DNA of 64,000 nucleotides from an uncultured bacterium (lineage in GTDB: Bacteria; Zixibacteria; MSB-5A5; UBA10806): positions 180,770-244,769 of the forward strand of contig CBEUCH010000004.1 in assembly GCA_965541585.1 (NCBI GenBank), written 5' to 3'. The first letter of the stretch is position 1; every line of letters begins with the position of its first letter. The notes beneath the pieces were generated by a model. That model was not told the origin of the DNA. It worked only from the letters and a program-made list of their open reading frames with translations, and searched no databases. Shown here piece after piece: positions 1-64,000 of this stretch. Made by a program: the position numbers and the translations under genes.

Positions 1-428
1 GTGCCGATCGGATCGGCTGTATAAAATACCCCCCCGATTAAACCGACTATGCCCAGAATCAGGATTGGCATTCCTCTCAGATAAACCAGCCATAGCCCGA
101 GAGCAATACCGATTATCCATAGAACTATGCTGCCCCACAGGATCTGCTTCGGCTTCATCAGTCCGAACGGCAGGATCTTTGAAGATCCATAGATCTCTTT
201 TGTATCAAAACCCTTGATAAAATCGAAATAATCCGAGATCAGGTTCGTGGCGGCGTGATATATAACACCCGCAAATAACGCTATAACAAAGATTCCCCAG
301 TTGAAACCGCTTTCCATCTCCAGCCAGGCCAGAAACGATCCGACCAGTACCGGGACCGCCGAGGCGGTGAACGAAAAAGCTCTCACTGCCTGAAACCACA
401 ATGCCAGCTTTGATTTTTGCTCCGACAT
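1..428 (-). CDS. menA: UbiA/MenA-family prenyltransferase (1,4-dihydroxy-2-naphthoate octaprenyltransferase-like), 3' end runs off the window
   Basis: Translated by hand from ATG at 428: MSEQKSKLALWFQAVRAFSFTASAVPVLVG...ATNLISDYFDFIKGFD. This matches the MenA 'NDxxDxxxGxD' motif region, with multiple TM helices. Not in the ORF track because it is partial. Confidence 0.75.
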   Translation of the reverse strand, partial: MSEQKSKLALWFQAVRAFSFTASAVPVLVGSFLAWLEMESGFNWGIFVIALFAGVIYHAATNLISDYFDFIKGFDTKEIYGSSKILPFGLMKPKQILWGSIVLWIIGIALGLWLVYLRGMPILILGIVGLIGGVFYTADPIG

Positions 429-429
429 T

Positions 430-951
430 TCAAACCTCCATGCTGTCTGCGCCAAGCGCTGTTCTATATGCATTGAATGCGGCATCGTCGAAAAGGACGA
501 AGCCGACACTCGCGATGAAATTCGAGTCTTTCAAATAATCCCGGGTGGCCTTTATCATAACCTCCGCCGCCTTATCGAGTGGAAAACCTCCGACGCCGGT
601 GCCCAACGCCGGGAAATCAATCGATTCAAGGCTCAGTTCGTCGGCCCGCAGAAGCGAGTTATATGTCGCCATCCGGATCATGTTCTCATCCGTTTTCAAA
701 TCCTGCCCCATTACGGCGGCATGGACGACATATTTGTTGGGAAGCGAACCGGCCGTGGTGACAACCGCCTCTCCCACCTGAATCGGCCCTCTGGATACCG
801 CCTCGTCCTCTATATCCTGGCCGCCCTTGCGCTTGATCGCTCCCGCCACTCCCGCTCCCATCCAGAGATGGTTGTTGGCAGCGTTGACGATGGCATCGGC
901 TGTCGATTCGGTGATGTCTCCTTTTATTACTCTGATTGTTTTCCCCGGCAT
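430..951 (-). CDS. Macro domain protein (ADP-ribose binding / O-acetyl-ADP-ribose deacetylase)
   Basis: GDIT...DAIVNAAN..L..GAGVAGAI and FPALGTGVGGFP macrodomain motifs. Confidence 0.92.
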   Translation of the reverse strand: MPGKTIRVIKGDITESTADAIVNAANNHLWMGAGVAGAIKRKGGQDIEDEAVSRGPIQVGEAVVTTAGSLPNKYVVHAAVMGQDLKTDENMIRMATYNSLLRADELSLESIDFPALGTGVGGFPLDKAAEVMIKATRDYLKDSNFIASVGFVLFDDAAFNAYRTALGADSMEV

Positions 952-953
952 GA

Positions 954-1529
954 TTAAGAATCCACTTTTATTTTTCGAGCATCAAGATACTTTCCGATTT
1001 TCTCCGGCGCAAGTTTTTTCGTCAGGTAGATCAATCCCAGCCCGATAGCGGCTCCGTAAACTGCACCCGCTACCACGTCCGATGGATAATGCACACCCTG
1101 ATAGACCCGCCCGATCGCAACCAGAGTGGCGACGGGATAAAGATAGTAGCGCGTTGATTTGTAAAAGCCACCGATCACCACGGCCAGACCAAACATGTTG
1201 GCGGCATGTGATGACGGAAAACTGAAAACCCCTCCGCAACCGTCGACAACCCGTACCCAGATAAGCGACGGGTCATGGCAGGGCCGGATACGCCCCACCA
1301 ACGGTTTTGCGATCCGGTAGATTGTTGGGTCTATTATCAAAGCCGCCAGCGCTGCCAGCGCCACCATCCAGCGTCCTCTGGGGCCGCCCTTCCAGAGTAG
1401 CATGATAGAGATAAGGACCACCGGCCAGCGCCAGATATCGAAATTGCAGATGTAGGAAAAAAAATAATCAAGCGGGGGCATCGCGATGGTATTATTGAAG
1501 AATTTCAAAAGCGCCAGATCTATCGGCAA
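954..1529 (-). CDS. PAP2-family membrane phosphatase (undecaprenyl-PP phosphatase-like)
   Basis: KxxxxRxRP, SFPSSH and GRVYQGVHYPSDV motifs. Confidence 0.9.
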   Translation of the reverse strand: MPIDLALLKFFNNTIAMPPLDYFFSYICNFDIWRWPVVLISIMLLWKGGPRGRWMVALAALAALIIDPTIYRIAKPLVGRIRPCHDPSLIWVRVVDGCGGVFSFPSSHAANMFGLAVVIGGFYKSTRYYLYPVATLVAIGRVYQGVHYPSDVVAGAVYGAAIGLGLIYLTKKLAPEKIGKYLDARKIKVDS

Positions 1530-1679
1530 GTTGCCTCCTTATTGAGCAGATAATATACCATGGAATAGAGATTGACAAACAGCAATTACATCATTATAGA
1601 ACTAAAGAATCGTATTGTAAAGATATCGGGTTAATTAACGATTAATCCTGATGCGGTACTTCTATTTAGGGGGAATGCA

Positions 1680-2411
1680 ATGAGAACCATCGTATCGCTT
1701 GGCGTTATTACGATATTATTGTAGTTTACCTTCACTCTATCAGGTCAGGAAACGGAATCTGAAATTAAGATTCTGCGGGTGAGGTCGTTTCATGGAAACG
1801 AAGTTGACGCTGTATCCGGAGAGGTCTGGTTCGGGCTGTATCCCTCGGAGGATGGATTCGAACTGATTCGATCCGAAATTTCAGTTGAGCAGGTTTTTGA
1901 TCCTATCATGGATGCGGATGATAGCGCCGGGACCGGTAAGAAAATTTCGGTCGATTATCCAACAGAACCACTTTTTCTGGTGAAGGGATTGGAAAACTTG
2001 ATAGAAGGTATGGTAAAAACTGCTTTCTCAGGTAGAAGGTTTATATATCCTGGTGAGACTTTGAGCTTCGAATTCGAAGAAAGAGATTACTATGCTATGG
2101 CCGCATTTGGCGAGGTTGCGGACGCCGGTATCGCAAGGCCTTTTCATTTTAAATATCGTGATTATCAAATAAAATTCTCACACACTCCTTGGGCCAATAC
2201 TCAACTGATAGCCTCTTTTGCTGGTCTGTCAATTGATAGATCGCCGGCTCTTCTCTGGGCCGGTGATCTGGACAGAGATGGCAAGCTCGACTTATTGATG
2301 GATCTAACCTATCACTACAATGTTACTCTTTACTCTCTTTTCCTTTCGTCCGCCGCTGAAGGGGATAAACTTGTGAAGCTCGTGTCTCAATTTAGAAATA
2401 CAGGATGTTGA
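1680..2411 (+). pseudogene. Secreted hypothetical protein interrupted by an in-frame TAG within its signal peptide
   Basis: ATG at 1680 with upstream AGGGGG RBS and TTGACA(1572)-17bp-TATAGA(1595) reads MRTIVSLGVITILL*FTFTLSGQETESEIKILRV, in frame with ORF 1779..2411. The stop is at 1722-1724. The C-terminus has a GDLDRDGKLDL (FG-GAP/Ca-binding-like) motif. Confidence 0.65.
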
Positions 2412-2449
2412 GATAAATAGAGATTAATAGAGTATTCAAAGGTCAATAA

Positions 2450-3214
2450 TTGGATTTGGGTGATTATTTGGCAAACCGGAAAGCACCTATACGCTTGGCG
2501 TGGCAAAATAAAGTAATCACAATAACGTTCCTATCAGCTGCAGCCATCATGCTTTTATGCTTGATAAGTGGTTGCACCGTCATCGGTCTTGCCATCGGCG
2601 CAAGTGCCGATCGGGAAAAACCCGATAAAAAGGATTACGCCATCTCAGAAATTGAACGTATTCAACCGGGAAAGGAAGTTACCGTTGTCCTTAATACGAA
2701 AGATATGATAAGCGGGGAATACGTACGGACGACCCGGATTACCGATCAGGAATACGATTCGATTTTTAGCGAATTTCGCGAAAAATCATACAACCTGTCT
2801 GGAATCCCGGCGCCGGGCGATACCATCACAATATTCGATCTGACGGGTAGACGATGGACGTTCGAGTTAATAGACTATAACTATGATTATTTAAGAGTCA
2901 AGCCCGCTGGAGAAACTGAGCCAATAGTGTTTTTAATCAGGAATATTGCCGAAATCACTGCCGGAAATGAAACCACGATTTCCGTGGAAGAACTGAAGAT
3001 GATGATCGCGGAAAAGAAAATACCGGTTATTCAGGCGATGGCCTTAAATATAAATGGCGATACAGTAGTTATAGCGGCGAGCAGGGTCGATCGCGTATTC
3101 AGCATTGATAAGAAAAATCGGATCTGGAAAGGCATGGCTATGGGGCTTGCTATCGATTTAGCCTTAGTGATCTGGTTCGTCACACAGCTTCCCCTCGATT
3201 TTGGTTTAAGGTAG
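2450..3214 (+). CDS. Hypothetical membrane-anchored/lipoprotein-like protein
   Basis: 254-aa ORF with hydrophobic segment ending LISGC and a C-terminal TM; start uncertain. Confidence 0.6.
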   Translation: MDLGDYLANRKAPIRLAWQNKVITITFLSAAAIMLLCLISGCTVIGLAIGASADREKPDKKDYAISEIERIQPGKEVTVVLNTKDMISGEYVRTTRITDQEYDSIFSEFREKSYNLSGIPAPGDTITIFDLTGRRWTFELIDYNYDYLRVKPAGETEPIVFLIRNIAEITAGNETTISVEELKMMIAEKKIPVIQAMALNINGDTVVIAASRVDRVFSIDKKNRIWKGMAMGLAIDLALVIWFVTQLPLDFGLR

Positions 3215-3352
3215 TCATCCCAAGGACGCCGGACTGAATATATTGGTGGCGACAAAACCCATAATATTAAGAATTACGAATTATAATACGTGGCGTTTTA
3301 AATTTTGGCAGACGGTTGATCAGGATCACCAAAACCACGGGGTCTTGACTAC
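3211..3352. repeat. Degenerate GTAG-type REP doublet
   Basis: Ends are inverted (GTAGTCA at 3211, TGACTAC ending 3352); imperfect hairpin at 3320-3348. Confidence 0.4.
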
Positions 3353-3365
3353 AAAGATAGGGAAA

Positions 3366-4316
3366 TCACTCCGACCCCACGGCCTCGCGTTCGGGATGTG
3401 CTGTTTTTATGAGAGCTTCTACCTCCTCCAATTCCGGTATACCTCGTCGGCCGCCCAGCCGGGTGCATTTCAACGCCGCCGTTGCGGAGGCGAATTCCAG
3501 TATCCGGGGAAGCTCCCATCCCTGAATCAGGCCATAGACATATGCGCCGTGGAAGACGTCGCCGGCGCCAGTAGTATCGACAACATTGACCTTGAAAGCC
3601 TCTTGCTGAAATAGCTCGCCATCGGACGTGGCGCCGATGCTGCCTCTGCGACCGGATGTTATGACAACCGATTTGAAGCCCATGTGAGCCAGTTTCAAGG
3701 CCGCTCTCCCGGGATCAACTTCCTGGGTGAAATCCAGTGAAAATCGGTTTGACACCACCAGGTGGTCGACATAGGGGAGAATATCGCCGATATTTTTCCT
3801 CGGAGAACCGGCGTCCAGAATCACCTCACCGCCCGTTTTTCTCGCCAGCAGAGCGGCGGTTAATGACGTCTCCGGTTCGCGGCCATCGATGAGCAAAAAT
3901 TTCGCTCTTTGAATAACGGCGGCATTCAACTCGTCCGGTGATAGAGCCGATGTTTCGGTTCTATCGAGTATCACCGTTCTTTTGCCGCTCTCTTTTTCCA
4001 CAATGACGAAGGCCCGGGGTGTTCGCGAATCGGGGTCTAAGAATAAATACCGGACATTGACCCCAAACCGACGCAACTCGTCGCGAAGCAATTTGCCATC
4101 GCCATCTTTGCCGCTCTTACCGAGAAATGCGCTACCAATTCCGAATTTCGCGAGCGTGCACAAAGCCGTCGGTACAGGCCCTCCTCCCTGTCGAGAAAAG
4201 GAGATGGCGTCAATCTTGTCGTCAAGACGGGGATAACTATCCACCACAAAGGTGTAATCCAGCGCGCAAAGCCCCAGACCGACACATTCGATTCTATTTG
4301 ATCTTGACCTGGCCAT
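3366..4316 (-). CDS. PfkB/ribokinase-family carbohydrate kinase
   Basis: QGGGPVPTA N-terminal signature and VVDTTGAGDVFHGA C-terminal signature; start moved to ATG 4316, overlapping the yigZ end. Confidence 0.9.
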   Translation of the reverse strand: MARSRSNRIECVGLGLCALDYTFVVDSYPRLDDKIDAISFSRQGGGPVPTALCTLAKFGIGSAFLGKSGKDGDGKLLRDELRRFGVNVRYLFLDPDSRTPRAFVIVEKESGKRTVILDRTETSALSPDELNAAVIQRAKFLLIDGREPETSLTAALLARKTGGEVILDAGSPRKNIGDILPYVDHLVVSNRFSLDFTQEVDPGRAALKLAHMGFKSVVITSGRRGSIGATSDGELFQQEAFKVNVVDTTGAGDVFHGAYVYGLIQGWELPRILEFASATAALKCTRLGGRRGIPELEEVEALIKTAHPEREAVGSE

Positions 4317-4911
4317 TGGTAGCTTCCGTAATTTTGGCCTTGAAGGCGGCCATTTTCGATGCCCTGACTTCCACGTCAAAGGTTACTTTTTCACCATAAT
4401 GAGAATCCTTCAATTCCGCCGAGTAGCTGCTTATGATACTATGAGCGACATTGACAAAATCGAAATCGACTGAAAAAGCAATTTTGTCGGTCAAATATTT
4501 CTTTTCGGATTCACACGATTTCAAAAGCTCGTATGAAACCCTCCCGTAGGCACGCATCAACCCGCCGGTACCGAGCTTGGTGCCGCCAAAATACCTGGCT
4601 ACCACCACGCAGGCATTCGAAACATTGGTGGAGTTAATAGACTTGAGTATGGGCTGACCGGCGGTTCCCGACGGTTCCCCACCGTCGTTGTAACGGTATT
4701 TTTGTCTTCGTCCCAATCCTAATTTCCAGGCGAAACAATTGTGGGTGGCATCATGAAACTCTTTCTTGATCTCCTCTATGAACGTCCGTGCATCTTTCTC
4801 GGTCTCGACCGGTGTAGCGCTGGCGATAAATTTGCTGCCCTTGATCTTTTCCTCCGACCGGCATCTCCCCTTTAACTGTACGAACTGGTCGGTACTCGAT
4901 CTACGATTCAT
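4294..4911 (-). CDS. yigZ: YigZ/IMPACT family protein
   Basis: IKGSKFIA, DATHNCFAW, DGGEPSGTAG and VARYFGGTKLGTGGLMRAY motifs. Confidence 0.92.
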   Translation of the reverse strand: MNRRSSTDQFVQLKGRCRSEEKIKGSKFIASATPVETEKDARTFIEEIKKEFHDATHNCFAWKLGLGRRQKYRYNDGGEPSGTAGQPILKSINSTNVSNACVVVARYFGGTKLGTGGLMRAYGRVSYELLKSCESEKKYLTDKIAFSVDFDFVNVAHSIISSYSAELKDSHYGEKVTFDVEVRASKMAAFKAKITEATNGQVKIK

Positions 4912-5155
4912 CCTGATCCCCTCGCGAGAATTGGTCGGCCAGCCGAACGACTCTGCTCTTATAAATCAATTTGAAAAGATCGACATTTTCGGGCTCCTCA
5001 TCGGCGTATTCAGCTTCGACCTGCTCATATAATCTCAAAGCCCGCTCGGCCGTCATACCGCTGGTCATTATTTTCCGGCATAAGTCGTCGATCTTCGCTC
5101 TGGCATCCAGATAACAGTCGCTGTATCCTCTTTTACCGGACATTGAAAGACTCAT
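4901..5155 (-). CDS. Small hypothetical protein
   Basis: 84-aa ORF tightly packed between dprA and yigZ in the same orientation. Confidence 0.65.
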   Translation of the reverse strand: MSLSMSGKRGYSDCYLDARAKIDDLCRKIMTSGMTAERALRLYEQVEAEYADEEPENVDLFKLIYKSRVVRLADQFSRGDQDES

Positions 5156-5161
5156 GACAAC

Positions 5162-6049
5162 TTAGACCATGTATTCCATAATTTCGTCAACCGAGTCCAC
5201 ATCTTTAATTATTGGTCCGGGCGAATCCTTTATTGCATCAAATTTCAGGTCGCCTTCCGGGTCGCAATAGAAAAGCGGTTTTGCCTGTTTCAAAGCGTAA
5301 GCTGCTGTTCTCAATTCGCCTTTCGTTTCCTTACCAACCTGGACGACAACAACTGCTCTGGAAAAAGCGGAGATCAATCGATTTCTGAGAACCAATCCGG
5401 ACTTGCTCACCTTCTTAAAAGGCTGGTATTCCGAGATCAGAATGCCGGATTTGGCGATCAGTTCAGCTAAGGATTTGTTTTCCGCCGGGTATATATCGAG
5501 AAAGCCGCATCCCAGGACGGCTATGCTTAGCCCCTGTTCCTTTAAGGCTCCCAGATGGGCTGCGCTGTCTATTCCGGCGGCAAGACCTGATACTATGCCG
5601 AAATCCCTTCTGATAAACTCCCTGGTAAGATCGACAGTCAGTCGAAGCCCTGCCTGGGTGGCCCTGGTGGTGCCGACAAGCGCCACGTATTTATGCGAGA
5701 AGGCATCGCGGTTGCCCATATAATAGATCAGGGGCGGCGGATCGTCTATCTCCCGTAGCATTTGAGGATAGTCGTCGTCGAGAAATGAAGCTACGTGGAT
5801 ATCGTTGGCCGTATAATCATAAAGTTTTTCGGTGAACAAATCGACACTATCCAGAGAGCGGAGCAGACGGTCGATTCCCTCCTCCCCGAGACGGGGAATA
5901 CCGTCGAAATCGGAATGAGCGGCGTACAAAAGATCCTCCGGCGGGCCCACACGCATCAGGAGATGCTGAAACATCCTGGCGCCGATACCGCCCTCCTCGG
6001 TAATCGCCATGATGATCGATTTTCTTTCAATGGTAATATCGTTTGGCAA
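5162..6049 (-). CDS. dprA: DNA-processing protein DprA (Smf)
   Basis: DDDYPQMLREIDDPPP, VALVGT, IVSGLAAGIDSAAH and RNRLISAFS motifs. Confidence 0.9.
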   Translation of the reverse strand: MPNDITIERKSIIMAITEEGGIGARMFQHLLMRVGPPEDLLYAAHSDFDGIPRLGEEGIDRLLRSLDSVDLFTEKLYDYTANDIHVASFLDDDYPQMLREIDDPPPLIYYMGNRDAFSHKYVALVGTTRATQAGLRLTVDLTREFIRRDFGIVSGLAAGIDSAAHLGALKEQGLSIAVLGCGFLDIYPAENKSLAELIAKSGILISEYQPFKKVSKSGLVLRNRLISAFSRAVVVVQVGKETKGELRTAAYALKQAKPLFYCDPEGDLKFDAIKDSPGPIIKDVDSVDEIMEYMV

Positions 6050-6072
6050 TCCAGGCTCCTACTATATATAAC

Positions 6073-6861
6073 CTATCTTCCCGTAGAAAAGGTCCAGACA
6101 TGCTTCCTCGATGGATTCCCGGCAAGATCCTTAAAACCCTTGGAATCCTCGCCATTGACATGAAACTCATACGTGATATTCGGATAGAGGTGCAGGTTGA
6201 TTGTGAAAATATTCGATTCCTCATCATAAAGTATATCGCCGTACTGCGTCCACATATCCTCGGGCGTACCGGATATCGAAGAGGTCGCCGGATTCATCGG
6301 CTCCGAAAACTCTATAATCATTTTCACATATTGGCCGACCCGGGCTTCACCATTTTCAGGCTTAACGGAAACCACATGCGGCGGAATTTTATCCGGCAAC
6401 AAAATTAGTCGTGCCATTTCAGGTATAACGGTATAGATATCTTTTAGATCGCCGCAAACAATAGGATCAAATAGTATCGGTTCGGCCTCAGCGGACTCCA
6501 GAAACCTTAACTCCACCGTGAATATCCCCCTGGACGAAAATATATGCCCGTAGACCGCGCCGGAGGCCCCCAGCGAGGGCATCAAAGATTTGAGATTGTC
6601 GATAGTGTAGTTAAGATCCGACTCGTATAAGCCCTTTTGCGTCAATAACTTTTCAAACAGATTTCTGGATACCAGGGAGCCGCCTTGTTTTTTCACATGT
6701 GACCTGAGAGAATCGCCGAAGACGCTCGATCTTCCGGCGGCCTCACCATGGCAATCGAAGTTTAGAACGAGATATCTGGCATCATCCCCGCCATATGAAT
6801 CCGCCTCGAACATAAGGCTAAAGACGCATGCGGCAAGCATACATGAGAATATCCATTTCAT
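6073..6861 (-). CDS. Secreted protein with C-terminal bacterial Ig-like (Big_5/SbsA-type) domain
   Basis: Signal peptide; PPHVVSVKP...IEFSEPMN...FKDLAGNP...WTFST pattern. Confidence 0.65.
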   Translation of the reverse strand: MKWIFSCMLAACVFSLMFEADSYGGDDARYLVLNFDCHGEAAGRSSVFGDSLRSHVKKQGGSLVSRNLFEKLLTQKGLYESDLNYTIDNLKSLMPSLGASGAVYGHIFSSRGIFTVELRFLESAEAEPILFDPIVCGDLKDIYTVIPEMARLILLPDKIPPHVVSVKPENGEARVGQYVKMIIEFSEPMNPATSSISGTPEDMWTQYGDILYDEESNIFTINLHLYPNITYEFHVNGEDSKGFKDLAGNPSRKHVWTFSTGR

Positions 6862-6892
6862 GATGGCAATATATCTCTGCAGCAGGTAAATG

Positions 6893-8182
6893 TCAATCGA
6901 GCCGGGCCAGGAGTCTTTCAGGCTGCCAGCCTATGAAATAAGGCAAGTATTCCGCCACTGTCAGGCTGAACTTTTCTTTGTATTTTTCTCTAACCGGCAT
7001 AGCGGCAGGGACCGTCATTTTCAGGGGGTTATTATATTTGCCGTTTTTTCTAACGCGATAACACAGATGAGGGCCGGTGCTCAGGCCCGTATTCCCCACG
7101 TACCCGATAACCTGCCCCTGCACCACATGCCTTCCCCGGGCCACTCCCTTGCCGAAATTATTAAGGTGGCCGTAGCAGGTCACGAAGCCGTGAGAGTGTT
7201 GAATCTCAAAGTAATTTCCAAACCCCCTCTTTTTACCCTTGAATATAACATAGCCATCGCCGGCGGCTACCACGGGGGTTCCAACCGCCGCCGCGTAGTC
7301 TACACCGAGATGAGGGCGATAAATCTTACGGATCGGATGAAGCCTCCGGTAGGAAAACTTCGATGACACTCTCCTGTAGTTCAAAGGCGATTTCAAGAGG
7401 GTCTTTCTCAGCGAATACCCGTTTTCATCATAGTAATCGCGTCGGCCATCCGGATCCGTAAAGAGAAATGCCCTGTGAATTTCACCATCTAATATGTATT
7501 CTGCGGCCAGGATATTACCCGTCTTAACAAATGCCCCATCCTTTTCGTAAACCTCAAATACAACTTTGAACTTATTACCAATTCTCGGTTCTGTGAGAAA
7601 ATCGATCTCCCAGCCGAATATGTCGGCCAGGGAAAAAAAGATTTCCATGTCGGGTAATTGAGGCATCAGAGCGTCCCACAACGTGGACTCTATCTCGCCC
7701 TCTATGATTCTTACGGATCGCTCGAGACCGACCTCATATATTGTTTCGAGATAGCGGTCGCCATCGCGGTCCAACCGATATCGCTTCCAATCATCCGTGG
7801 TATATTCCAGGGCCACGATATTGTCATCAGGACCCATGAATAGCTTGAATCTATCGCCGGGCTGTGAACGGGTCAGGTTAAACATCTTTGAGAAACGCGA
7901 GGTTATCTCCGCCACCAGAGGATGAGATATTTCCTGATTGAGAAGCTCGGCGTAAAGGCTTGAGTTTTTCTTAATTATGCCGGCGTAAATCGCATCGATA
8001 TCCAGGATTTCCACCGGCTCCGGATCAGGCTCGGTCGATGCCGAAGTATCCAACGTGGCCGGCGTCCTGTTCGTATGAAATAAAACTGCGGCAAAAACGA
8101 AAACCAGCCCCATAACTGCTATGGGGACTATTTTCGACCGGAGATACTCTGAAGTCTTTGTTTTACTATTGATTATCCTCAA
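6893..8182 (-). CDS. M23 (LytM) peptidoglycan DD-endopeptidase, MepM/Csd3-like
   Basis: HLGVDYAA (HxxxD), YGHL and STGPHLCY motifs (second His of HxH reads Cys); N-terminal TM; probable TTG start at 8182 after a GAGGA RBS. Confidence 0.88.
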   Translation of the reverse strand: MRIINSKTKTSEYLRSKIVPIAVMGLVFVFAAVLFHTNRTPATLDTSASTEPDPEPVEILDIDAIYAGIIKKNSSLYAELLNQEISHPLVAEITSRFSKMFNLTRSQPGDRFKLFMGPDDNIVALEYTTDDWKRYRLDRDGDRYLETIYEVGLERSVRIIEGEIESTLWDALMPQLPDMEIFFSLADIFGWEIDFLTEPRIGNKFKVVFEVYEKDGAFVKTGNILAAEYILDGEIHRAFLFTDPDGRRDYYDENGYSLRKTLLKSPLNYRRVSSKFSYRRLHPIRKIYRPHLGVDYAAAVGTPVVAAGDGYVIFKGKKRGFGNYFEIQHSHGFVTCYGHLNNFGKGVARGRHVVQGQVIGYVGNTGLSTGPHLCYRVRKNGKYNNPLKMTVPAAMPVREKYKEKFSLTVAEYLPYFIGWQPERLLARLD

Positions 8183-8184
8183 TA

Positions 8185-9762
8185 TCAATCCTCGCCGAAG
8201 ATCTCCGCCTGGAAGACGTACAATTCGGTCTGTTCGCTTTTCCACGAGTCGCTGGGCAGCCCAGCCTTACGGCATGTCTGCTGGAGAAACTCGATCCGAT
8301 CCCAACCATATCCAACCGGTACCTGGGGCAATAACACCCCTGAGTAGATTCCCTGCCTGATGTAGAGGCCATCCTTGCCAACCTCCACCAATTCAGGATC
8401 ATATATCCTTTTCATCGGCGTCAGCACGGAAATCTCAATATCGAGGAGATCCAGCTCCTCTTTTTCCAGTGGCGAGAACCGGGGATCGGAGAAGGCCGCT
8501 TCCAAGGCCATTCTGGCGATAGTCTGATATAAAGGCTCGGCCGCCCTGAATGTGCCGATACATCCCCTCAGCCTGCCTTGCTTGTTGAGAGTGACAAAGG
8601 CTCCTAATTCCGCGTCAAGGGCGGCAGACTTATTTTCGAAAGAAGGCATCTCTTCACCGCTTAAGCGGGCGGCAATGGCCCGGCGCACTATGGTGAGAAG
8701 CGTCTTCTTATCCTCCGCAGAAAGACCGAACTCTGCACCGGTGGCCGGATTATCGTGAACAGCACCGCTCGATTGATCGGATTTCGCCGGTTCCTGTTCG
8801 TTTTCAGTATCCAACTCGTAGGTCCCGGATTCCCCGGACTTGTAGATGATCGCTGAGAGGTAGCCGACAACGTTCGATCTATCGCCGATGACATCACCCG
8901 AGTCACCGTATCCGGTTGTTGCCACCGAATTAGCGCCGAGCTTTTCGGCGGCTATCATAGCGGCTATTATGGGGCCGCCGCCGCAGGCCTCGGTTTTGCG
9001 CTTCGCCAAATCCTCAGCCAGGCCGCTATAATCGTAGTTTTCCAGCCTGTCTATGACTATGGAATCCAGCTTTTTGGCGGTCTGGGAATCGTGAAAATGC
9101 GAAAGATCAGTCGAGGCTACTATCAGGATATCATCATTACCCTTGATTGCATCCGCAATGGCGTTCCCTAATGCTTCGCAGGTTTCGTAATTCTGATCCC
9201 CCATCATGAGAGCCACTAAGGAGAAATCGCCGAGTGTGGTCTGTAAAAATGGCAGTTGCACTTCCAATGCATGCTCCGAGCGGCCGCCGGCGACTATATG
9301 TCCGGTATTGGAAAAACTTATCATATCGCTGGCCGAGGCTATCTTTTCTGTAAGCTCCCGGTCTATCCGAATCTCACCAAGTGGCGTTGAGTATGCTTTG
9401 CCGTCGAAAGCCGTAACCCCGCCGAAACGAGCCATGTGCGACGGCGATATGACTATCACCTTGGCGAATGATTCGCCCTCCAGTATCTTGTATCCCTTAG
9501 CCGCAATACCCCCGGAATAGATATACCCCGCATGGGGGGATACTATGGCCACCGGCCGTCCTGCTATTTCGGGTTTCGACGCCTCGTGGAATTGCTTAGC
9601 TATCATCTTGGCCAGTTCCGATGGCGAACCGGGATAAAAAGCTCCCGCCACCGCCGGAGGCCGGACATAGGCCGAATCTGAACCGCTCATATCATCACCT
9701 ACTGCAATTTGCCACCGGAGCACAGCTGATATGCATAATGCTATGGCGGCTATTCTCATCAT
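8185..9762 (-). CDS. Fused AmmeMemoRadiSam protein B (Memo-like) and protein A (AMMECR1)
   Basis: VRPPAVAGAFYPG, PHAGYIYSG, EHALEVQLPFLQ and STDLSH (Memo); GAFVTL...LRGCIG and DPRF (AMMECR1); N-terminal signal-like peptide. Confidence 0.9.
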   Translation of the reverse strand: MMRIAAIALCISAVLRWQIAVGDDMSGSDSAYVRPPAVAGAFYPGSPSELAKMIAKQFHEASKPEIAGRPVAIVSPHAGYIYSGGIAAKGYKILEGESFAKVIVISPSHMARFGGVTAFDGKAYSTPLGEIRIDRELTEKIASASDMISFSNTGHIVAGGRSEHALEVQLPFLQTTLGDFSLVALMMGDQNYETCEALGNAIADAIKGNDDILIVASTDLSHFHDSQTAKKLDSIVIDRLENYDYSGLAEDLAKRKTEACGGGPIIAAMIAAEKLGANSVATTGYGDSGDVIGDRSNVVGYLSAIIYKSGESGTYELDTENEQEPAKSDQSSGAVHDNPATGAEFGLSAEDKKTLLTIVRRAIAARLSGEEMPSFENKSAALDAELGAFVTLNKQGRLRGCIGTFRAAEPLYQTIARMALEAAFSDPRFSPLEKEELDLLDIEISVLTPMKRIYDPELVEVGKDGLYIRQGIYSGVLLPQVPVGYGWDRIEFLQQTCRKAGLPSDSWKSEQTELYVFQAEIFGED

Positions 9763-9969
9763 TGTTCGCTCCCTGATCGATATTAGTGTCGATAATCGGC
9801 AGTGTCAAGGATTAAAGACTTTTCAGCTGTTTTTATATCGGCTGAATGCCGGCGGTTTGCAACGGAAATTGGTTGACAAATAGCCAAAATAAAGTAGCTT
9901 GATAGTAGAACATATACAACATTATCTGTTTTGACCCCCGGTACCGGGAGGTTTATCGGTCTTTTGCAG

Positions 9970-11448
9970 ATGATAAAAAAGCTGACATTCATAATCGCGG
10001 CAATGCTTTTCGCTTCCGCTCATGCCCAGTGGACCGAGCCGGTAAGGATTTCTCATGGGCTTGGATTATTGGGACCTCAGGCTGTAGCCGTTGGGGATAC
10101 GCTACACGTTGTGGCCAGCGGGACGACAGACATCTATTATTTAAAATCGTCGGATAATGGGCAAACCTGGACAGATCCGACTATTCCGATACCCGATTCA
10201 TTTTATGGCTCTCAAATGCCTTATATTTCTTATTCTAACGGCTATCTTCATCTAATTTGGAAAGCATATTTCGACGGGTCAAGAAACCAAATCTGTCATA
10301 TGAAAAGCTCTGACGGCGGTGTTTCCTGGAGTCAACCTCGACGGTTATTCGATAACGAGAGTAGTTTTTTAAAATATCCACGTATTGCCATAAAAGGAGA
10401 CTCACTATTTGCGAGTTGTGTCATTTCATCAAAACTATTGACCTTTGCGAGCTTCGATAACGGTGAAACCTGGGAGGATTCTGTTGAGGTAGAAAATGGC
10501 CCGGTATCTTTCGACCATCCTCCCTGTATCCTATACTCGCAAGGCAGGAATCACCTCGTTTATCAGGTCGATGAAAGTTTTGACACTCTGGGGATCGAGA
10601 TATGCTACAGATACAGCGACGATTATGGACAAACCTGGTCGGATAGACAATATTTATCGACACCGGAACATCATAACCAGGGTAAGGACGCGCAAGGTCC
10701 GTCTGCCTACGCCGATTCGGCAGGGAATATAATGGCTTTGTGGTTTGACTATGAGTACGGGAGCGAGTGCGGGGTTACGGGTGATATTCTCGGAAGGATA
10801 AGCCGGGATAATGGTGAGACTTGGCTGCCCGTTACCAGACTTACGTACACGCAAACGGGATCGCGATCAACTTGTTTGGTATTAAACAATAGGCTCTATG
10901 CTATTTGGCAGGACGATTATTGGCTCGGTTGTATGGACCATAAACTAACTTATTCAGAATCTGTCGATTGGGGAGTTGGATGGAGTGATCCTGAGATAAT
11001 CTCGGGACCTATGGAGCTGGATGAGTATGAGCCTTTTCTTCTATATAATGAAAGCCTCGGCGATATGATTCTTCATTGTGTCTACAGGAGAAAATTGCAG
11101 GAGGGTAACCGCGATTTGTATTACATCAGAAGCCAGGAATTCACCGAGATCAGAGGAGAAACCGGCACCCTATTACCTGAAAATCTAATTCTACGTACTT
11201 ATCCCAATCCATTCAATTCAACTGTGACAATTGACTACAAAAACCAAGAGGGAGGTGATATTGAAATCGAGATATACAATCTACTCGGGCAGAGAATCAA
11301 TTCGTTCACAACCGAGGGGGCAAAGGAGGGAAGAATAGTATGGGACGCCCGGAATGCCCTGGGAAATAGAGTCTCATCGGGGATCTATTTCGCCAGGGCA
11401 AGAGCCTCTCGGAATTCCAGCATCATAAAACTATTATATTTGAAGTAA
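9970..11448 (+). CDS. Secreted BNR/Asp-box (sialidase-like) beta-propeller protein with C-terminal sorting domain
   Basis: Signal peptide (..ASAHA-QW); repeated SxDxGxTW Asp boxes; C-terminal TYPNPFNS...IYNLLGQ...SSGIYF domain. Confidence 0.85.
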   Translation: MIKKLTFIIAAMLFASAHAQWTEPVRISHGLGLLGPQAVAVGDTLHVVASGTTDIYYLKSSDNGQTWTDPTIPIPDSFYGSQMPYISYSNGYLHLIWKAYFDGSRNQICHMKSSDGGVSWSQPRRLFDNESSFLKYPRIAIKGDSLFASCVISSKLLTFASFDNGETWEDSVEVENGPVSFDHPPCILYSQGRNHLVYQVDESFDTLGIEICYRYSDDYGQTWSDRQYLSTPEHHNQGKDAQGPSAYADSAGNIMALWFDYEYGSECGVTGDILGRISRDNGETWLPVTRLTYTQTGSRSTCLVLNNRLYAIWQDDYWLGCMDHKLTYSESVDWGVGWSDPEIISGPMELDEYEPFLLYNESLGDMILHCVYRRKLQEGNRDLYYIRSQEFTEIRGETGTLLPENLILRTYPNPFNSTVTIDYKNQEGGDIEIEIYNLLGQRINSFTTEGAKEGRIVWDARNALGNRVSSGIYFARARASRNSSIIKLLYLK

Positions 11449-11462
11449 TAATAATCATGTTT

Positions 11463-11489
11463 GTAGGGGCGAGGTTACCTCGCCCCTAC
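11463..11489. repeat. GTAG-type REP palindrome
   Basis: GTAGGGGCGAGG-TTA-CCTCGCCCCTAC, perfect 12-bp stem. Confidence 0.8.
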
Positions 11490-11525
11490 TGAATAGGCGG
11501 TCATAACGAGTTATGACACGCAGGT

Positions 11526-11594
11526 AAATGGAAACTCGATCTTATCGAAAACCATAATCCGGATTGGAACGATTTATACTACGAGTTGCTGTGA
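11526..11594 (+). pseudogene. C-terminal remnant of a small GIY-YIG (UPF0213-like) nuclease gene
   Basis: Reads KWKLDLIENHNPDWNDLYYELL*, resembling the 'WK..LIE..NP.W.DL' tail of this family; no 5' part present. Confidence 0.65.
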
Positions 11595-11596
11595 TT

Positions 11597-11625
11597 CTGG
11601 ATTCCCGATCGGGGTCGGGAATGAC
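11597..11625. repeat. Palindromic repeat of the CTGGATTCCCG...CGGGAATGAC class
   Basis: ATTCCCGATC-GG-GGTCGGGAAT hairpin directly after the GIY-YIG remnant. Confidence 0.6.
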
Positions 11626-11655
11626 AATATTCTGGAATTGTCCGTGGCGCTAAAA

Positions 11656-11681
11656 GTAGGCCAAATCCCCCGGGATTTGAC
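11656..11681. repeat. GTAG-type REP palindrome
   Basis: GTAG-GCCAAATCCC-CC-GGGATTTGAC; the 3' half recurs at 26451-26460. Confidence 0.65.
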
Positions 11682-11783
11682 TAATTACCAATCAATATCC
11701 GGGGAATCCAGATCCGCTTTACCATGCTGTTATCACAATTACCGATTTACATCCGCTCATCAATCTGATATTTTCATAGGGTC

Positions 11784-12668
11784 ATGAAAACCGCTGTGAT
11801 CTTCAATCCCGTCGGCGGCCGGGGGCGTTCGCTGGATATTCTGCCGAAGGTCCTGGCCTGGGCCGAAAAGCAGAATGTTCCGTTCGAATTTTTCACGACT
11901 ACCCGCCCCGGCGATGGCGTCAGGTTAGCTAAACTGTGCAAATACCGGCGGTTCGAACAGGTGGTGGTGGTCAGCGGCGATGGCACAATAAACGAGGTGG
12001 GCTCGGTTCTCAAAGGCACCGAAATCGTTATGGGAGTCATCCCCGGCGGCTCCGGAAACGACTTCTATAAGATGCTCGGCAACAACGACCATCCGGAGAA
12101 TGGGTTCAAGACCGCCTTTTTCGGTGCTCCTCATGAAGTCGATGTCGGCCTGGTCAACGATCGCCCCTTCTTTAATACGGTGGGTATCGGTTTCGATGCC
12201 GACGTGGCGCAGCGGGCCAACCGTTCGACCGGCATGCCCGGTATGCTCGTATACCTGGCGGCTGTCTTCCAGTCATGGAGAAATCTAAAGCCTCTGGAGC
12301 TTGAAATAGAACTCGACAAGCACAAATTTACTGCGAAAGTTACACTTGTCTGTATCGGGAACGGGCGAAGCTCCGGCGGCGGATTTTACTTAACCCCGCA
12401 GGCGTATTTCGATGACGGTCTATTCGATATCTGCCTGATCGAGGCCATGCCCAGAAGCAAAATAGTCACCTACCTTCCCCGAACACTGAACGGATCGCAT
12501 ATCCGGCTGCCGGGAGTCAGAATGTACAGAAGCAGAAAAATAGTTATAAGCTCGTATCAGAAATTCCCGGTGCATATCGACGGTGAATCGCTGGCGGCGC
12601 CGATCGACCTGGCGGAGTTCACTATGGAATCAAGAAAATTGAAAGTGGCAGTCGCCGGACAAATTTGA
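11784..12668 (+). CDS. Diacylglycerol kinase-family lipid kinase (YegS/DagK-like)
   Basis: NPVGG, SGDGTINEV, IPGGSGNDF and HIDGE motifs. Confidence 0.92.
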   Translation: MKTAVIFNPVGGRGRSLDILPKVLAWAEKQNVPFEFFTTTRPGDGVRLAKLCKYRRFEQVVVVSGDGTINEVGSVLKGTEIVMGVIPGGSGNDFYKMLGNNDHPENGFKTAFFGAPHEVDVGLVNDRPFFNTVGIGFDADVAQRANRSTGMPGMLVYLAAVFQSWRNLKPLELEIELDKHKFTAKVTLVCIGNGRSSGGGFYLTPQAYFDDGLFDICLIEAMPRSKIVTYLPRTLNGSHIRLPGVRMYRSRKIVISSYQKFPVHIDGESLAAPIDLAEFTMESRKLKVAVAGQI

Positions 12669-13174
12669 TGACTAAACCGATCCGGCAGATAACTCTTTCA
12701 GCTATGCTGATCTTGGCGATCGTCCCTCGAGGGTATTGCCAGGCGCCGGACTCGGTGAAGATACGAAAAGTAAATCCCACCGGTGCCCTCTTGAGATCGG
12801 CAGTCGTTCCCGGGTGGGGCCAATTATATAATAGAAAGTATATCAAGGCAGTCATTTTCGCAGGCGGCCAGGGCTGGCTGGCATACGGGATCTATGATGA
12901 CTGGAAAGAGGCCAACCGCCACGAGAAGAATTTCAAAGGGGCCGCCGATGATCCTTTATACCAGGCGGCGGAGTTCGATAAATTCGAGCACGCTCGCGAC
13001 AGCCGCAACCTGAAAATGTGGATTATGGCTGCGGCTATCTTTTATTCCATGTTCGACGCCTATGTCGATGCCCAACTATCCGATTTCGAGCAGACTGATA
13101 AATCATTCGAGGTCTATATTGGCCCGGGTGAAATGAACGATTTTGAAGTATCGTTAACGTTTCATATAAAATGA
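12665..13174 (+). CDS. DUF5683-type membrane protein
   Basis: ALLRSAVVPGWGQLYNRKY and FDAYVDAQL motifs. Confidence 0.75.
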   Translation: MMTKPIRQITLSAMLILAIVPRGYCQAPDSVKIRKVNPTGALLRSAVVPGWGQLYNRKYIKAVIFAGGQGWLAYGIYDDWKEANRHEKNFKGAADDPLYQAAEFDKFEHARDSRNLKMWIMAAAIFYSMFDAYVDAQLSDFEQTDKSFEVYIGPGEMNDFEVSLTFHIK

Positions 13175-13764
13175 ACATTTTAGGCATTTCAGGAAGCCCC
13201 ACAGGCGGGTCATCAACAGATATACTGGTTAATACTATCCTCGAGGGCGCAACGGCCAATCATGTTAAAACGAGGTTTGTTCGTCTAAACGATAAAAATA
13301 TCCTGCCGTGCCAGTCCTGCGGTAAAAGCCCCGAACCCGATTACTGTTTCTTCCACGACGATATGGACGAACTTTACGGCCTGATGGAGAAATCCGAAGC
13401 GATAATACTGGGTTCGCCGATCTATTTCGATTCGGTATCGGCTCAAACGAAGCTGTTTATTGATCGCACCAACTGCCTGCGACCGATCGATTTTTCGATT
13501 GAAGATAAGACCGTATTCAAAAAACCGCTGTTTGCAGGAAAGAAAGGCGGAATAGTAATCGTGGGCGGTGAGCAGGGAAGTTTCGATACCACCCTCCGAA
13601 CCGCCAGGGGTTTTTTCCTCTGGGCCGGAATGGAAATCGTCTTCGAATTGAAATATATCGCCTCGGGCCTCCGCGCGGGCGGCGCCAGAAATGACGATGC
13701 TATTCTAAAAAAGGCACGTGAATGCGGAGAAAAGCTCCTGGCTGCGATTAAGAGCAAGAAGTGA
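13171..13764 (+). CDS. Iron-sulfur flavoprotein / flavodoxin family protein
   Basis: ILGISGSP, PCQSCG...C..DDM and GSPIYF...KLFIDR motifs. Confidence 0.88.
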   Translation: MNILGISGSPTGGSSTDILVNTILEGATANHVKTRFVRLNDKNILPCQSCGKSPEPDYCFFHDDMDELYGLMEKSEAIILGSPIYFDSVSAQTKLFIDRTNCLRPIDFSIEDKTVFKKPLFAGKKGGIVIVGGEQGSFDTTLRTARGFFLWAGMEIVFELKYIASGLRAGGARNDDAILKKARECGEKLLAAIKSKK

Positions 13765-13786
13765 TGCTATGTTGATATCATAGTCC

Positions 13787-14806
13787 TTAATCGGACGACG
13801 AGCGTTTCTGAAGTTTTTCGATATACTCTCTGGTTTTCTTATAAGTCTTTTTTTGTCTTTTGGCGACCTCTTCGGAGACATTATATGACATCAACTCTTC
13901 AAATTCACGTTTCGCCAGCTCATTTTTCCCCATTCCGAACAGGCAAACACCCCTGCGATAACGGCAGAAGATGAGGTTATAGAAATTCTGCTCGCCTGCT
14001 TGTATAAGTGATTCGATCAACTCACCGTAGTATCTCTCCGTAAAGCTGAGATTTCCCATGCGCCAATAGGCGCCGCCCAGTATCCAGAGCGATGCACGGC
14101 CGCCGGATGTCTCCTCGTAAAGCTGTCGGCCAACCCTGATGGCTTCGGAAAACAGCTTCTTGTGAATAAGTGCCCAGGCAAGACCGAGCGCCGCGGGTTT
14201 TCTCGAAAATAGTGAGCTGTCAACAGCAAGTTTAAGCTCCTCCAATCCCTTTTCCCTGTTGTCCGGTAAAAAAGGGATATACTTGCCGAGCTTTGCGGAG
14301 GACCAGTAATGATAATTGCCCATCCCGGTATAAGCATCGTATAAAGTGGAGTCTATTTTCAAAGTTTTTGCGAACTTGCCCTTGGCCTTTAGCCCTTCGA
14401 TGAACGATTTCAGCCAGCTTTTTTGCTGGCCATGCCAGGTGGCTTTATAGCCGTATGCCGAACCCAGAAAGAAGTATCCCCAGGGATCATCAGGGTTTTC
14501 CTTCGTCCAATCTTTCAGAGCATCTATGGATGAATCAACATGGCCCAGGAACGTCTCGCTCCGGCCATACTCTTCGGTGTCTAACATCTCGGCATGCAGA
14601 ATACCGGCATAAAGCAGATTATAAATCGGTTGCCCCGGAATTGTATCGTTCAATTGATCACAACTGCCATAAGCGTGCTGGAAACGGTCGGTAAAAACAT
14701 AGTCGACCGTTTCGGATAATATTACCAATTGTTCCCGGGACGGTCTTAACGTGGCCGACCAGCAGGAGGCCGTAAGCCACATCCATAAAGAAAGGATTCG
14801 TATCAT
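13787..14806 (-). CDS. Secreted TPR-like protein
   Basis: Signal peptide; helical repeats; paralog of the adjacent ORF (DAYTGMGNYHYW vs DIYFGFGTYDYW). Confidence 0.75.
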   Translation of the reverse strand: MIRILSLWMWLTASCWSATLRPSREQLVILSETVDYVFTDRFQHAYGSCDQLNDTIPGQPIYNLLYAGILHAEMLDTEEYGRSETFLGHVDSSIDALKDWTKENPDDPWGYFFLGSAYGYKATWHGQQKSWLKSFIEGLKAKGKFAKTLKIDSTLYDAYTGMGNYHYWSSAKLGKYIPFLPDNREKGLEELKLAVDSSLFSRKPAALGLAWALIHKKLFSEAIRVGRQLYEETSGGRASLWILGGAYWRMGNLSFTERYYGELIESLIQAGEQNFYNLIFCRYRRGVCLFGMGKNELAKREFEELMSYNVSEEVAKRQKKTYKKTREYIEKLQKRSSSD

Positions 14807-15852
14807 TCCTGGGCTGCAAGCATTTTTTGCTGTACAGAACGCAGCAAAGGCCCGACTTTCTTAAGCGCCTCCTCGATATCTTTCCTGCCGGACAGGCTCT
14901 CCGCCATAAGGGAGGCTGTCAGAAGTTGATCAATGGCATTCCGGTAATTTCCCAGTTCAGATTGACATAACCCTATAAAATAGCGGCTTTCCATTTCACC
15001 GGCCGGGTCGTGATGGGGAGATCTTAAGTATACCGAGAGAATTGTCTCAAACGATTCCAGGGCTTCATTGAACCGGCCGAGTTTCATATAAGCCTGGCCC
15101 ACCCAGAATAGCGAAAATGGATCCTGTGGATTGAATTGTCGAACCTCATTTTCCCAATGGTCCAGTACTTTATCGTATTTCCCATAGTCGAAATATATCC
15201 TCATTAAGGCGTATCGGCCCTCGTGCGATGAAAACTTTCCTCCCCGGATTGCTTTCCAGGTCTCCTCGATGCCTTGATTCCTCTTATCTGAGAAGAACGG
15301 TAACCACCACAGGATTTTGGTTTTGGCGCTTCGCCAATAATCATAGGTTCCAAATCCGAAATAGATATCCATATACGAACTGTCCGCTTCAAGTGCTTTT
15401 CCCAGAAGACTTCGGCCCTTTAGGCCATCCTTAAACGCGCCCCACCAGTCGCCATCAAACGATCTGAATATCCCTCTGTAACCGACAGCTCCGCCGTAAT
15501 AGAACAGATCCTCCGCAGTGGCCTGCCCGCTTTTTTCCTTTTGCTCTCCTATTTCGATAGCCCTGTCCACATGTTCATTGAAATCATTTTTATATGAAAA
15601 ATTCCTGTAATCCGAGGTCAGGTTGGAATAAGCTGCCGCCACGAAAAAATAGCCGCGGGGCGATGTTGGATCGGCCTTGACGACCTCTCCAAAAATGGCC
15701 AAAGCGGAGTCAAAATTCTCTGCATGGACTTGCATAATGGCAGCCCAGATCAGGCTATCGACAGGATCGTAGATGTAGCCGGGATTGTAACCCGGCTGGC
15801 AAAAAGTGGTTGGGCAAAAAAGTAAAATCATGGCGCAGGTTCGCACAATCAT
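14803..15852 (-). CDS. Secreted TPR-like protein
   Basis: Signal peptide; TPR-like helices; 4-bp overlap with the downstream paralog. Confidence 0.75.
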   Translation of the reverse strand: MIVRTCAMILLFCPTTFCQPGYNPGYIYDPVDSLIWAAIMQVHAENFDSALAIFGEVVKADPTSPRGYFFVAAAYSNLTSDYRNFSYKNDFNEHVDRAIEIGEQKEKSGQATAEDLFYYGGAVGYRGIFRSFDGDWWGAFKDGLKGRSLLGKALEADSSYMDIYFGFGTYDYWRSAKTKILWWLPFFSDKRNQGIEETWKAIRGGKFSSHEGRYALMRIYFDYGKYDKVLDHWENEVRQFNPQDPFSLFWVGQAYMKLGRFNEALESFETILSVYLRSPHHDPAGEMESRYFIGLCQSELGNYRNAIDQLLTASLMAESLSGRKDIEEALKKVGPLLRSVQQKMLAAQE

Positions 15853-15993
15853 AAGCTTGAAATAAAGCCGCTGTTCAGCTTTTGTGCAAGCGATTTTAAT
15901 TGAATCAAACAGTTAAATTCTATGGTGAAAATGACGAATAATATCATGACGGAGTTAATGAACATCCGTTTTAAAGATAAAGGGGAAGCAACT

Positions 15994-17310
15994 ATGGCCA
16001 ACATCCTTGTGGTTGACGATCAAAAAACATTGCGAAAAAACCTCGCCTTTTACCTTAAGAGCCAGGGACTTGACGTTGATACTGCGGGGTCGGGAGAAGA
16101 AGCCTTAGAGAAAATCAGAACCACTTCCTTCGATATTATAATCTCCGATTACAAGATGGGCAAAATGACCGGGCACGATTTAATGAAACATGTCAAGCGA
16201 ATCTGCCCTTCATCGGCCTTCATTATGATAACCGCCTTCGGCAATATACCTCTGGCTGTCGAGGTGATTCGCGAGGGAGCGGCCGATTTTATACCGAAAC
16301 CGTTCGAATACGTTTCAATCCTCCAGAGGATCGAAAGTCTTCTGGCGCATGTCGAATCGTTCGATGGCCCCGACGAGGAAGATCAGTGGCAGATGATCAC
16401 GCATTCGCAAAAAATGAAGGATATACAGGATCTCGCTCTTAAGGCCGCAACTTCGGACATCACTGTCTTGATACAGGGCGAATACGGCGGAGGCAAACGG
16501 TTATTCGCCAAGGTTATTCACAGCATGAGCAGTAGATCACGCTGTGATTTCGTTACTGTGGAATGTTCCAACAGTTCGGAGACCGCTCTTGAACGTGAGA
16601 TTTTCGGCACGGACGATCCCGGTGAGCCCGGCGCCATGCATTTAGCCAATGGCGGCACTCTATTTTTCAGAGATATCGATAAGCTCTATCCCAACCTCCA
16701 ATTGAGGCTGCAGCGCTTTCTCAATGAGGGGACTTACCTTCCGGCAAATAGCTCCACTGCCAGAAAGTCGGATATCCGCATAATCGCCTCAGCGACAGAT
16801 GGCCTCGATAAGCTGATCGATATCGGATCCTTCCGAAAGGATTTGTATTACCAGCTCAATATTATGCCGGTTTATATACCACCTCTGAGATCGAGGATTT
16901 CCGATCTGGAACCGCTCATCGATCATTTCATTGCGAAATACAATGCAAAGCTCAGTAAGAATATTTCTGGAATATCATCCGACGCCATGTCCTGGATGGA
17001 GAGTTACAATTGGCCGGGAAACGTGCAGGAGCTTGAGAATATACTCTCCCGCGCCTGCGCCCTGGCGACCGGTGGAACTCTCGATGAATCGCTGATCTTT
17101 ACATTGCCGCAGGATAGGCCTGCGGAAGATGAGCCGGCAGGTTATCTCAATATGACGCTCAAAGATAATCAAAAAACTCTAATCCTCAAGGCCCTCAAGC
17201 AGAACAATAATAACTACTCCAGAACTGCCACCCAGCTGGGAATATCCCGAACTACTCTCTGGAGGCGGATGAAGAAATTCAAGATCGAGGGGATTCAGGT
17301 AGAAAAATAG
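15994..17310 (+). CDS. NtrC/NtrX-like response regulator (REC, degenerate AAA+, Fis HTH)
   Basis: REC (ILVVDD..SD..MITAFG..KP); AAA+ ending YNWPGNVQELEN; HTH TATQLGISRTTLWRRMK; GAFTGA absent. Confidence 0.88.
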   Translation: MANILVVDDQKTLRKNLAFYLKSQGLDVDTAGSGEEALEKIRTTSFDIIISDYKMGKMTGHDLMKHVKRICPSSAFIMITAFGNIPLAVEVIREGAADFIPKPFEYVSILQRIESLLAHVESFDGPDEEDQWQMITHSQKMKDIQDLALKAATSDITVLIQGEYGGGKRLFAKVIHSMSSRSRCDFVTVECSNSSETALEREIFGTDDPGEPGAMHLANGGTLFFRDIDKLYPNLQLRLQRFLNEGTYLPANSSTARKSDIRIIASATDGLDKLIDIGSFRKDLYYQLNIMPVYIPPLRSRISDLEPLIDHFIAKYNAKLSKNISGISSDAMSWMESYNWPGNVQELENILSRACALATGGTLDESLIFTLPQDRPAEDEPAGYLNMTLKDNQKTLILKALKQNNNNYSRTATQLGISRTTLWRRMKKFKIEGIQVEK

Positions 17311-17340
17311 CGTCATAAATAATAGAGCAAGACTATGATC

Positions 17341-17369
17341 GGGGGAGCTTCATTGTGCTCCCCTTTTTT
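17341..17369 (+). terminator. Intrinsic terminator
   Basis: GGGGAGC-TTCATTGT-GCTCCCC followed by T-run. Confidence 0.7.
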
Positions 17370-17469
17370 ATATCTGCCCATCATCTTCGAGGGCACTTTC
17401 GACCATCGTCCGACACAGCCCGTTTTTCCGGATTGACAGCAGATTCGACACCAGCTAAAATTCCCATAC

Positions 17470-18927
17470 ATGTCATTCCGTCGCAAAATATTATTCGTCA
17501 TTTTTGCAGTCGGTCTCCTGCCCGCTATGGGGATTCTGGCTTTCTCAGCCATCCTTCTGAATTCCACCGTGAACCGAGTTGGCGCATCCGGTCTTGAAAG
17601 CAGTTTTCGTTCCGTCACATCTCTAATCGACGAATCAGAGGCGGCTACGGCGTCAATACTGAGAACTGTTCTTGAGCAGAGAATCCCCTGGGATGATAAA
17701 GACAGGTTGAGAGCATGGATGGAGCGCAATCGGATCGATATAGCTTTCAGCACGGATGCCGGGGAGTCCATCTGGGCCGTCGCAGATACCATAAAGATCG
17801 ATTCGTCGTCGATTCAGATTAAATTGCCGGAATCGCCCGGATCTAAACATCTGAAACTTGGAGAGAATCTATTTCTATCCTATTGCCTGGGGGACTCCTC
17901 CCGGCTTATCGGATGTGGTATCCTGATGCCGCCCGGCTATGAGAAGGGGGGCAGAATACTGGCCGACGCGGTATCGGCATCGGCCAGCCTCGGTCTTTAT
18001 AAGAGTTTCTCCCTCAAATTGCTCGGCGTGATCACCGTTGCCGTTATCGTTTTTGCATTGCTGGCGGGGCTGGGAATTTCGACAATTCTGAGCAGCCACC
18101 TGGTGAGACCCCTTGAGAAGCTAATAGTCGGTGCGCGCAGGATAGGAGCCGGCGATCTCAATTACAGGGTCGAGCTTGCCGGCACGGATGAATTCTCCAG
18201 ATTGGCAGAGTCTTTTAATTCAATGGCCCTGGAGATTAAAGAAAATCAGCAAAATCTGTTGGAGGCCGAGAGGCTGGCGGCCTGGCGCCAGGTGGCCCGG
18301 CGGATTGCGCATGAGATCCGCAATCCACTGACACCTATAACGGTCGAGCTTTATCGCCTTCAGGATATGCTGGTCAAAAAGGAGGCCCCTCCATCAGAGG
18401 AAAGCACAAAATCTATAACAGCCATTCGTGCTCAGATTCAAGAGTTGCAGGATCTTTCCGGTCAGTTTTCGACCTTCGCCAAGGAGCCGGAGTTACGGTT
18501 GGTCAGATGCAATATCAAAGATATTATCGATAACGCCGTCTCGCTGTACAGCCATGCTGAGAATGCGCGTATAAACATCACGATTCCAGATGACATCCCT
18601 CAATTGCAGCTCGATCCGCAGATGATGGCGCGGGTTTTCGGCAATCTGATAAAGAATTCTATGGAGGCATCGCCCGACGGTGTAGTGATCGATATTTCTG
18701 TTAAACAAAAAGGCGATAAGGTGGAGGTGATGATTCGCGACGATGGCCCCGGTTTCCCGACGGAGAAATTAGAGAAAATCGACCAGCCTTATATAACGAC
18801 CAAAACAAGCGGAACGGGGCTGGGCCTCGCCATCGTGAAAAAAATCGTCGAAGAGCATGGAGGGGAAATCCGGTTCTACAATGACGGCGGGGCAGTGGCG
18901 GAGTTTACGTTACCGATTATCATGTAG
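17470..18927 (+). CDS. HAMP-domain sensor histidine kinase (NtrY-like)
   Basis: Two TMs, HAMP, AWRQVARRIAHEIRNPLTPI H-box, NLIKN, DDGPG and GTGLGL motifs. Confidence 0.92.
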   Translation: MSFRRKILFVIFAVGLLPAMGILAFSAILLNSTVNRVGASGLESSFRSVTSLIDESEAATASILRTVLEQRIPWDDKDRLRAWMERNRIDIAFSTDAGESIWAVADTIKIDSSSIQIKLPESPGSKHLKLGENLFLSYCLGDSSRLIGCGILMPPGYEKGGRILADAVSASASLGLYKSFSLKLLGVITVAVIVFALLAGLGISTILSSHLVRPLEKLIVGARRIGAGDLNYRVELAGTDEFSRLAESFNSMALEIKENQQNLLEAERLAAWRQVARRIAHEIRNPLTPITVELYRLQDMLVKKEAPPSEESTKSITAIRAQIQELQDLSGQFSTFAKEPELRLVRCNIKDIIDNAVSLYSHAENARINITIPDDIPQLQLDPQMMARVFGNLIKNSMEASPDGVVIDISVKQKGDKVEVMIRDDGPGFPTEKLEKIDQPYITTKTSGTGLGLAIVKKIVEEHGGEIRFYNDGGAVAEFTLPIIM

Positions 18928-18948
18928 GGGCTTATTGCCATAAGCCCT
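18924..18948. repeat. GTAG-type REP overlapping the kinase stop codon
   Basis: GTAG-GGGCTTAT-TGCC-ATAAGCCCT; TAG 18925-18927 is the stop. Confidence 0.6.
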
Positions 18949-19057
18949 CGAGATTCGTTGAGAAAGGCATAGCCGAAAAAACAGGAAAATTCCTTGAGAA
19001 TATATGCTTGAACCCACAAAATAACATCGAATAAAACCGGTTTAATGGAGGGAACAG

Positions 19058-19474
19058 ATGAACTGGAAACAATTCGTTATCGCCGTAATTGTATGCTTTG
19101 TGGCGCTGGGTGTGATGGATTTTGTCATCAACGTGGTGATACTGGGGGATGCCTACGAACCGCTGATGGGCACAGTATTCCGAACCGAAGCTGATATGAA
19201 TTCGAAGATGTGGGCTTTTTATCTGGGAGAATTCATTTTCGTCCTTTTGTTCGTCTGCGTTTACACCTACGGCGTTAAGGGCAAAGGAATTATGGAGGGG
19301 CTCCGTTACGGTCTGTATATCGGTTTGATGCTCTGGGTGATGTCGTCGCTGTCGATGTGGGCCATGTTTCCGGTATCGGCCTGGCTGGCATGGATGTGGG
19401 TGATTTTCGGCCTGATCGAGATGATTATATTAGGTCTGATCGTCGGCGCCATATATAAGACCGCGAAGGTATAG
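19058..19474 (+). CDS. Hypothetical 4-TM membrane protein
   Basis: Strong GGAGG RBS; four hydrophobic helices. Confidence 0.75.
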   Translation: MNWKQFVIAVIVCFVALGVMDFVINVVILGDAYEPLMGTVFRTEADMNSKMWAFYLGEFIFVLLFVCVYTYGVKGKGIMEGLRYGLYIGLMLWVMSSLSMWAMFPVSAWLAWMWVIFGLIEMIILGLIVGAIYKTAKV

Positions 19475-19488
19475 AGACTACATTTCAT

Positions 19489-19568
19489 GTGGCGTCAGGC
19501 CATACGGCTCGTCCTACGGATCCCTACGGGCCGTATGGCCGTAGGATAGAGTGGCCCCACCTGGCGCC
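19489..19568. repeat. Nested palindromic REP-like element
   Basis: Outer GGCGTCAGG/CCTGGCGCC arms and inner GGCCATACGGC/GCCGTATGGCC arms between convergent genes. Confidence 0.55.
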
Positions 19569-19606
19569 TTGCTTTTAACAAGGACCCCGCACGTAATAAA
19601 TTAATC

Positions 19607-22264
19607 TCACTCTTGAAGCTTACTACGGATTTCCTTGGCTCTCGCTAAGTGCTCTTTTTCCTCTTCTTTTTTGCCCATCTCCTTATACAGCCCGGCCATA
19701 TTTTCTAAAGTCGTTGCGATATTCGGGTGAATGGGACCGATAGATTTCTCCAATATCTCAAGGGCCCGCTTATAGCGAGGCTCGGCCTCCGCCTGTTTGC
19801 CCTGAGATCTATATAAACCGGCGAGATTGTTCAACGTGGTGGCAACATCAGGATGATCGGGGCCCAAGGCTTCTTTTCTTATCTCATGGGACCGCTTATA
19901 TAAAGGCTCGGCATCAGCGTATCTGCCCTGAAATCTATATAAACTGGCCAGATTGTTCAGCATGCGGGCAACAGAAGGATGATCGAGGCCCAGGACTTTT
20001 TCTGTTATCTTAAGCGCCCGCTTGTATAAAGGCTCGGTCTCCCCGTATCTGCCCTGGGCTTCATATAAAAGAGCCAGATTGTTCAACGTGGAGGCAACTT
20101 CGGGATGATCCGGGCCCAGGCCTTTTTCCGTTATCTCAAGGGACCGCTTGTATAAAGGCTCGGCCTCTGAGTTTTTGCCCTGAAATCTATATAATTCGGC
20201 CAGATTGTTCAGAGTAGTGGCAACAGAAGGATGATCGAGGCCCAGGGCTTTTTCTTTTATCTCAAGTGCTTTCCCATAGAGAGGCTCGGCTTCTATATAA
20301 CCGCCCTGAGAAGTATATAGATTGGCCAGATTGTCAAGCGTGGGGGCAACATCAGGATGATCGGGGCCCAGGGCTTTTTCTGTAATCTTAATGGACCGCT
20401 TGTATAAAGGCTCGGCCTCCGCGTATCTACCCTGAGATGTATATAAAAAAGCCAGATTGTTCAGCGTGGTGGCCACAGAAGGATCATCGGGGCCCAGGGC
20501 TTTTTCTGTAATCTTAATGGACCGCTTGTATAAAGGTTCGGCCTCCGCGTATCTGCCCTGAGATTCATATAAAGCGGCCAGATTGTTCAGCGTGGTGGCA
20601 ACAGAAGGATGATCGGGGCCCAGGGCTTTTTCATTTATCTCAAGAGATCGCTTGTATAAAGGCTCGGCCTCCGCGTATCTGCCCTGAAATTGATATAAAC
20701 CGGCAAGATTGTTCAGGGTGGTGGCAACAGAAAGATGATCGGGGCCTAACTTCCCCTGCAAATTTGCCTTAATATCCTCATATAAAGTCGTTAGTAATGG
20801 CCATTGCGCGCCGCGGTTGAATGCATCTGCAGCTTTTATAAACCATCCTAACAATTCATCCGGTGGCAGGCTCTGTGCGGCATGAAAAGAGGCTTCCCTG
20901 AAGGCGGTTTTGTGACTTTCGGAGATATCTTTGGGTTCAATATCGCCAACCTGAACCTTATAATGATTGAATAACCAGTTATTAGCTTTCGCAGATGACT
21001 CTTTTTCAACCGAATGTTCAATTAGGCTGTCGCGCATTAAATCGTGCATGACCCAGGTGCGGCTCTCCGGCCTCGCTTTTATAAACGAGAAGCGATGAAA
21101 CTCCCTAATCTTGGGAAGAGGATAGCCTGTCCCAAAATGTTTGATAAGACCAACAAAAATTTCTTCATCCCAGAACTGCGCCGCGCAAAGAACGTTCAAC
21201 GTCTGGATTTCGTTCTCGTTCATACTTCGGATGAAGAGGTCAAGAACATCCCTTGCCGTTTTTCCGAAATCGCCGGTAGCAGGCTCTTTTCCTTTAGTCT
21301 TTATTTCATCATAGGTATCAACAGAGAGGTCTAAATAGAACGGGACACCTTTGCTGCCTTCAATAATTACGTTACGGATATCCTCACTATCGATACCGCT
21401 CTCTTTGAGATATCTATTCGCATGCTTATCATCCAAGTCATCAACACAATGGGGTTCTATCCGGTTTTCCCAGACTTTATCCAGTTTCGGCCATTCCAAT
21501 TCTTCGCGCCCGCCGATAACCCAGACTACTCGCGGCGTCTTCTCTATAAATTTTCGTATCCATTCATCTTTTGTGAAGCGTTCACCTTCCGTTCTGTCAT
21601 TGCCCCATAGCTGTTCGTATGTATCTATAAATACTGCGGTCTTGTACCCGTATTCCTCGGTATAATTATTTAAATCCTCAGCGAGGAACATCGGTATGAG
21701 TTTTTCGATATCCTTAGCTTCCATGAGGGGCAGCTTATCCAACAGCGCATTTCCCCTTTTGGTAAACCAATCGCTTATATATTTATCTGCCTTATCTACC
21801 ACCTTGATCAATTTTGGAATGAGTCCTATAACCGGTATATCACCGGAATCCTTTATGAGGTCTGCCAGAAGTCCGGTTTCGTCCCATAATGGGAAACTGC
21901 TCTGATTTAGAGGAATTTGCGGTTTGATTTTCTTCCAGTAGACGGCGTAGCCTATATCGAAGGTCGGGAAATCTATCTTGTATTTGCTCTTAAATTCCTG
22001 GCGGAGCCAGAAAAGCGCCGTTTCAATATCACGATAGCTGGCGACCTCAAAATCCAAGAGCGCCCATTTCGCGTCAGAATCGATCTTCTCCAATTCTTTT
22101 GCCAGCTCTATTCGCAGGGCCGTCTTACCTATTCCGCCCACGCCGTGATAAACCAATATCTTATGCTTATCCGGCTTTTTGGTTTTGACAGCGTTTTTGA
22201 ATGCGGCTATCAGGTCTTTTCGCCCCACGAACGGGCGTTTTTTACGCAAAATTGTATCGGCCAT
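19607..22264 (-). CDS. P-loop NTPase (STAND/NB-ARC-like) with kinesin-light-chain-type TPR repeats
   Basis: FVGR, Walker A GVGGIGKT, Walker B FIDTYE, GVPFYL (GxP) and MHDL motifs; then 42-aa repeats LGPDHPxVATTLNNLAxLYxxQGRYAEAEPLYKR. Confidence 0.9.
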   Translation of the reverse strand: MADTILRKKRPFVGRKDLIAAFKNAVKTKKPDKHKILVYHGVGGIGKTALRIELAKELEKIDSDAKWALLDFEVASYRDIETALFWLRQEFKSKYKIDFPTFDIGYAVYWKKIKPQIPLNQSSFPLWDETGLLADLIKDSGDIPVIGLIPKLIKVVDKADKYISDWFTKRGNALLDKLPLMEAKDIEKLIPMFLAEDLNNYTEEYGYKTAVFIDTYEQLWGNDRTEGERFTKDEWIRKFIEKTPRVVWVIGGREELEWPKLDKVWENRIEPHCVDDLDDKHANRYLKESGIDSEDIRNVIIEGSKGVPFYLDLSVDTYDEIKTKGKEPATGDFGKTARDVLDLFIRSMNENEIQTLNVLCAAQFWDEEIFVGLIKHFGTGYPLPKIREFHRFSFIKARPESRTWVMHDLMRDSLIEHSVEKESSAKANNWLFNHYKVQVGDIEPKDISESHKTAFREASFHAAQSLPPDELLGWFIKAADAFNRGAQWPLLTTLYEDIKANLQGKLGPDHLSVATTLNNLAGLYQFQGRYAEAEPLYKRSLEINEKALGPDHPSVATTLNNLAALYESQGRYAEAEPLYKRSIKITEKALGPDDPSVATTLNNLAFLYTSQGRYAEAEPLYKRSIKITEKALGPDHPDVAPTLDNLANLYTSQGGYIEAEPLYGKALEIKEKALGLDHPSVATTLNNLAELYRFQGKNSEAEPLYKRSLEITEKGLGPDHPEVASTLNNLALLYEAQGRYGETEPLYKRALKITEKVLGLDHPSVARMLNNLASLYRFQGRYADAEPLYKRSHEIRKEALGPDHPDVATTLNNLAGLYRSQGKQAEAEPRYKRALEILEKSIGPIHPNIATTLENMAGLYKEMGKKEEEKEHLARAKEIRSKLQE
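19742..20749 (-). repeat. Eight tandem 126-bp coding repeats (TPR), plus one degenerate C-terminal unit
   Basis: Recurrent DNA blocks such as CGCTTGTATAAAGGCTCGGC and GCCAGATTGTTCA at 126-bp period. Confidence 0.92.
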
Positions 22265-22473
22265 CTGTAGTATCCGCGCTTTGGAATGATTTTTAGTAAT
22301 ATAACAATTTACGATATGGAGGGCAACATCTCTTTTATCAATAAACTGATGCTGAGTTACAAAGCGTTATCTGTCTTCAATAACAAAAGCCGGAGGCTTC
22401 GCAGTCTCCGGCTTTCGGTGTCGCGCAATGATGTCGGTGCAATAATTATGCGGCGCCGAGGGTCTTTTCTTTG

Positions 22474-22551
22474 GTAGTTCCGTCAGGTCGTGACCGAAGG
22501 TTGTGACCTGACGGTCAGGTCACGATCAAATGATCTACGACCTGACCGAAC
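22474..22551. repeat. GTAG-type REP doublet flanked by a 26-bp direct repeat of the ahpC 3' end
   Basis: Outer arms GTTCCGTCAGGTCGT/ACGACCTGACCGAAC, inner arms GTGACCTGAC/GTCAGGTCAC; direct repeats at 22445-22470 and 22564-22589. Confidence 0.75.
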
Positions 22552-22564
22552 AGAACCTATCTTA

Positions 22565-23086
22565 TTATGCGGCGCCCAGGGTCTTTTCTCCCGGTCCCCA
22601 TTCCACTCCGCAAAGCTCGCCGGTCTGCAAAGCCTGCAGCGATCTCAATGTCTCGGAGACCGAGCGGCCGGTGCCGAGATCGGAAACCACCATCCAGCGC
22701 AGGATGCCATCGGGATCTATGATGAAACTGCCGCGAAGCGCCATGCCGTCATCAAGTAAAACATCATAATCCTCGGACACCTTCCTGGTGATATCCGAAA
22801 GCAGCGGATATGTTAGCTCGCCCAGCTCGCCTTTTATCCAGGCATCGTGCGAATAGATCGAATCAACCGAAGCGCCCAGAACCCTGGCGTTATGTTTTTC
22901 GAATTCCGCATTTCGTTTGGAGAACTCTTTGATCTCGGTGGGGCAGACAAACGTAAAATCGAGCGGGTAGAAAAACAGAACCACCCATTTGCCCTTGTAA
23001 TCGGAAAGGCTGAAATCCTTGAATTCACCCTTGTATACACCCTGCATTTTGAAATCAGGGGCCTTCGATCCTACTCTCAAACTCAT
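22565..23086 (-). CDS. ahpC: 2-Cys peroxiredoxin (AhpC/Tsa)
   Basis: FFYPLDFTFVCPTE peroxidatic motif and C-terminal ELCGVEW resolving Cys. Confidence 0.93.
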   Translation of the reverse strand: MSLRVGSKAPDFKMQGVYKGEFKDFSLSDYKGKWVVLFFYPLDFTFVCPTEIKEFSKRNAEFEKHNARVLGASVDSIYSHDAWIKGELGELTYPLLSDITRKVSEDYDVLLDDGMALRGSFIIDPDGILRWMVVSDLGTGRSVSETLRSLQALQTGELCGVEWGPGEKTLGAA

Positions 23087-23538
23087 TTTTCCTCCTGTGT
23101 GTCATCTTGACACGATTTACATATTCCCATGAATACAACTGTTTTTGCCGTAATAACATGTTCAGAATCCGGTAAATCCGGTATTTGAACGCGTTCCAAC
23201 TCCTCGAAATGAACATCTTCAACTTTTCGGCACGAAAGACAGATGAAATGGCTGTGCTGCTTGATATCGCCGTCATACCGGGCATGATCCGACAGCGGAT
23301 TTACTTTTCTCGCGAAACCGATCCTGTTCAGGGCCTCAAGATTTCTGTAAACTGTTGCTAAAGAAAGGGTTGAAAATGACTCTTTGAGGCGACGATAAAT
23401 CGTCTCCGGCGAGGGGTGCTCTTTGGAGCCCAGTAGAATTCGGTAAACCTCTATCCTCTGCTGCGTTAGAGGAATCCGATTCTTCCTGCAATAGGCTCTG
23501 AGAGCCTCAATTCTATCAGTAACTTCCATTGTCGTCAT
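23083..23538 (-). CDS. perR: Fur-family regulator, PerR-like
   Basis: LTQQR, HPSPE, SLATVYRNL, HSHFICLSC and GICKSC motifs; overlaps the ahpC start. Confidence 0.85.
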   Translation of the reverse strand: MTTMEVTDRIEALRAYCRKNRIPLTQQRIEVYRILLGSKEHPSPETIYRRLKESFSTLSLATVYRNLEALNRIGFARKVNPLSDHARYDGDIKQHSHFICLSCRKVEDVHFEELERVQIPDLPDSEHVITAKTVVFMGICKSCQDDTQEEK

Positions 23539-23553
23539 ACAATACTTATCAAA

Positions 23554-23568
23554 CGATAATTATTATCG
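23554..23568. promoter_or_regulatory. Fur/Per box (7-1-7)
   Basis: Perfect inverted repeat CGATAAT-T-ATTATCG just upstream of the regulator start. Confidence 0.8.
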
Positions 23569-23622
23569 GACGGTTCCCAAAATATATTCCTAATCAGGCT
23601 CTATCGGAAGCAGGTCAACCTC

Positions 23623-24717
23623 TTATTGTCGGCTGCCCTGCTTATAAAAAGGCGCCTTTACGATTTCCGCCCGTGCGATCTTTCCTCTGATATCGATCCC
23701 AATCTCGGTTCCGATCTTCGAATTCTCCATCGGGACATAACCGATCCCGATTCCCTTCTCCAGCATCGGAGAGAATGTCCCCGAGCTGACCTCGCCGACC
23801 TGTTTGCCGCCGACAACTATAGGATAATGCTGTCTGGGAAATCCTCTCTCCTTAAGCTCGAAAGCGATCAATTTCCTCTTAAGACCCTCGGCTTTAAGTT
23901 TCTCCAATGCACTCCTGCCGACAAAATCCCCGCTATCGAGTTTGACCGTCCAGCCAAGGCCCGCCTCAAACGGGTTGGTAGTCTCGTCAATATCGTTGCC
24001 GTACAGCGCGTATTTCATCTCCAGCCGCAGTGAATCTCTGGCGCCCAGCCCGACCGGTTCGCCATCGAATTCCTTTGAAGCGTCCATGGCTGTATTCCAT
24101 ATATGCTCTGCGTGCTGCGGAGAAAAATAAAGCTCAAAACCTTCCTCGCCGGTATAGCCGGTGCGAGAGAAGATTATCTCCGCGCCCGCTACTTTGGCAG
24201 TCGCCGACCAGTAGAAACGCATCGACGGCAAATCGTAATCGGTCATTTTAGCCATCACCTTCTCGGCATCGGGCCCCTGAATAGCCAAAAGGGCTGTCTC
24301 ATCAGAGAGGTCCGCGAGCTCGACATCATCATGCTTCTTCAAAGACATCAGGTGAGCAAAATCCTTTTCTATGTTGGATGCGTTAACCACCAGCATATAT
24401 CTGTCGCCCAGGTTGTAAATCAATAAATCATCGACGATGCCGCCGTCGGGATAACACATACAGCTATAGAGCACCTGCCCTATCTCGAGCGAATAAACAT
24501 CGTTGGTGACCGCATGCTGTACGAACTGTCTGGCGCCATGCCCGGAGACCATGAACTCCCCCATGTGCGAGAGATCGAATATCCCGACAGATTCTCGAAC
24601 CCGCTTATGCTCCTCCGTAATGGAGCGGTATTGCACCGGCATGTAGTAACCGGCGAACTCTACTATCCTGGCGCCCAGCTTTTGATGGATATCGTAAAAA
24701 GGTGTTTTTTTTATCAT
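23623..24717 (-). CDS. gcvT: Glycine cleavage system aminomethyltransferase T
   Basis: KTPFY, FDLSHMGE, LAIQGP, SRTGYTGEEGFE and GLGARDSLRLE motifs. Confidence 0.96.
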   Translation of the reverse strand: MIKKTPFYDIHQKLGARIVEFAGYYMPVQYRSITEEHKRVRESVGIFDLSHMGEFMVSGHGARQFVQHAVTNDVYSLEIGQVLYSCMCYPDGGIVDDLLIYNLGDRYMLVVNASNIEKDFAHLMSLKKHDDVELADLSDETALLAIQGPDAEKVMAKMTDYDLPSMRFYWSATAKVAGAEIIFSRTGYTGEEGFELYFSPQHAEHIWNTAMDASKEFDGEPVGLGARDSLRLEMKYALYGNDIDETTNPFEAGLGWTVKLDSGDFVGRSALEKLKAEGLKRKLIAFELKERGFPRQHYPIVVGGKQVGEVSSGTFSPMLEKGIGIGYVPMENSKIGTEIGIDIRGKIARAEIVKAPFYKQGSRQ

Positions 24718-24886
24718 TGCATTCTCCCGTATCCTTCCAATTGGGCTTGAATATAACATTGTGTCAGTTGCAGGTCAAATCTCTCATAGGAGCATTTGGC
24801 CAGTCGGTTTGACTATTGACGGCCGATTTCACCTCTTTGTCGCATACGTATTGACTAATGAAACAGATTTTCCTAATATACTTTTC

Positions 24887-26431
24887 ATGAAGCTTTGCAC
24901 TCCCAAACAGATGCAGAATATCGATCGTCGTGCTATCGACGGTATGAAAATACCCGGCCTGGAGTTGATGGAAGTTGCCGGCAGCCGCGTCGTGGAGGCC
25001 ATCACCGAGCAGTACGGCGATATCACCGGCCAGGTTATCACCATCGTCTGCGGCAAGGGTAACAATGGCGGCGACGGCCTGGTAGCAGCCCGATACCTTC
25101 ACGAAAAAGGCGCCAAAATAGAAATCTTCCTAACGGGCCTTGCCGGTTCAGTTGAAGGCGACGCCAAAACCAATCTCAAGCGGGCTGAGAAGATAGGGCT
25201 TTATGTCAAGGAGATCGATGATCCGAATGACTTTGCAATAGATAACAGCTCAAATATTATAATCGATGCCATATTCGGCACCGGTTTTTCAGGCGATATC
25301 AAGGCTCCTTATGATGAGATAATCTCTAAAATCAATGATCATCCCGCATCGGTAGTGGCGATCGACGCTCCCAGCGGTCTCGATGGGGCAACCGGAGCGG
25401 TGGCCGAACCTTGCGTTCGTGCCGATATGACCGTTACGTTCGGCCTGCCGAAATTCGGCCAGGCGGTCTACCCCGGTAAGGAATATTGCGGCCTGCTTTT
25501 GGTGGCCGATATCGGATTCCCGGACGAGGCTATCGAACAGGAGGATATCGATCGGTATCTTCTAATGGAGGATGAAGCGACCGCCATGCTCCCCCGCCGC
25601 GCTCCCGATTCGCATAAAGGAGATTTCGGCAAGCTATTCGTTCTCGCCGGTTCCGAGGGATTTACAGGCGCTGGCGCCATGACCGCTGAGGCCGGCCTGC
25701 GATCCGGTACCGGCCTGGTAATCCTCGGCTGTCCATCCGGCCTGAACGATATCTTCGAGCAGAAACTAACGGAGGTCATGACCAGACCACTACCCCAGGT
25801 GCGCAAGAGGCGATGCCTGGCTCTGCGCGGCTTGGGCGAAGTTCGTGAGATGGTCAAGTGGGCCGATGCCGTGGCGGTGGGGCCGGGGATCGGCACATAT
25901 CATGAGACCCGCGATCTGATTTTCCGGCTGATAGCAAAGCTGGATAAGCCGGCGGTATTCGACGCCGACGCCTTGAACATACTGGCTAAAAACATGGATT
26001 ATCTGAAAGGCCATTCCGCTCCCCTGGTGATATCACCGCACCCCGGTGAGATGTCGCGCCTGACCGGAAAGACAATCGAGCAGATCGAAAAAAACAGGAT
26101 CGATATTGCATTGGAGTTCGCCGAAGAATTCAACCTCGTCTGCATTCTAAAAGGCGCACCATCGGTGATTGCCGCGCCGTCGGGTCACGCCTGGATCAAT
26201 CCCACCGGCAACGAGGGGATGGCCACCGCCGGTTCGGGTGATGTCCTGACCGGTCTCATCGGCGGTTTTCTGGCGCAGGGCCTGATGGATATCGACGCCG
26301 CCGTGCTTGGCTGTTATGTCCACGGCAAGGCGGGCGACCTGGCCTCTGAGAGCCTCGGCTCCCGCGGCATGATTGCGGGGGATATACTGCAGATGGTACC
26401 ATTGGCGCTGCGGGAGCTGGAGGAGGGGTGA
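24887..26431 (+). CDS. nnr: Bifunctional NAD(P)HX epimerase/dehydratase
   Basis: CGKGNNGGDG, DAIFGTG, DAPSG, SHKGDFG, DADAL, SPHPGEM and MATAGSGDVL motifs. Confidence 0.95.
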   Translation: MKLCTPKQMQNIDRRAIDGMKIPGLELMEVAGSRVVEAITEQYGDITGQVITIVCGKGNNGGDGLVAARYLHEKGAKIEIFLTGLAGSVEGDAKTNLKRAEKIGLYVKEIDDPNDFAIDNSSNIIIDAIFGTGFSGDIKAPYDEIISKINDHPASVVAIDAPSGLDGATGAVAEPCVRADMTVTFGLPKFGQAVYPGKEYCGLLLVADIGFPDEAIEQEDIDRYLLMEDEATAMLPRRAPDSHKGDFGKLFVLAGSEGFTGAGAMTAEAGLRSGTGLVILGCPSGLNDIFEQKLTEVMTRPLPQVRKRRCLALRGLGEVREMVKWADAVAVGPGIGTYHETRDLIFRLIAKLDKPAVFDADALNILAKNMDYLKGHSAPLVISPHPGEMSRLTGKTIEQIEKNRIDIALEFAEEFNLVCILKGAPSVIAAPSGHAWINPTGNEGMATAGSGDVLTGLIGGFLAQGLMDIDAAVLGCYVHGKAGDLASESLGSRGMIAGDILQMVPLALRELEEG

Positions 26432-26484
26432 TATCTTGTAGGTCAGGCCTGGGATTTGACTCATAGTAAAAGGAATTCAGTTTT

Positions 26485-26553
26485 GTAGGTCAGGCCGCCT
26501 GCGGCCTGACAAAAGAGGGCATTGAATGTCAGTTCCCGGGGGAACTGACCTAC
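26485..26553. repeat. REPIN copy 1 (two different GTAG-REPs in inverted orientation)
   Basis: GTAG-GTCAGGCCGC-CT-GCGGCCTGAC, spacer, GTCAGTTCCC-GG-GGGAACTGAC-CTAC. Confidence 0.9.
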
Positions 26554-26585
26554 AAAATAGCGTATTTGCGAAAGGGGTCGGTAAA

Positions 26586-26960
26586 ATGAGAATATCTAAA
26601 TTAATCGCATTAATTTCCTTATTTATGATTACGTGCATTATTACATTGACCGCTCTTCCTCAAGAAAAAGAACATAATTCTATGTCATCAATTCAATTTG
26701 ACGACAAGCCCTCAAATATGTTCCTTCCGAAAAACGGATGCGTTCCCGATAAGGCTACAGCTATTAAAATAGCCGAAGCTGTTTGGTTTCCTTTGTATAG
26801 AGAATCTATCTATAAGCAGAAACCTTTTAAAGTCGAGTTATTGAATGACAGCTTATGGGTAGTTGTTGGGACTCTTCAACCAAATATGCTTGGGGGTGTT
26901 GCCTATATTGAAATTTCAAAAAAAGATAGCAAAATATTTGGAATTAGGCACGGTAAATAA
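26586..26960 (+). CDS. NTF2-fold immunity protein (YbbC/YhhH, Imm-NTF2-2-like), secreted
   Basis: Signal peptide; VPDKATAIKIAEAVWFPLY...QKPF...WVVVGTL...GGVAYIEISKKD...HGK pattern; AT-rich. Confidence 0.75.
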   Translation: MRISKLIALISLFMITCIITLTALPQEKEHNSMSSIQFDDKPSNMFLPKNGCVPDKATAIKIAEAVWFPLYRESIYKQKPFKVELLNDSLWVVVGTLQPNMLGGVAYIEISKKDSKIFGIRHGK

Positions 26961-26970
26961 TAAAAGAATT

Positions 26971-27035
26971 GTAGGTCAGGCCGCCTGCGGCCTGACAAAA
27001 GCATTGAATGTCAGTTCCCGGGGGAACTGACCTAC
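26971..27035. repeat. REPIN copy 2
   Basis: Same arms as copy 1; spacer 4 bp shorter. Confidence 0.9.
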
Positions 27036-27075
27036 TAAAGACGAGGATTTAGCATTTTTAAGCCAAGAATCAATT

Positions 27076-27573
27076 ATGTCGATTCTACGAAGGTATAATT
27101 TCCCGGGCGCTATTTATTTTATCACCAATAATACTCACGATCGTCAACCCTTTTTGGTGGCAGAGGTTGATCTGTTTTGGCTTGCTATAGAGACCATGAA
27201 AAAGAGATCTCTATTCGATTTGATCGCCTGGGTCATCTTGCCTGATCATTTTCATATAATTATCGATCCTCTTGAGAATAATATTTCCGAATTAATGAAA
27301 CGTATCAAGCTCTCATTCTCAATGAACTATAGAAAAAAGCAAAGTCTGAAAAATCTGAATGTCTGGCAAAAGCGTTTTTGGGATCATATCATTAGGAATC
27401 AAGACGATTTCAACAGACATATAGATTACATCCACTATAATCCAGTAAAGCACGGCCTTGCAAATAATCCGCTCGATTATAAACATTCATCCATAAGCAA
27501 ATTCTCGGAATATTATCAAGAAGATTGGGGTGTAACAGAGAAAATCAAATTTAATGGTGATTATGGAGAATAA
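27076..27573 (+). mobile_element. rayT: REP-associated tyrosine transposase (RAYT, Y1 HUH family)
   Basis: YFIT, AWVILPDHFH (HUH), VWQKRFWDHIIR and DYIHYNPVKHGL motifs; flanked on both sides by REPINs. Confidence 0.92.
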
Positions 27574-27584
27574 AAAATAGTTTT

Positions 27585-27653
27585 GTAGGTCAGGCGGCCT
27601 GCGGCCAGACAAAAGAGGGTATTGAATGTCAGTCCCCGGGGGAACTGACCTAC
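27585..27653. repeat. REPIN copy 3
   Basis: Near-identical to copy 1 with four substitutions. Confidence 0.9.
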
Positions 27654-27666
27654 TAAAGACTCTCCT

Positions 27667-27705
27667 CGTCATCGCGAGGAGTTCTACGGACGACGAAGCG
27701 ATCTC
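27667..27705. repeat. Repeat of the CGTCATyGCGAG...GAAGCrATCTC class
   Basis: CGTCATCGCGAGGAG...CGACGAAGCGATCTC; a weaker reverse-oriented relative lies at about 22395-22433. Confidence 0.45.
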
Positions 27706-27735
27706 ATCTGTTGAATACATGAATCAGGAGCAACA

Positions 27736-28932
27736 ATGAATACAATCAAAACCAGAATAGAACAGCTCGCTAAAAAGCACGGCTCCGCCATGATCCAACT
27801 GCGCCGGAAACTCCATCAAAATCCGGAGACCGCGCTGGAGGAATTCCAAACACAGAAAACCATCGCCGCCAAGCTCAAAGGGGCCGGATGCCGAGTCAAT
27901 ACAAAGATCTGGAAAACCGCGGTGGTCGGCCTGCTCGAGGGGAAGCATAAGGGGATGACCGTCGGTATCAGGTCGGATATGGATGCTCTCCCGGTAACCG
28001 AGAAAACCGGCTACTCATTCGCCAGCAGGAACAAGGGCAAGATGCACGCCTGCGGCCATGACGTGCATATGTCGCTCGTCTGGGGAGCAGCGAAGATCTT
28101 GAGCGAGCTTCGCCACGAGTTGCATGGAAATATCAAATTCATATATCAACCATCGGAGGAGATAACCCCCGGCGGGGCTAAATTCCTAATCCGAAAAGGT
28201 GTCTTGAAAAACCCGAAGGTCGATATGGTTTTCGGCCTGCATGTCGATACTACGCTGCCTGTCGGTAAAATCGGTTTCTATGACGGTGCTATGATGGCGG
28301 AGGCGGACGATTTCGATATCGAGATCATAGGAAAATCCGGTCACGCCGCCCGCCCACATGAAACGGTGGACCCCATCATGGTGGCCGCCAACGTGGTAAC
28401 GGCGCTACAGAATATATCATCCCGGCAGGTCGACCCGCTAAACCCGGTGGTGGTGACCATCGGCTCCATCCACGGCGGGACCACATTCAATGTGATCCCC
28501 GAAAGCGTTGCTATAAAAGGAACTGCCCGTACTCTGGAAAAGAAGTTGACCCGCGATATTCCCGGGATGATCGAAAAGATCATAGCCGGTGTCTGCAAAA
28601 CCTATGGCGCCCGATACAGATTTGACTACCGTAAGGGGTATCCGATTACCGTCAATGACAAACGGGTGAACGATATCTACCGCGCAGTGGCAAAGGAGCT
28701 TTACGGCAAGCGGTCTATCGTGGAATTGACAGAACCGGTCATGGGTGCCGAGGATTTTTCCTATTTTACACAGGCTGTACCGGCCGCCATGATGCGGTTG
28801 GGCGTGGGCAACCCGAAAATCGGCGCCGATAAACCGTGGCATAGCTCGGAGTTTAAGATCGACGAGAGGGCGATACCTATAGGAGCGGCGTTGCTGGCTA
28901 TGGCGATATCGCGGATGTTATTGCAGGCTTGA
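27736..28932 (+). CDS. M20D-family amidohydrolase
   Basis: RRKLHQNPE, RSDMDALP, MHACGHDVH, QPSEE and MGAEDF motifs. Confidence 0.93.
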   Translation: MNTIKTRIEQLAKKHGSAMIQLRRKLHQNPETALEEFQTQKTIAAKLKGAGCRVNTKIWKTAVVGLLEGKHKGMTVGIRSDMDALPVTEKTGYSFASRNKGKMHACGHDVHMSLVWGAAKILSELRHELHGNIKFIYQPSEEITPGGAKFLIRKGVLKNPKVDMVFGLHVDTTLPVGKIGFYDGAMMAEADDFDIEIIGKSGHAARPHETVDPIMVAANVVTALQNISSRQVDPLNPVVVTIGSIHGGTTFNVIPESVAIKGTARTLEKKLTRDIPGMIEKIIAGVCKTYGARYRFDYRKGYPITVNDKRVNDIYRAVAKELYGKRSIVELTEPVMGAEDFSYFTQAVPAAMMRLGVGNPKIGADKPWHSSEFKIDERAIPIGAALLAMAISRMLLQA

Positions 28933-29002
28933 GAATAGGTGAGATCAAGATTTCATTCCAAACGTGGCCAAACACACAGGTTTGTTCCAGCAAAGATATC
29001 GC

Positions 29003-30667
29003 CTAAACCCTCCCCCCATCGTAGCGGAACTCGCGCTTGACGGCGATGGCCACGTTGGAGAGGTGGTCGCCGATCTTTTCGAGGTTCATTATATAATCCA
29101 AAAAGATGATGCCGGTGCCGGGATCGGATCGCCCTTCGTTCATCCGCCTGAGATTGGATTCCCGGGCCTGCATATGAATATCGTTGACTCTCTTTTCAAC
29201 CTCTAAGACTTCCGACGCTTTCTTATAATCAACATCCGGTAGTGATTCGATAATAAGCGAGAGCATTTCGCAGATGGCATCGTACATCTTTTTCAACTCC
29301 GCCTTACCCTCATCGGTGAACTTCACCCTCTCATCGAGTACCCGGTCCGTCAGTTCGCCCAGGTTTTCGGCATGATCGCCGACCTTTTCTATGTCGTTTA
29401 TACTGTGCAGCCAGACCGGAAGCTCATCGGCCACCTCTCGCGCCAACCGTTCCTTGGACAGAGCAACCATGTATCTGGTAATCTCCCCCTGCAAATCATC
29501 GATGGCGTCCTCGATCTTGGGGACCTCGTCAAGTCGCTTGTTGTTCCTGTCGAAAAGGCCGTCCATAGGGATGATCACCGCCTCGCGAGCCATCTCCATC
29601 ATCCGCAGAACCTCCCTGCGGGCCTGAACCAATGCCAACTGGGGCGTCTGCAAAAGCCGGCGGTCGAGATGATGAGGGGTGCCCTCGATCTGTAGTCCCT
29701 TACCTCTGGGAGTGGCGAAAATAACAGCTCTCTCTAAAAGCCCCGTAAACGGCAGCTGAATTAAAGTATTGGTTACGTTGAAAACCGTATGCGCCATTGC
29801 GATGTTGACCATGATGGTCAGCGGCGTAATCTCCCCGGGAACAATAAAATCAATCAGTTTCGGGTACAGGCCCAGCCATACGAAAGGTAGTATGTATATC
29901 ACACCGATGACGTTGAAGGTCGTGTGAGCATTGGCAGTTCGCCGGGCATTGACGCTGGATTTCATGGAGGCCAGTTGAGCTGTAATTGTTGTTCCGATAT
30001 TATCGCCCAGTATCAGCGGGATGGCCGATTGGAAATCTAAAAGACCCTGCAAAGCCATAACCTGTATGATAGCGATAGTCACGGATGAGCTTTGCAACAG
30101 AACGGTGGCAGCTGCCCCTACCAGTACCCCCAGAATCGGGTTTTGGCCGAAATTAACGAATATATCTTTTACCATCTGGCTATCTTTAAGCGGGCCGAAG
30201 CCATCCTTCAACACCGCTAAACCGAGAAAAATCAGGCCTAAACCCAGAAGCGCCCTTCCCCAGTTTCTTATCGACCGACGTTTCGCCAGGAATGTCATTC
30301 CAAAGCCAATTCCGATGGCAGGGTAAGCGTATTGCGATATTTTAAAGACAGCGAAGGCCGACACCAGCCAGGCGGTGAAGGTGGTGCCGATATTGGCGCC
30401 CATAACCACCCCGATAGCCTGTGTCAGAGTCAGAAGACCGGAGTTGACCAGGCCGACAGCCATTACCGTCATAGCCGATGAACTCTGAATCATGGCGGTG
30501 AACCCGGCGCCCACCATTACAGCTATAACTTTATTCTTGGTCAGCATGCCGAGAATTCGTTTCAGTCTCTCGCCGGAAATGCTCTTCAGACCCTCGGACA
30601 TTAGCCTCATTCCATAGAGGAATAGACCCAGCCCGCCTATGGTCCCGAAAATGATTTCTCTGGTCAT
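29003..30667 (-). CDS. Na+/Pi cotransporter (NptA family) with C-terminal PhoU domains
   Basis: Two QSSS repeats, MGANIGTT and GDNIGTT motifs; DIEKVGDH and NLEKIGDH PhoU motifs. Confidence 0.93.
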   Translation of the reverse strand: MTREIIFGTIGGLGLFLYGMRLMSEGLKSISGERLKRILGMLTKNKVIAVMVGAGFTAMIQSSSAMTVMAVGLVNSGLLTLTQAIGVVMGANIGTTFTAWLVSAFAVFKISQYAYPAIGIGFGMTFLAKRRSIRNWGRALLGLGLIFLGLAVLKDGFGPLKDSQMVKDIFVNFGQNPILGVLVGAAATVLLQSSSVTIAIIQVMALQGLLDFQSAIPLILGDNIGTTITAQLASMKSSVNARRTANAHTTFNVIGVIYILPFVWLGLYPKLIDFIVPGEITPLTIMVNIAMAHTVFNVTNTLIQLPFTGLLERAVIFATPRGKGLQIEGTPHHLDRRLLQTPQLALVQARREVLRMMEMAREAVIIPMDGLFDRNNKRLDEVPKIEDAIDDLQGEITRYMVALSKERLAREVADELPVWLHSINDIEKVGDHAENLGELTDRVLDERVKFTDEGKAELKKMYDAICEMLSLIIESLPDVDYKKASEVLEVEKRVNDIHMQARESNLRRMNEGRSDPGTGIIFLDYIMNLEKIGDHLSNVAIAVKREFRYDGGRV

Positions 30668-30921
30668 TTAGATATCTAAGATTTGATTACGGCTGGAATT
30701 TATCACCAATGCATCAAAACCGATACGATTCTAGCCCGGAAGGGCCTGCAATCACCGACATCCATAAATCGCCCCTATTATATGGGTGGATTCAGCAGAT
30801 GTCAACACCTTCGGTCCCCTTCGTACGCGATTTTTGATAATGCCTGATAAGTTATTTTACTGCCACCGTTCACACTTTCTTTTCCGGATCCCTAACCTTC
30901 GTATGCCTTCAGAAAAACCGC

Positions 30922-30950
30922 TTGATAAAAGGGGAGAATAGGGGTATACT
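30922..30950 (+). promoter_or_regulatory. Sigma70-type promoter of ppdK
   Basis: TTGATA-17bp-TATACT; AAGGAG RBS at 30984. Confidence 0.6.
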
Positions 30951-30994
30951 CCTATCCCCTTTAGAAGACGATGATATTCGAATAAGGAGTGGCA

Positions 30995-33898
30995 ATGCCA
31001 GCAAGGAAGGCAAAAACGGCAACAAAGAAAAAGACTACAAAAGGTGCCAAGAAGGCTGCTTTTAGACCAAAGAAGGTCAAAAAGGCGGCCGTAACCAAAA
31101 AGAAAACAACAAAATCCGCAAAAAAACCTGCCAAAAAGGCAGTCATGGCCAAGAAGAAGGTAATCGCCAAGAAAAAAGTTCCATCCCCTAAAAAGAAGAT
31201 CTTAAAGCCGGAGATAGCTCTTCCCGCCGGCAAGCTGATTTACTATTTTGGCGGTGGCAAAGCCGAGGGTGGCAGCCAAATGAAGGCTCTGCTGGGCGGC
31301 AAGGGCGCCGGGTTAGCTGAAATGACCAATAACAGGGTACCTGTTCCCCCCGGTTTTACTATAACTACGGAGACGTGCACTCTTTTCTATCAAAACGGTA
31401 TGCAGCTCCCTCAAAAATTCGAGGAGGAGATGAGCAAGAATATCTCCAGGCTTGAAAAATCGACCGGCAAGGGCTTCGGGAATAAGAAAAATCCTCTCTT
31501 AGTATCAGTGCGATCCGGCGCAAAATTCTCCATGCCGGGAATGATGGACACGATATTGAATCTTGGCCTCAACGACGAGACGCTCGAGGGGTTGATTCGC
31601 AAAACCGAAAACGAGAGATTCTGTTTCGACTCCTACCGTCGCTTTATCCAGATGTTCGGTAGCGTTGTGCTGGGTATAGATAAATCCGAATTCGAGACAA
31701 TACTCGAATTACGAAAAAAGAAACAGCGGGTAAAGCTCGACACGGAACTGGCTGTCAGCGATCTTAAATACATTATAAGGAAATTTAAAGAACTGATCAG
31801 AGAAAAAACAGGCGAGGATCTCCCTCAATCACCTAATGAGCAATTGATCCAGGCCCGCGATGCCGTCTTCAAATCCTGGAACAATCCTCGCGCCATAACT
31901 TACAGGCATTTGAACAACATACCGTCGGATTTGGGCACGGCCGTAAACATCCAGGCCATGGTTTTCGGTAATATGGGAGAAACATCAGCCACCGGCGTCG
32001 GCTTCACCAGAAATCCCTCAACCGGAAAGAAAGAGTTCTACGGTGAGTACCTGGCCAATGCCCAGGGCGAGGATGTTGTAGCAGGAGTAAGAACGCCGCG
32101 GCATATATCACACCTTTCCAAGGAGATGCCTAAAATTTACAAGCAGCTTAAGGATATCACACAGAAATTAGAGAAATATTATAAAGATGTCCAGGATTTC
32201 GAATTCACCATTCAGGAAGGGAAATTATATCTGCTTCAGACACGCACCGGCAAGCGAACTGCCGCCGCTGCCGTTAAGATAGCAGTCGATTTAGTCCGCG
32301 AGGGCCTCATCGACAAAAAGGAGGCCTTGATGCGTGTTGAGCCGGAGCAATTAGAGCAGCTTTTGCATCCTGCTATCGATCCCTCGGCCACAATCAACGT
32401 AATAGCCAAAGGCCTGGCCGCATCTCCGGGAGCCGCCAGCGGCATGGTGGTGTTCTCCGCCAATGATGCCGTTCGCTTCGCCGAGGCCGGTGAGGATGTG
32501 ATTCTAATAAGACAGGAGACCAACCCCGATGATATCCATGGAATGAATGCCGCCAAAGGCATTCTAACATCGCGCGGCGGCATGACGTCTCACGCTGCCG
32601 TAGTGGCCAGGGGAATGGGTAAGTGCTGTATCGCGGGCGCCGAGGATATCAAGGTATATGAGGTGGACAGGAAAATGATTGTCGGTGGCAATGTCGTAAA
32701 GGAGGGAGATGCTATCACGTTGAATGGCAGCACCGGTCAGGTTATACTCGGCCAGGTCCCCACTATCGCGCCCCGGATGACCGGTGAGTTTGGCACGTTC
32801 ATGAAATGGGCCGATGGATTCCGAACCCTGGGGATCCGTACTAACGCCGATACTCCCGCAGACGCCTCACAGGCCGTAGCTTTCGGCGCCGAGGGGATAG
32901 GGCTTTGTCGGACAGAGCATATGTTCTTCGCTCCCGACAGGATAGCCATCATGAAGGAAATGATACTCGCTCCCGACGAGATAGCACGCCGCGAAGCGCT
33001 CGATAAACTCCTGCCGTTCCAGAAAAAAGATTTCAAGGGGATATTCGAAGTCATGGATGGCAGGCCTGTTACTATTCGCACCATCGATCCCCCACTCCAC
33101 GAGTTTCTGCCCGACAGAAACCTGGTCTTAGAAGAGATCGAGGATCTGAAAAAAAAGGGCGCCTGGGAGGATGAGATTAAGCAAAGAGAACAAATTCTCA
33201 CCAGGATCGATGAGCTTAAGGAATTCAACCCGATGCTGGGCCATAGAGGATGCCGTCTTGGTATCACCTATCCCGAGATAACCGAGATGCAGGCCCGGGC
33301 TATTCTCTCCGCCGCCTGCGAGGTGGCCCGCGGCCGCAAGGCCAAAGCGCCGGTAGTCGAGATTATGATACCGCTCGTGGGCACTGTTGATGAATTGAGA
33401 AATCAGAAAGACGTGATAAACAGAGTGGCCGATGAGGTCATGAAAAAATATAAAGTCGAGATTCAATACCTCGTGGGAACCATGATCGAGGTGCCGCGTG
33501 GCGCCGTAACCGCCGACGAGATCGCCAAGGAGGCGGACTTCTTCAGCTTCGGAACGAACGATCTAACCCAAATGGCTTTCGGCTACTCGCGTGATGATGC
33601 CGCAAAGTTCCTGAAGGTCTATCTTGAAAAAGGAATACTGCAGAAGGATCCCTTTGTTACGCTTGACAGGGATGGTGTCGGCCAACTTATATCTCTTGCG
33701 ATCGAGAAAGCGAAGAAGGTCCGCCCGGACTTGAAGATCGGGATCTGCGGAGAGCACGGAGGCGATCCGGAATCTATCAACTTCTTCCACGACGTCGGCA
33801 TGGACTACGTATCGGCCTCGCCCTATCGTGTGCCCATTGCTCGATTGGCGGCAGCGAGGGCCGTTCTCGGTAAGAGTGAATACACGCAAGAGCAATAA
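30995..33898 (+). CDS. ppdK: Pyruvate, phosphate dikinase with a Lys/Ala-rich N-terminal extension
   Basis: LLGGKGAGLAEM, LLVSVRSGA, GGMTSHAAVVARG (catalytic His), GLCRTEHM, SFGTNDLTQ and GICGEHGG motifs. Confidence 0.97.
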   Translation: MPARKAKTATKKKTTKGAKKAAFRPKKVKKAAVTKKKTTKSAKKPAKKAVMAKKKVIAKKKVPSPKKKILKPEIALPAGKLIYYFGGGKAEGGSQMKALLGGKGAGLAEMTNNRVPVPPGFTITTETCTLFYQNGMQLPQKFEEEMSKNISRLEKSTGKGFGNKKNPLLVSVRSGAKFSMPGMMDTILNLGLNDETLEGLIRKTENERFCFDSYRRFIQMFGSVVLGIDKSEFETILELRKKKQRVKLDTELAVSDLKYIIRKFKELIREKTGEDLPQSPNEQLIQARDAVFKSWNNPRAITYRHLNNIPSDLGTAVNIQAMVFGNMGETSATGVGFTRNPSTGKKEFYGEYLANAQGEDVVAGVRTPRHISHLSKEMPKIYKQLKDITQKLEKYYKDVQDFEFTIQEGKLYLLQTRTGKRTAAAAVKIAVDLVREGLIDKKEALMRVEPEQLEQLLHPAIDPSATINVIAKGLAASPGAASGMVVFSANDAVRFAEAGEDVILIRQETNPDDIHGMNAAKGILTSRGGMTSHAAVVARGMGKCCIAGAEDIKVYEVDRKMIVGGNVVKEGDAITLNGSTGQVILGQVPTIAPRMTGEFGTFMKWADGFRTLGIRTNADTPADASQAVAFGAEGIGLCRTEHMFFAPDRIAIMKEMILAPDEIARREALDKLLPFQKKDFKGIFEVMDGRPVTIRTIDPPLHEFLPDRNLVLEEIEDLKKKGAWEDEIKQREQILTRIDELKEFNPMLGHRGCRLGITYPEITEMQARAILSAACEVARGRKAKAPVVEIMIPLVGTVDELRNQKDVINRVADEVMKKYKVEIQYLVGTMIEVPRGAVTADEIAKEADFFSFGTNDLTQMAFGYSRDDAAKFLKVYLEKGILQKDPFVTLDRDGVGQLISLAIEKAKKVRPDLKIGICGEHGGDPESINFFHDVGMDYVSASPYRVPIARLAAARAVLGKSEYTQEQ

Positions 33899-33952
33899 TG
33901 GTGGCTCTGCCCGCCACCAATGACCGTCCTTTCTTATTCGGAGGAAAGGTTT

Positions 33953-34279
33953 ATGAAAAATTCTAAGTTAATACCGATAATAGCCGCCCTGATTATGTTG
34001 TTATCTCCGTATTTCTGCCCGAACGCTTTTGCCCAGAATACAATCGCCGCTGATGTCTTCGAGCCATACCTCAATCGTATCATCTGGGTGACCTGGCATT
34101 CCGGCAGCAAGTCATTCGAAACCGAAGGAACACTAAAAGAAATACTCGGCGATCACAATTGTATCAACTTGATTGTCAGGGCGAAATTCGCCGGTGAGCA
34201 GATCCGGTTTGAAGGCGACAGGATACTTTATATTGACCTTTCGGCAATAGACGCTTTCGAGATTAGAAAGCCAAAATAG
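33953..34279 (+). CDS. Secreted hypothetical protein
   Basis: GGAGG RBS; signal peptide ending NAFA-Q. Confidence 0.65.
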   Translation: MKNSKLIPIIAALIMLLSPYFCPNAFAQNTIAADVFEPYLNRIIWVTWHSGSKSFETEGTLKEILGDHNCINLIVRAKFAGEQIRFEGDRILYIDLSAIDAFEIRKPK

Positions 34280-34483
34280 CAGCCTGGCGATAAATATCCC
34301 GCTCTGAGATCCCTTCCGCAATATTGACATCTCAAAAATAAGGTTGACATTAACACGAGCTTTTGAGTATTTTTACTATTGTATAAAATAAGATGTTTTT
34401 GCGAAGCGAGCATCCTCTGGAAATCTCCGATTACCTGAGGGTAAACACGGCCCATTTTGTAAGTAAAATTAGAGAGGAGTATC

Positions 34484-34963
34484 ATGGGAAAAAACTATGG
34501 CGATTTAGCGAAGCAGGCTGAAAAGGCTGTCAAGGGAATCAAGGATAGAGAGCTTCGAAAAGAGGCTTTCCGGATTCTCTTATTACAACTAATGGCCGGA
34601 GGCGGTGCTGCAGCCTCTACCGGCGCCCGGAAAAGAAGGACCACTAAGAAAAGGCGCCGTCCGGGACGTCCGCCGAAAAAGAAGAAGGCCATAAGGAAGG
34701 TCACCAGGAAAAAAGCCGTCAAGCGTCCGGGACGCCGCGGCGGGGGCGTGGTAACAACCGCCCTAAACAAATTGCTCGCCGGTGGATATTTCAGGGCCGC
34801 CCGCGATGCCGCCACCATCTTCAAAGAGCTCTCCAGACGACGTGTCAGGATCGAACCCTCTCAACTGCGTATGGAGTTGTTGCGCTTCACCCGCGCCCGC
34901 AAGCTCAGACGCAAAATAAAAATGAAAGGCCGCAAGGTAACATACCTTTACAGCAAGCGGTAA
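34484..34963 (+). CDS. Highly basic hypothetical protein, probable DNA-binding (AT-hook-like linker, putative C-terminal winged helix)
   Basis: GAGGAG RBS; RRPGRPPKK and KRPGRR motifs in an Arg/Lys-rich linker between two helical regions. Confidence 0.7.
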   Translation: MGKNYGDLAKQAEKAVKGIKDRELRKEAFRILLLQLMAGGGAAASTGARKRRTTKKRRRPGRPPKKKKAIRKVTRKKAVKRPGRRGGGVVTTALNKLLAGGYFRAARDAATIFKELSRRRVRIEPSQLRMELLRFTRARKLRRKIKMKGRKVTYLYSKR

Positions 34964-34972
34964 CTAGAACCT

Positions 34973-35017
34973 GCAGGGGCGAATCTCTATTCTCATTCGG
35001 ATATCCGATTCGCCCCT
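34973..35017. repeat. REP-like palindrome / possible bidirectional terminator
   Basis: AGGGGCGAATC...GATTCGCCCCT arms, related to the REP at 11463. Confidence 0.55.
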
Positions 35018-35048
35018 TTTATATTCACCGATCTCAATCGAAGGTATA

Positions 35049-35468
35049 TTATTCGTTATCCACTTTTAGAAACTCTCTGATTTTCTTCTCAACCTGTCCG
35101 TATATCTTTTCGAAATAGGCCCGCTTCTCTTCTTCGAGACCCTCGAATGCTGCCGGGTCTTCGAAACTCCAGTGCAATACTTTGGTTTTTTTCGGCCAAA
35201 CGGGGCAGGCCTCTTTTGCGTCGTCGCAGACGGTGACTACTATATCGAAATCCTCATGGAGGATCTCATCGAGCACTTTGGAGCGCAGGCCGATTGTATC
35301 ATGGCCATGCTCCTTCAACGTTTGAAGCGTCAGCGGCTTGACAATCCCGGTCGGTACGGCCCCGGCGGAGAACGCCTGGTATTCACCTTTCCCGAGATGG
35401 TTCATCAATACCTCGGCCATAATCGACCGGGCGGAATTCCCGGTGCAGATAAACAGTATTCTCTTCAT
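35049..35468 (-). CDS. arsC: Arsenate reductase (thioredoxin-coupled, LMW-PTP fold)
   Basis: FICTGNSARS, VTVCDDAKEACP and HWSFEDP motifs. Confidence 0.85.
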   Translation of the reverse strand: MKRILFICTGNSARSIMAEVLMNHLGKGEYQAFSAGAVPTGIVKPLTLQTLKEHGHDTIGLRSKVLDEILHEDFDIVVTVCDDAKEACPVWPKKTKVLHWSFEDPAAFEGLEEEKRAYFEKIYGQVEKKIREFLKVDNE

Positions 35469-35575
35469 CGCCGGAGGAATATAGGAAATGTTACCATTTT
35501 ATTCCAGATGAAATCAGGGTTTTATACGAAACCGGGACGTCTTCACGAACGGGGCTGGAGTGGATTTGGTCGAAC

Positions 35576-37462
35576 CTATCTTAGATACAACATCTTCTTC
35601 GTAACCGAGGCACCATCGACGCTGAGTCGATATATGTATATCCCGCTTTTTACCGGTTCGGGTGCGCCGGATTGTATCGGCCATGCAAACCTGTGCGTTC
35701 CCGTGGAAAGATTGCCCGAATGCACTCTACTGACCAACCGGCCCAGCATATCATAGACTGTTATATCGACTGCCGATTCGCCTGCCAGGTTGAAGCTTAT
35801 AAAGGTGCGCCCGTTGAACGGATTCGGATAGTTTATCAGCCTCAACTCCGTAGCCAGTGAAATCTCGACATCGGCAGTCCAGGTGGAACTGCGGATAAAC
35901 CCGTATACGCGCGCTTCACCCGGCGTCTCATCACCCAGCATCTCAGGGACGTCCCACTGGTTACCACCGTTGAGTAATATCACCTGGCTTCCGACCACGC
36001 CGCCCATGCCTATTGTGACCGTGAGAGTGTTCCGGTAATTATCACGATCCATCCCGGCGTCCATATCCTTGATGGTAACTTCAACGTCGGATGGATCATC
36101 GTTATTTATGGCCAGGAAAACCATAAGCTTATCATACTTATACCTGTGGGATGTTCTTCCATCGGGGGCCGGATCGCCCGGCTTGAAATCACCAAATGAT
36201 ATCTCAAAACTGTAAAGCTCTCCAAGATCGGAATCGAGCCTGAAGAATATGCTGTCATCGGCTGTTAGCTCCGGCGCCCCGGTCACATCGATATCCGTAA
36301 ATATCCTCTCGATCGGCCGGTTGTTGTAGAAATATATGAACATCCTGTCGACATCGATATCCAGAGTATCCTCAGGCGGTTCCTGCGAACCGAGCCAGAG
36401 GGAGGCGATACCTCCACCGTATGCCGAGACCCAGACCGAGCCGATAGAATCGAAGGATATATCCGAGTAGTAATCGCCCCAGATAAAATCACCGTCGGGA
36501 GGAATATAGCTGCGCCAGAGGCTGTCGGTCTGCAGGACCCATACGCCGTATCCCGTTCCCAGCCACAGCTCTCCATCGCCCGGGCGAACCTCGATAGTCG
36601 ATACATAGCCATTGGCCATGGGCGAGTTGGATGAATTATACACCATCCAGAGGTCACCGCTCTTAATAGCCACTCCCAACCCCATTGTTCCGAAGTAGAC
36701 GTCCCCGTTGTCAGGATTCACGTCCACCGAGAGGAGCTGATTCATTGGCAGGCCACTGTTGGCCATATTATAGGTAGTCCATTCCGTACCATCATAACTT
36801 GCCGCTCCGCCGTCGGCCGTCGCCATCCACAGGGTCACGGCATTACGATCCATATCTATCTCTCTGATATAATCGCTGGGGATATATGTACCGGGGGTAA
36901 TATCAAAAACCCGCTGCTGGTTGTCAGCGTAGCTGAACTCGGTTCGGGAGGCATAGCGGTATCTTATCCAGCCTTCATCGTCGTATATTGTCAATCCCCC
37001 GCCATAGGTCGAAACGTATCTGACACCGGCGTGAATGACTATGTCGCTCACTATCTGATTGGCTTCCAGACCGTCGTTTTGCATAGTCCATGAGGAATCC
37101 GCTACATCAAGATGCGCAAGTCCGATACCGTAATTCAGATTACCGGAGGCTGCACCCACCCAGAGATTTCCGAGCGGATCTCTCTCTACATGACGAGTCG
37201 CATTTATAGGCACTCCCGTTTCCGATTCATCCCAGACGGTCCATACTAAATCCTGCTTCAGGACAAGCCCGCCCCCTGTAGTGCCGATGTACTGGTTGCC
37301 GGCATCGTCGAAATCGATAGAAGCCACCCAATCTGTTGGCAGTGGCGAATTCATCACGCTGTAAACCGTCCAGGTGGAGTCGGCGAGGGCATTTTGAATT
37401 GGCAAAACCCAAACACCAAGGATGACAAATACATTCGCTATTTTAGTTATTCGACTGGCCAT
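35576..37462 (-). CDS. Secreted beta-propeller (two-component regulator propeller-like repeats) protein with C-terminal sorting domain
   Basis: Signal peptide; repeated W..YN..NS.LP...D..G..W.GT..GG units; NYPNPFN...SGIYIYRL C-terminal domain. Confidence 0.85.
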   Translation of the reverse strand: MASRITKIANVFVILGVWVLPIQNALADSTWTVYSVMNSPLPTDWVASIDFDDAGNQYIGTTGGGLVLKQDLVWTVWDESETGVPINATRHVERDPLGNLWVGAASGNLNYGIGLAHLDVADSSWTMQNDGLEANQIVSDIVIHAGVRYVSTYGGGLTIYDDEGWIRYRYASRTEFSYADNQQRVFDITPGTYIPSDYIREIDMDRNAVTLWMATADGGAASYDGTEWTTYNMANSGLPMNQLLSVDVNPDNGDVYFGTMGLGVAIKSGDLWMVYNSSNSPMANGYVSTIEVRPGDGELWLGTGYGVWVLQTDSLWRSYIPPDGDFIWGDYYSDISFDSIGSVWVSAYGGGIASLWLGSQEPPEDTLDIDVDRMFIYFYNNRPIERIFTDIDVTGAPELTADDSIFFRLDSDLGELYSFEISFGDFKPGDPAPDGRTSHRYKYDKLMVFLAINNDDPSDVEVTIKDMDAGMDRDNYRNTLTVTIGMGGVVGSQVILLNGGNQWDVPEMLGDETPGEARVYGFIRSSTWTADVEISLATELRLINYPNPFNGRTFISFNLAGESAVDITVYDMLGRLVSRVHSGNLSTGTHRFAWPIQSGAPEPVKSGIYIYRLSVDGASVTKKMLYLR

Positions 37463-37490
37463 ACTTTTGTCCTATCAAACGAGAAAACGA

Positions 37491-37506
37491 TGCAAAAACG
37501 TTGCCG
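37491..37506 (-). promoter_or_regulatory. Putative sigma54 (-24/-12) promoter
   Basis: Minus strand CGGCAACGTTTTTGCA = GG-N10-GC, about 30 bp upstream of ATG 37462. Confidence 0.55.
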
Positions 37507-37880
37507 CCTGAAACAGGTTTTTTTATCGTTGAGCGGGCCCTTTATGGAAATTGTAATCTGCTTCACTTCAATATGTTACCCGCACAACCCCGACTCGCTC
37601 TCGAGATAAGATTGTTTCTGCTTGATTATGAGTAACATCTGGTTGAAATGTTGCACAGCATTTTATCATGCTGTTCAACAGCTGAACAGAGGATAAACAC
37701 CGGCTGAAAGTTCTGGCCGTTGTCCATGAGGTGGCTTGCCTCTCATGACGACAGGATCCACAATAAAAATATATGGCGAAGTCGGGGCAAGCTCTAAATC
37801 ATATGACAGCTGTGTCGATTACTCAACTGGCGGCTTATTAGAGTTTCATTTTGAGACCTGGGAAGAGCTACTGACAGATT

Positions 37881-39290
37881 ATGACCACGCATCAGAGAAT
37901 TTACACCAGACTGCCGATATGGCTTCAAAATATGGCCTGCTCACTTGGAGGCTGGAGGTTACGCAGGCGAAGGTATAACGATATATTTGTCGACATTCAT
38001 AAGCAATACATGCTTAGGGGATTAGATTCGGCATCTGCCGTAACGCGGTTTCGCGATTCCCGGATAATGGAATTCGTCATGCACGCCGGCAGGACAGTCC
38101 CATTCTATAAGGCTAAATTCGCCGAATTGAAGATCAATCCGGAGGATATTTCGGGCCTGGATGATCTGAAATGTCTGCCGATTCTCACCAAGGATGAGGT
38201 CCAGGAAAACCTGCCTTCTTTGAAGTCCGAGGCCATTTCCGAGAAAGAGACAATTATTATTCACACCAGTGGCACCACCGGGCGCGGGCTTGTATTCCCG
38301 ACCACCGTCGAGGCGGAGCGTCGACAATGGGCGGTCTGGTGGCGATTCCGAAACCGGAACGGAATTAAATTCGGCACCCCATGTGGAGTTTTCGGCGGGA
38401 AGATTGTCGTCCCGATCAACCAGAGCCATCCACCCTTCTGGAGATACGACAGGCCGGGAAAACAGATCTTTTTCAGCGGTTACCATTTGAGAGGAGAAAA
38501 CCTGCCGGCCTACATAGAGCAGATAAAATCCTCCGGCTTGGAGTGGCTTCATGGCTATCCGTCTCATCTGACGCTGGTGGCATCGTTCGTCATAGAGACC
38601 GGAATCAAGATGACGAATCGGGTCAAATACATCACAACGGGCGGAGAATCTCTGCTGGCGCATCAGAAGGACATTATCGAGAAGGCGTTCGGCGCCAGGG
38701 TGTTCCAGCATTACGGTATGGCCGAGGCCGTGGCCAATATCTCCGAATGTCCCCGGGGAAAGCTTCACGTCGACGAGGATTTCGCGGGAGTGGAGTTCGT
38801 TACGATCGAGAGAAACCGATATTCCATAGTTGGAACCAATTTCACGAATTTCGCCTTCCCGCTCTTGAGATATGATACCGGAGACATCGCATATATCTCC
38901 GACCAAGAAAAAAAGTGTGCCTGCGGCCGACCTGGCAGGGTAGTCGATTGGATCGACGGCAGAATGGAGGATTATATTGTTCTCCACGACGGCACCCGAA
39001 TCGGGCGACTGGATCATATATTCAAAGGTATGACCGCTGTCAGGGAAGCGCAGTTATTTCAGGACCAGCCCGGAAAAGTTCAATTCAGAATCGTCAGAGC
39101 TCCGGAATACTCACCCGGCGACCAGGAGAGGCTGCTTCTTGCGGCCAGGGAGAGGATAGGCAAAAAGGCGGTCATCGATTTTGAATATGTGGACGAGCTG
39201 AAAAGAGGCGCAACCGACAAGCTCCGTTTCGTTATTACTAACCTGGCCGATGAGAAGATATCGGGCAACAGGAAAACAATCGTCCGGTAG
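37881..39290 (+). CDS. Phenylacetate-CoA ligase-like adenylate-forming enzyme (CapK-like)
   Basis: LPILTK, HTSGTTG, GYPS, YGMAE, PLLRYDTGD and GR motifs. Confidence 0.88.
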   Translation: MTTHQRIYTRLPIWLQNMACSLGGWRLRRRRYNDIFVDIHKQYMLRGLDSASAVTRFRDSRIMEFVMHAGRTVPFYKAKFAELKINPEDISGLDDLKCLPILTKDEVQENLPSLKSEAISEKETIIIHTSGTTGRGLVFPTTVEAERRQWAVWWRFRNRNGIKFGTPCGVFGGKIVVPINQSHPPFWRYDRPGKQIFFSGYHLRGENLPAYIEQIKSSGLEWLHGYPSHLTLVASFVIETGIKMTNRVKYITTGGESLLAHQKDIIEKAFGARVFQHYGMAEAVANISECPRGKLHVDEDFAGVEFVTIERNRYSIVGTNFTNFAFPLLRYDTGDIAYISDQEKKCACGRPGRVVDWIDGRMEDYIVLHDGTRIGRLDHIFKGMTAVREAQLFQDQPGKVQFRIVRAPEYSPGDQERLLLAARERIGKKAVIDFEYVDELKRGATDKLRFVITNLADEKISGNRKTIVR

Positions 39291-39349
39291 CAAACAAACA
39301 GATTGAGAACATATTGGTATGATGCTTATGATGGGCTTGATCGGCCCCC

Positions 39350-40672
39350 CTATTTTGCAGGGGATACTATTTCACTTTTCAGACTGTTCGGGCCGGCACC
39401 CGTGATTCTGACTTTTATATAATCGCCGGCTTCCTCATTCGTTCTGCGAAAGATAGCCATCTTGTTGCCGTCGGTACGGCCATACCATTCGTTTTCGTTT
39501 CTTTTGCTCGGAGCCTCAACCAGGATCTCATGAATTTCGCCAATATGACGTTTATTCTGATCGAGGCTTATCTCTTTCTGCAGTTCATTGGCCAGTGTGA
39601 TCCGGTATTTCTTCTCATCAGCCGGGATATCATTCCTCCATCTCCGCTTCGCAACCGTTCCCTGCCTTTCAGAGTAATTGAAAATATAGGCGGAATCGAA
39701 ACTTACCTTCCTCATGATGGCAAGAGTCTCCTCGAACTCCTCCCGGGTCTCAGTAGGGAATCCCAGAATGATATCGGTGGTTAATGTGGCCTCCGGGATC
39801 ATAGTCCTTATTCGATCGGCCAGTGCCGTAAATTCGCCGGCCTTGTATTTCCTGCGCATCATCTCGAGAATCCTGTCGGAACCCGCCTGCAGGGGAAGAT
39901 GAATGTGCTTACAGACCAGCGGATTATCCCGGATCACAGCCAGCAAATCATCCGGGAAATCCCGGGGATGCGGTGATGTGAACCTGATTCTTCTGATGCC
40001 GGGAACCTCGGCCACCGCCTCTACGAGATCGGCAAACGAATGGCCATCGTGATCGTAGGAGTTAACGTTCTGCCCCAGCAAGGTTACCTGCGTGTAGCCG
40101 GTCGATACCAGCCTATGGGTTTCATCCACGACGCTCTCCAACGGTCTGCTTCTCTCCCGCCCTCGAGTATAAGGGACCACGCAAAAAGTGCAGAAATTGT
40201 CGCATCCGCGCATAACCGCAATCCAGGCATTGACTCCCTCTCTCCGCTCCGGATAGATATCATCATACGTCTCGAATTCCGAGAGATCGATTGCCGCTGC
40301 ATTGCCGTTGCCATCCCTGGCCTCGTCGATCAGGCGAGGCAGTTGCCGGTAACTATCCGGCCCGGCTACCAGATCGACATAGACGGAATTTTCCAAAAGA
40401 TCCATCTTCAGATTCTGTGCCATACATCCCAGGACCCCGACAATAAATGGCTTATCGACCCTCAGACTCTGTAATCGCTGGAGCCGCGCATGAACCCGAT
40501 TGTGGGCATGCTCCCGAACAGAGCAGGTATTTAGCAAGACCACATCAGCGATTTCCGGTTTTTCCACTTCGCTATAGCCGCTTTTCTTCAGGATCGATCT
40601 CACCAGCTCCGAGTCATACTCGTTCATCTGGCAACCGTAGGTCTCGATATAGAATCCCGGATCTCTCATCAT
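39350..40672 (-). CDS. miaB: tRNA-2-methylthio-N6-isopentenyladenosine synthase
   Basis: TYGCQMNEYDS, NTCSVRE, GCMAQ, GCDNFCTFCVVP and C-terminal TRAM domain. Confidence 0.96.
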   Translation of the reverse strand: MMRDPGFYIETYGCQMNEYDSELVRSILKKSGYSEVEKPEIADVVLLNTCSVREHAHNRVHARLQRLQSLRVDKPFIVGVLGCMAQNLKMDLLENSVYVDLVAGPDSYRQLPRLIDEARDGNGNAAAIDLSEFETYDDIYPERREGVNAWIAVMRGCDNFCTFCVVPYTRGRERSRPLESVVDETHRLVSTGYTQVTLLGQNVNSYDHDGHSFADLVEAVAEVPGIRRIRFTSPHPRDFPDDLLAVIRDNPLVCKHIHLPLQAGSDRILEMMRRKYKAGEFTALADRIRTMIPEATLTTDIILGFPTETREEFEETLAIMRKVSFDSAYIFNYSERQGTVAKRRWRNDIPADEKKYRITLANELQKEISLDQNKRHIGEIHEILVEAPSKRNENEWYGRTDGNKMAIFRRTNEEAGDYIKVRITGAGPNSLKSEIVSPAK

Positions 40673-40880
40673 ACTTTCACCGGCAGTCAGACCGGTCTCT
40701 TCATTTCGGGGATGTTCAAATCTACATTTTTCAAAAACTCAGCCTTACCATATCAGCTAATATCGGCCTTGATTTTTCATGGTCAAGCGTAATCTGGGAG
40801 CAGATCGGGGCCGGAGTAGCTATTCTTATGGAAGATGGATGACGACCGGGGCTTTCAATCCCTCGGTCTCTCGGAATGCT

Positions 40881-41366
40881 CTAACGTCTCCTGGCAGTTA
40901 CGAAGTTTTTTTCGAATACCTCTTTGGGCACCGATGGCCCGCCCGCCGAACAATAATAATCAAATACCCTGATCAGGTTTCTGGCAATTCCCCCGGCATC
41001 TATGACCTCGATCTGGCTTCTTTGAAGAGCATACGCCAACTTACCATCCCTGAACAGGGCAACGGATGGCGAGGACGGCGGCGTATCGGGCATATATTCG
41101 CGGGCCCTCTGAGTTGCCTCGCGGTCGACTCCTGCAAAAACAGTGATAAGATGATCGGGGATCCGTTTGTGCTGAAGAGCCAGTGCGATACCGGGACGGG
41201 CATGACCCGCGGCGCAACCGCATACCGAGTTAATCACCATCAATGTGGTTCCCTTATTTCTCAATGCTTCCTCGACCTCGTCTGCGGTTTTAACCGGACG
41301 AATGCCTATATTTTGAAGTTCTTCCCACATGGGGCGAACGGTTTTCGGATCGTATAGAGCCTGCAT
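40881..41366 (-). CDS. Bacilliredoxin BrxA/BrxB family
   Basis: VINSVCGCAAGHARP, TVFAGVDREAT and PPSSPS motifs. Confidence 0.9.
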   Translation of the reverse strand: MQALYDPKTVRPMWEELQNIGIRPVKTADEVEEALRNKGTTLMVINSVCGCAAGHARPGIALALQHKRIPDHLITVFAGVDREATQRAREYMPDTPPSSPSVALFRDGKLAYALQRSQIEVIDAGGIARNLIRVFDYYCSAGGPSVPKEVFEKNFVTARRR

Positions 41367-41635
41367 CAGTTATCTCCTTTCAGGGCTGCTGTCTCTCGCA
41401 ACTTTTTTTACTCTCTCAATGGAACGGCGTTGAGATCAAAAGAAGCCGTTCCCGGATTTGTCAACTTAACGATTGAATTCTCGGGCAGGTTCCCAACTTA
41501 TTAAAAGATTACAGCTTAACATCGGCATCCGGGTCTCAATTCGCATACACCACGTTACAGCATATTGGTAATTGTTAATGAGTTTAATGTCTGATTCTCT
41601 AAGGGTTGCAGATGCACCCCGGCTAGGGACGAGCG

Positions 41636-42040
41636 TTACGGAGGAGCACAGGCTTCTATTTGATCCGTGATCAATCCAATATTGATTTCAGCATCAATTA
41701 TCGTGTCGTCCCCATCGTAGCCTATACCTGCGATGGTGCAGGTATCGCCAATTCCTGCTGAACCCTTGCCCGTGAACGACACCAGCGTGGCCCGGATAGC
41801 GAAAATATGTTTTAGGTTAAGGAATTTCTCAATCCGGTCGTCATCGGCGTGAGGCCGGTGTAAAGTAAATATGTCGAGGTGCAAGAGGTCGTCAATGCTC
41901 AGCCCCTTCAGCCTGTCCAGGAGACGTGACTCTCCTCCGATCGCATCTCCGCAGGTTTTTTTGAATAGCCTGTATGATATGAGCCGCTCGTTTCGATCCA
42001 GGACGATCCGGATCTGTTCTGTAATATCGTCGCAGGGCAT
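41636..42040 (-). CDS. Hypothetical protein with several Cys
   Basis: 134-aa ORF, AGGA RBS, MPC...KKTCG...C...AC. Confidence 0.55.
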   Translation of the reverse strand: MPCDDITEQIRIVLDRNERLISYRLFKKTCGDAIGGESRLLDRLKGLSIDDLLHLDIFTLHRPHADDDRIEKFLNLKHIFAIRATLVSFTGKGSAGIGDTCTIAGIGYDGDDTIIDAEINIGLITDQIEACAPP

Positions 42041-42194
42041 TTATCCTATCCTCATCCGCGGCTGTGGGCCTCATCGGCAACCGTCAGTGACAATTAATGT
42101 AGCACCCCAATCTCCGGATGCAAGGTACGGCTCCCGGATAATTATGATGGAGTCGCCGAGGCAATGCAAGCCAAATCAACACCGCCTCATTTGA

Positions 42195-42224
42195 ATAAAA
42201 AAGGGCCGACTATTTGGTCGGCCC
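42195..42224 (-). terminator. Intrinsic terminator of the FadL-esterase operon
   Basis: Minus strand GGGCCGAC-CAAATA-GTCGGCCC-TTTTTT. Confidence 0.75.
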
Positions 42225-42247
42225 GATAAAATCAAGGATCGGTCGGA

Positions 42248-43513
42248 TCATTCGTTGAACGACCCATCATGGAACTTAATGACCTCTCTCAGCCTTTCGG
42301 CTACGAATGTCGAGTGGTCGGGGTTGAAAATATCTTCGAACCCGGAGTATATCTCGAACTGATCTATGGCGGCTCCGGCGGCGTCAGCGAATGCCTGCGC
42401 CTGGTAATGTAAAAGCAAATCGTCCTCCTCGCCGCAGTCGATATAGAGGTCGGTATTGTCATAAACAGCACCATAACCGGCGGAGAATAACGTTGTGATA
42501 TCGTGAGCCATCCAGAACGCCCAGAGAGAATCCACCAGATCCCCGTTAATATCAAACGGCAGGTCCACATGCCCCGCAAATCCGGGGACGGTGAAAGCAT
42601 GAGCGTAAGTTGTATCGGGATCGGCAGGATCATGCGGGCTGAACGCTGCTCCCATGGCAAACATCATGTTTGTGAGATCCTTGCCGGCACCCGGCACCAC
42701 CGAATAGAACGATGATGTATCTCCCGCAATGAAACCGTTCTCCGCAAGCATGGCCGGCATAAGCGTCAGCAGTCCAAGTGCGAAGGGATTTGTTTGATCC
42801 GGATAGGCACCCATGAAGGCAAGAGGACCCGACATAGAGGCTACCGATCCAAACAGGTCGTTTCTCAGCATGCCGATCTTTACTGCGCCATAGCCTCCCA
42901 TGGAGTGACCGGCAATCCCCCTGCTCTGTCTGTCTGCTATAGTATGGAAAGTAGAATCTATCAAGGGGACCACCTCATTGGTGATGTAATCCTGAAACAG
43001 CCCTGCAAACGATTGTGAACTATCCGGAATATAGGAATTCGTGTAGAAGCTTCCTCCCAACTTGTTGGAAGCATCGGGTGTTACCACGATCATGGGTTCG
43101 ATCTGTCCATGGTTCACGAGTTCATCCATGGTTGCCGCCAAACCGAATACCCCCTTGAAAATGGTATGATCTCCGCCATATCCATGCAGCAGATACAAAA
43201 CCGGATAATCGATAAAGGTAGTATCCGGCGGGACGATTACAATCGAATCGGGATCATTGGGATTACCATAGATGGTCGTATCACCCGGCGCAATGGATTC
43301 ATATCGGGGGTATCCTGGCGGAGTATAGACCAGTACGTCGCGCCCCGGGTTGCTGAGCAGGATATCACCGGATATAGCCTCGGAATCGAATGCCAGCGAC
43401 CAGTATAGACCGCGGGGTACGTCGGTGGAATCAAGGGGATTATCCCTTTTCGAACAATGAATCAGAGCCGGCAGAAGCGTCGCAATCAGCAATAATATCG
43501 TCAATTTTTTCAT
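42248..43513 (-). CDS. Lipoprotein esterase (alpha/beta hydrolase, putative esterase/CE1-like)
   Basis: Lipobox-like LIHC; VYTPPGY, YPVLYLLHG and GHSMGG nucleophile motifs. Confidence 0.85.
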   Translation of the reverse strand: MKKLTILLLIATLLPALIHCSKRDNPLDSTDVPRGLYWSLAFDSEAISGDILLSNPGRDVLVYTPPGYPRYESIAPGDTTIYGNPNDPDSIVIVPPDTTFIDYPVLYLLHGYGGDHTIFKGVFGLAATMDELVNHGQIEPMIVVTPDASNKLGGSFYTNSYIPDSSQSFAGLFQDYITNEVVPLIDSTFHTIADRQSRGIAGHSMGGYGAVKIGMLRNDLFGSVASMSGPLAFMGAYPDQTNPFALGLLTLMPAMLAENGFIAGDTSSFYSVVPGAGKDLTNMMFAMGAAFSPHDPADPDTTYAHAFTVPGFAGHVDLPFDINGDLVDSLWAFWMAHDITTLFSAGYGAVYDNTDLYIDCGEEDDLLLHYQAQAFADAAGAAIDQFEIYSGFEDIFNPDHSTFVAERLREVIKFHDGSFNE

Positions 43514-43527
43514 CGCATTCCTCCCCT

Positions 43528-45006
43528 CTAAAACCTATAAGTAAGTGAGACGTGAGAGGCAAAAAGCGTACTCTCAAACAGACCCGGATAATTATCAAAG
43601 GTCCCGTCATCGTTGACATCGTTCAGGGTTGTAATGTCTCTATCGGCGAAGCTGATATATTCGAAATTATAAGACAGCTCTAAATCGCTGAAGCTTATAG
43701 CAGCTCCGATATTGAACGAACTCTTATCGCCGAGATCGGGGATCAGGGGAGAAAACGTCTCGTCCGGGATCGGACTGGGATCCAGATAATAGCCGAACAT
43801 CAAAGCCAAAGGGTCTGCCAGCCGGTATTCGCCTCCGACGGAAAATCGCACCGTATTGTCCCAGTTCATCATTAAGGGAGTATCTTCGGCCGGCTGACCC
43901 GATGGATCCGAGCCATCCATTTCGATCAAGATCGAATCCAGAGAAGACCATTGAGTATAGACGACTTCGCCCGTTAAGGTTAGCTTCTCCGTCGGCTTAA
44001 CCGCCAGGCCGAAGCCTATATCCGCCGGCGTCTTAATTTCTGCCTTGCCGTCGGGAGTGGCCGTGTGATTTTCAGTTGCGAAAAGGAAGAGTATCTGTTG
44101 CCTTTCAGCCTCAGTGATAGCGCGGCTTAGAAGCGAATTTTTCAGATCCTCGTTATCAAAAGTATACAGCTCCTGAGTGGCTGTTCCCTCCACCTTCAAC
44201 GTGGTGCCGGTCTTGCCCGAAATTCCGAACTGTAATTTATCAGATATCTTGTAAAGCAGTCCGAAATTTGCGCCGAAACCCCAACCGTCACCTTCAAGTT
44301 CGGTGTCGATCAATAGATACTCATGAGGAATCGGGATGCCGGATGGTTTCAAAAAGGTTTTCTGAAACGTTACACTTGCCCTTTGTATAGACAATCCCGC
44401 TCCCAGGCTGAGCTTATCATCCATGAAGGCTCTGGCGATGGTGGGATGAAAGTCTATCACCGTCAGCAAGGCCTTATGGTCATACCAGGGATATGGATTC
44501 CTGATATCCATAGCGGGCGTCGGATTGAAAAGATCCCATTCACTGGCGAGGCCCACGGGAACGAATATCGCGAGACCTACAGTGTACTCGTCGAATCCCT
44601 CAAATTTAATAAAGCCGGATACATCGGGAATAAAAGTCGTTTCGTCGTTAGGATACCGTGTAAGGCCATTCCTGTATCCGACCTCGAGTCCCCCATAAGT
44701 GATCTGTGGCGTATACTGGATCCTCGGGGATATAGCCACCAGCATGGAGTTGAATTCGGATTTCTCGAGTTGTGTGAGTCCCGCCGGATTCCAGTATGCG
44801 GCGCTCCAGTCATCGGCCAGACCCCTGAATGCCCCACCCATTCCTATGGCTCTGGAACCGACCCCGGAAAGAGCGTAACCGCCAGCGATTGCTCTCTCCC
44901 CGGAAAGGGTCGTCACAGCAAGGACTACAGTTAAGATTAACTTTGCGGAAGAACCGAATCTTGCCCTGGCCAGCATGGATACGGCTCTTGCGATTCTCCT
45001 AGCCAT
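43528..45006 (-). CDS. FadL/OmpP1/TodX-family outer-membrane transporter
   Basis: GSRAIGMGGAF...DDWSAAYWNPAGL hatch motif; C-terminal YRF. Confidence 0.88.
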   Translation of the reverse strand: MARRIARAVSMLARARFGSSAKLILTVVLAVTTLSGERAIAGGYALSGVGSRAIGMGGAFRGLADDWSAAYWNPAGLTQLEKSEFNSMLVAISPRIQYTPQITYGGLEVGYRNGLTRYPNDETTFIPDVSGFIKFEGFDEYTVGLAIFVPVGLASEWDLFNPTPAMDIRNPYPWYDHKALLTVIDFHPTIARAFMDDKLSLGAGLSIQRASVTFQKTFLKPSGIPIPHEYLLIDTELEGDGWGFGANFGLLYKISDKLQFGISGKTGTTLKVEGTATQELYTFDNEDLKNSLLSRAITEAERQQILFLFATENHTATPDGKAEIKTPADIGFGLAVKPTEKLTLTGEVVYTQWSSLDSILIEMDGSDPSGQPAEDTPLMMNWDNTVRFSVGGEYRLADPLALMFGYYLDPSPIPDETFSPLIPDLGDKSSFNIGAAISFSDLELSYNFEYISFADRDITTLNDVNDDGTFDNYPGLFESTLFASHVSLTYRF

Positions 45007-45098
45007 CTGCGTCTCCTGACATTATGTTTTCGCCTCCTATTATCGATCTCCTTCTCATCCTTCTTTCCCTTTCCTCTTTCCCGGAATGCTATAATAAA

Positions 45099-45845
45099 TC
45101 ATTTTCGATCCATCTCGGCCAGATATTTTTTGGCCTCGCTTTTGTATTTTTCGTCAAGGGGACGCTGCGATGGCAATTCGAGGGCCCTTTCAAATTCTAT
45201 TCTGGCAGCGTCTTTATCCTTGAGCCTGAGGTAGGTTATCCCCATCTCAAGGTGATGGTTAACATACTCCGGGTTTAGCTCCACCGCCCTTTTCATGAAT
45301 GCTAAAGCATCCTTTTTATTGGCTGCACCGAGCCCCATGGGAATGCGCAATATCTTAGTTTTCTTCCCCACCTCGCGATGCCATCGTCCGAGTATATGCC
45401 AGGCGCCATCGTGAAGCGAATCAAGCTCTAAAGCCCGTTCTGCCTCTTTTCTTACCTGTTTAGCCAGACTCGCCGATTTGAATATTCCCTTGAACAGGGC
45501 GATCTTACCCTGGGCTCGGGCCAGTTGGAAGTGAGCGTCCGCGTCGGCCCCATTCAATTCCAATGCCCGCATTTCAACGTCTCTCGCTTCCTCATAGATC
45601 GCCAACTGAGAATCCTTCGGCGTTGTCTCCCCCAATAGGTTAAGACTTCGTCCCAGTTTCCAGAACGATTCGAATCTATTGCTGTCAAGCGAGCAGGCTT
45701 GGCGGTAATATGACATTGATCTCCCGTAATCGTTTAAGTTGTAGAGACTATCGCCCAGCGCAAGATCTCCTTCCGGCGACTGCGCCCCGGCAGATTTCCC
45801 CGCCATCAGGACAAATGGAATTAACAAGCAGATTAGCCTAAACAA
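45099..45845 (-). CDS. Secreted TPR protein
   Basis: Signal peptide; repeated A.ELD/NP TPR units. Confidence 0.8.
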   Translation of the reverse strand: MFRLICLLIPFVLMAGKSAGAQSPEGDLALGDSLYNLNDYGRSMSYYRQACSLDSNRFESFWKLGRSLNLLGETTPKDSQLAIYEEARDVEMRALELNGADADAHFQLARAQGKIALFKGIFKSASLAKQVRKEAERALELDSLHDGAWHILGRWHREVGKKTKILRIPMGLGAANKKDALAFMKRAVELNPEYVNHHLEMGITYLRLKDKDAARIEFERALELPSQRPLDEKYKSEAKKYLAEMDRK

Positions 45846-46335
45846 TAGTATTTCCTCTCGATCCGCATTTTCAATAGTGCCACGCTAAAACCGGGCCTCC
45901 CTGGTGCAAATCGACGGCCAAGTTACAACAATCGTCCGCCTGTGTCAATAGCCGTGTGCACGTTTAAAGGCCTCCGGTCTACGCATTCACCTGCGGATCA
46001 TCATTAGAGGTTTCTCCATTCTTTAGATCATTCGCATAACTCACGTCCTTATATTTTGATTTTGGATTTTTCCCTCTGTAAGGGGCATCAATTTTTGCAG
46101 TTACAACTTTAGATAATTATCGCCAGTTTTATTCTTGACTTTTCACCTGCGTCAGGACTTTTTAGTAGTCGCTGTTTGAAAGTTAACGGGTGCGGATATC
46201 CGCAGTTCGATGTCCTCCACCGAAACGATAAATAGAATCACGACATTATTGTAATGCCCGCCACGATGCGGAGTCAAAGAAGGGTAAACGGCGTAAGACT
46301 GCCCTGAAAACTGATCGTTATGACAACGAAACAAT

Positions 46336-47694
46336 ATGGAAATTGAAGCCGCCTGCTCCCCGGAGAATGTCTGGGGAGAAGTCTTAGGTATTATAAAATC
46401 CGAAATCCCATTACAGAGCTTCAACACCTGGTTTAAGTCGACATCCGGAACCTCCTTAGACAATGACACCTTGGAGGTCTCGGTCCCGAACAAATTCGCC
46501 TCCAATTGGATCGAGGAAAAATTCAGCAGCGTTGTCGCCGGGGCTGTGGAAGCCCACCTTGGGTCAACCAGACGAGTAAGGTTTGTTGTAGGCTCCATTG
46601 ATGAAGCTCCGGGAGACAACGGTAGCATGAGACCCGTTCAGAAGGCACCCCCTTCGAAACCGGCTTCCCCCAAAACTCATCTCAATCCTCGATATGTTTT
46701 CGACAGCTTCGTGGTCGGCGACTCAAACAGGTTCGCTCAGGCTGCCGCCATGGCTGTGGCGGAGGCCCCCTTGCAGACTAAGTATAATCCCCTATACATA
46801 TACGGCGGCGTCGGGCTCGGGAAGACTCATCTCCTGCAGGCCATCGGGAACCTCGCCGCGGAAAAATACTCAACCCTCAAGGTGCTATATGTAACCTCCG
46901 AAAAGTTCACCAACGATTTTATCGAGGCCATAGCACGCTCCAGAACATCTGAATTCGCAAGATTCTACAGGGGAGTCGATCTCTTACTGCTTGACGATAT
47001 TCAGTTTTTATCCGGCAAAGAAGCTACACAGGAGCAATTCTTCCATACTTTCAACGCTTTATACCAGGCGGGCAAGCATATAGTGCTGTCCTCCGATCGC
47101 ACTCCACGAGAGATCAAGGGCCTCGAGGAGCGGCTCCTTTCCCGTTTCCAATGCGGCCTGGTAACTGATATCCAGCCACCCGATCTGGAAACCAGGATTG
47201 CAATCTTAGCCCAGATGGTGGAGTCGGAAAAATTATCTATTCCCTACGACGTGGTAACTTACATTGCCGACAACGTCACCAAGAATATCAGGGAACTGGA
47301 GGGGTCCGTAATCAGGCTTTCCGCTTATCGCTCGCTAACGCGCACGGAAATCGATACCAGCCTGGCCTACGAGGTGCTGAAAAACGTATTTACCAACGAC
47401 CGTACAATAACCGCTGATCTGATTACGAACGCTGTCTGTGATCACTTTAAACTGCTGCCGGAAGAGTTAAGATCCAGGAAAAAAACTGCCCATCTTGTGA
47501 GAGCAAGACAGATGGCTATGTATTTGTGTCGTAAGTATATATCCACCTCTCTAAAAGCTATCGGCGAGAAATTTGGCGGGCGCGATCACTCAACCGTTAT
47601 TCACGCCCTGACCAGCGTAGAAGAGGGTATGAAGATCGACTTGAGTATCAAGTCGGATGTCGATAGAATCGAGGGGTTACTTAAGTCTTATTAG
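46336..47694 (+). CDS. dnaA: Chromosomal replication initiator DnaA
   Basis: YNPLYIYGGVGLGKTHL, LLLDDIQF, NIRELEG and GGRDHSTVIHA motifs. Confidence 0.98.
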   Translation: MEIEAACSPENVWGEVLGIIKSEIPLQSFNTWFKSTSGTSLDNDTLEVSVPNKFASNWIEEKFSSVVAGAVEAHLGSTRRVRFVVGSIDEAPGDNGSMRPVQKAPPSKPASPKTHLNPRYVFDSFVVGDSNRFAQAAAMAVAEAPLQTKYNPLYIYGGVGLGKTHLLQAIGNLAAEKYSTLKVLYVTSEKFTNDFIEAIARSRTSEFARFYRGVDLLLLDDIQFLSGKEATQEQFFHTFNALYQAGKHIVLSSDRTPREIKGLEERLLSRFQCGLVTDIQPPDLETRIAILAQMVESEKLSIPYDVVTYIADNVTKNIRELEGSVIRLSAYRSLTRTEIDTSLAYEVLKNVFTNDRTITADLITNAVCDHFKLLPEELRSRKKTAHLVRARQMAMYLCRKYISTSLKAIGEKFGGRDHSTVIHALTSVEEGMKIDLSIKSDVDRIEGLLKSY

Positions 47695-48158
47695 CAATAC
47701 TCCTCCCAGGCCGATGACTATAAGCTTATATAAGGTAGAGGGATTGTAATCGCCTTTGCAGTATTTTCCGCATTTGCTGTTCTAAGTCGATGCCGGGCGA
47801 TTCCCATTCGGTTCAAAACATGTTAAATACACTGTCATGTTTGTTGGCAATTTCTTGATTAATCAGCCGTTATCAAGGCATTGCCGGTGCTTGTTTTCAG
47901 GGTTCTTATTTTTGTTGACACAATTATCAGGTGATAATATTATTCCACGTGCCATGGAACAGCAGAGGCTGCTAGAGGGCTGTAGGTTAAGGGGTAAGAT
48001 TGGAGGTTTGTCAACATTTCAACGCCCTTTAATATGAGTAATATACTTAAATTAGATAATAAGAAGCCACCAGACGGCGAAAGAGAGCAAGAGAAAGGCG
48101 CCCGGTATCCAGACCAAAATACCCGGTATGCGGTGGTGATCTTTTAGAGGAGAGTGTG
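47695..48158. other. Probable replication origin (oriC)
   Basis: dnaA-dnaN intergenic region; TTGTCAACA-TTTCAACG-CCC followed by NAN trios TAA TAT GAG TAA TAT (48008-48044) and an AT-rich tract. Confidence 0.7.
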
Positions 48159-49274
48159 ATGAAATTCAAAACCGATAGGGCAAATCTTCACCAGGCGGCT
48201 TCGAAACTTCTCAGTATTGTTCCGCCGAAAACCACCCTGCCTATACTTTCGAATATTCTGTTTGACCTGGATAAGGATAAACTGTCCCTCAAAGTAACCG
48301 ATCTGGATGTTTCCATGACAGCAACCATTGCTGTTGAATCTCAGAAATCGGGGTCTATCGCCGTGCCGGCAAAGGTTTTCTCCGAAATAGTCCGGGAACT
48401 ACCGGATTTTGAGCTCGAGGTCTCCAGTTTTGAAAATAGGATGGAAATAAAATGCGGCTCCGGCGTTTATAAAATGTCGGGCTTTCCGCCGGATGATTTC
48501 CCTAAACTCCCGGATATCCACATAGCACGGCAGATAAAGATGAATGGAGCTGTGCTGGCGAGCATGATAAAAAAAGTCCTCTTCGCGGTATCTCGCGATG
48601 AGACAAGGCCTGCTCTTAACGGCGTTTTCTGGCACGAATCGGAGGACGGCTTAAATCTCGTGGCCACCGATGGTCATCGATTATCCAAGGTCGTCCGCTC
48701 CGATCTTAAAATCGGGGGCTACTCGAAGGATATCATTGTGCCGCCGAAAGTACTCGATAATTTAGTGAAGCTGATGGGCGACGAACCCGGCGAAACGGGA
48801 GTCATTATCGACGAGAGCTCCATTGTCTTCGTTCTGGAAAATGAAATTCTCACATCAAGGCTTCTTGAGGGACCATATCCGAATTACGATCAGGTGATAC
48901 CGCGAGATAACAACAAGATTCTGACGGTGGATAGGGAGATTCTAAGTGCGGCGGTCAGGCGGGTGGCGATTTTATCGAACTCCCTCACCCACCAGGTTAA
49001 GTTCTCCCTGAAGACCGATGAGCTGGAGCTTCTGGCAACGAATTTCGATTTCGGCGGCGAGGCCAGGGAAAAAATGTCTGTCGGCTATAAATTCGAGGAT
49101 ATGGAGATTGGCTATAATGCCAATTATGTCATGGAGATTCTTAAGCACGTGGGCGGCGAGGAGGCCCTGTTCGAATTAAATACGCCGACCACGGCGGCTA
49201 TCGTTAAGTCGGCCAAAAAAGAGGAGAACGAAGAGTACTTCTTCCTGGTAATGCCCCTGAGGTTGCTTGATTGA
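48159..49274 (+). CDS. dnaN: DNA polymerase III beta clamp
   Basis: LPILSNI, TDLD, RPALNGV, VATDGHRL and YPNYDQVIP motifs; C-terminal LVMPLRL. Confidence 0.98.
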   Translation: MKFKTDRANLHQAASKLLSIVPPKTTLPILSNILFDLDKDKLSLKVTDLDVSMTATIAVESQKSGSIAVPAKVFSEIVRELPDFELEVSSFENRMEIKCGSGVYKMSGFPPDDFPKLPDIHIARQIKMNGAVLASMIKKVLFAVSRDETRPALNGVFWHESEDGLNLVATDGHRLSKVVRSDLKIGGYSKDIIVPPKVLDNLVKLMGDEPGETGVIIDESSIVFVLENEILTSRLLEGPYPNYDQVIPRDNNKILTVDREILSAAVRRVAILSNSLTHQVKFSLKTDELELLATNFDFGGEAREKMSVGYKFEDMEIGYNANYVMEILKHVGGEEALFELNTPTTAAIVKSAKKEENEEYFFLVMPLRLLD

Positions 49275-49516
49275 TATCCCCGGTCCGGTCGACAAGTAAA
49301 GCATCAGGATTTTCTAAAGAGATTACAGCAATATAAAATCTTCCATCTCAGTTCACGCTTGCTGGCAATTGCCGACGTGAACCGCTTTTGGACTTGCTTT
49401 CGGGTACGGGTCGGGTATTTTGAGCGCGTGTGGCCATGGGGCGGGCAGTTTGAGGTAAGGATATTGGCCTCCTTGATATTTTCACGGGTGAGGTGAGCGG
49501 AAGGTAGGTTTATCGG

Positions 49517-50284
49517 ATGTTCCTGGCTATCGATATCGGCAACACCACCACTATGATCGGCTTTTTCGAAGGTAACGAGCTTGAGGGATCATTCAGGGTA
49601 GCGTCCTCCCATGCGGTTACGGTCGATGAAAGCGGTATACGGATCCACCAGCTGTTGCAGTTCCATGCCGGTAAGGGTAAGTCTGTGACGAAAGTCGGCC
49701 TCTGTTCTGTGGTGCCGACTCTGACTCAGATATATCTATCCATGAGCAAGAAATACTTCAGTATGGAGCCGATGGTTCTTACTCACAGGACCGATCTCGG
49801 TTTTAAGATTCTCTACGATGATCCCCGTCAGGTGGGCACAGATCGGCTGGCCAACGCCGCCGCCGTGAGAGCTATTTACGGTTATCCGGCCATAATAGTG
49901 GACCTGGGGACCGCCACCACCTACGATATCATCGATTCTGATGGCAACTACGCCGGCGGGTTGATTGCACCGGGCGTATGGACATCGGCCGCCAACCTGT
50001 TCAAAAGGGCCTCGCGGCTGTTTCCGGTAAAGCTTGAAAAGCCGAATAAATTCATTGGCACTGATACGGCCGATTCGATAAAATCCGGCATATACCATGG
50101 TTTCATCGGGCAGATGGAGTATATTGTGAACCGGATTAAAAAGGAACTGGGTTTTACCGAGTGCCGCGTTATAGCTACGGGAGGCTATTCCGATATATTT
50201 TTGGAGGGGACCCAATCCATAGAGACGGTCGATACGGCGCTAACCCTGAAGGGGCTGCAGATAGTTTTCGATAATTGTCCTTAA
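49517..50284 (+). CDS. coaX: Type III pantothenate kinase
   Basis: LAIDIGNT, SVVP, VGTDR, VDLGTATTYD and IATGG motifs. Confidence 0.95.
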   Translation: MFLAIDIGNTTTMIGFFEGNELEGSFRVASSHAVTVDESGIRIHQLLQFHAGKGKSVTKVGLCSVVPTLTQIYLSMSKKYFSMEPMVLTHRTDLGFKILYDDPRQVGTDRLANAAAVRAIYGYPAIIVDLGTATTYDIIDSDGNYAGGLIAPGVWTSAANLFKRASRLFPVKLEKPNKFIGTDTADSIKSGIYHGFIGQMEYIVNRIKKELGFTECRVIATGGYSDIFLEGTQSIETVDTALTLKGLQIVFDNCP

Positions 50285-50375
50285 AGATTTGAGAATTCTC
50301 TTGCCGCAAAGCGGCTGCGGCCTTAGTTTGGGAGAGGAGGGACCTCCGTCAACGGCGTCAGGAGGGTTTTGACAA

Positions 50376-50891
50376 ATGAAAGTTGGCCAATACAAAATAG
50401 ATAGAAGCTCCTGGGACGAGATAAATATCGACGGCTGGTTTAGAGCTCTCATCCCCCCTAATTGGGAGGTGGAGGATGACGAGGAGGTCATCGTATTCGA
50501 TCCCGCCGGTTTCGGCGAGATGAGCATCAACCTGTTTACTAACGTTGGCCCGAATAGCAAAAAGCAGAAAGCATCGAGCATGATAGCCGACTGGGCCGAG
50601 GAACTCAGCTTGCTGGACGGTTACGAGGTCTCCATATTCAAACGTACTCGCAGCCTGTTGATAACGTCGACCGAGTTCGTTTCCAGTGAGCCGGAGGGAG
50701 ATATTGTTTACTGGAGAATATTTCCCGTTATCGGTCGGAAAATAAGTCTGGATATAAATTACAGTTGTCCGCTGGAAGACCGCGATCGCGAGGAAGCGGT
50801 CATCGAGGGGATAGTCGACTCAATTGAGTTAATTGAACCAACGCGCAATACACGGGTCCCTCGACGACACAGGAAAGCCGCAGGAGAATAG
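50376..50891 (+). CDS. Hypothetical protein (PsbP/Mog1-like pattern possible)
   Basis: GGAGG RBS; WF...PPNWE pattern; 171 aa. Confidence 0.6.
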   Translation: MKVGQYKIDRSSWDEINIDGWFRALIPPNWEVEDDEEVIVFDPAGFGEMSINLFTNVGPNSKKQKASSMIADWAEELSLLDGYEVSIFKRTRSLLITSTEFVSSEPEGDIVYWRIFPVIGRKISLDINYSCPLEDRDREEAVIEGIVDSIELIEPTRNTRVPRRHRKAAGE

Positions 50892-50895
50892 CGGC

Positions 50896-51263
50896 TCAAC
50901 CTTCAATTTTTTCAATAAAATCTTCCCTGGCAGGATAGAATATATCGAGCATGACAAAGGGCTCGTCGCCGACACAGGCTGCCTCATGCTCGATATTGGA
51001 CGGCATGATACAAAAATTGCCTTTCTCGACAATCCGGATTTCGTTTCCGATACGCATCTTAGCTTTGCCGGCATATACCATCCCCATCTGTTGGTGGGGT
51101 GAGAATGCGCCGGGACATTTGAGCCTGGGGAGAGCTCGGTTAAAACCATCATCATCCCTTCTCCGTTGTGACCGGTCAGGATGGTCGTCTCCACGCCCGG
51201 GGCGTGCGCTATACGGGGTGCGCTGCCGGTGTCGATAAAATATGAAAAGTCTCTTTTGGTCAT
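50896..51263 (-). pseudogene. Cupin-domain protein split by a single-base frameshift
   Basis: 5' frame ...VPAHSHP joins 3' frame HQQMGMVYAG...MPSNIEHEA...LDIFYPAREDF if one C is added to the C4 run (51096-51099); span is 368 nt = 3n-1. Confidence 0.85.
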
Positions 51264-51421
51264 AATCAATCTCCTCGATATTCATTTCATTGAAATGTAT
51301 ATGGGCTTGTCGAATAATATGTCAAGATCACCATTCTATCCTAGCCTAATGTCAGAAGATCCGTCGCAGAGACTAAATCGCCGCGACGGATCTATTGCTG
51401 TCAAATAATAATGAACAGGGC

Positions 51422-51829
51422 TTATGCTACGGTCTTGACGTCATTTCCTCTGAAAAGGAAGAACAGGGAGATACACAACAGGGTAAATTGAAATTCCATG
51501 CCCATACCCATATTGCCGGTGCCCATATTGATCGAATTCCATCCATTCTTCATATGAACCATTAATATGGCGCCGATCATAACGGGAGTGAAAAATAGTC
51601 CGCCCAGCCTGGTGGCCCAATCCGGACCGAAACCGCCAAATAGAATCAGCAATGACCCGGCAACCTCCACCAGGGCAAGCATATAAATCATGATTACCGG
51701 CATCCCCATCATCTGCGCCATGCCGGCCGCGACGGGGAATTTTCCCAATCCGTGGTAAAGAAAAACACTGGCCAGGGCAATTCTCGGTAACCAGTGAATG
51801 TGGGGCGAAACGCCTTTCAGGAAATTCAT
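51422..51829 (-). CDS. DoxX family membrane protein
   Basis: RIALASVFLYHGLGK, VEVAG, MIGAILMVH and GMEF motifs. Confidence 0.88.
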   Translation of the reverse strand: MNFLKGVSPHIHWLPRIALASVFLYHGLGKFPVAAGMAQMMGMPVIMIYMLALVEVAGSLLILFGGFGPDWATRLGGLFFTPVMIGAILMVHMKNGWNSINMGTGNMGMGMEFQFTLLCISLFFLFRGNDVKTVA

Positions 51830-52214
51830 CGAGATCCTCCTTCTAACTGGTGCTTGGTTTTGACGTTATCCATAAACTATGATCGTGGATATCTTGTTCC
51901 GGATAAATGGGCCGTTTGGAATATGCGTTCGATGCAGATAGAAAGGACTGTTAGCACTGATTACGTAGTGATTGGCATATATCATTATGCGCAACACTCC
52001 TGTCAGCAGACGAGGACATCCGCCGACAGCGCCAAGCAGAATCATAGCTGCTCCGAAAGCGTAGGTTGTGGGGGTCATGGTATGGAAGTGATTTTCTCTA
52101 TTTTCTGAACGCAATCTTAAAATTCCTTTAGCGGGACTATATCCTGTCCCCTTTGTCCAGTTTAATCCATCATCGTAGACAACCGCTTATCGGAAAACGC
52201 TGTCAGGCCAATCT

Positions 52215-52922
52215 TTAAAAAAGGCTGAACAGATATTTTAATCCAATCAAAACCGACATATAATTGTTATTTGGAAAATCACCATACCTGTCTCGTTCCT
52301 GAGGCGGGGTTCCCGGTTCTGCGGGAGTACTAAAATACATAAACATCACCCGGTAATTCGATTCTAAGAAGACAGTAAATTTAGTGGAAGTCTTCAGTGT
52401 TAATCCCAATCCAAACGAAAATGTATTCAACCTATCCTTCTGGACAGGCCGCGCCAGAACCTTAATTCCGTCAGTCTGCTGCCCATAGATAAAGCCGGTC
52501 TGCGGCCATGCTTCTCCGAGCTGAGCCGTTAAATACGGGACCGCTACCTCGGAAAGCCCCACAAAATGAACCCTTATGAACATTTTTATCGAATATATGC
52601 TGATATTATCGGCATTCAAAACAGGAAGGGCATCCTCGCGAATAGCTTTGGCGCGTAATTTGGTGTCGTTTAAGGGGAATCGATCATACCGAAAGGATGT
52701 CCCGAATTCTACAGCCTGGTGTGGACGGTAGGCCAGGCCAAACTCGATATTGTTGCCGATACCCCAATAGTTGGTAAAATCAGCAGGGCCAGAGGGAACG
52801 GAAGCTCCAAGGGAGATATGAATGGAGAAATTATCAGGCAATGCATATAACTCATCATCCTGCGAAGACGCAGCTAACGGCGAAAGCAGCACGATAATTA
52901 TGATATGGCGCAGATATTGCAT
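52215..52922 (-). CDS. Outer-membrane beta-barrel protein
   Basis: Signal peptide from ATG 52922; alternating beta-strand pattern; terminal GLKYLFSLF. Confidence 0.7.
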   Translation of the reverse strand: MQYLRHIIIIVLLSPLAASSQDDELYALPDNFSIHISLGASVPSGPADFTNYWGIGNNIEFGLAYRPHQAVEFGTSFRYDRFPLNDTKLRAKAIREDALPVLNADNISIYSIKMFIRVHFVGLSEVAVPYLTAQLGEAWPQTGFIYGQQTDGIKVLARPVQKDRLNTFSFGLGLTLKTSTKFTVFLESNYRVMFMYFSTPAEPGTPPQERDRYGDFPNNNYMSVLIGLKYLFSLF

Positions 52923-53104
52923 CGGCAGTCCTCTTCGAAAATAACGAGCCCGGCTATTTTCGATAATATATACATCTAAATGCCAGTATTCAATTGTTTT
53001 ATAATGCCGGGGAAAACCGAAATGACATTTCTGGTGGTTGGCCTGCGTCCTCATGCACCAGCGCCCTGATCGGCAGACCGGGGCGTCCGCTGACCACTCC
53101 CTTG

Positions 53105-54652
<1,548 letters not shown>

Positions 54653-54664
54653 TACTCCAGGCCC

Positions 54665-54949
54665 CTATTTTTTCTTCTTGAACATCTTCAGCATGCGGTC
54701 GGTCACTAAAAAGCCGCCGACTACGTTGATGGTGGCAAAGACGACGGCCACGAAGCCCAGGATCTTGGATAGTTGCGGGTTCTGTATCTGCCCCGCCAGG
54801 ACCATAGCGCCGATGATCGTTATCCCGGAAATAGCGTTGGATCCCGACATCAAGGGCGTGTGCAATGTCGGTGGCACCTTGGCGATGACCTCGAAGCCGA
54901 CGAAGATCGCAAGGATGAAAATTGTGATTGCTGTCACAAAAATATCCAT
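54665..54949 (-). CDS. pntA: NAD(P) transhydrogenase alpha subunit, part 2 (membrane)
   Basis: VPPTLHTPLMSGSNAISG and NVVGGFLVTDRML motifs. Confidence 0.95.
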   Translation of the reverse strand: MDIFVTAITIFILAIFVGFEVIAKVPPTLHTPLMSGSNAISGITIIGAMVLAGQIQNPQLSKILGFVAVVFATINVVGGFLVTDRMLKMFKKKK

Positions 54950-54989
54950 CGAATCTATCTCCTCTTATCGAATCATAACCATATTATCG

Positions 54990-56126
54990 TCATTTATTCT
55001 TCGGCAGCAGAACTTTGCCGTTGCGTGTCACCATGGTCGCCTGAATGATTTCATCATCGGAATCAACCTGCAGAGCGCCGTCCTTGACCAGAAGCGCCAG
55101 GAAACTCGTTATATTCTTCGAATACATCTGGCTGGCATGATAGGGAACCGAGGATGGCAGGTTCATGGGGCCTGCGATACTGACCCCGCCTTCATCGACC
55201 GTTTGGCCGGCTCTGGTCAGCTCGCAGTTGCCGCCACGCTCGGCGGCGAGATCGATGATCACCGAGCCGGGTTTCATACCCTTAACCATTTCGGCGGTTA
55301 TCAGCACCGGCGCCTTCTTGCCGGGCACGGCGGCGGTCGTGATGACAACGTCGCTGTCAGCCACCACTTTCGTCATCATCTCTCGCTGTTTGCGTAAGAA
55401 TTCCTCCCCCATCTCCCTGGCGTAGCCGCCGGTTGCCTCCGCATCTTCGGTTTCCAACTCCATTTCCACGAATTTTCCACCCACGCTCTCGACCTGTTCT
55501 TTAACTGCGGGTCTGACATCATAAGCGCGCACAACCGCCCCCAGCCTCTTCGCCGAGGCTATTGCCTGCAGGCCGGCCACCCCGGCGCCCACCACGAATA
55601 CATGAGCCGGTGCAATCGTTCCGGCCGCCGTCATCATCATGGGAAACATCCTGGGGAGCGCCTCGGCAGCCAAAAGCACTGCCTTATAGCCGGCGATAGT
55701 TGCCATCGATGAAAGCGTGTCCATGCTCTGAGCCCTGGTGATGCGCGGCATCAGCTCCATGGCAAAGGCAACGACCCCTTTGCCAGCTAAAAGCTTCAGG
55801 CTTTCCGGAGCGCTCAACGGTTCCATCATGCCAATAACCACCTGATCTCTTTTCAACAGCTCCAGATCGGCCTTGCCCTCTGCCGGGTTGGCTCCCAGGC
55901 CACGGACATAGAGCATGACATCTGCCGCCGCGAAAACGTCGGATCGACTCGAGACTATCCTAGCGCCCTTTTCCTCGTAGGCGGAGTCAGGGTATCCGGC
56001 TGCCGTACCCGCTCCGGCCTCGATTGCGACATTAAATCCTGCCTTCTTGAGCGCGGCGATATTGGCCGGGACCAGCGATACCCTGTTTTCGCCGGGAAAT
56101 GTCTCTTTGACGACACCAGCAATCAT
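54990..56126 (-). CDS. pntA: NAD(P) transhydrogenase alpha subunit, part 1 (domain I)
   Basis: KETFPGENRV, PRITRAQSMD, GAGVAGLQAI and DLAAERGGNC motifs; start ATG 56126. Confidence 0.96.
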   Translation of the reverse strand: MIAGVVKETFPGENRVSLVPANIAALKKAGFNVAIEAGAGTAAGYPDSAYEEKGARIVSSRSDVFAAADVMLYVRGLGANPAEGKADLELLKRDQVVIGMMEPLSAPESLKLLAGKGVVAFAMELMPRITRAQSMDTLSSMATIAGYKAVLLAAEALPRMFPMMMTAAGTIAPAHVFVVGAGVAGLQAIASAKRLGAVVRAYDVRPAVKEQVESVGGKFVEMELETEDAEATGGYAREMGEEFLRKQREMMTKVVADSDVVITTAAVPGKKAPVLITAEMVKGMKPGSVIIDLAAERGGNCELTRAGQTVDEGGVSIAGPMNLPSSVPYHASQMYSKNITSFLALLVKDGALQVDSDDEIIQATMVTRNGKVLLPKNK

Positions 56127-56627
56127 GATCGAATTCCTTTTTTTATCGTCTTGCCAGATCTCCTGGCAGTAAGGCTCGGCATTGCCTGTCCATCCTGAGA
56201 TCTTTTGAAAAACGTGACCCCGGTTAAAGGAGTTCCTGCTCCGGGAAAACTGACTACTCCAAAACGAGAGTGCAAATTGTATGAATGACAACAAATGTCA
56301 AGATCTTTTCTCACGATTGTTTTGTGAGCACAGAGAACATTTTTTATTCTCACGACTTTGCAGATGGCGGAATTTAGTTGCGTGCCTTTTTCACAAACCT
56401 TATATTAATCTATATCGTGGATCAATGGGAATCCGCGACAGTAGCGAAGTAGCTCCCATAGTAAGCCTGTGCCCCCGGGTTGTTGACACAGCAGGCTGGC
56501 GAATTTTGTCAGCGGTGCTGTAAGAATATATTGTTTGAAATCCTAAACCAGGGCCTAAGAGGTGGTGAATCGGCTGTTATTCATTTAGGGCCTTTGAATT
56601 CTAAATCTCACATAAAGGAGGCATTTT

Positions 56628-56948
56628 ATGCCGTTTACAGGAGACGAAGATCACAGTATGAGCCGTGAGGAGGCTGCCAAGCTGACGAAGAGTTACCGCG
56701 ATTCAGCCCCAGCGGGAGCGATGCTGGGCGGTTTTTTCGGCAAGACGGCCCTCTCCGACATCCTGAATCAAGCAGGATGTGTGGGTATGCGAATCTATAA
56801 CGCTCTGCTCGGCGATGGTAAAGCCACGTATGTTCTGGTCGGCGTTGATTCCGAAGGTGAGGATATGGAAGATGGCGAGATAGCTGAAATCATGTTTCCC
56901 TGTCCGCCAATCTGTCCAGGGGGTAGCACATTAAATGGAACTGCATAA
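56628..56948 (+). CDS. Small acidic hypothetical protein with C-terminal PCPPxC motif
   Basis: AAGGAGG RBS; ...ILNQAGCVGMRIY...LVGVD...FPCPPICP; no signal peptide. Confidence 0.85.
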   Translation: MPFTGDEDHSMSREEAAKLTKSYRDSAPAGAMLGGFFGKTALSDILNQAGCVGMRIYNALLGDGKATYVLVGVDSEGEDMEDGEIAEIMFPCPPICPGGSTLNGTA

Positions 56949-57163
56949 GTAGCGATCTTTTAAAGAATTACCGTAGGTCCTGGCAGTGGTCTAAAGCGGA
57001 GATGTATAAAATTACTCCTTGTTTTTTGGGGAGTTTGATTTATATTCTTACTGTCTAGAGAATGCCCGAGTATTTAGTTAATTTCTGGTGGTTGCGGAGT
57101 ATTTCAATCTGTAGTCCATGCATGGTAGCATTTGACAGGAGGCCTCAGGCGATCTAAATAACT

Positions 57164-57778
57164 ATGGGAAATTATTTGTCGCTTTACATAGTCTATATGG
57201 CATCGGTCATGGCACCCGCATCGATCGGTATCTACGGTTATCGCCAACTGAAATCTGAGATGAAATTACTCCTGGCTTTAATGGTAATCACCATAGCCGT
57301 GGATAGTTTTACCCTTTATCTGGCCATTGATGGTCGTAACACCAATTGGGTCCATCACATATATCTGCCGGTCGAATATGGTTTGATCGGCCTTATCTTC
57401 TCCCGATGGCAGAAGACGACTTTCAATAAGAATGTTATACTTTTCAGCATACCTCTGTTTGTTATCGCGTGTGTCATGAGCGTGATTGTTTTTCGCAACC
57501 TGGATCAGTTGAATGTGTTCACGACCTCGCTGTCATGTATCCTCTATGCGGTCATATCGTCCTACACCCTCTATCATTTGCAGAAAGATGATTCCGGTTC
57601 ACTATACAAGGATTATCGTTTCTGGGTGAGTTCGGCTCTTCTGTTGTATTCGGCAGGGGCTCTATCATTTTTTGTATTTACGAAGGTTTGGCCGGATGTC
57701 TGGTATGCTCATCTGGGGGTTAATGTTATCGTTTATATCACCTTTGCCATAGGTTTCTTATGTCATATACGTCGTTAG
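57164..57778 (+). CDS. Hypothetical seven-transmembrane protein
   Basis: Seven hydrophobic helices in 204 aa, short loops, no soluble domain. Confidence 0.8.
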   Translation: MGNYLSLYIVYMASVMAPASIGIYGYRQLKSEMKLLLALMVITIAVDSFTLYLAIDGRNTNWVHHIYLPVEYGLIGLIFSRWQKTTFNKNVILFSIPLFVIACVMSVIVFRNLDQLNVFTTSLSCILYAVISSYTLYHLQKDDSGSLYKDYRFWVSSALLLYSAGALSFFVFTKVWPDVWYAHLGVNVIVYITFAIGFLCHIRR

Positions 57779-58647
57779 AACTCATCTGGGGCATAATAGC
57801 GATATTTACGGTTTTGCTGATTCTTGCAATCAGCGTCTCGGCCAGCATCGTGGTCCACAGCAGGAAAATAAAGGAATCCGAACGTAAGTTTCGCCTTTTG
57901 TTTAACAGGGTATTCGATACGCTGTTGTTAATGGATGAAAGCGGACGGATAGTCGACGCCAATGAGTCGGCCTGCAGGTTGCTGGGCTATTCGAAGGATG
58001 ATTTGCTGAAGCTGAATCTGCGAGAGTTAGTTGCCGACGAAAAATATACGGCGTTCCAAGCTGATTTGGAAAAAAGTATGGATGAGGGATTGGATTATTT
58101 CGGCGAGGCCAGTTTAGTCGGCAGAGGGAAAGATGTTATCCATGTTGAAGTCGGCGGGACGAGCATAAATATTGGCGGGAATGCCTATATTCTGGGGAGC
58201 TTTAGAGACATTACGGCACGCCGGGAGGCACAGGAGGCCTTAAGAAAGAAGAATATAACGTTAAAAGAGGTTCTGGCCCATCTCGAAGAAGAGAAGATGA
58301 AGATTAAAAAGCAGGTTGCCAGCACCGTAGATCAGGAGTTGTTACCGGCCCTGAACAGGCTCAGGGCTCAAGACGGCACCTTAAATATGACCTTCTACAA
58401 TCTGCTGAGGAATAACCTGCAGGAGTTGGGCGAATCCTCCGGCGCTATACTGCACGCCTATTCGAAGCTCTCTCCGAGGGAGGTGGAGATTTGCAATCTC
58501 ACCAAGAATGGCGCTACCTCCAAAGAGATTGCCGATACCCTCAATATAACCCTGGCCACCGTGGGCAAGCATCGAGAGAATATCAGGCGGAAGTTAATAT
58601 TGTCCAACAAGCATATCAATCTGGCCTCGTTTTTGAAGGAACTGTAA
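57760..58647 (+). CDS. Membrane-anchored PAS + LuxR-HTH transcriptional regulator
   Basis: N-terminal TM; SERKFR...DANESACRLLGYS...RDIT (PAS/PAC); coiled coil; LSPREVEIC...TSKEIADTLNITLATVGKHRENIRRKL. Confidence 0.9.
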   Translation: MSYTSLELIWGIIAIFTVLLILAISVSASIVVHSRKIKESERKFRLLFNRVFDTLLLMDESGRIVDANESACRLLGYSKDDLLKLNLRELVADEKYTAFQADLEKSMDEGLDYFGEASLVGRGKDVIHVEVGGTSINIGGNAYILGSFRDITARREAQEALRKKNITLKEVLAHLEEEKMKIKKQVASTVDQELLPALNRLRAQDGTLNMTFYNLLRNNLQELGESSGAILHAYSKLSPREVEICNLTKNGATSKEIADTLNITLATVGKHRENIRRKLILSNKHINLASFLKEL

Positions 58648-58816
58648 GGCGGCAATATCAATTTGCCGACGATCGGCCATACCGGCTGCATCTGGATTGC
58701 CCGCGGCCGGCGATGAATTAATTTCTCCTTCAATCCTAAAAATTAGTAGATATTGATAACAGACGAAGCAGTTTCATGCTATCGATAAATATTCTCCTCT
58801 CCATTGAAAAAACCTC

Positions 58817-58845
58817 TTGACAGCGCATGCCCATTTTTTTACATT
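58817..58845 (+). promoter_or_regulatory. Sigma70 promoter of groESL
   Basis: TTGACA-17bp-TACATT. Confidence 0.8.
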
Positions 58846-58858
58846 CGGCGAAACAATT

Positions 58859-58885
58859 TTAGCACTCGATCAAATAGAGTGCTAA
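58859..58885. promoter_or_regulatory. CIRCE element (HrcA operator)
   Basis: Perfect TTAGCACTC-N9-GAGTGCTAA upstream of groES. Confidence 0.97.
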
Positions 58886-58976
58886 CGAACAAAGTTAATT
58901 TGTTGAATTACAATCGATTGTAAGGAGAGGGCAGATTTATTCCCGCTTCTAATGAGGATGTTAAGGAGGAAAGGAC

Positions 58977-59261
58977 ATGAAGATTAAACCGCTGTCTGAC
59001 AGGGTAGTAATTGAGCCTTTGGAGGAGATGGAGGTTAAAAAGGGTTCCATCATCATACCAGACACCGCCAAGGAGCGTCCCATGCATGGCAAGGTGATCG
59101 AGGCCGGGCCCGGCAAGACCGAGGATGGCAAGAAGATTCCGATGGAGGTCAAAAAAGGTGATAAGGTTCTCTATGGCAAGTACTCCGGCACCGAGGTCAC
59201 AATCGATGATACGGAGTACCTGATTATGCGGGAATCGGATGTTCTTGCGATCATCTCGTAA
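58977..59261 (+). CDS. groES: Co-chaperonin GroES
   Basis: [19 protein letters not shown] and GKYSGTEV motifs. Confidence 0.98.
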
Positions 59262-59303
59262 GGCGACTTCAGATAGATCCCCCGCTTTCAGCGGGGCGGG
59301 TAG

Positions 59304-60965
<1,662 letters not shown>

Positions 60966-61011
60966 TCCGCAATAAAAAGCTCTGCTTGGCAGGTAGCTTT
61001 ATTGTAAAGAG

Positions 61012-61040
61012 AAGGCCGGTTTTGCGACCGGCCTTTTTTG
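61012..61040 (+). terminator. Intrinsic terminator after groEL
   Basis: AAGGCCGGT-TTTGCG-ACCGGCCTT-TTTT. Confidence 0.85.
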
Positions 61041-61198
61041 TTAGATAACACATTGTTAATCAGTAAGTTATATGGAAATCAACCAAAGCACGGCCGTTCA
61101 TCATTTATTTTATTTTCGCATAATATGTAGAACTATAGAATTATTTGCTTGATTTTTCGTAATAATATGCGATAATAGCATTGAGGAACCGAATCCAA

Positions 61199-62353
61199 AT
61201 GTTTGCAGTAAAGCTTAAAGAGCTTAGAAAAAGCCTAAAAATAACCCAGACTGAGATAGCCAAACATCTTGGAATAGCGCAAGATGCTGTTTCAAAGATA
61301 GAAAGTGGTAAGCGCACTTTAACAAGTTACGAAATATTTAAAATCGCTAGGGCACTCGATATCCCCATAAGGTATTTCTACGGTGAAATTGAATTGGATA
61401 AAGTTATAGGTTTTTCCTTAAGGGCGACCGAAGATCTGACGCTGCAGGACCAAGAAAAAATTCCAATATTAAGGCGAATAGCCAATAGGTATTATGACAT
61501 AGAAGATGTTTTGGTTCATCCATTCGAAAATATTCTCAGAAAATATGCTGTAGTAGATGATAATGTTTTGCGAATTAGGGAAATAGCAATTGAGGAAAGA
61601 AAAATATTGGGTTTTGACAATGTAGAACCCATAACAAATTTAGCAGAACTATTGAGATCCTATAATATCATAATCTTAGAACCAGTGCTAGAATTCGCAA
61701 TAAATGGTCTTTTTCTGACTCTTGATCGTGACAGGTTTTTAATAGTGGTGAATCACGATACTCCCCCTTCTAAAAGAAATTTCACTCTAGCTCATGAGTA
61801 TGGGCATTATTTATTCCATCGAGGTAATTCATTCAACGCAGTCACAACTGATATTGATAATCCTGATAGTATGAATTTTCACGAAAAAATAGCTAATGCA
61901 TTTGCTGCCGAGTTTTTGATGCCCAAAGAAAGCCTTGTAAATTTAAGCATAAGCGATGAATCTATAGCTCTATATATGCATAATTATAAAATAAGCAGGG
62001 CAGCATTGATTAATAGACTGTATAGTCTGAGAAAAATAGATGATTATGGGAAAGACTATTATTTGAATGAATTTAGACCTATGGATGGACTAGAGAATCT
62101 TGGGATTGATAGCCCGGAAGTTCGCTGGTTTAGAGAATCCCATAATATAAAAAAACAAGACAACTCTACACGAAAGGAAAGGAAAAGGCTGAGGCCACGG
62201 GATTTACTATCGGACGGATACATAACCGCCATACTGGACGCTTATGAGAGGGGGTTAATAACATACAATAAAATAGCTGATTATCTGTTTATTAATGAAA
62301 ATGAATTGAAGAAAAAAGTGAAAAAGAAGGAGGTGGAAGATGAAATCTTTTAG
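61199..62353 (+). CDS. XRE-HTH + ImmA/IrrE (M78) metallopeptidase
   Basis: LKELRK...TQTEIA..LGI....SKIESGKR HTH; RNFTLAHEYGH (HExxH) and EKIANAFAAEFLMP motifs. Confidence 0.92.
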   Translation: MFAVKLKELRKSLKITQTEIAKHLGIAQDAVSKIESGKRTLTSYEIFKIARALDIPIRYFYGEIELDKVIGFSLRATEDLTLQDQEKIPILRRIANRYYDIEDVLVHPFENILRKYAVVDDNVLRIREIAIEERKILGFDNVEPITNLAELLRSYNIIILEPVLEFAINGLFLTLDRDRFLIVVNHDTPPSKRNFTLAHEYGHYLFHRGNSFNAVTTDIDNPDSMNFHEKIANAFAAEFLMPKESLVNLSISDESIALYMHNYKISRAALINRLYSLRKIDDYGKDYYLNEFRPMDGLENLGIDSPEVRWFRESHNIKKQDNSTRKERKRLRPRDLLSDGYITAILDAYERGLITYNKIADYLFINENELKKKVKKKEVEDEIF

Positions 62354-62367
62354 CAAGAGAGGGCACT

Positions 62368-62967
62368 GTGACCCTAAGAAGAATTGTATTAGCTGATGCT
62401 GCAGTACTAATAGGTCTTGTAAAGCTAAATTTCCCCAGTTTATTACAACATTTATCACAACATTATAATTGGGATATAAATATTACTAAAAACGTAGAAG
62501 ATGAATGTAAGGATTTGGTAACGGCGTCGCTGGTCAGATCAATGATAAGAAACAAAAGCATAAGAATACTATATGAGTCTAGTTTTGAAGTGGCAAATAA
62601 TATCAAGGAATTGGATAAAAGAATGGAGCCGGGTGCGGAGATTGAGCTATTTGCTATAGCTAAGTATAGGAAGTATGATATACTTACGGATGATCTAAGC
62701 AACACAAATGTCTATTTTCGCAATTATCCTATGGATAGAGGGCAATTTTGGGTTTATAATTTATATCATTTATTGTATTTAGCATATAAAGCAAGAATAT
62801 TATCATTAGGTGATATTGAATTGAGCCTTCGTGAAAGTCATAAAAGTGGCATCAGGACACTCAGCAAATATATCTTGGAGCATAATTTCCAAGAATATTG
62901 TGAAAGAATTGATGAATATATAGAACATCACATAGATCCAATAGACACGAATAAATTTCTATTGTAA
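62368..62967 (+). CDS. PIN-domain-like protein (putative nuclease/toxin)
   Basis: IVLADAAVLI (N-terminal Asp), VEDE, GAEIE and ILTDD acidic pattern typical of PIN folds. Confidence 0.65.
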   Translation: MTLRRIVLADAAVLIGLVKLNFPSLLQHLSQHYNWDINITKNVEDECKDLVTASLVRSMIRNKSIRILYESSFEVANNIKELDKRMEPGAEIELFAIAKYRKYDILTDDLSNTNVYFRNYPMDRGQFWVYNLYHLLYLAYKARILSLGDIELSLRESHKSGIRTLSKYILEHNFQEYCERIDEYIEHHIDPIDTNKFLL

Positions 62968-63081
62968 ACATACTGTTTTACAGCCCGTCATTTATCGGCA
63001 TATTCCTTCCATATAGGGCGTCTATACTTATCGCCGCTAACTAAGAAGCGAGAAGTGTGAATTTAAGAAGTGAGGTCTTCT

Positions 63082-63657
63082 TTACCGCTGGAACTTCCCC
63101 ATCAATTTCCCCCGGGCTAAGATATGCCCCTCCATGGCTTTCAGGACGTCCTTTTTCGTTGCCCCCGGTTTCAGGCTGAGGGCTTCATCCACGGCATAGA
63201 GTTTAAAGAAGTAGCGATGGGCGGGACCTTTTGGCGGGCACGGCCCACCGTAACCTATATTCCCCCAGCTGTTTTTGCCCTGCAAGCCGCCCCTTTCGAT
63301 TTTTCTGGTTGTCGGCACACCCTCCGGAAGCCCGATAGTATCCGGCGCCAGTCCGTACAGCACCCAGTGATCCCAGGTGCCGACAGGGGCATCGGGATCG
63401 TCGCAGATCAAAACCAGCTCTTTAGTCCCCTCGGGCGGCCGGCTCCATGATAATTGCGGGGAGATATTATCACCGTCGCAGGTGTATTTCTCGGGGATCG
63501 TCTCCTCCTGTTTGAAAGCGTCGCTTTTCAATTCGAGTTCGGTCATCTCGACTTCCTCTTCGGGTTCGCCCTTCGGCTCGTCGGCGAGGATTGGGAAGGT
63601 AGCAACGAAAATCACACACGGTGTCAACATCAGGATGATCATATTCTTCAGGCCCAT
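63082..63657 (-). CDS. YbhB/YbcL (PEBP/Raf kinase inhibitor-like) protein
   Basis: YTCDG.NISP, DDPDAP, HWVLY and YGGPCPP...HRYFF motifs. Confidence 0.93.
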   Translation of the reverse strand: MGLKNMIILMLTPCVIFVATFPILADEPKGEPEEEVEMTELELKSDAFKQEETIPEKYTCDGDNISPQLSWSRPPEGTKELVLICDDPDAPVGTWDHWVLYGLAPDTIGLPEGVPTTRKIERGGLQGKNSWGNIGYGGPCPPKGPAHRYFFKLYAVDEALSLKPGATKKDVLKAMEGHILARGKLMGKFQR

Positions 63658-63813
63658 ATTGCCTCCTTGGTTTTAATTTATGATCTGCTATTTCTATAAT
63701 CGTTGTCATGCCCCGGGGCAAGGGAAAAATAAAATCCCGCGACTTTCCTGCAGCGAGCCGGACCATTATGCTTGTTTATCTATGACATAAATATTAATTT
63801 AGTCTGAAGATTT

Positions 63814-64000
63814 ATGAAAAAGATCCCCTTCCCCATCGATAAGCACAGCTGGTCCCCCAGCCTCATACCGGGGCCGATTGTCCTGGTATCGACTCATAAC
63901 AAGGATAAAGCGCCGAATGTTGCTCCCAAAAGCTGGGTGCAGATGGTCTCATTCGAACCGCCGATCCTGATGTTTTCCGGCAGCAAGGGCAATACGACGG
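63814..64000 (+). CDS. Flavin reductase-like (DIM6/NTAB) protein, partial
   Basis: Translated by hand: MKKIPFPIDKHSWSPSLIPGPIVLVSTHNKDKAPNVAPKSWVQMVSFEPP...; runs off the window. Confidence 0.75.
   Translation, partial: MKKIPFPIDKHSWSPSLIPGPIVLVSTHNKDKAPNVAPKSWVQMVSFEPPILMFSGSKGNTT

Follow-up and report, generated by a model that had tools for sequence, protein, structure and literature searches.

In the sensory rhodopsin/Htr system, a receptor with a retinal-binding lysine is paired with a two-helix transducer that carries a chemotaxis domain. The agr system (AgrD/AgrB/AgrC) comprises a small gene with a variable cysteine-containing segment, located beside a multi-helix sensor and a regulator, and adhesion GPCRs possess a tethered peptide agonist. 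In LiaFSR an intramembrane-sensing kinase system is equipped with an accessory membrane protein. The same arrangement is described for BceS/BceAB in PMC8534201, which also names AgrC as the membrane sensor of staphylococcal agr. The main text of PMC10269533 treats as "cocomponent" systems those transmembrane transcription regulators that have an associated protein (ToxR/ToxS, TcpP/TcpH, CadC/LysP, VtrA/VtrC). Sensing through an accessory protein is thus a principle already known.

Here we describe a cassette of three genes (a, b and c) of an uncultured Zixibacteria bacterium. The window, i.e. the whole stretch of DNA that was analysed, has a length of 64,000 nucleotides and belongs to contig C4 of a 3.5-Mb genome. 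The list of open reading frames with their translations confirmed that the three genes are co-oriented on the plus strand, as proposed in the initial annotation (Table 1). They are flanked by a divergent transhydrogenase-like gene on one side and a groES-like gene on the other, both named by reading of the translations. The genome holds a second copy of the cassette (a, b and a TM-PAS-PAS-GerE gene), located on contig C21; its a protein is 59% identical.

Table 1. Features of the cassette (positions refer to the window)
Feature	Position	Strand	Basis or remark
Imperfect palindrome, CTGACA-N5-TGTCAG type	56496..56512		upstream of a; weak candidate operator for c
Shine-Dalgarno sequence AAGGAGG of a	56615..56621	+	sequence
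Gene a, leaderless acidic 106-aa protein of an unnamed family	56628..56948	+	predicted alpha/beta domain
Candidate ligand segment: E87-x5-P93 tail of a, including the C92/C96 pair	56886..56915	+	conservation
Terminator-like hairpin in the 215-bp a-b gap	57014..57034	+	consensus scan; putative
Gene b, stand-alone seven-helix protein, 204 aa	57164..57778	+	GPCR-type fold, N-out/C-in (predicted)
Gene c, single-pass transmembrane transcription regulator, 295 aa	57760..58647	+	TM, PAS, His-less DHp-like coiled coil, LuxR/GerE HTH
TM helix of c, ~7 residues outside	57781..57855	+	hydropathy
PAS domain of c (~residues 47-153)	57898..58218	+	PF13426 E 3.4e-13, PF00989 E 3.9e-10
Coiled coil of c, HisKA_3 H-box register, Ala at the His position	58237..58455	+	hhalign
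LuxR/GerE HTH of c (residues 236-284)	58465..58611	+	PF00196 E 1.8e-11

A strong ribosome binding site of similar kind precedes a in most of 19 relatives. The palindrome upstream of a agrees with its motif at 10 of 12 positions, and matches of at least 10/12 occurred in 5 of the 19 upstream regions (shuffle mean 0.2), the motif having been derived from the same 19 regions in which it was scored. Genome-wide, its matches were not enriched between genes (15 of 107, 11% being expected), and therefore no regulon of c was called. The consensus scan yielded eight promoter-like sites compared to 5.7 expected, and a hairpin with a T-run comparable to that in the window was seen by reading in two of five a-b gaps of relatives. 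An Rfam scan of positions 56000-59100 did not give any match. Elsewhere in the window, an inverted repeat (TTAGCACTC-N9-GAGTGCTAA; 58859-58885) lies upstream of the groES/groEL-like genes and matches the CIRCE/HrcA operator. The genes at 61181-62967 form a low-GC (34%) pair and resemble an insert of toxin-antitoxin or regulatory type; by reading, the first encodes an HTH protein containing HExxH and the second is PIN-like. At 50376-50891 an acidic protein of 171 aa without Pfam match is encoded, whose neighbour was read as type III pantothenate-kinase-like. Right after the second cassette, four small proteins (130-145 aa) sharing signal-peptide-like starts and a TrmB regulator are encoded at C21:35659-37970 (-) (L236); these genes are possible targets of that cassette.

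To judge the linkage of the genes, the best 80 of 215 confirmed a loci were inspected. Gene b followed a directly in 77 of them, while at the remaining three fewer than 250 bases of the contig were left after a. The association of a and b is far beyond chance. To avoid selection bias, 251 genomes of the Bacteroidota, the phylum of a Flavobacteriaceae genome, were searched as well. There, b was present in 62 genomes, often in several copies, and a in 36, all of which were among the 62; b lay within 700 bp of 53 of the 59 a matches, six being without a nearby b. An a match was located upstream of 52 of the 138 b matches. The other 86 were read individually: 58 had a candidate small gene upstream, five followed another b and six an unrelated gene, and 17 had no upstream candidate, were situated at a contig end or could not be resolved. 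By an iterated HMM, which gave no false match among 1,830 own-genome decoys, 43 of the 58 small proteins joined the a family and 15 did not. At least six b loci showed no a-like gene upstream, and c was missing beside three a-b pairs of the Zixibacteria. In this phylum, a was detected in 15 of 201 genomes, belonging to three families. The order a-b-c was retained in Bacteroidota, Ignavibacteria, Gemmatimonadota, Marinimicrobia, Calditrichota, Edwardsbacteria and Zixibacteria at b identities of 10-30% across phyla. Since the sampled genomes are kin, none of these linkage counts are independent. The co-occurrence proposed in the initial annotation, including pairs ahead of histidine kinases in Bacteroidota, was encountered in several phyla, in most cases with a histidine kinase gene next.

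The third gene could be retrieved at 71 of the 77 a-b loci. Classified from the top five Pfam matches per gene, 57 encoded HisKA_3 and/or HATPase domains, three a hybrid kinase-receiver, one GGDEF plus HD and eight PAS plus GerE; one product showed only PAS and one had no match. Of 59 fourth genes, 31 of regulator size were scanned, all with a receiver domain (31/31) and 30 also with GerE. A single hydrophobic helix near the stop of b starts 85 of 90 third genes of a-b loci. The one-component PAS-GerE form was confirmed at 16 loci, all within one clade of the Zixibacteria. The 15 rows of this form in a quick tree built from 95 b proteins, where the 'HK' label was the default for rows not checked by Pfam, all fell into one group (SH-aLRT 84), which also takes in two Zixibacteria rows lacking c. 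Because these rows group together, it is likely but not proven that one lineage-specific replacement gave rise to the one-component form. The existence of this form demonstrates that a and b together with one helix are the conserved core, while the output is swappable, as had been suspected from the window: it may be a histidine kinase, a hybrid kinase, GGDEF/HD or a PAS-LuxR HTH protein.

The composition of c reported initially, one TM helix, PAS, coiled coil and LuxR HTH in a gene overlapping b by 19 bp, was borne out. Among signalling domains, the Pfam search returned PAS and GerE only; HisKA, HATPase or receiver domains were not matched. Alignment of the TM, PAS and coiled-coil part with the kinases of the family by hhalign gave a probability of 99.3 and placed Ala187 opposite the H-box histidine. 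With a TM helix and a DNA-binding domain in one chain, neither kinase nor receiver, and alanine instead of the phospho-acceptor histidine, c has the architecture of a transmembrane transcription regulator and not that of a HisKA_3 kinase. The same coiled-coil/HTH output also occurs on a soluble GAF-PAS protein of the same genome (C3:182067-184802; L235). In metagenomes, 65 of 80 matches to this output were without the c-type TM helix, and the genes for these 65 proteins, soluble or truncated, never had b upstream, as opposed to 13 of 15 single-TM c genes (b missing at two). As this output also resides on soluble proteins, that of c appears to be a ready-made module recruited to the a-b input. 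For the same reason, an origin of c by local deletion between the kinase and the regulator of this cassette, which we also considered, is not needed. The protein at C3:182067-184802 and loci L250-L316 represent a large soluble GAF/PAS family ending in the His-less coiled coil, for which Pfam holds no model of its own, and the LuxR HTH. At two loci (L240, L241), a single-TM c lies directly after an rpoD-like gene in the absence of a and b; a relative has the order rpoD-a-b-c.

The structure model of b (pLDDT 94.7) comprised seven helices. In a wide structure search, designed GPCR folds scored highest (Z 13.7), followed by the adhesion GPCR ADGRF1 as the top natural match (8g2y; Z 13.0, rmsd 3.9, 196 residues aligned, 7% identity), values of Z ~13 being close to the ambiguous range of the search tool for helical bundles. 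The rhodopsin Kin4B8 was also matched (Z 11.8, rmsd 3.8, 199 aligned), and the matches listed by Foldseek were GPCRs and rhodopsins, none with E <0.001. The charge bias (K+R 9.4 on loops 1/3/5 and the C-terminus vs. 3.0 on the others) points to an N-out/C-in orientation. Model and alignments agreed with the initial description of seven TM helices with D47, H64/H65, E71, H183 and N187. They also agreed on the missing retinal-binding lysine in TM7, lysine not exceeding 3% in any column from 181 to 199 (alignments of 90 and 95 proteins). The best-conserved polar positions, E/D47, H65, E71, Y162, H183 and N187, sit in the outer half or the middle of the model. They are conserved at 56-89% (H65 56%, H183 60%, N187 77%, E71 78%), and in the wide alignment no column reached 90% apart from the start methionine. 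Owing to this limited conservation, the modelled polar site would less resemble a catalytic site than a variable pocket facing outward. In a comparison of 21 close relatives, variability was somewhat higher in the outer half than in the inner one (0.82 vs. 0.90).

Neither Pfam/NCBIfam nor sequence searches of the PDB gave a significant result for b. At E 0.1, HisKA_7TM, 7TMR-DISM_7TM and MASE were not among the 18 Pfam families matched by 90 b proteins, and nine divergent b proteins likewise lacked a named 7TM sensor domain of Pfam. A plasmid collection searched with b contained no match. Fusions of b to a kinase were looked for and not found among the 138 b matches; 136 of these reside in frames of at most 274 aa, and the two long frames are weak matches that appear unrelated. 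At L148-L151 (G296:C1, G400:C7), two or three b genes occur in tandem, with one a before and one kinase after them. A single extended b with a LuxR-HTH-like tail was found at L227:3456-4283 (-) (G023:C228) in a genome with 9% contamination (E 1e-6 to the own profile, no Pfam match); nearby on the opposite strand lies a TM-PAS gene without any output domain.

The initial description of a as an acidic protein with a strong ribosome binding site and the motifs GCVGMRIY and LVGVD proved correct (pI 4.27; 16 D/E vs. 7 K/R). A profile search yielded 2,580 clusters at 50% identity. The model of a was confident (pLDDT 90.6), and among 48,161 chains its best fold match had a Z of 3.6 (rmsd 4.0, 51 aligned), no chain reaching Z 5; the best E-value of Foldseek was 0.44. 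Sequence searches of the PDB gave nothing significant. Pfam/NCBIfam searches with a and b, extended to 19 divergent a and nine divergent b proteins, gave just a lipoprotein-leader match and weak unrelated ones. In the ESM Atlas, the sole matches were Bacteroidota-rich clusters without a name. By a crude hydropathy test, 76 of 208 a homologues carry a hydrophobic leader (31/93 single-domain, 17/57 longer and 28/58 divergent proteins). The term cytoplasmic used initially therefore still suits the copy of the window, which is leaderless like about two thirds of the close family, and does not suit the family, about one third of whose members have a leader. The paralogue on C21 possesses a hydrophobic leader of 14 residues behind a good ribosome binding site. 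The cassette genes read at a-b loci were a, b, c and a regulator; an exporter or protease gene linked to a was not among them.

Of 53 tandem two-domain a proteins, 51 carry a Cys-Pro tail on one or both repeats; in about 29-32 of them a single repeat has it (32 by script, about three being artefacts of the span scanned). The frequent retention of a single tail suggests that a acts as a dimer and that one tail per dimer is needed. Two a-like genes precede a Ser/Thr kinase-TPR gene instead of b and lack the tail proline. They are located at L232:4403-4687 (-) and L233:3900-4214 (-), with a sigma-54 activator on one side, the kinase-TPR gene on the other and no b nearby; the a domain is reused there in a different signalling setting.

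The PCPPIC motif of a had been called terminal, which is not the case, ten further residues following it. The invariant feature of the family is a [D/N/E]-x5-Pro tail: P93 is present in 205 of 205 core sequences, and 194 of them have E or D at position 87. Both C92 and C96 exist in 197 of the 205; six sequences lost both and two lost one of them, C92 being absent in seven. C51 varies independently of this pair. Within the last 32 residues, [D/N/E]-x5-P was found in 48 of the 58 divergent upstream proteins compared to 14% of 1,366 controls, and in nine of the 58 the chain ends exactly on the tail proline (0.7% of controls). CPxxC is contained in just 19 of the 58, the Cys pair being absent in 39, and by reading at least 15 distant relatives have a Cys-free tail. 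In 26 close relatives, only one other 4-mer is more variable than residues 88-91 (identity 0.41 vs. 0.74), which are mostly of hydrophobic types and give rise to 18 tail variants. Since C92 and C96 are lost jointly while P93 is invariant, the pair would fit a dispensable disulfide.

How might the three proteins work together? Gene order, overlap and topology make it very probable that b and c act as a pair, and we are similarly confident that a acts through b. As to the nature of the contact, we lean slightly towards the tail of a being what the pocket of b reads. Taken as a whole, the explanation that we favour, at about even odds, is a plug-in input module in which b would read the tail from outside and signal to the helix of c. 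In such a module b would be a receptor with an outward pocket and no output of its own, and would pack against the lone TM helix of c, a protein itself devoid of a sensor. As the dedicated protein partner of b, a (probably a dimer) would offer its variable [D/N/E]-x5-Pro tail to this pocket, acting as agonist or plug, and the Cys pair, where present, may close a disulfide loop over the proline. A change in occupancy would then shift the helix of c and, via PAS and the His-less dimerisation helix, the LuxR HTH, so that c could switch transcription without phosphorylation, judging from the known behaviour of PAS and LuxR domains. Because the a protein of the window is leaderless and no exporter is linked at the loci read, a may never meet the outward pocket; it could get out by lysis, membrane damage or non-classical export. 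A far-reaching version, which we consider doubtful, is that in FCB phyla a GPCR-fold receptor reads the Pro-ended tail of a new-fold protein in allele-specific pairs, with a kinase, a c-di-GMP enzyme or a transcription factor as output. A leaderless a would reach the receptor only on breakage of the cell or inner membrane, thus constituting an alarm for kin damage or membrane integrity.

In the main rival to the tail as ligand, protein a would make (as a small enzyme) or capture (as a binding protein) a diffusible small molecule sensed by b, the tail being a structural edge strand. The tail may indeed be structural, as a strand of the modelled a domain runs through residues 90-92. Near-invariant polar residues (Q48, R55, Y57, D79) would also suit an enzyme, the occurrence of close homologues with and without leaders would suit a membrane-crossing product, and no linked processing or export gene was seen at the loci read. 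However, distant a proteins keep little besides the tail (a G-x-R/K-x-Y/F-type strand is present in only 23 of 58), no enzyme fold was matched, and even near-identical proteins differ in which hydrophobic residues stand between E87 and C92. This explanation is possible, though on the unlikely side.

An AgrB- or CAAX-like role of b, as an intramembrane protease that clips the tail of a or cuts c to free its DNA-binding part, is improbable. TM7 of b harbors H183-x3-N187, presumably resembling the HxxxN motif of CAAX proteases, besides two acidic residues in the protein, and the nine a relatives ending right at the proline look as a cut product would. Against this, the candidate residues of b are conserved to only 56-78%, none of 90 b proteins matched CAAX/Abi or AgrB at E 0.1, and the listed fold matches were GPCRs and rhodopsins. 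Moreover, most partners at the position of c are kinases, for which no release is needed. Among the best 50 matches of either structure search there was no CAAX/Abi or CREST hydrolase, though one may rank lower.

Just as improbable is a role of a as a cytoplasmic redox or metal sensor that uses its Cys pair and targets either b, at its inner face, or c, at its PAS domain. The prevalence of the pair in the core family, the leaderless a of the window and the PAS domain of c agree with it. This idea, which had been raised initially, was weakened by the joint loss of C92 and C96 in six of eight losers, the ever-present P93 and the Cys-free tails of distant relatives; in addition, C51 varies on its own, many a members are exported according to leader prediction and many kinase partners have no PAS. 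That a, b and c are mere neighbours without mutual action, as the few orphans of each gene and the 215-bp gap with its hairpin might indicate, is very improbable in view of the gene order kept over seven groups at such low b identity.

The module is common, yet both a and b stand outside Pfam, NCBIfam and, by sequence, the PDB, and the pair would explain the source of the signal for many sensorless one-helix kinases of these phyla. The Zixibacteria form is its smallest version, leading from input to DNA binding with three genes and free of phosphorylation, and for this reason it lends itself best to reconstruction with a reporter. Should the tail prove to be the ligand, there would be a bacterial parallel of peptide-activated GPCRs. 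A full-text literature search (titles and abstract openings; subscription papers mostly outside its reach) retrieved no description of the a-b-c module, and the a-b input module, which is real and widespread, is apparently undescribed.

As in sensory rhodopsin/Htr, a separate seven-helix protein, here the putative receptor b, adjoins an overlapping gene for a membrane transducer, and the modelled b has the seven-helix N-out/C-in GPCR-type fold. It differs by the missing retinal lysine, and c has one helix and a PAS/kinase or HTH output. With adhesion GPCRs b shares the seven-helix topology, and a might be compared to a folded partner whose last strand could be the ligand; this is an analogy only, given 7% identity, no GAIN match of a, separate genes and no G protein. 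The agr system resembles the cassette in its small gene with a variable Cys-containing segment adjacent to a multi-helix membrane sensor and a regulator. However, a is a folded 106-aa domain and no short propeptide, b is separate from the kinase, and the hosts of a-b-c are two-membraned. An exporter or AgrB enzyme was found neither as a match of b nor among the cassette genes read, and the cysteines, invariant in the agr ring, are dispensable in a, as the CPxxC and C92 counts demonstrate.

The kinase forms of c differ from BceS and LiaFSR in having one helix, not two, and a partner that is neither a transporter nor LiaF; moreover, the a-b input drives non-kinase outputs too. Like BceS (PMC8534201), they lack an outer sensor, and the signal presumably passes via contact of the membrane helix with the partner. 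The one-component form of c resembles the cocomponent systems. The main text of PMC10269533, which does not mention LuxR, GerE or Zixibacteria, describes single-pass, membrane-anchored one-component DNA-binding regulators that, like c, seem to depend on the product of a neighbouring gene. Compared to the regulators covered there, the HTH of c is C-terminal and of LuxR type, an inner PAS domain is present and an outer domain is lacking; its partner is the GPCR-fold seven-helix protein b, joined by the small third protein a. Taken alone, c is a new form of a known kind of protein, the transmembrane transcription regulator, and the greater novelty appears to lie in the a-b input pair.
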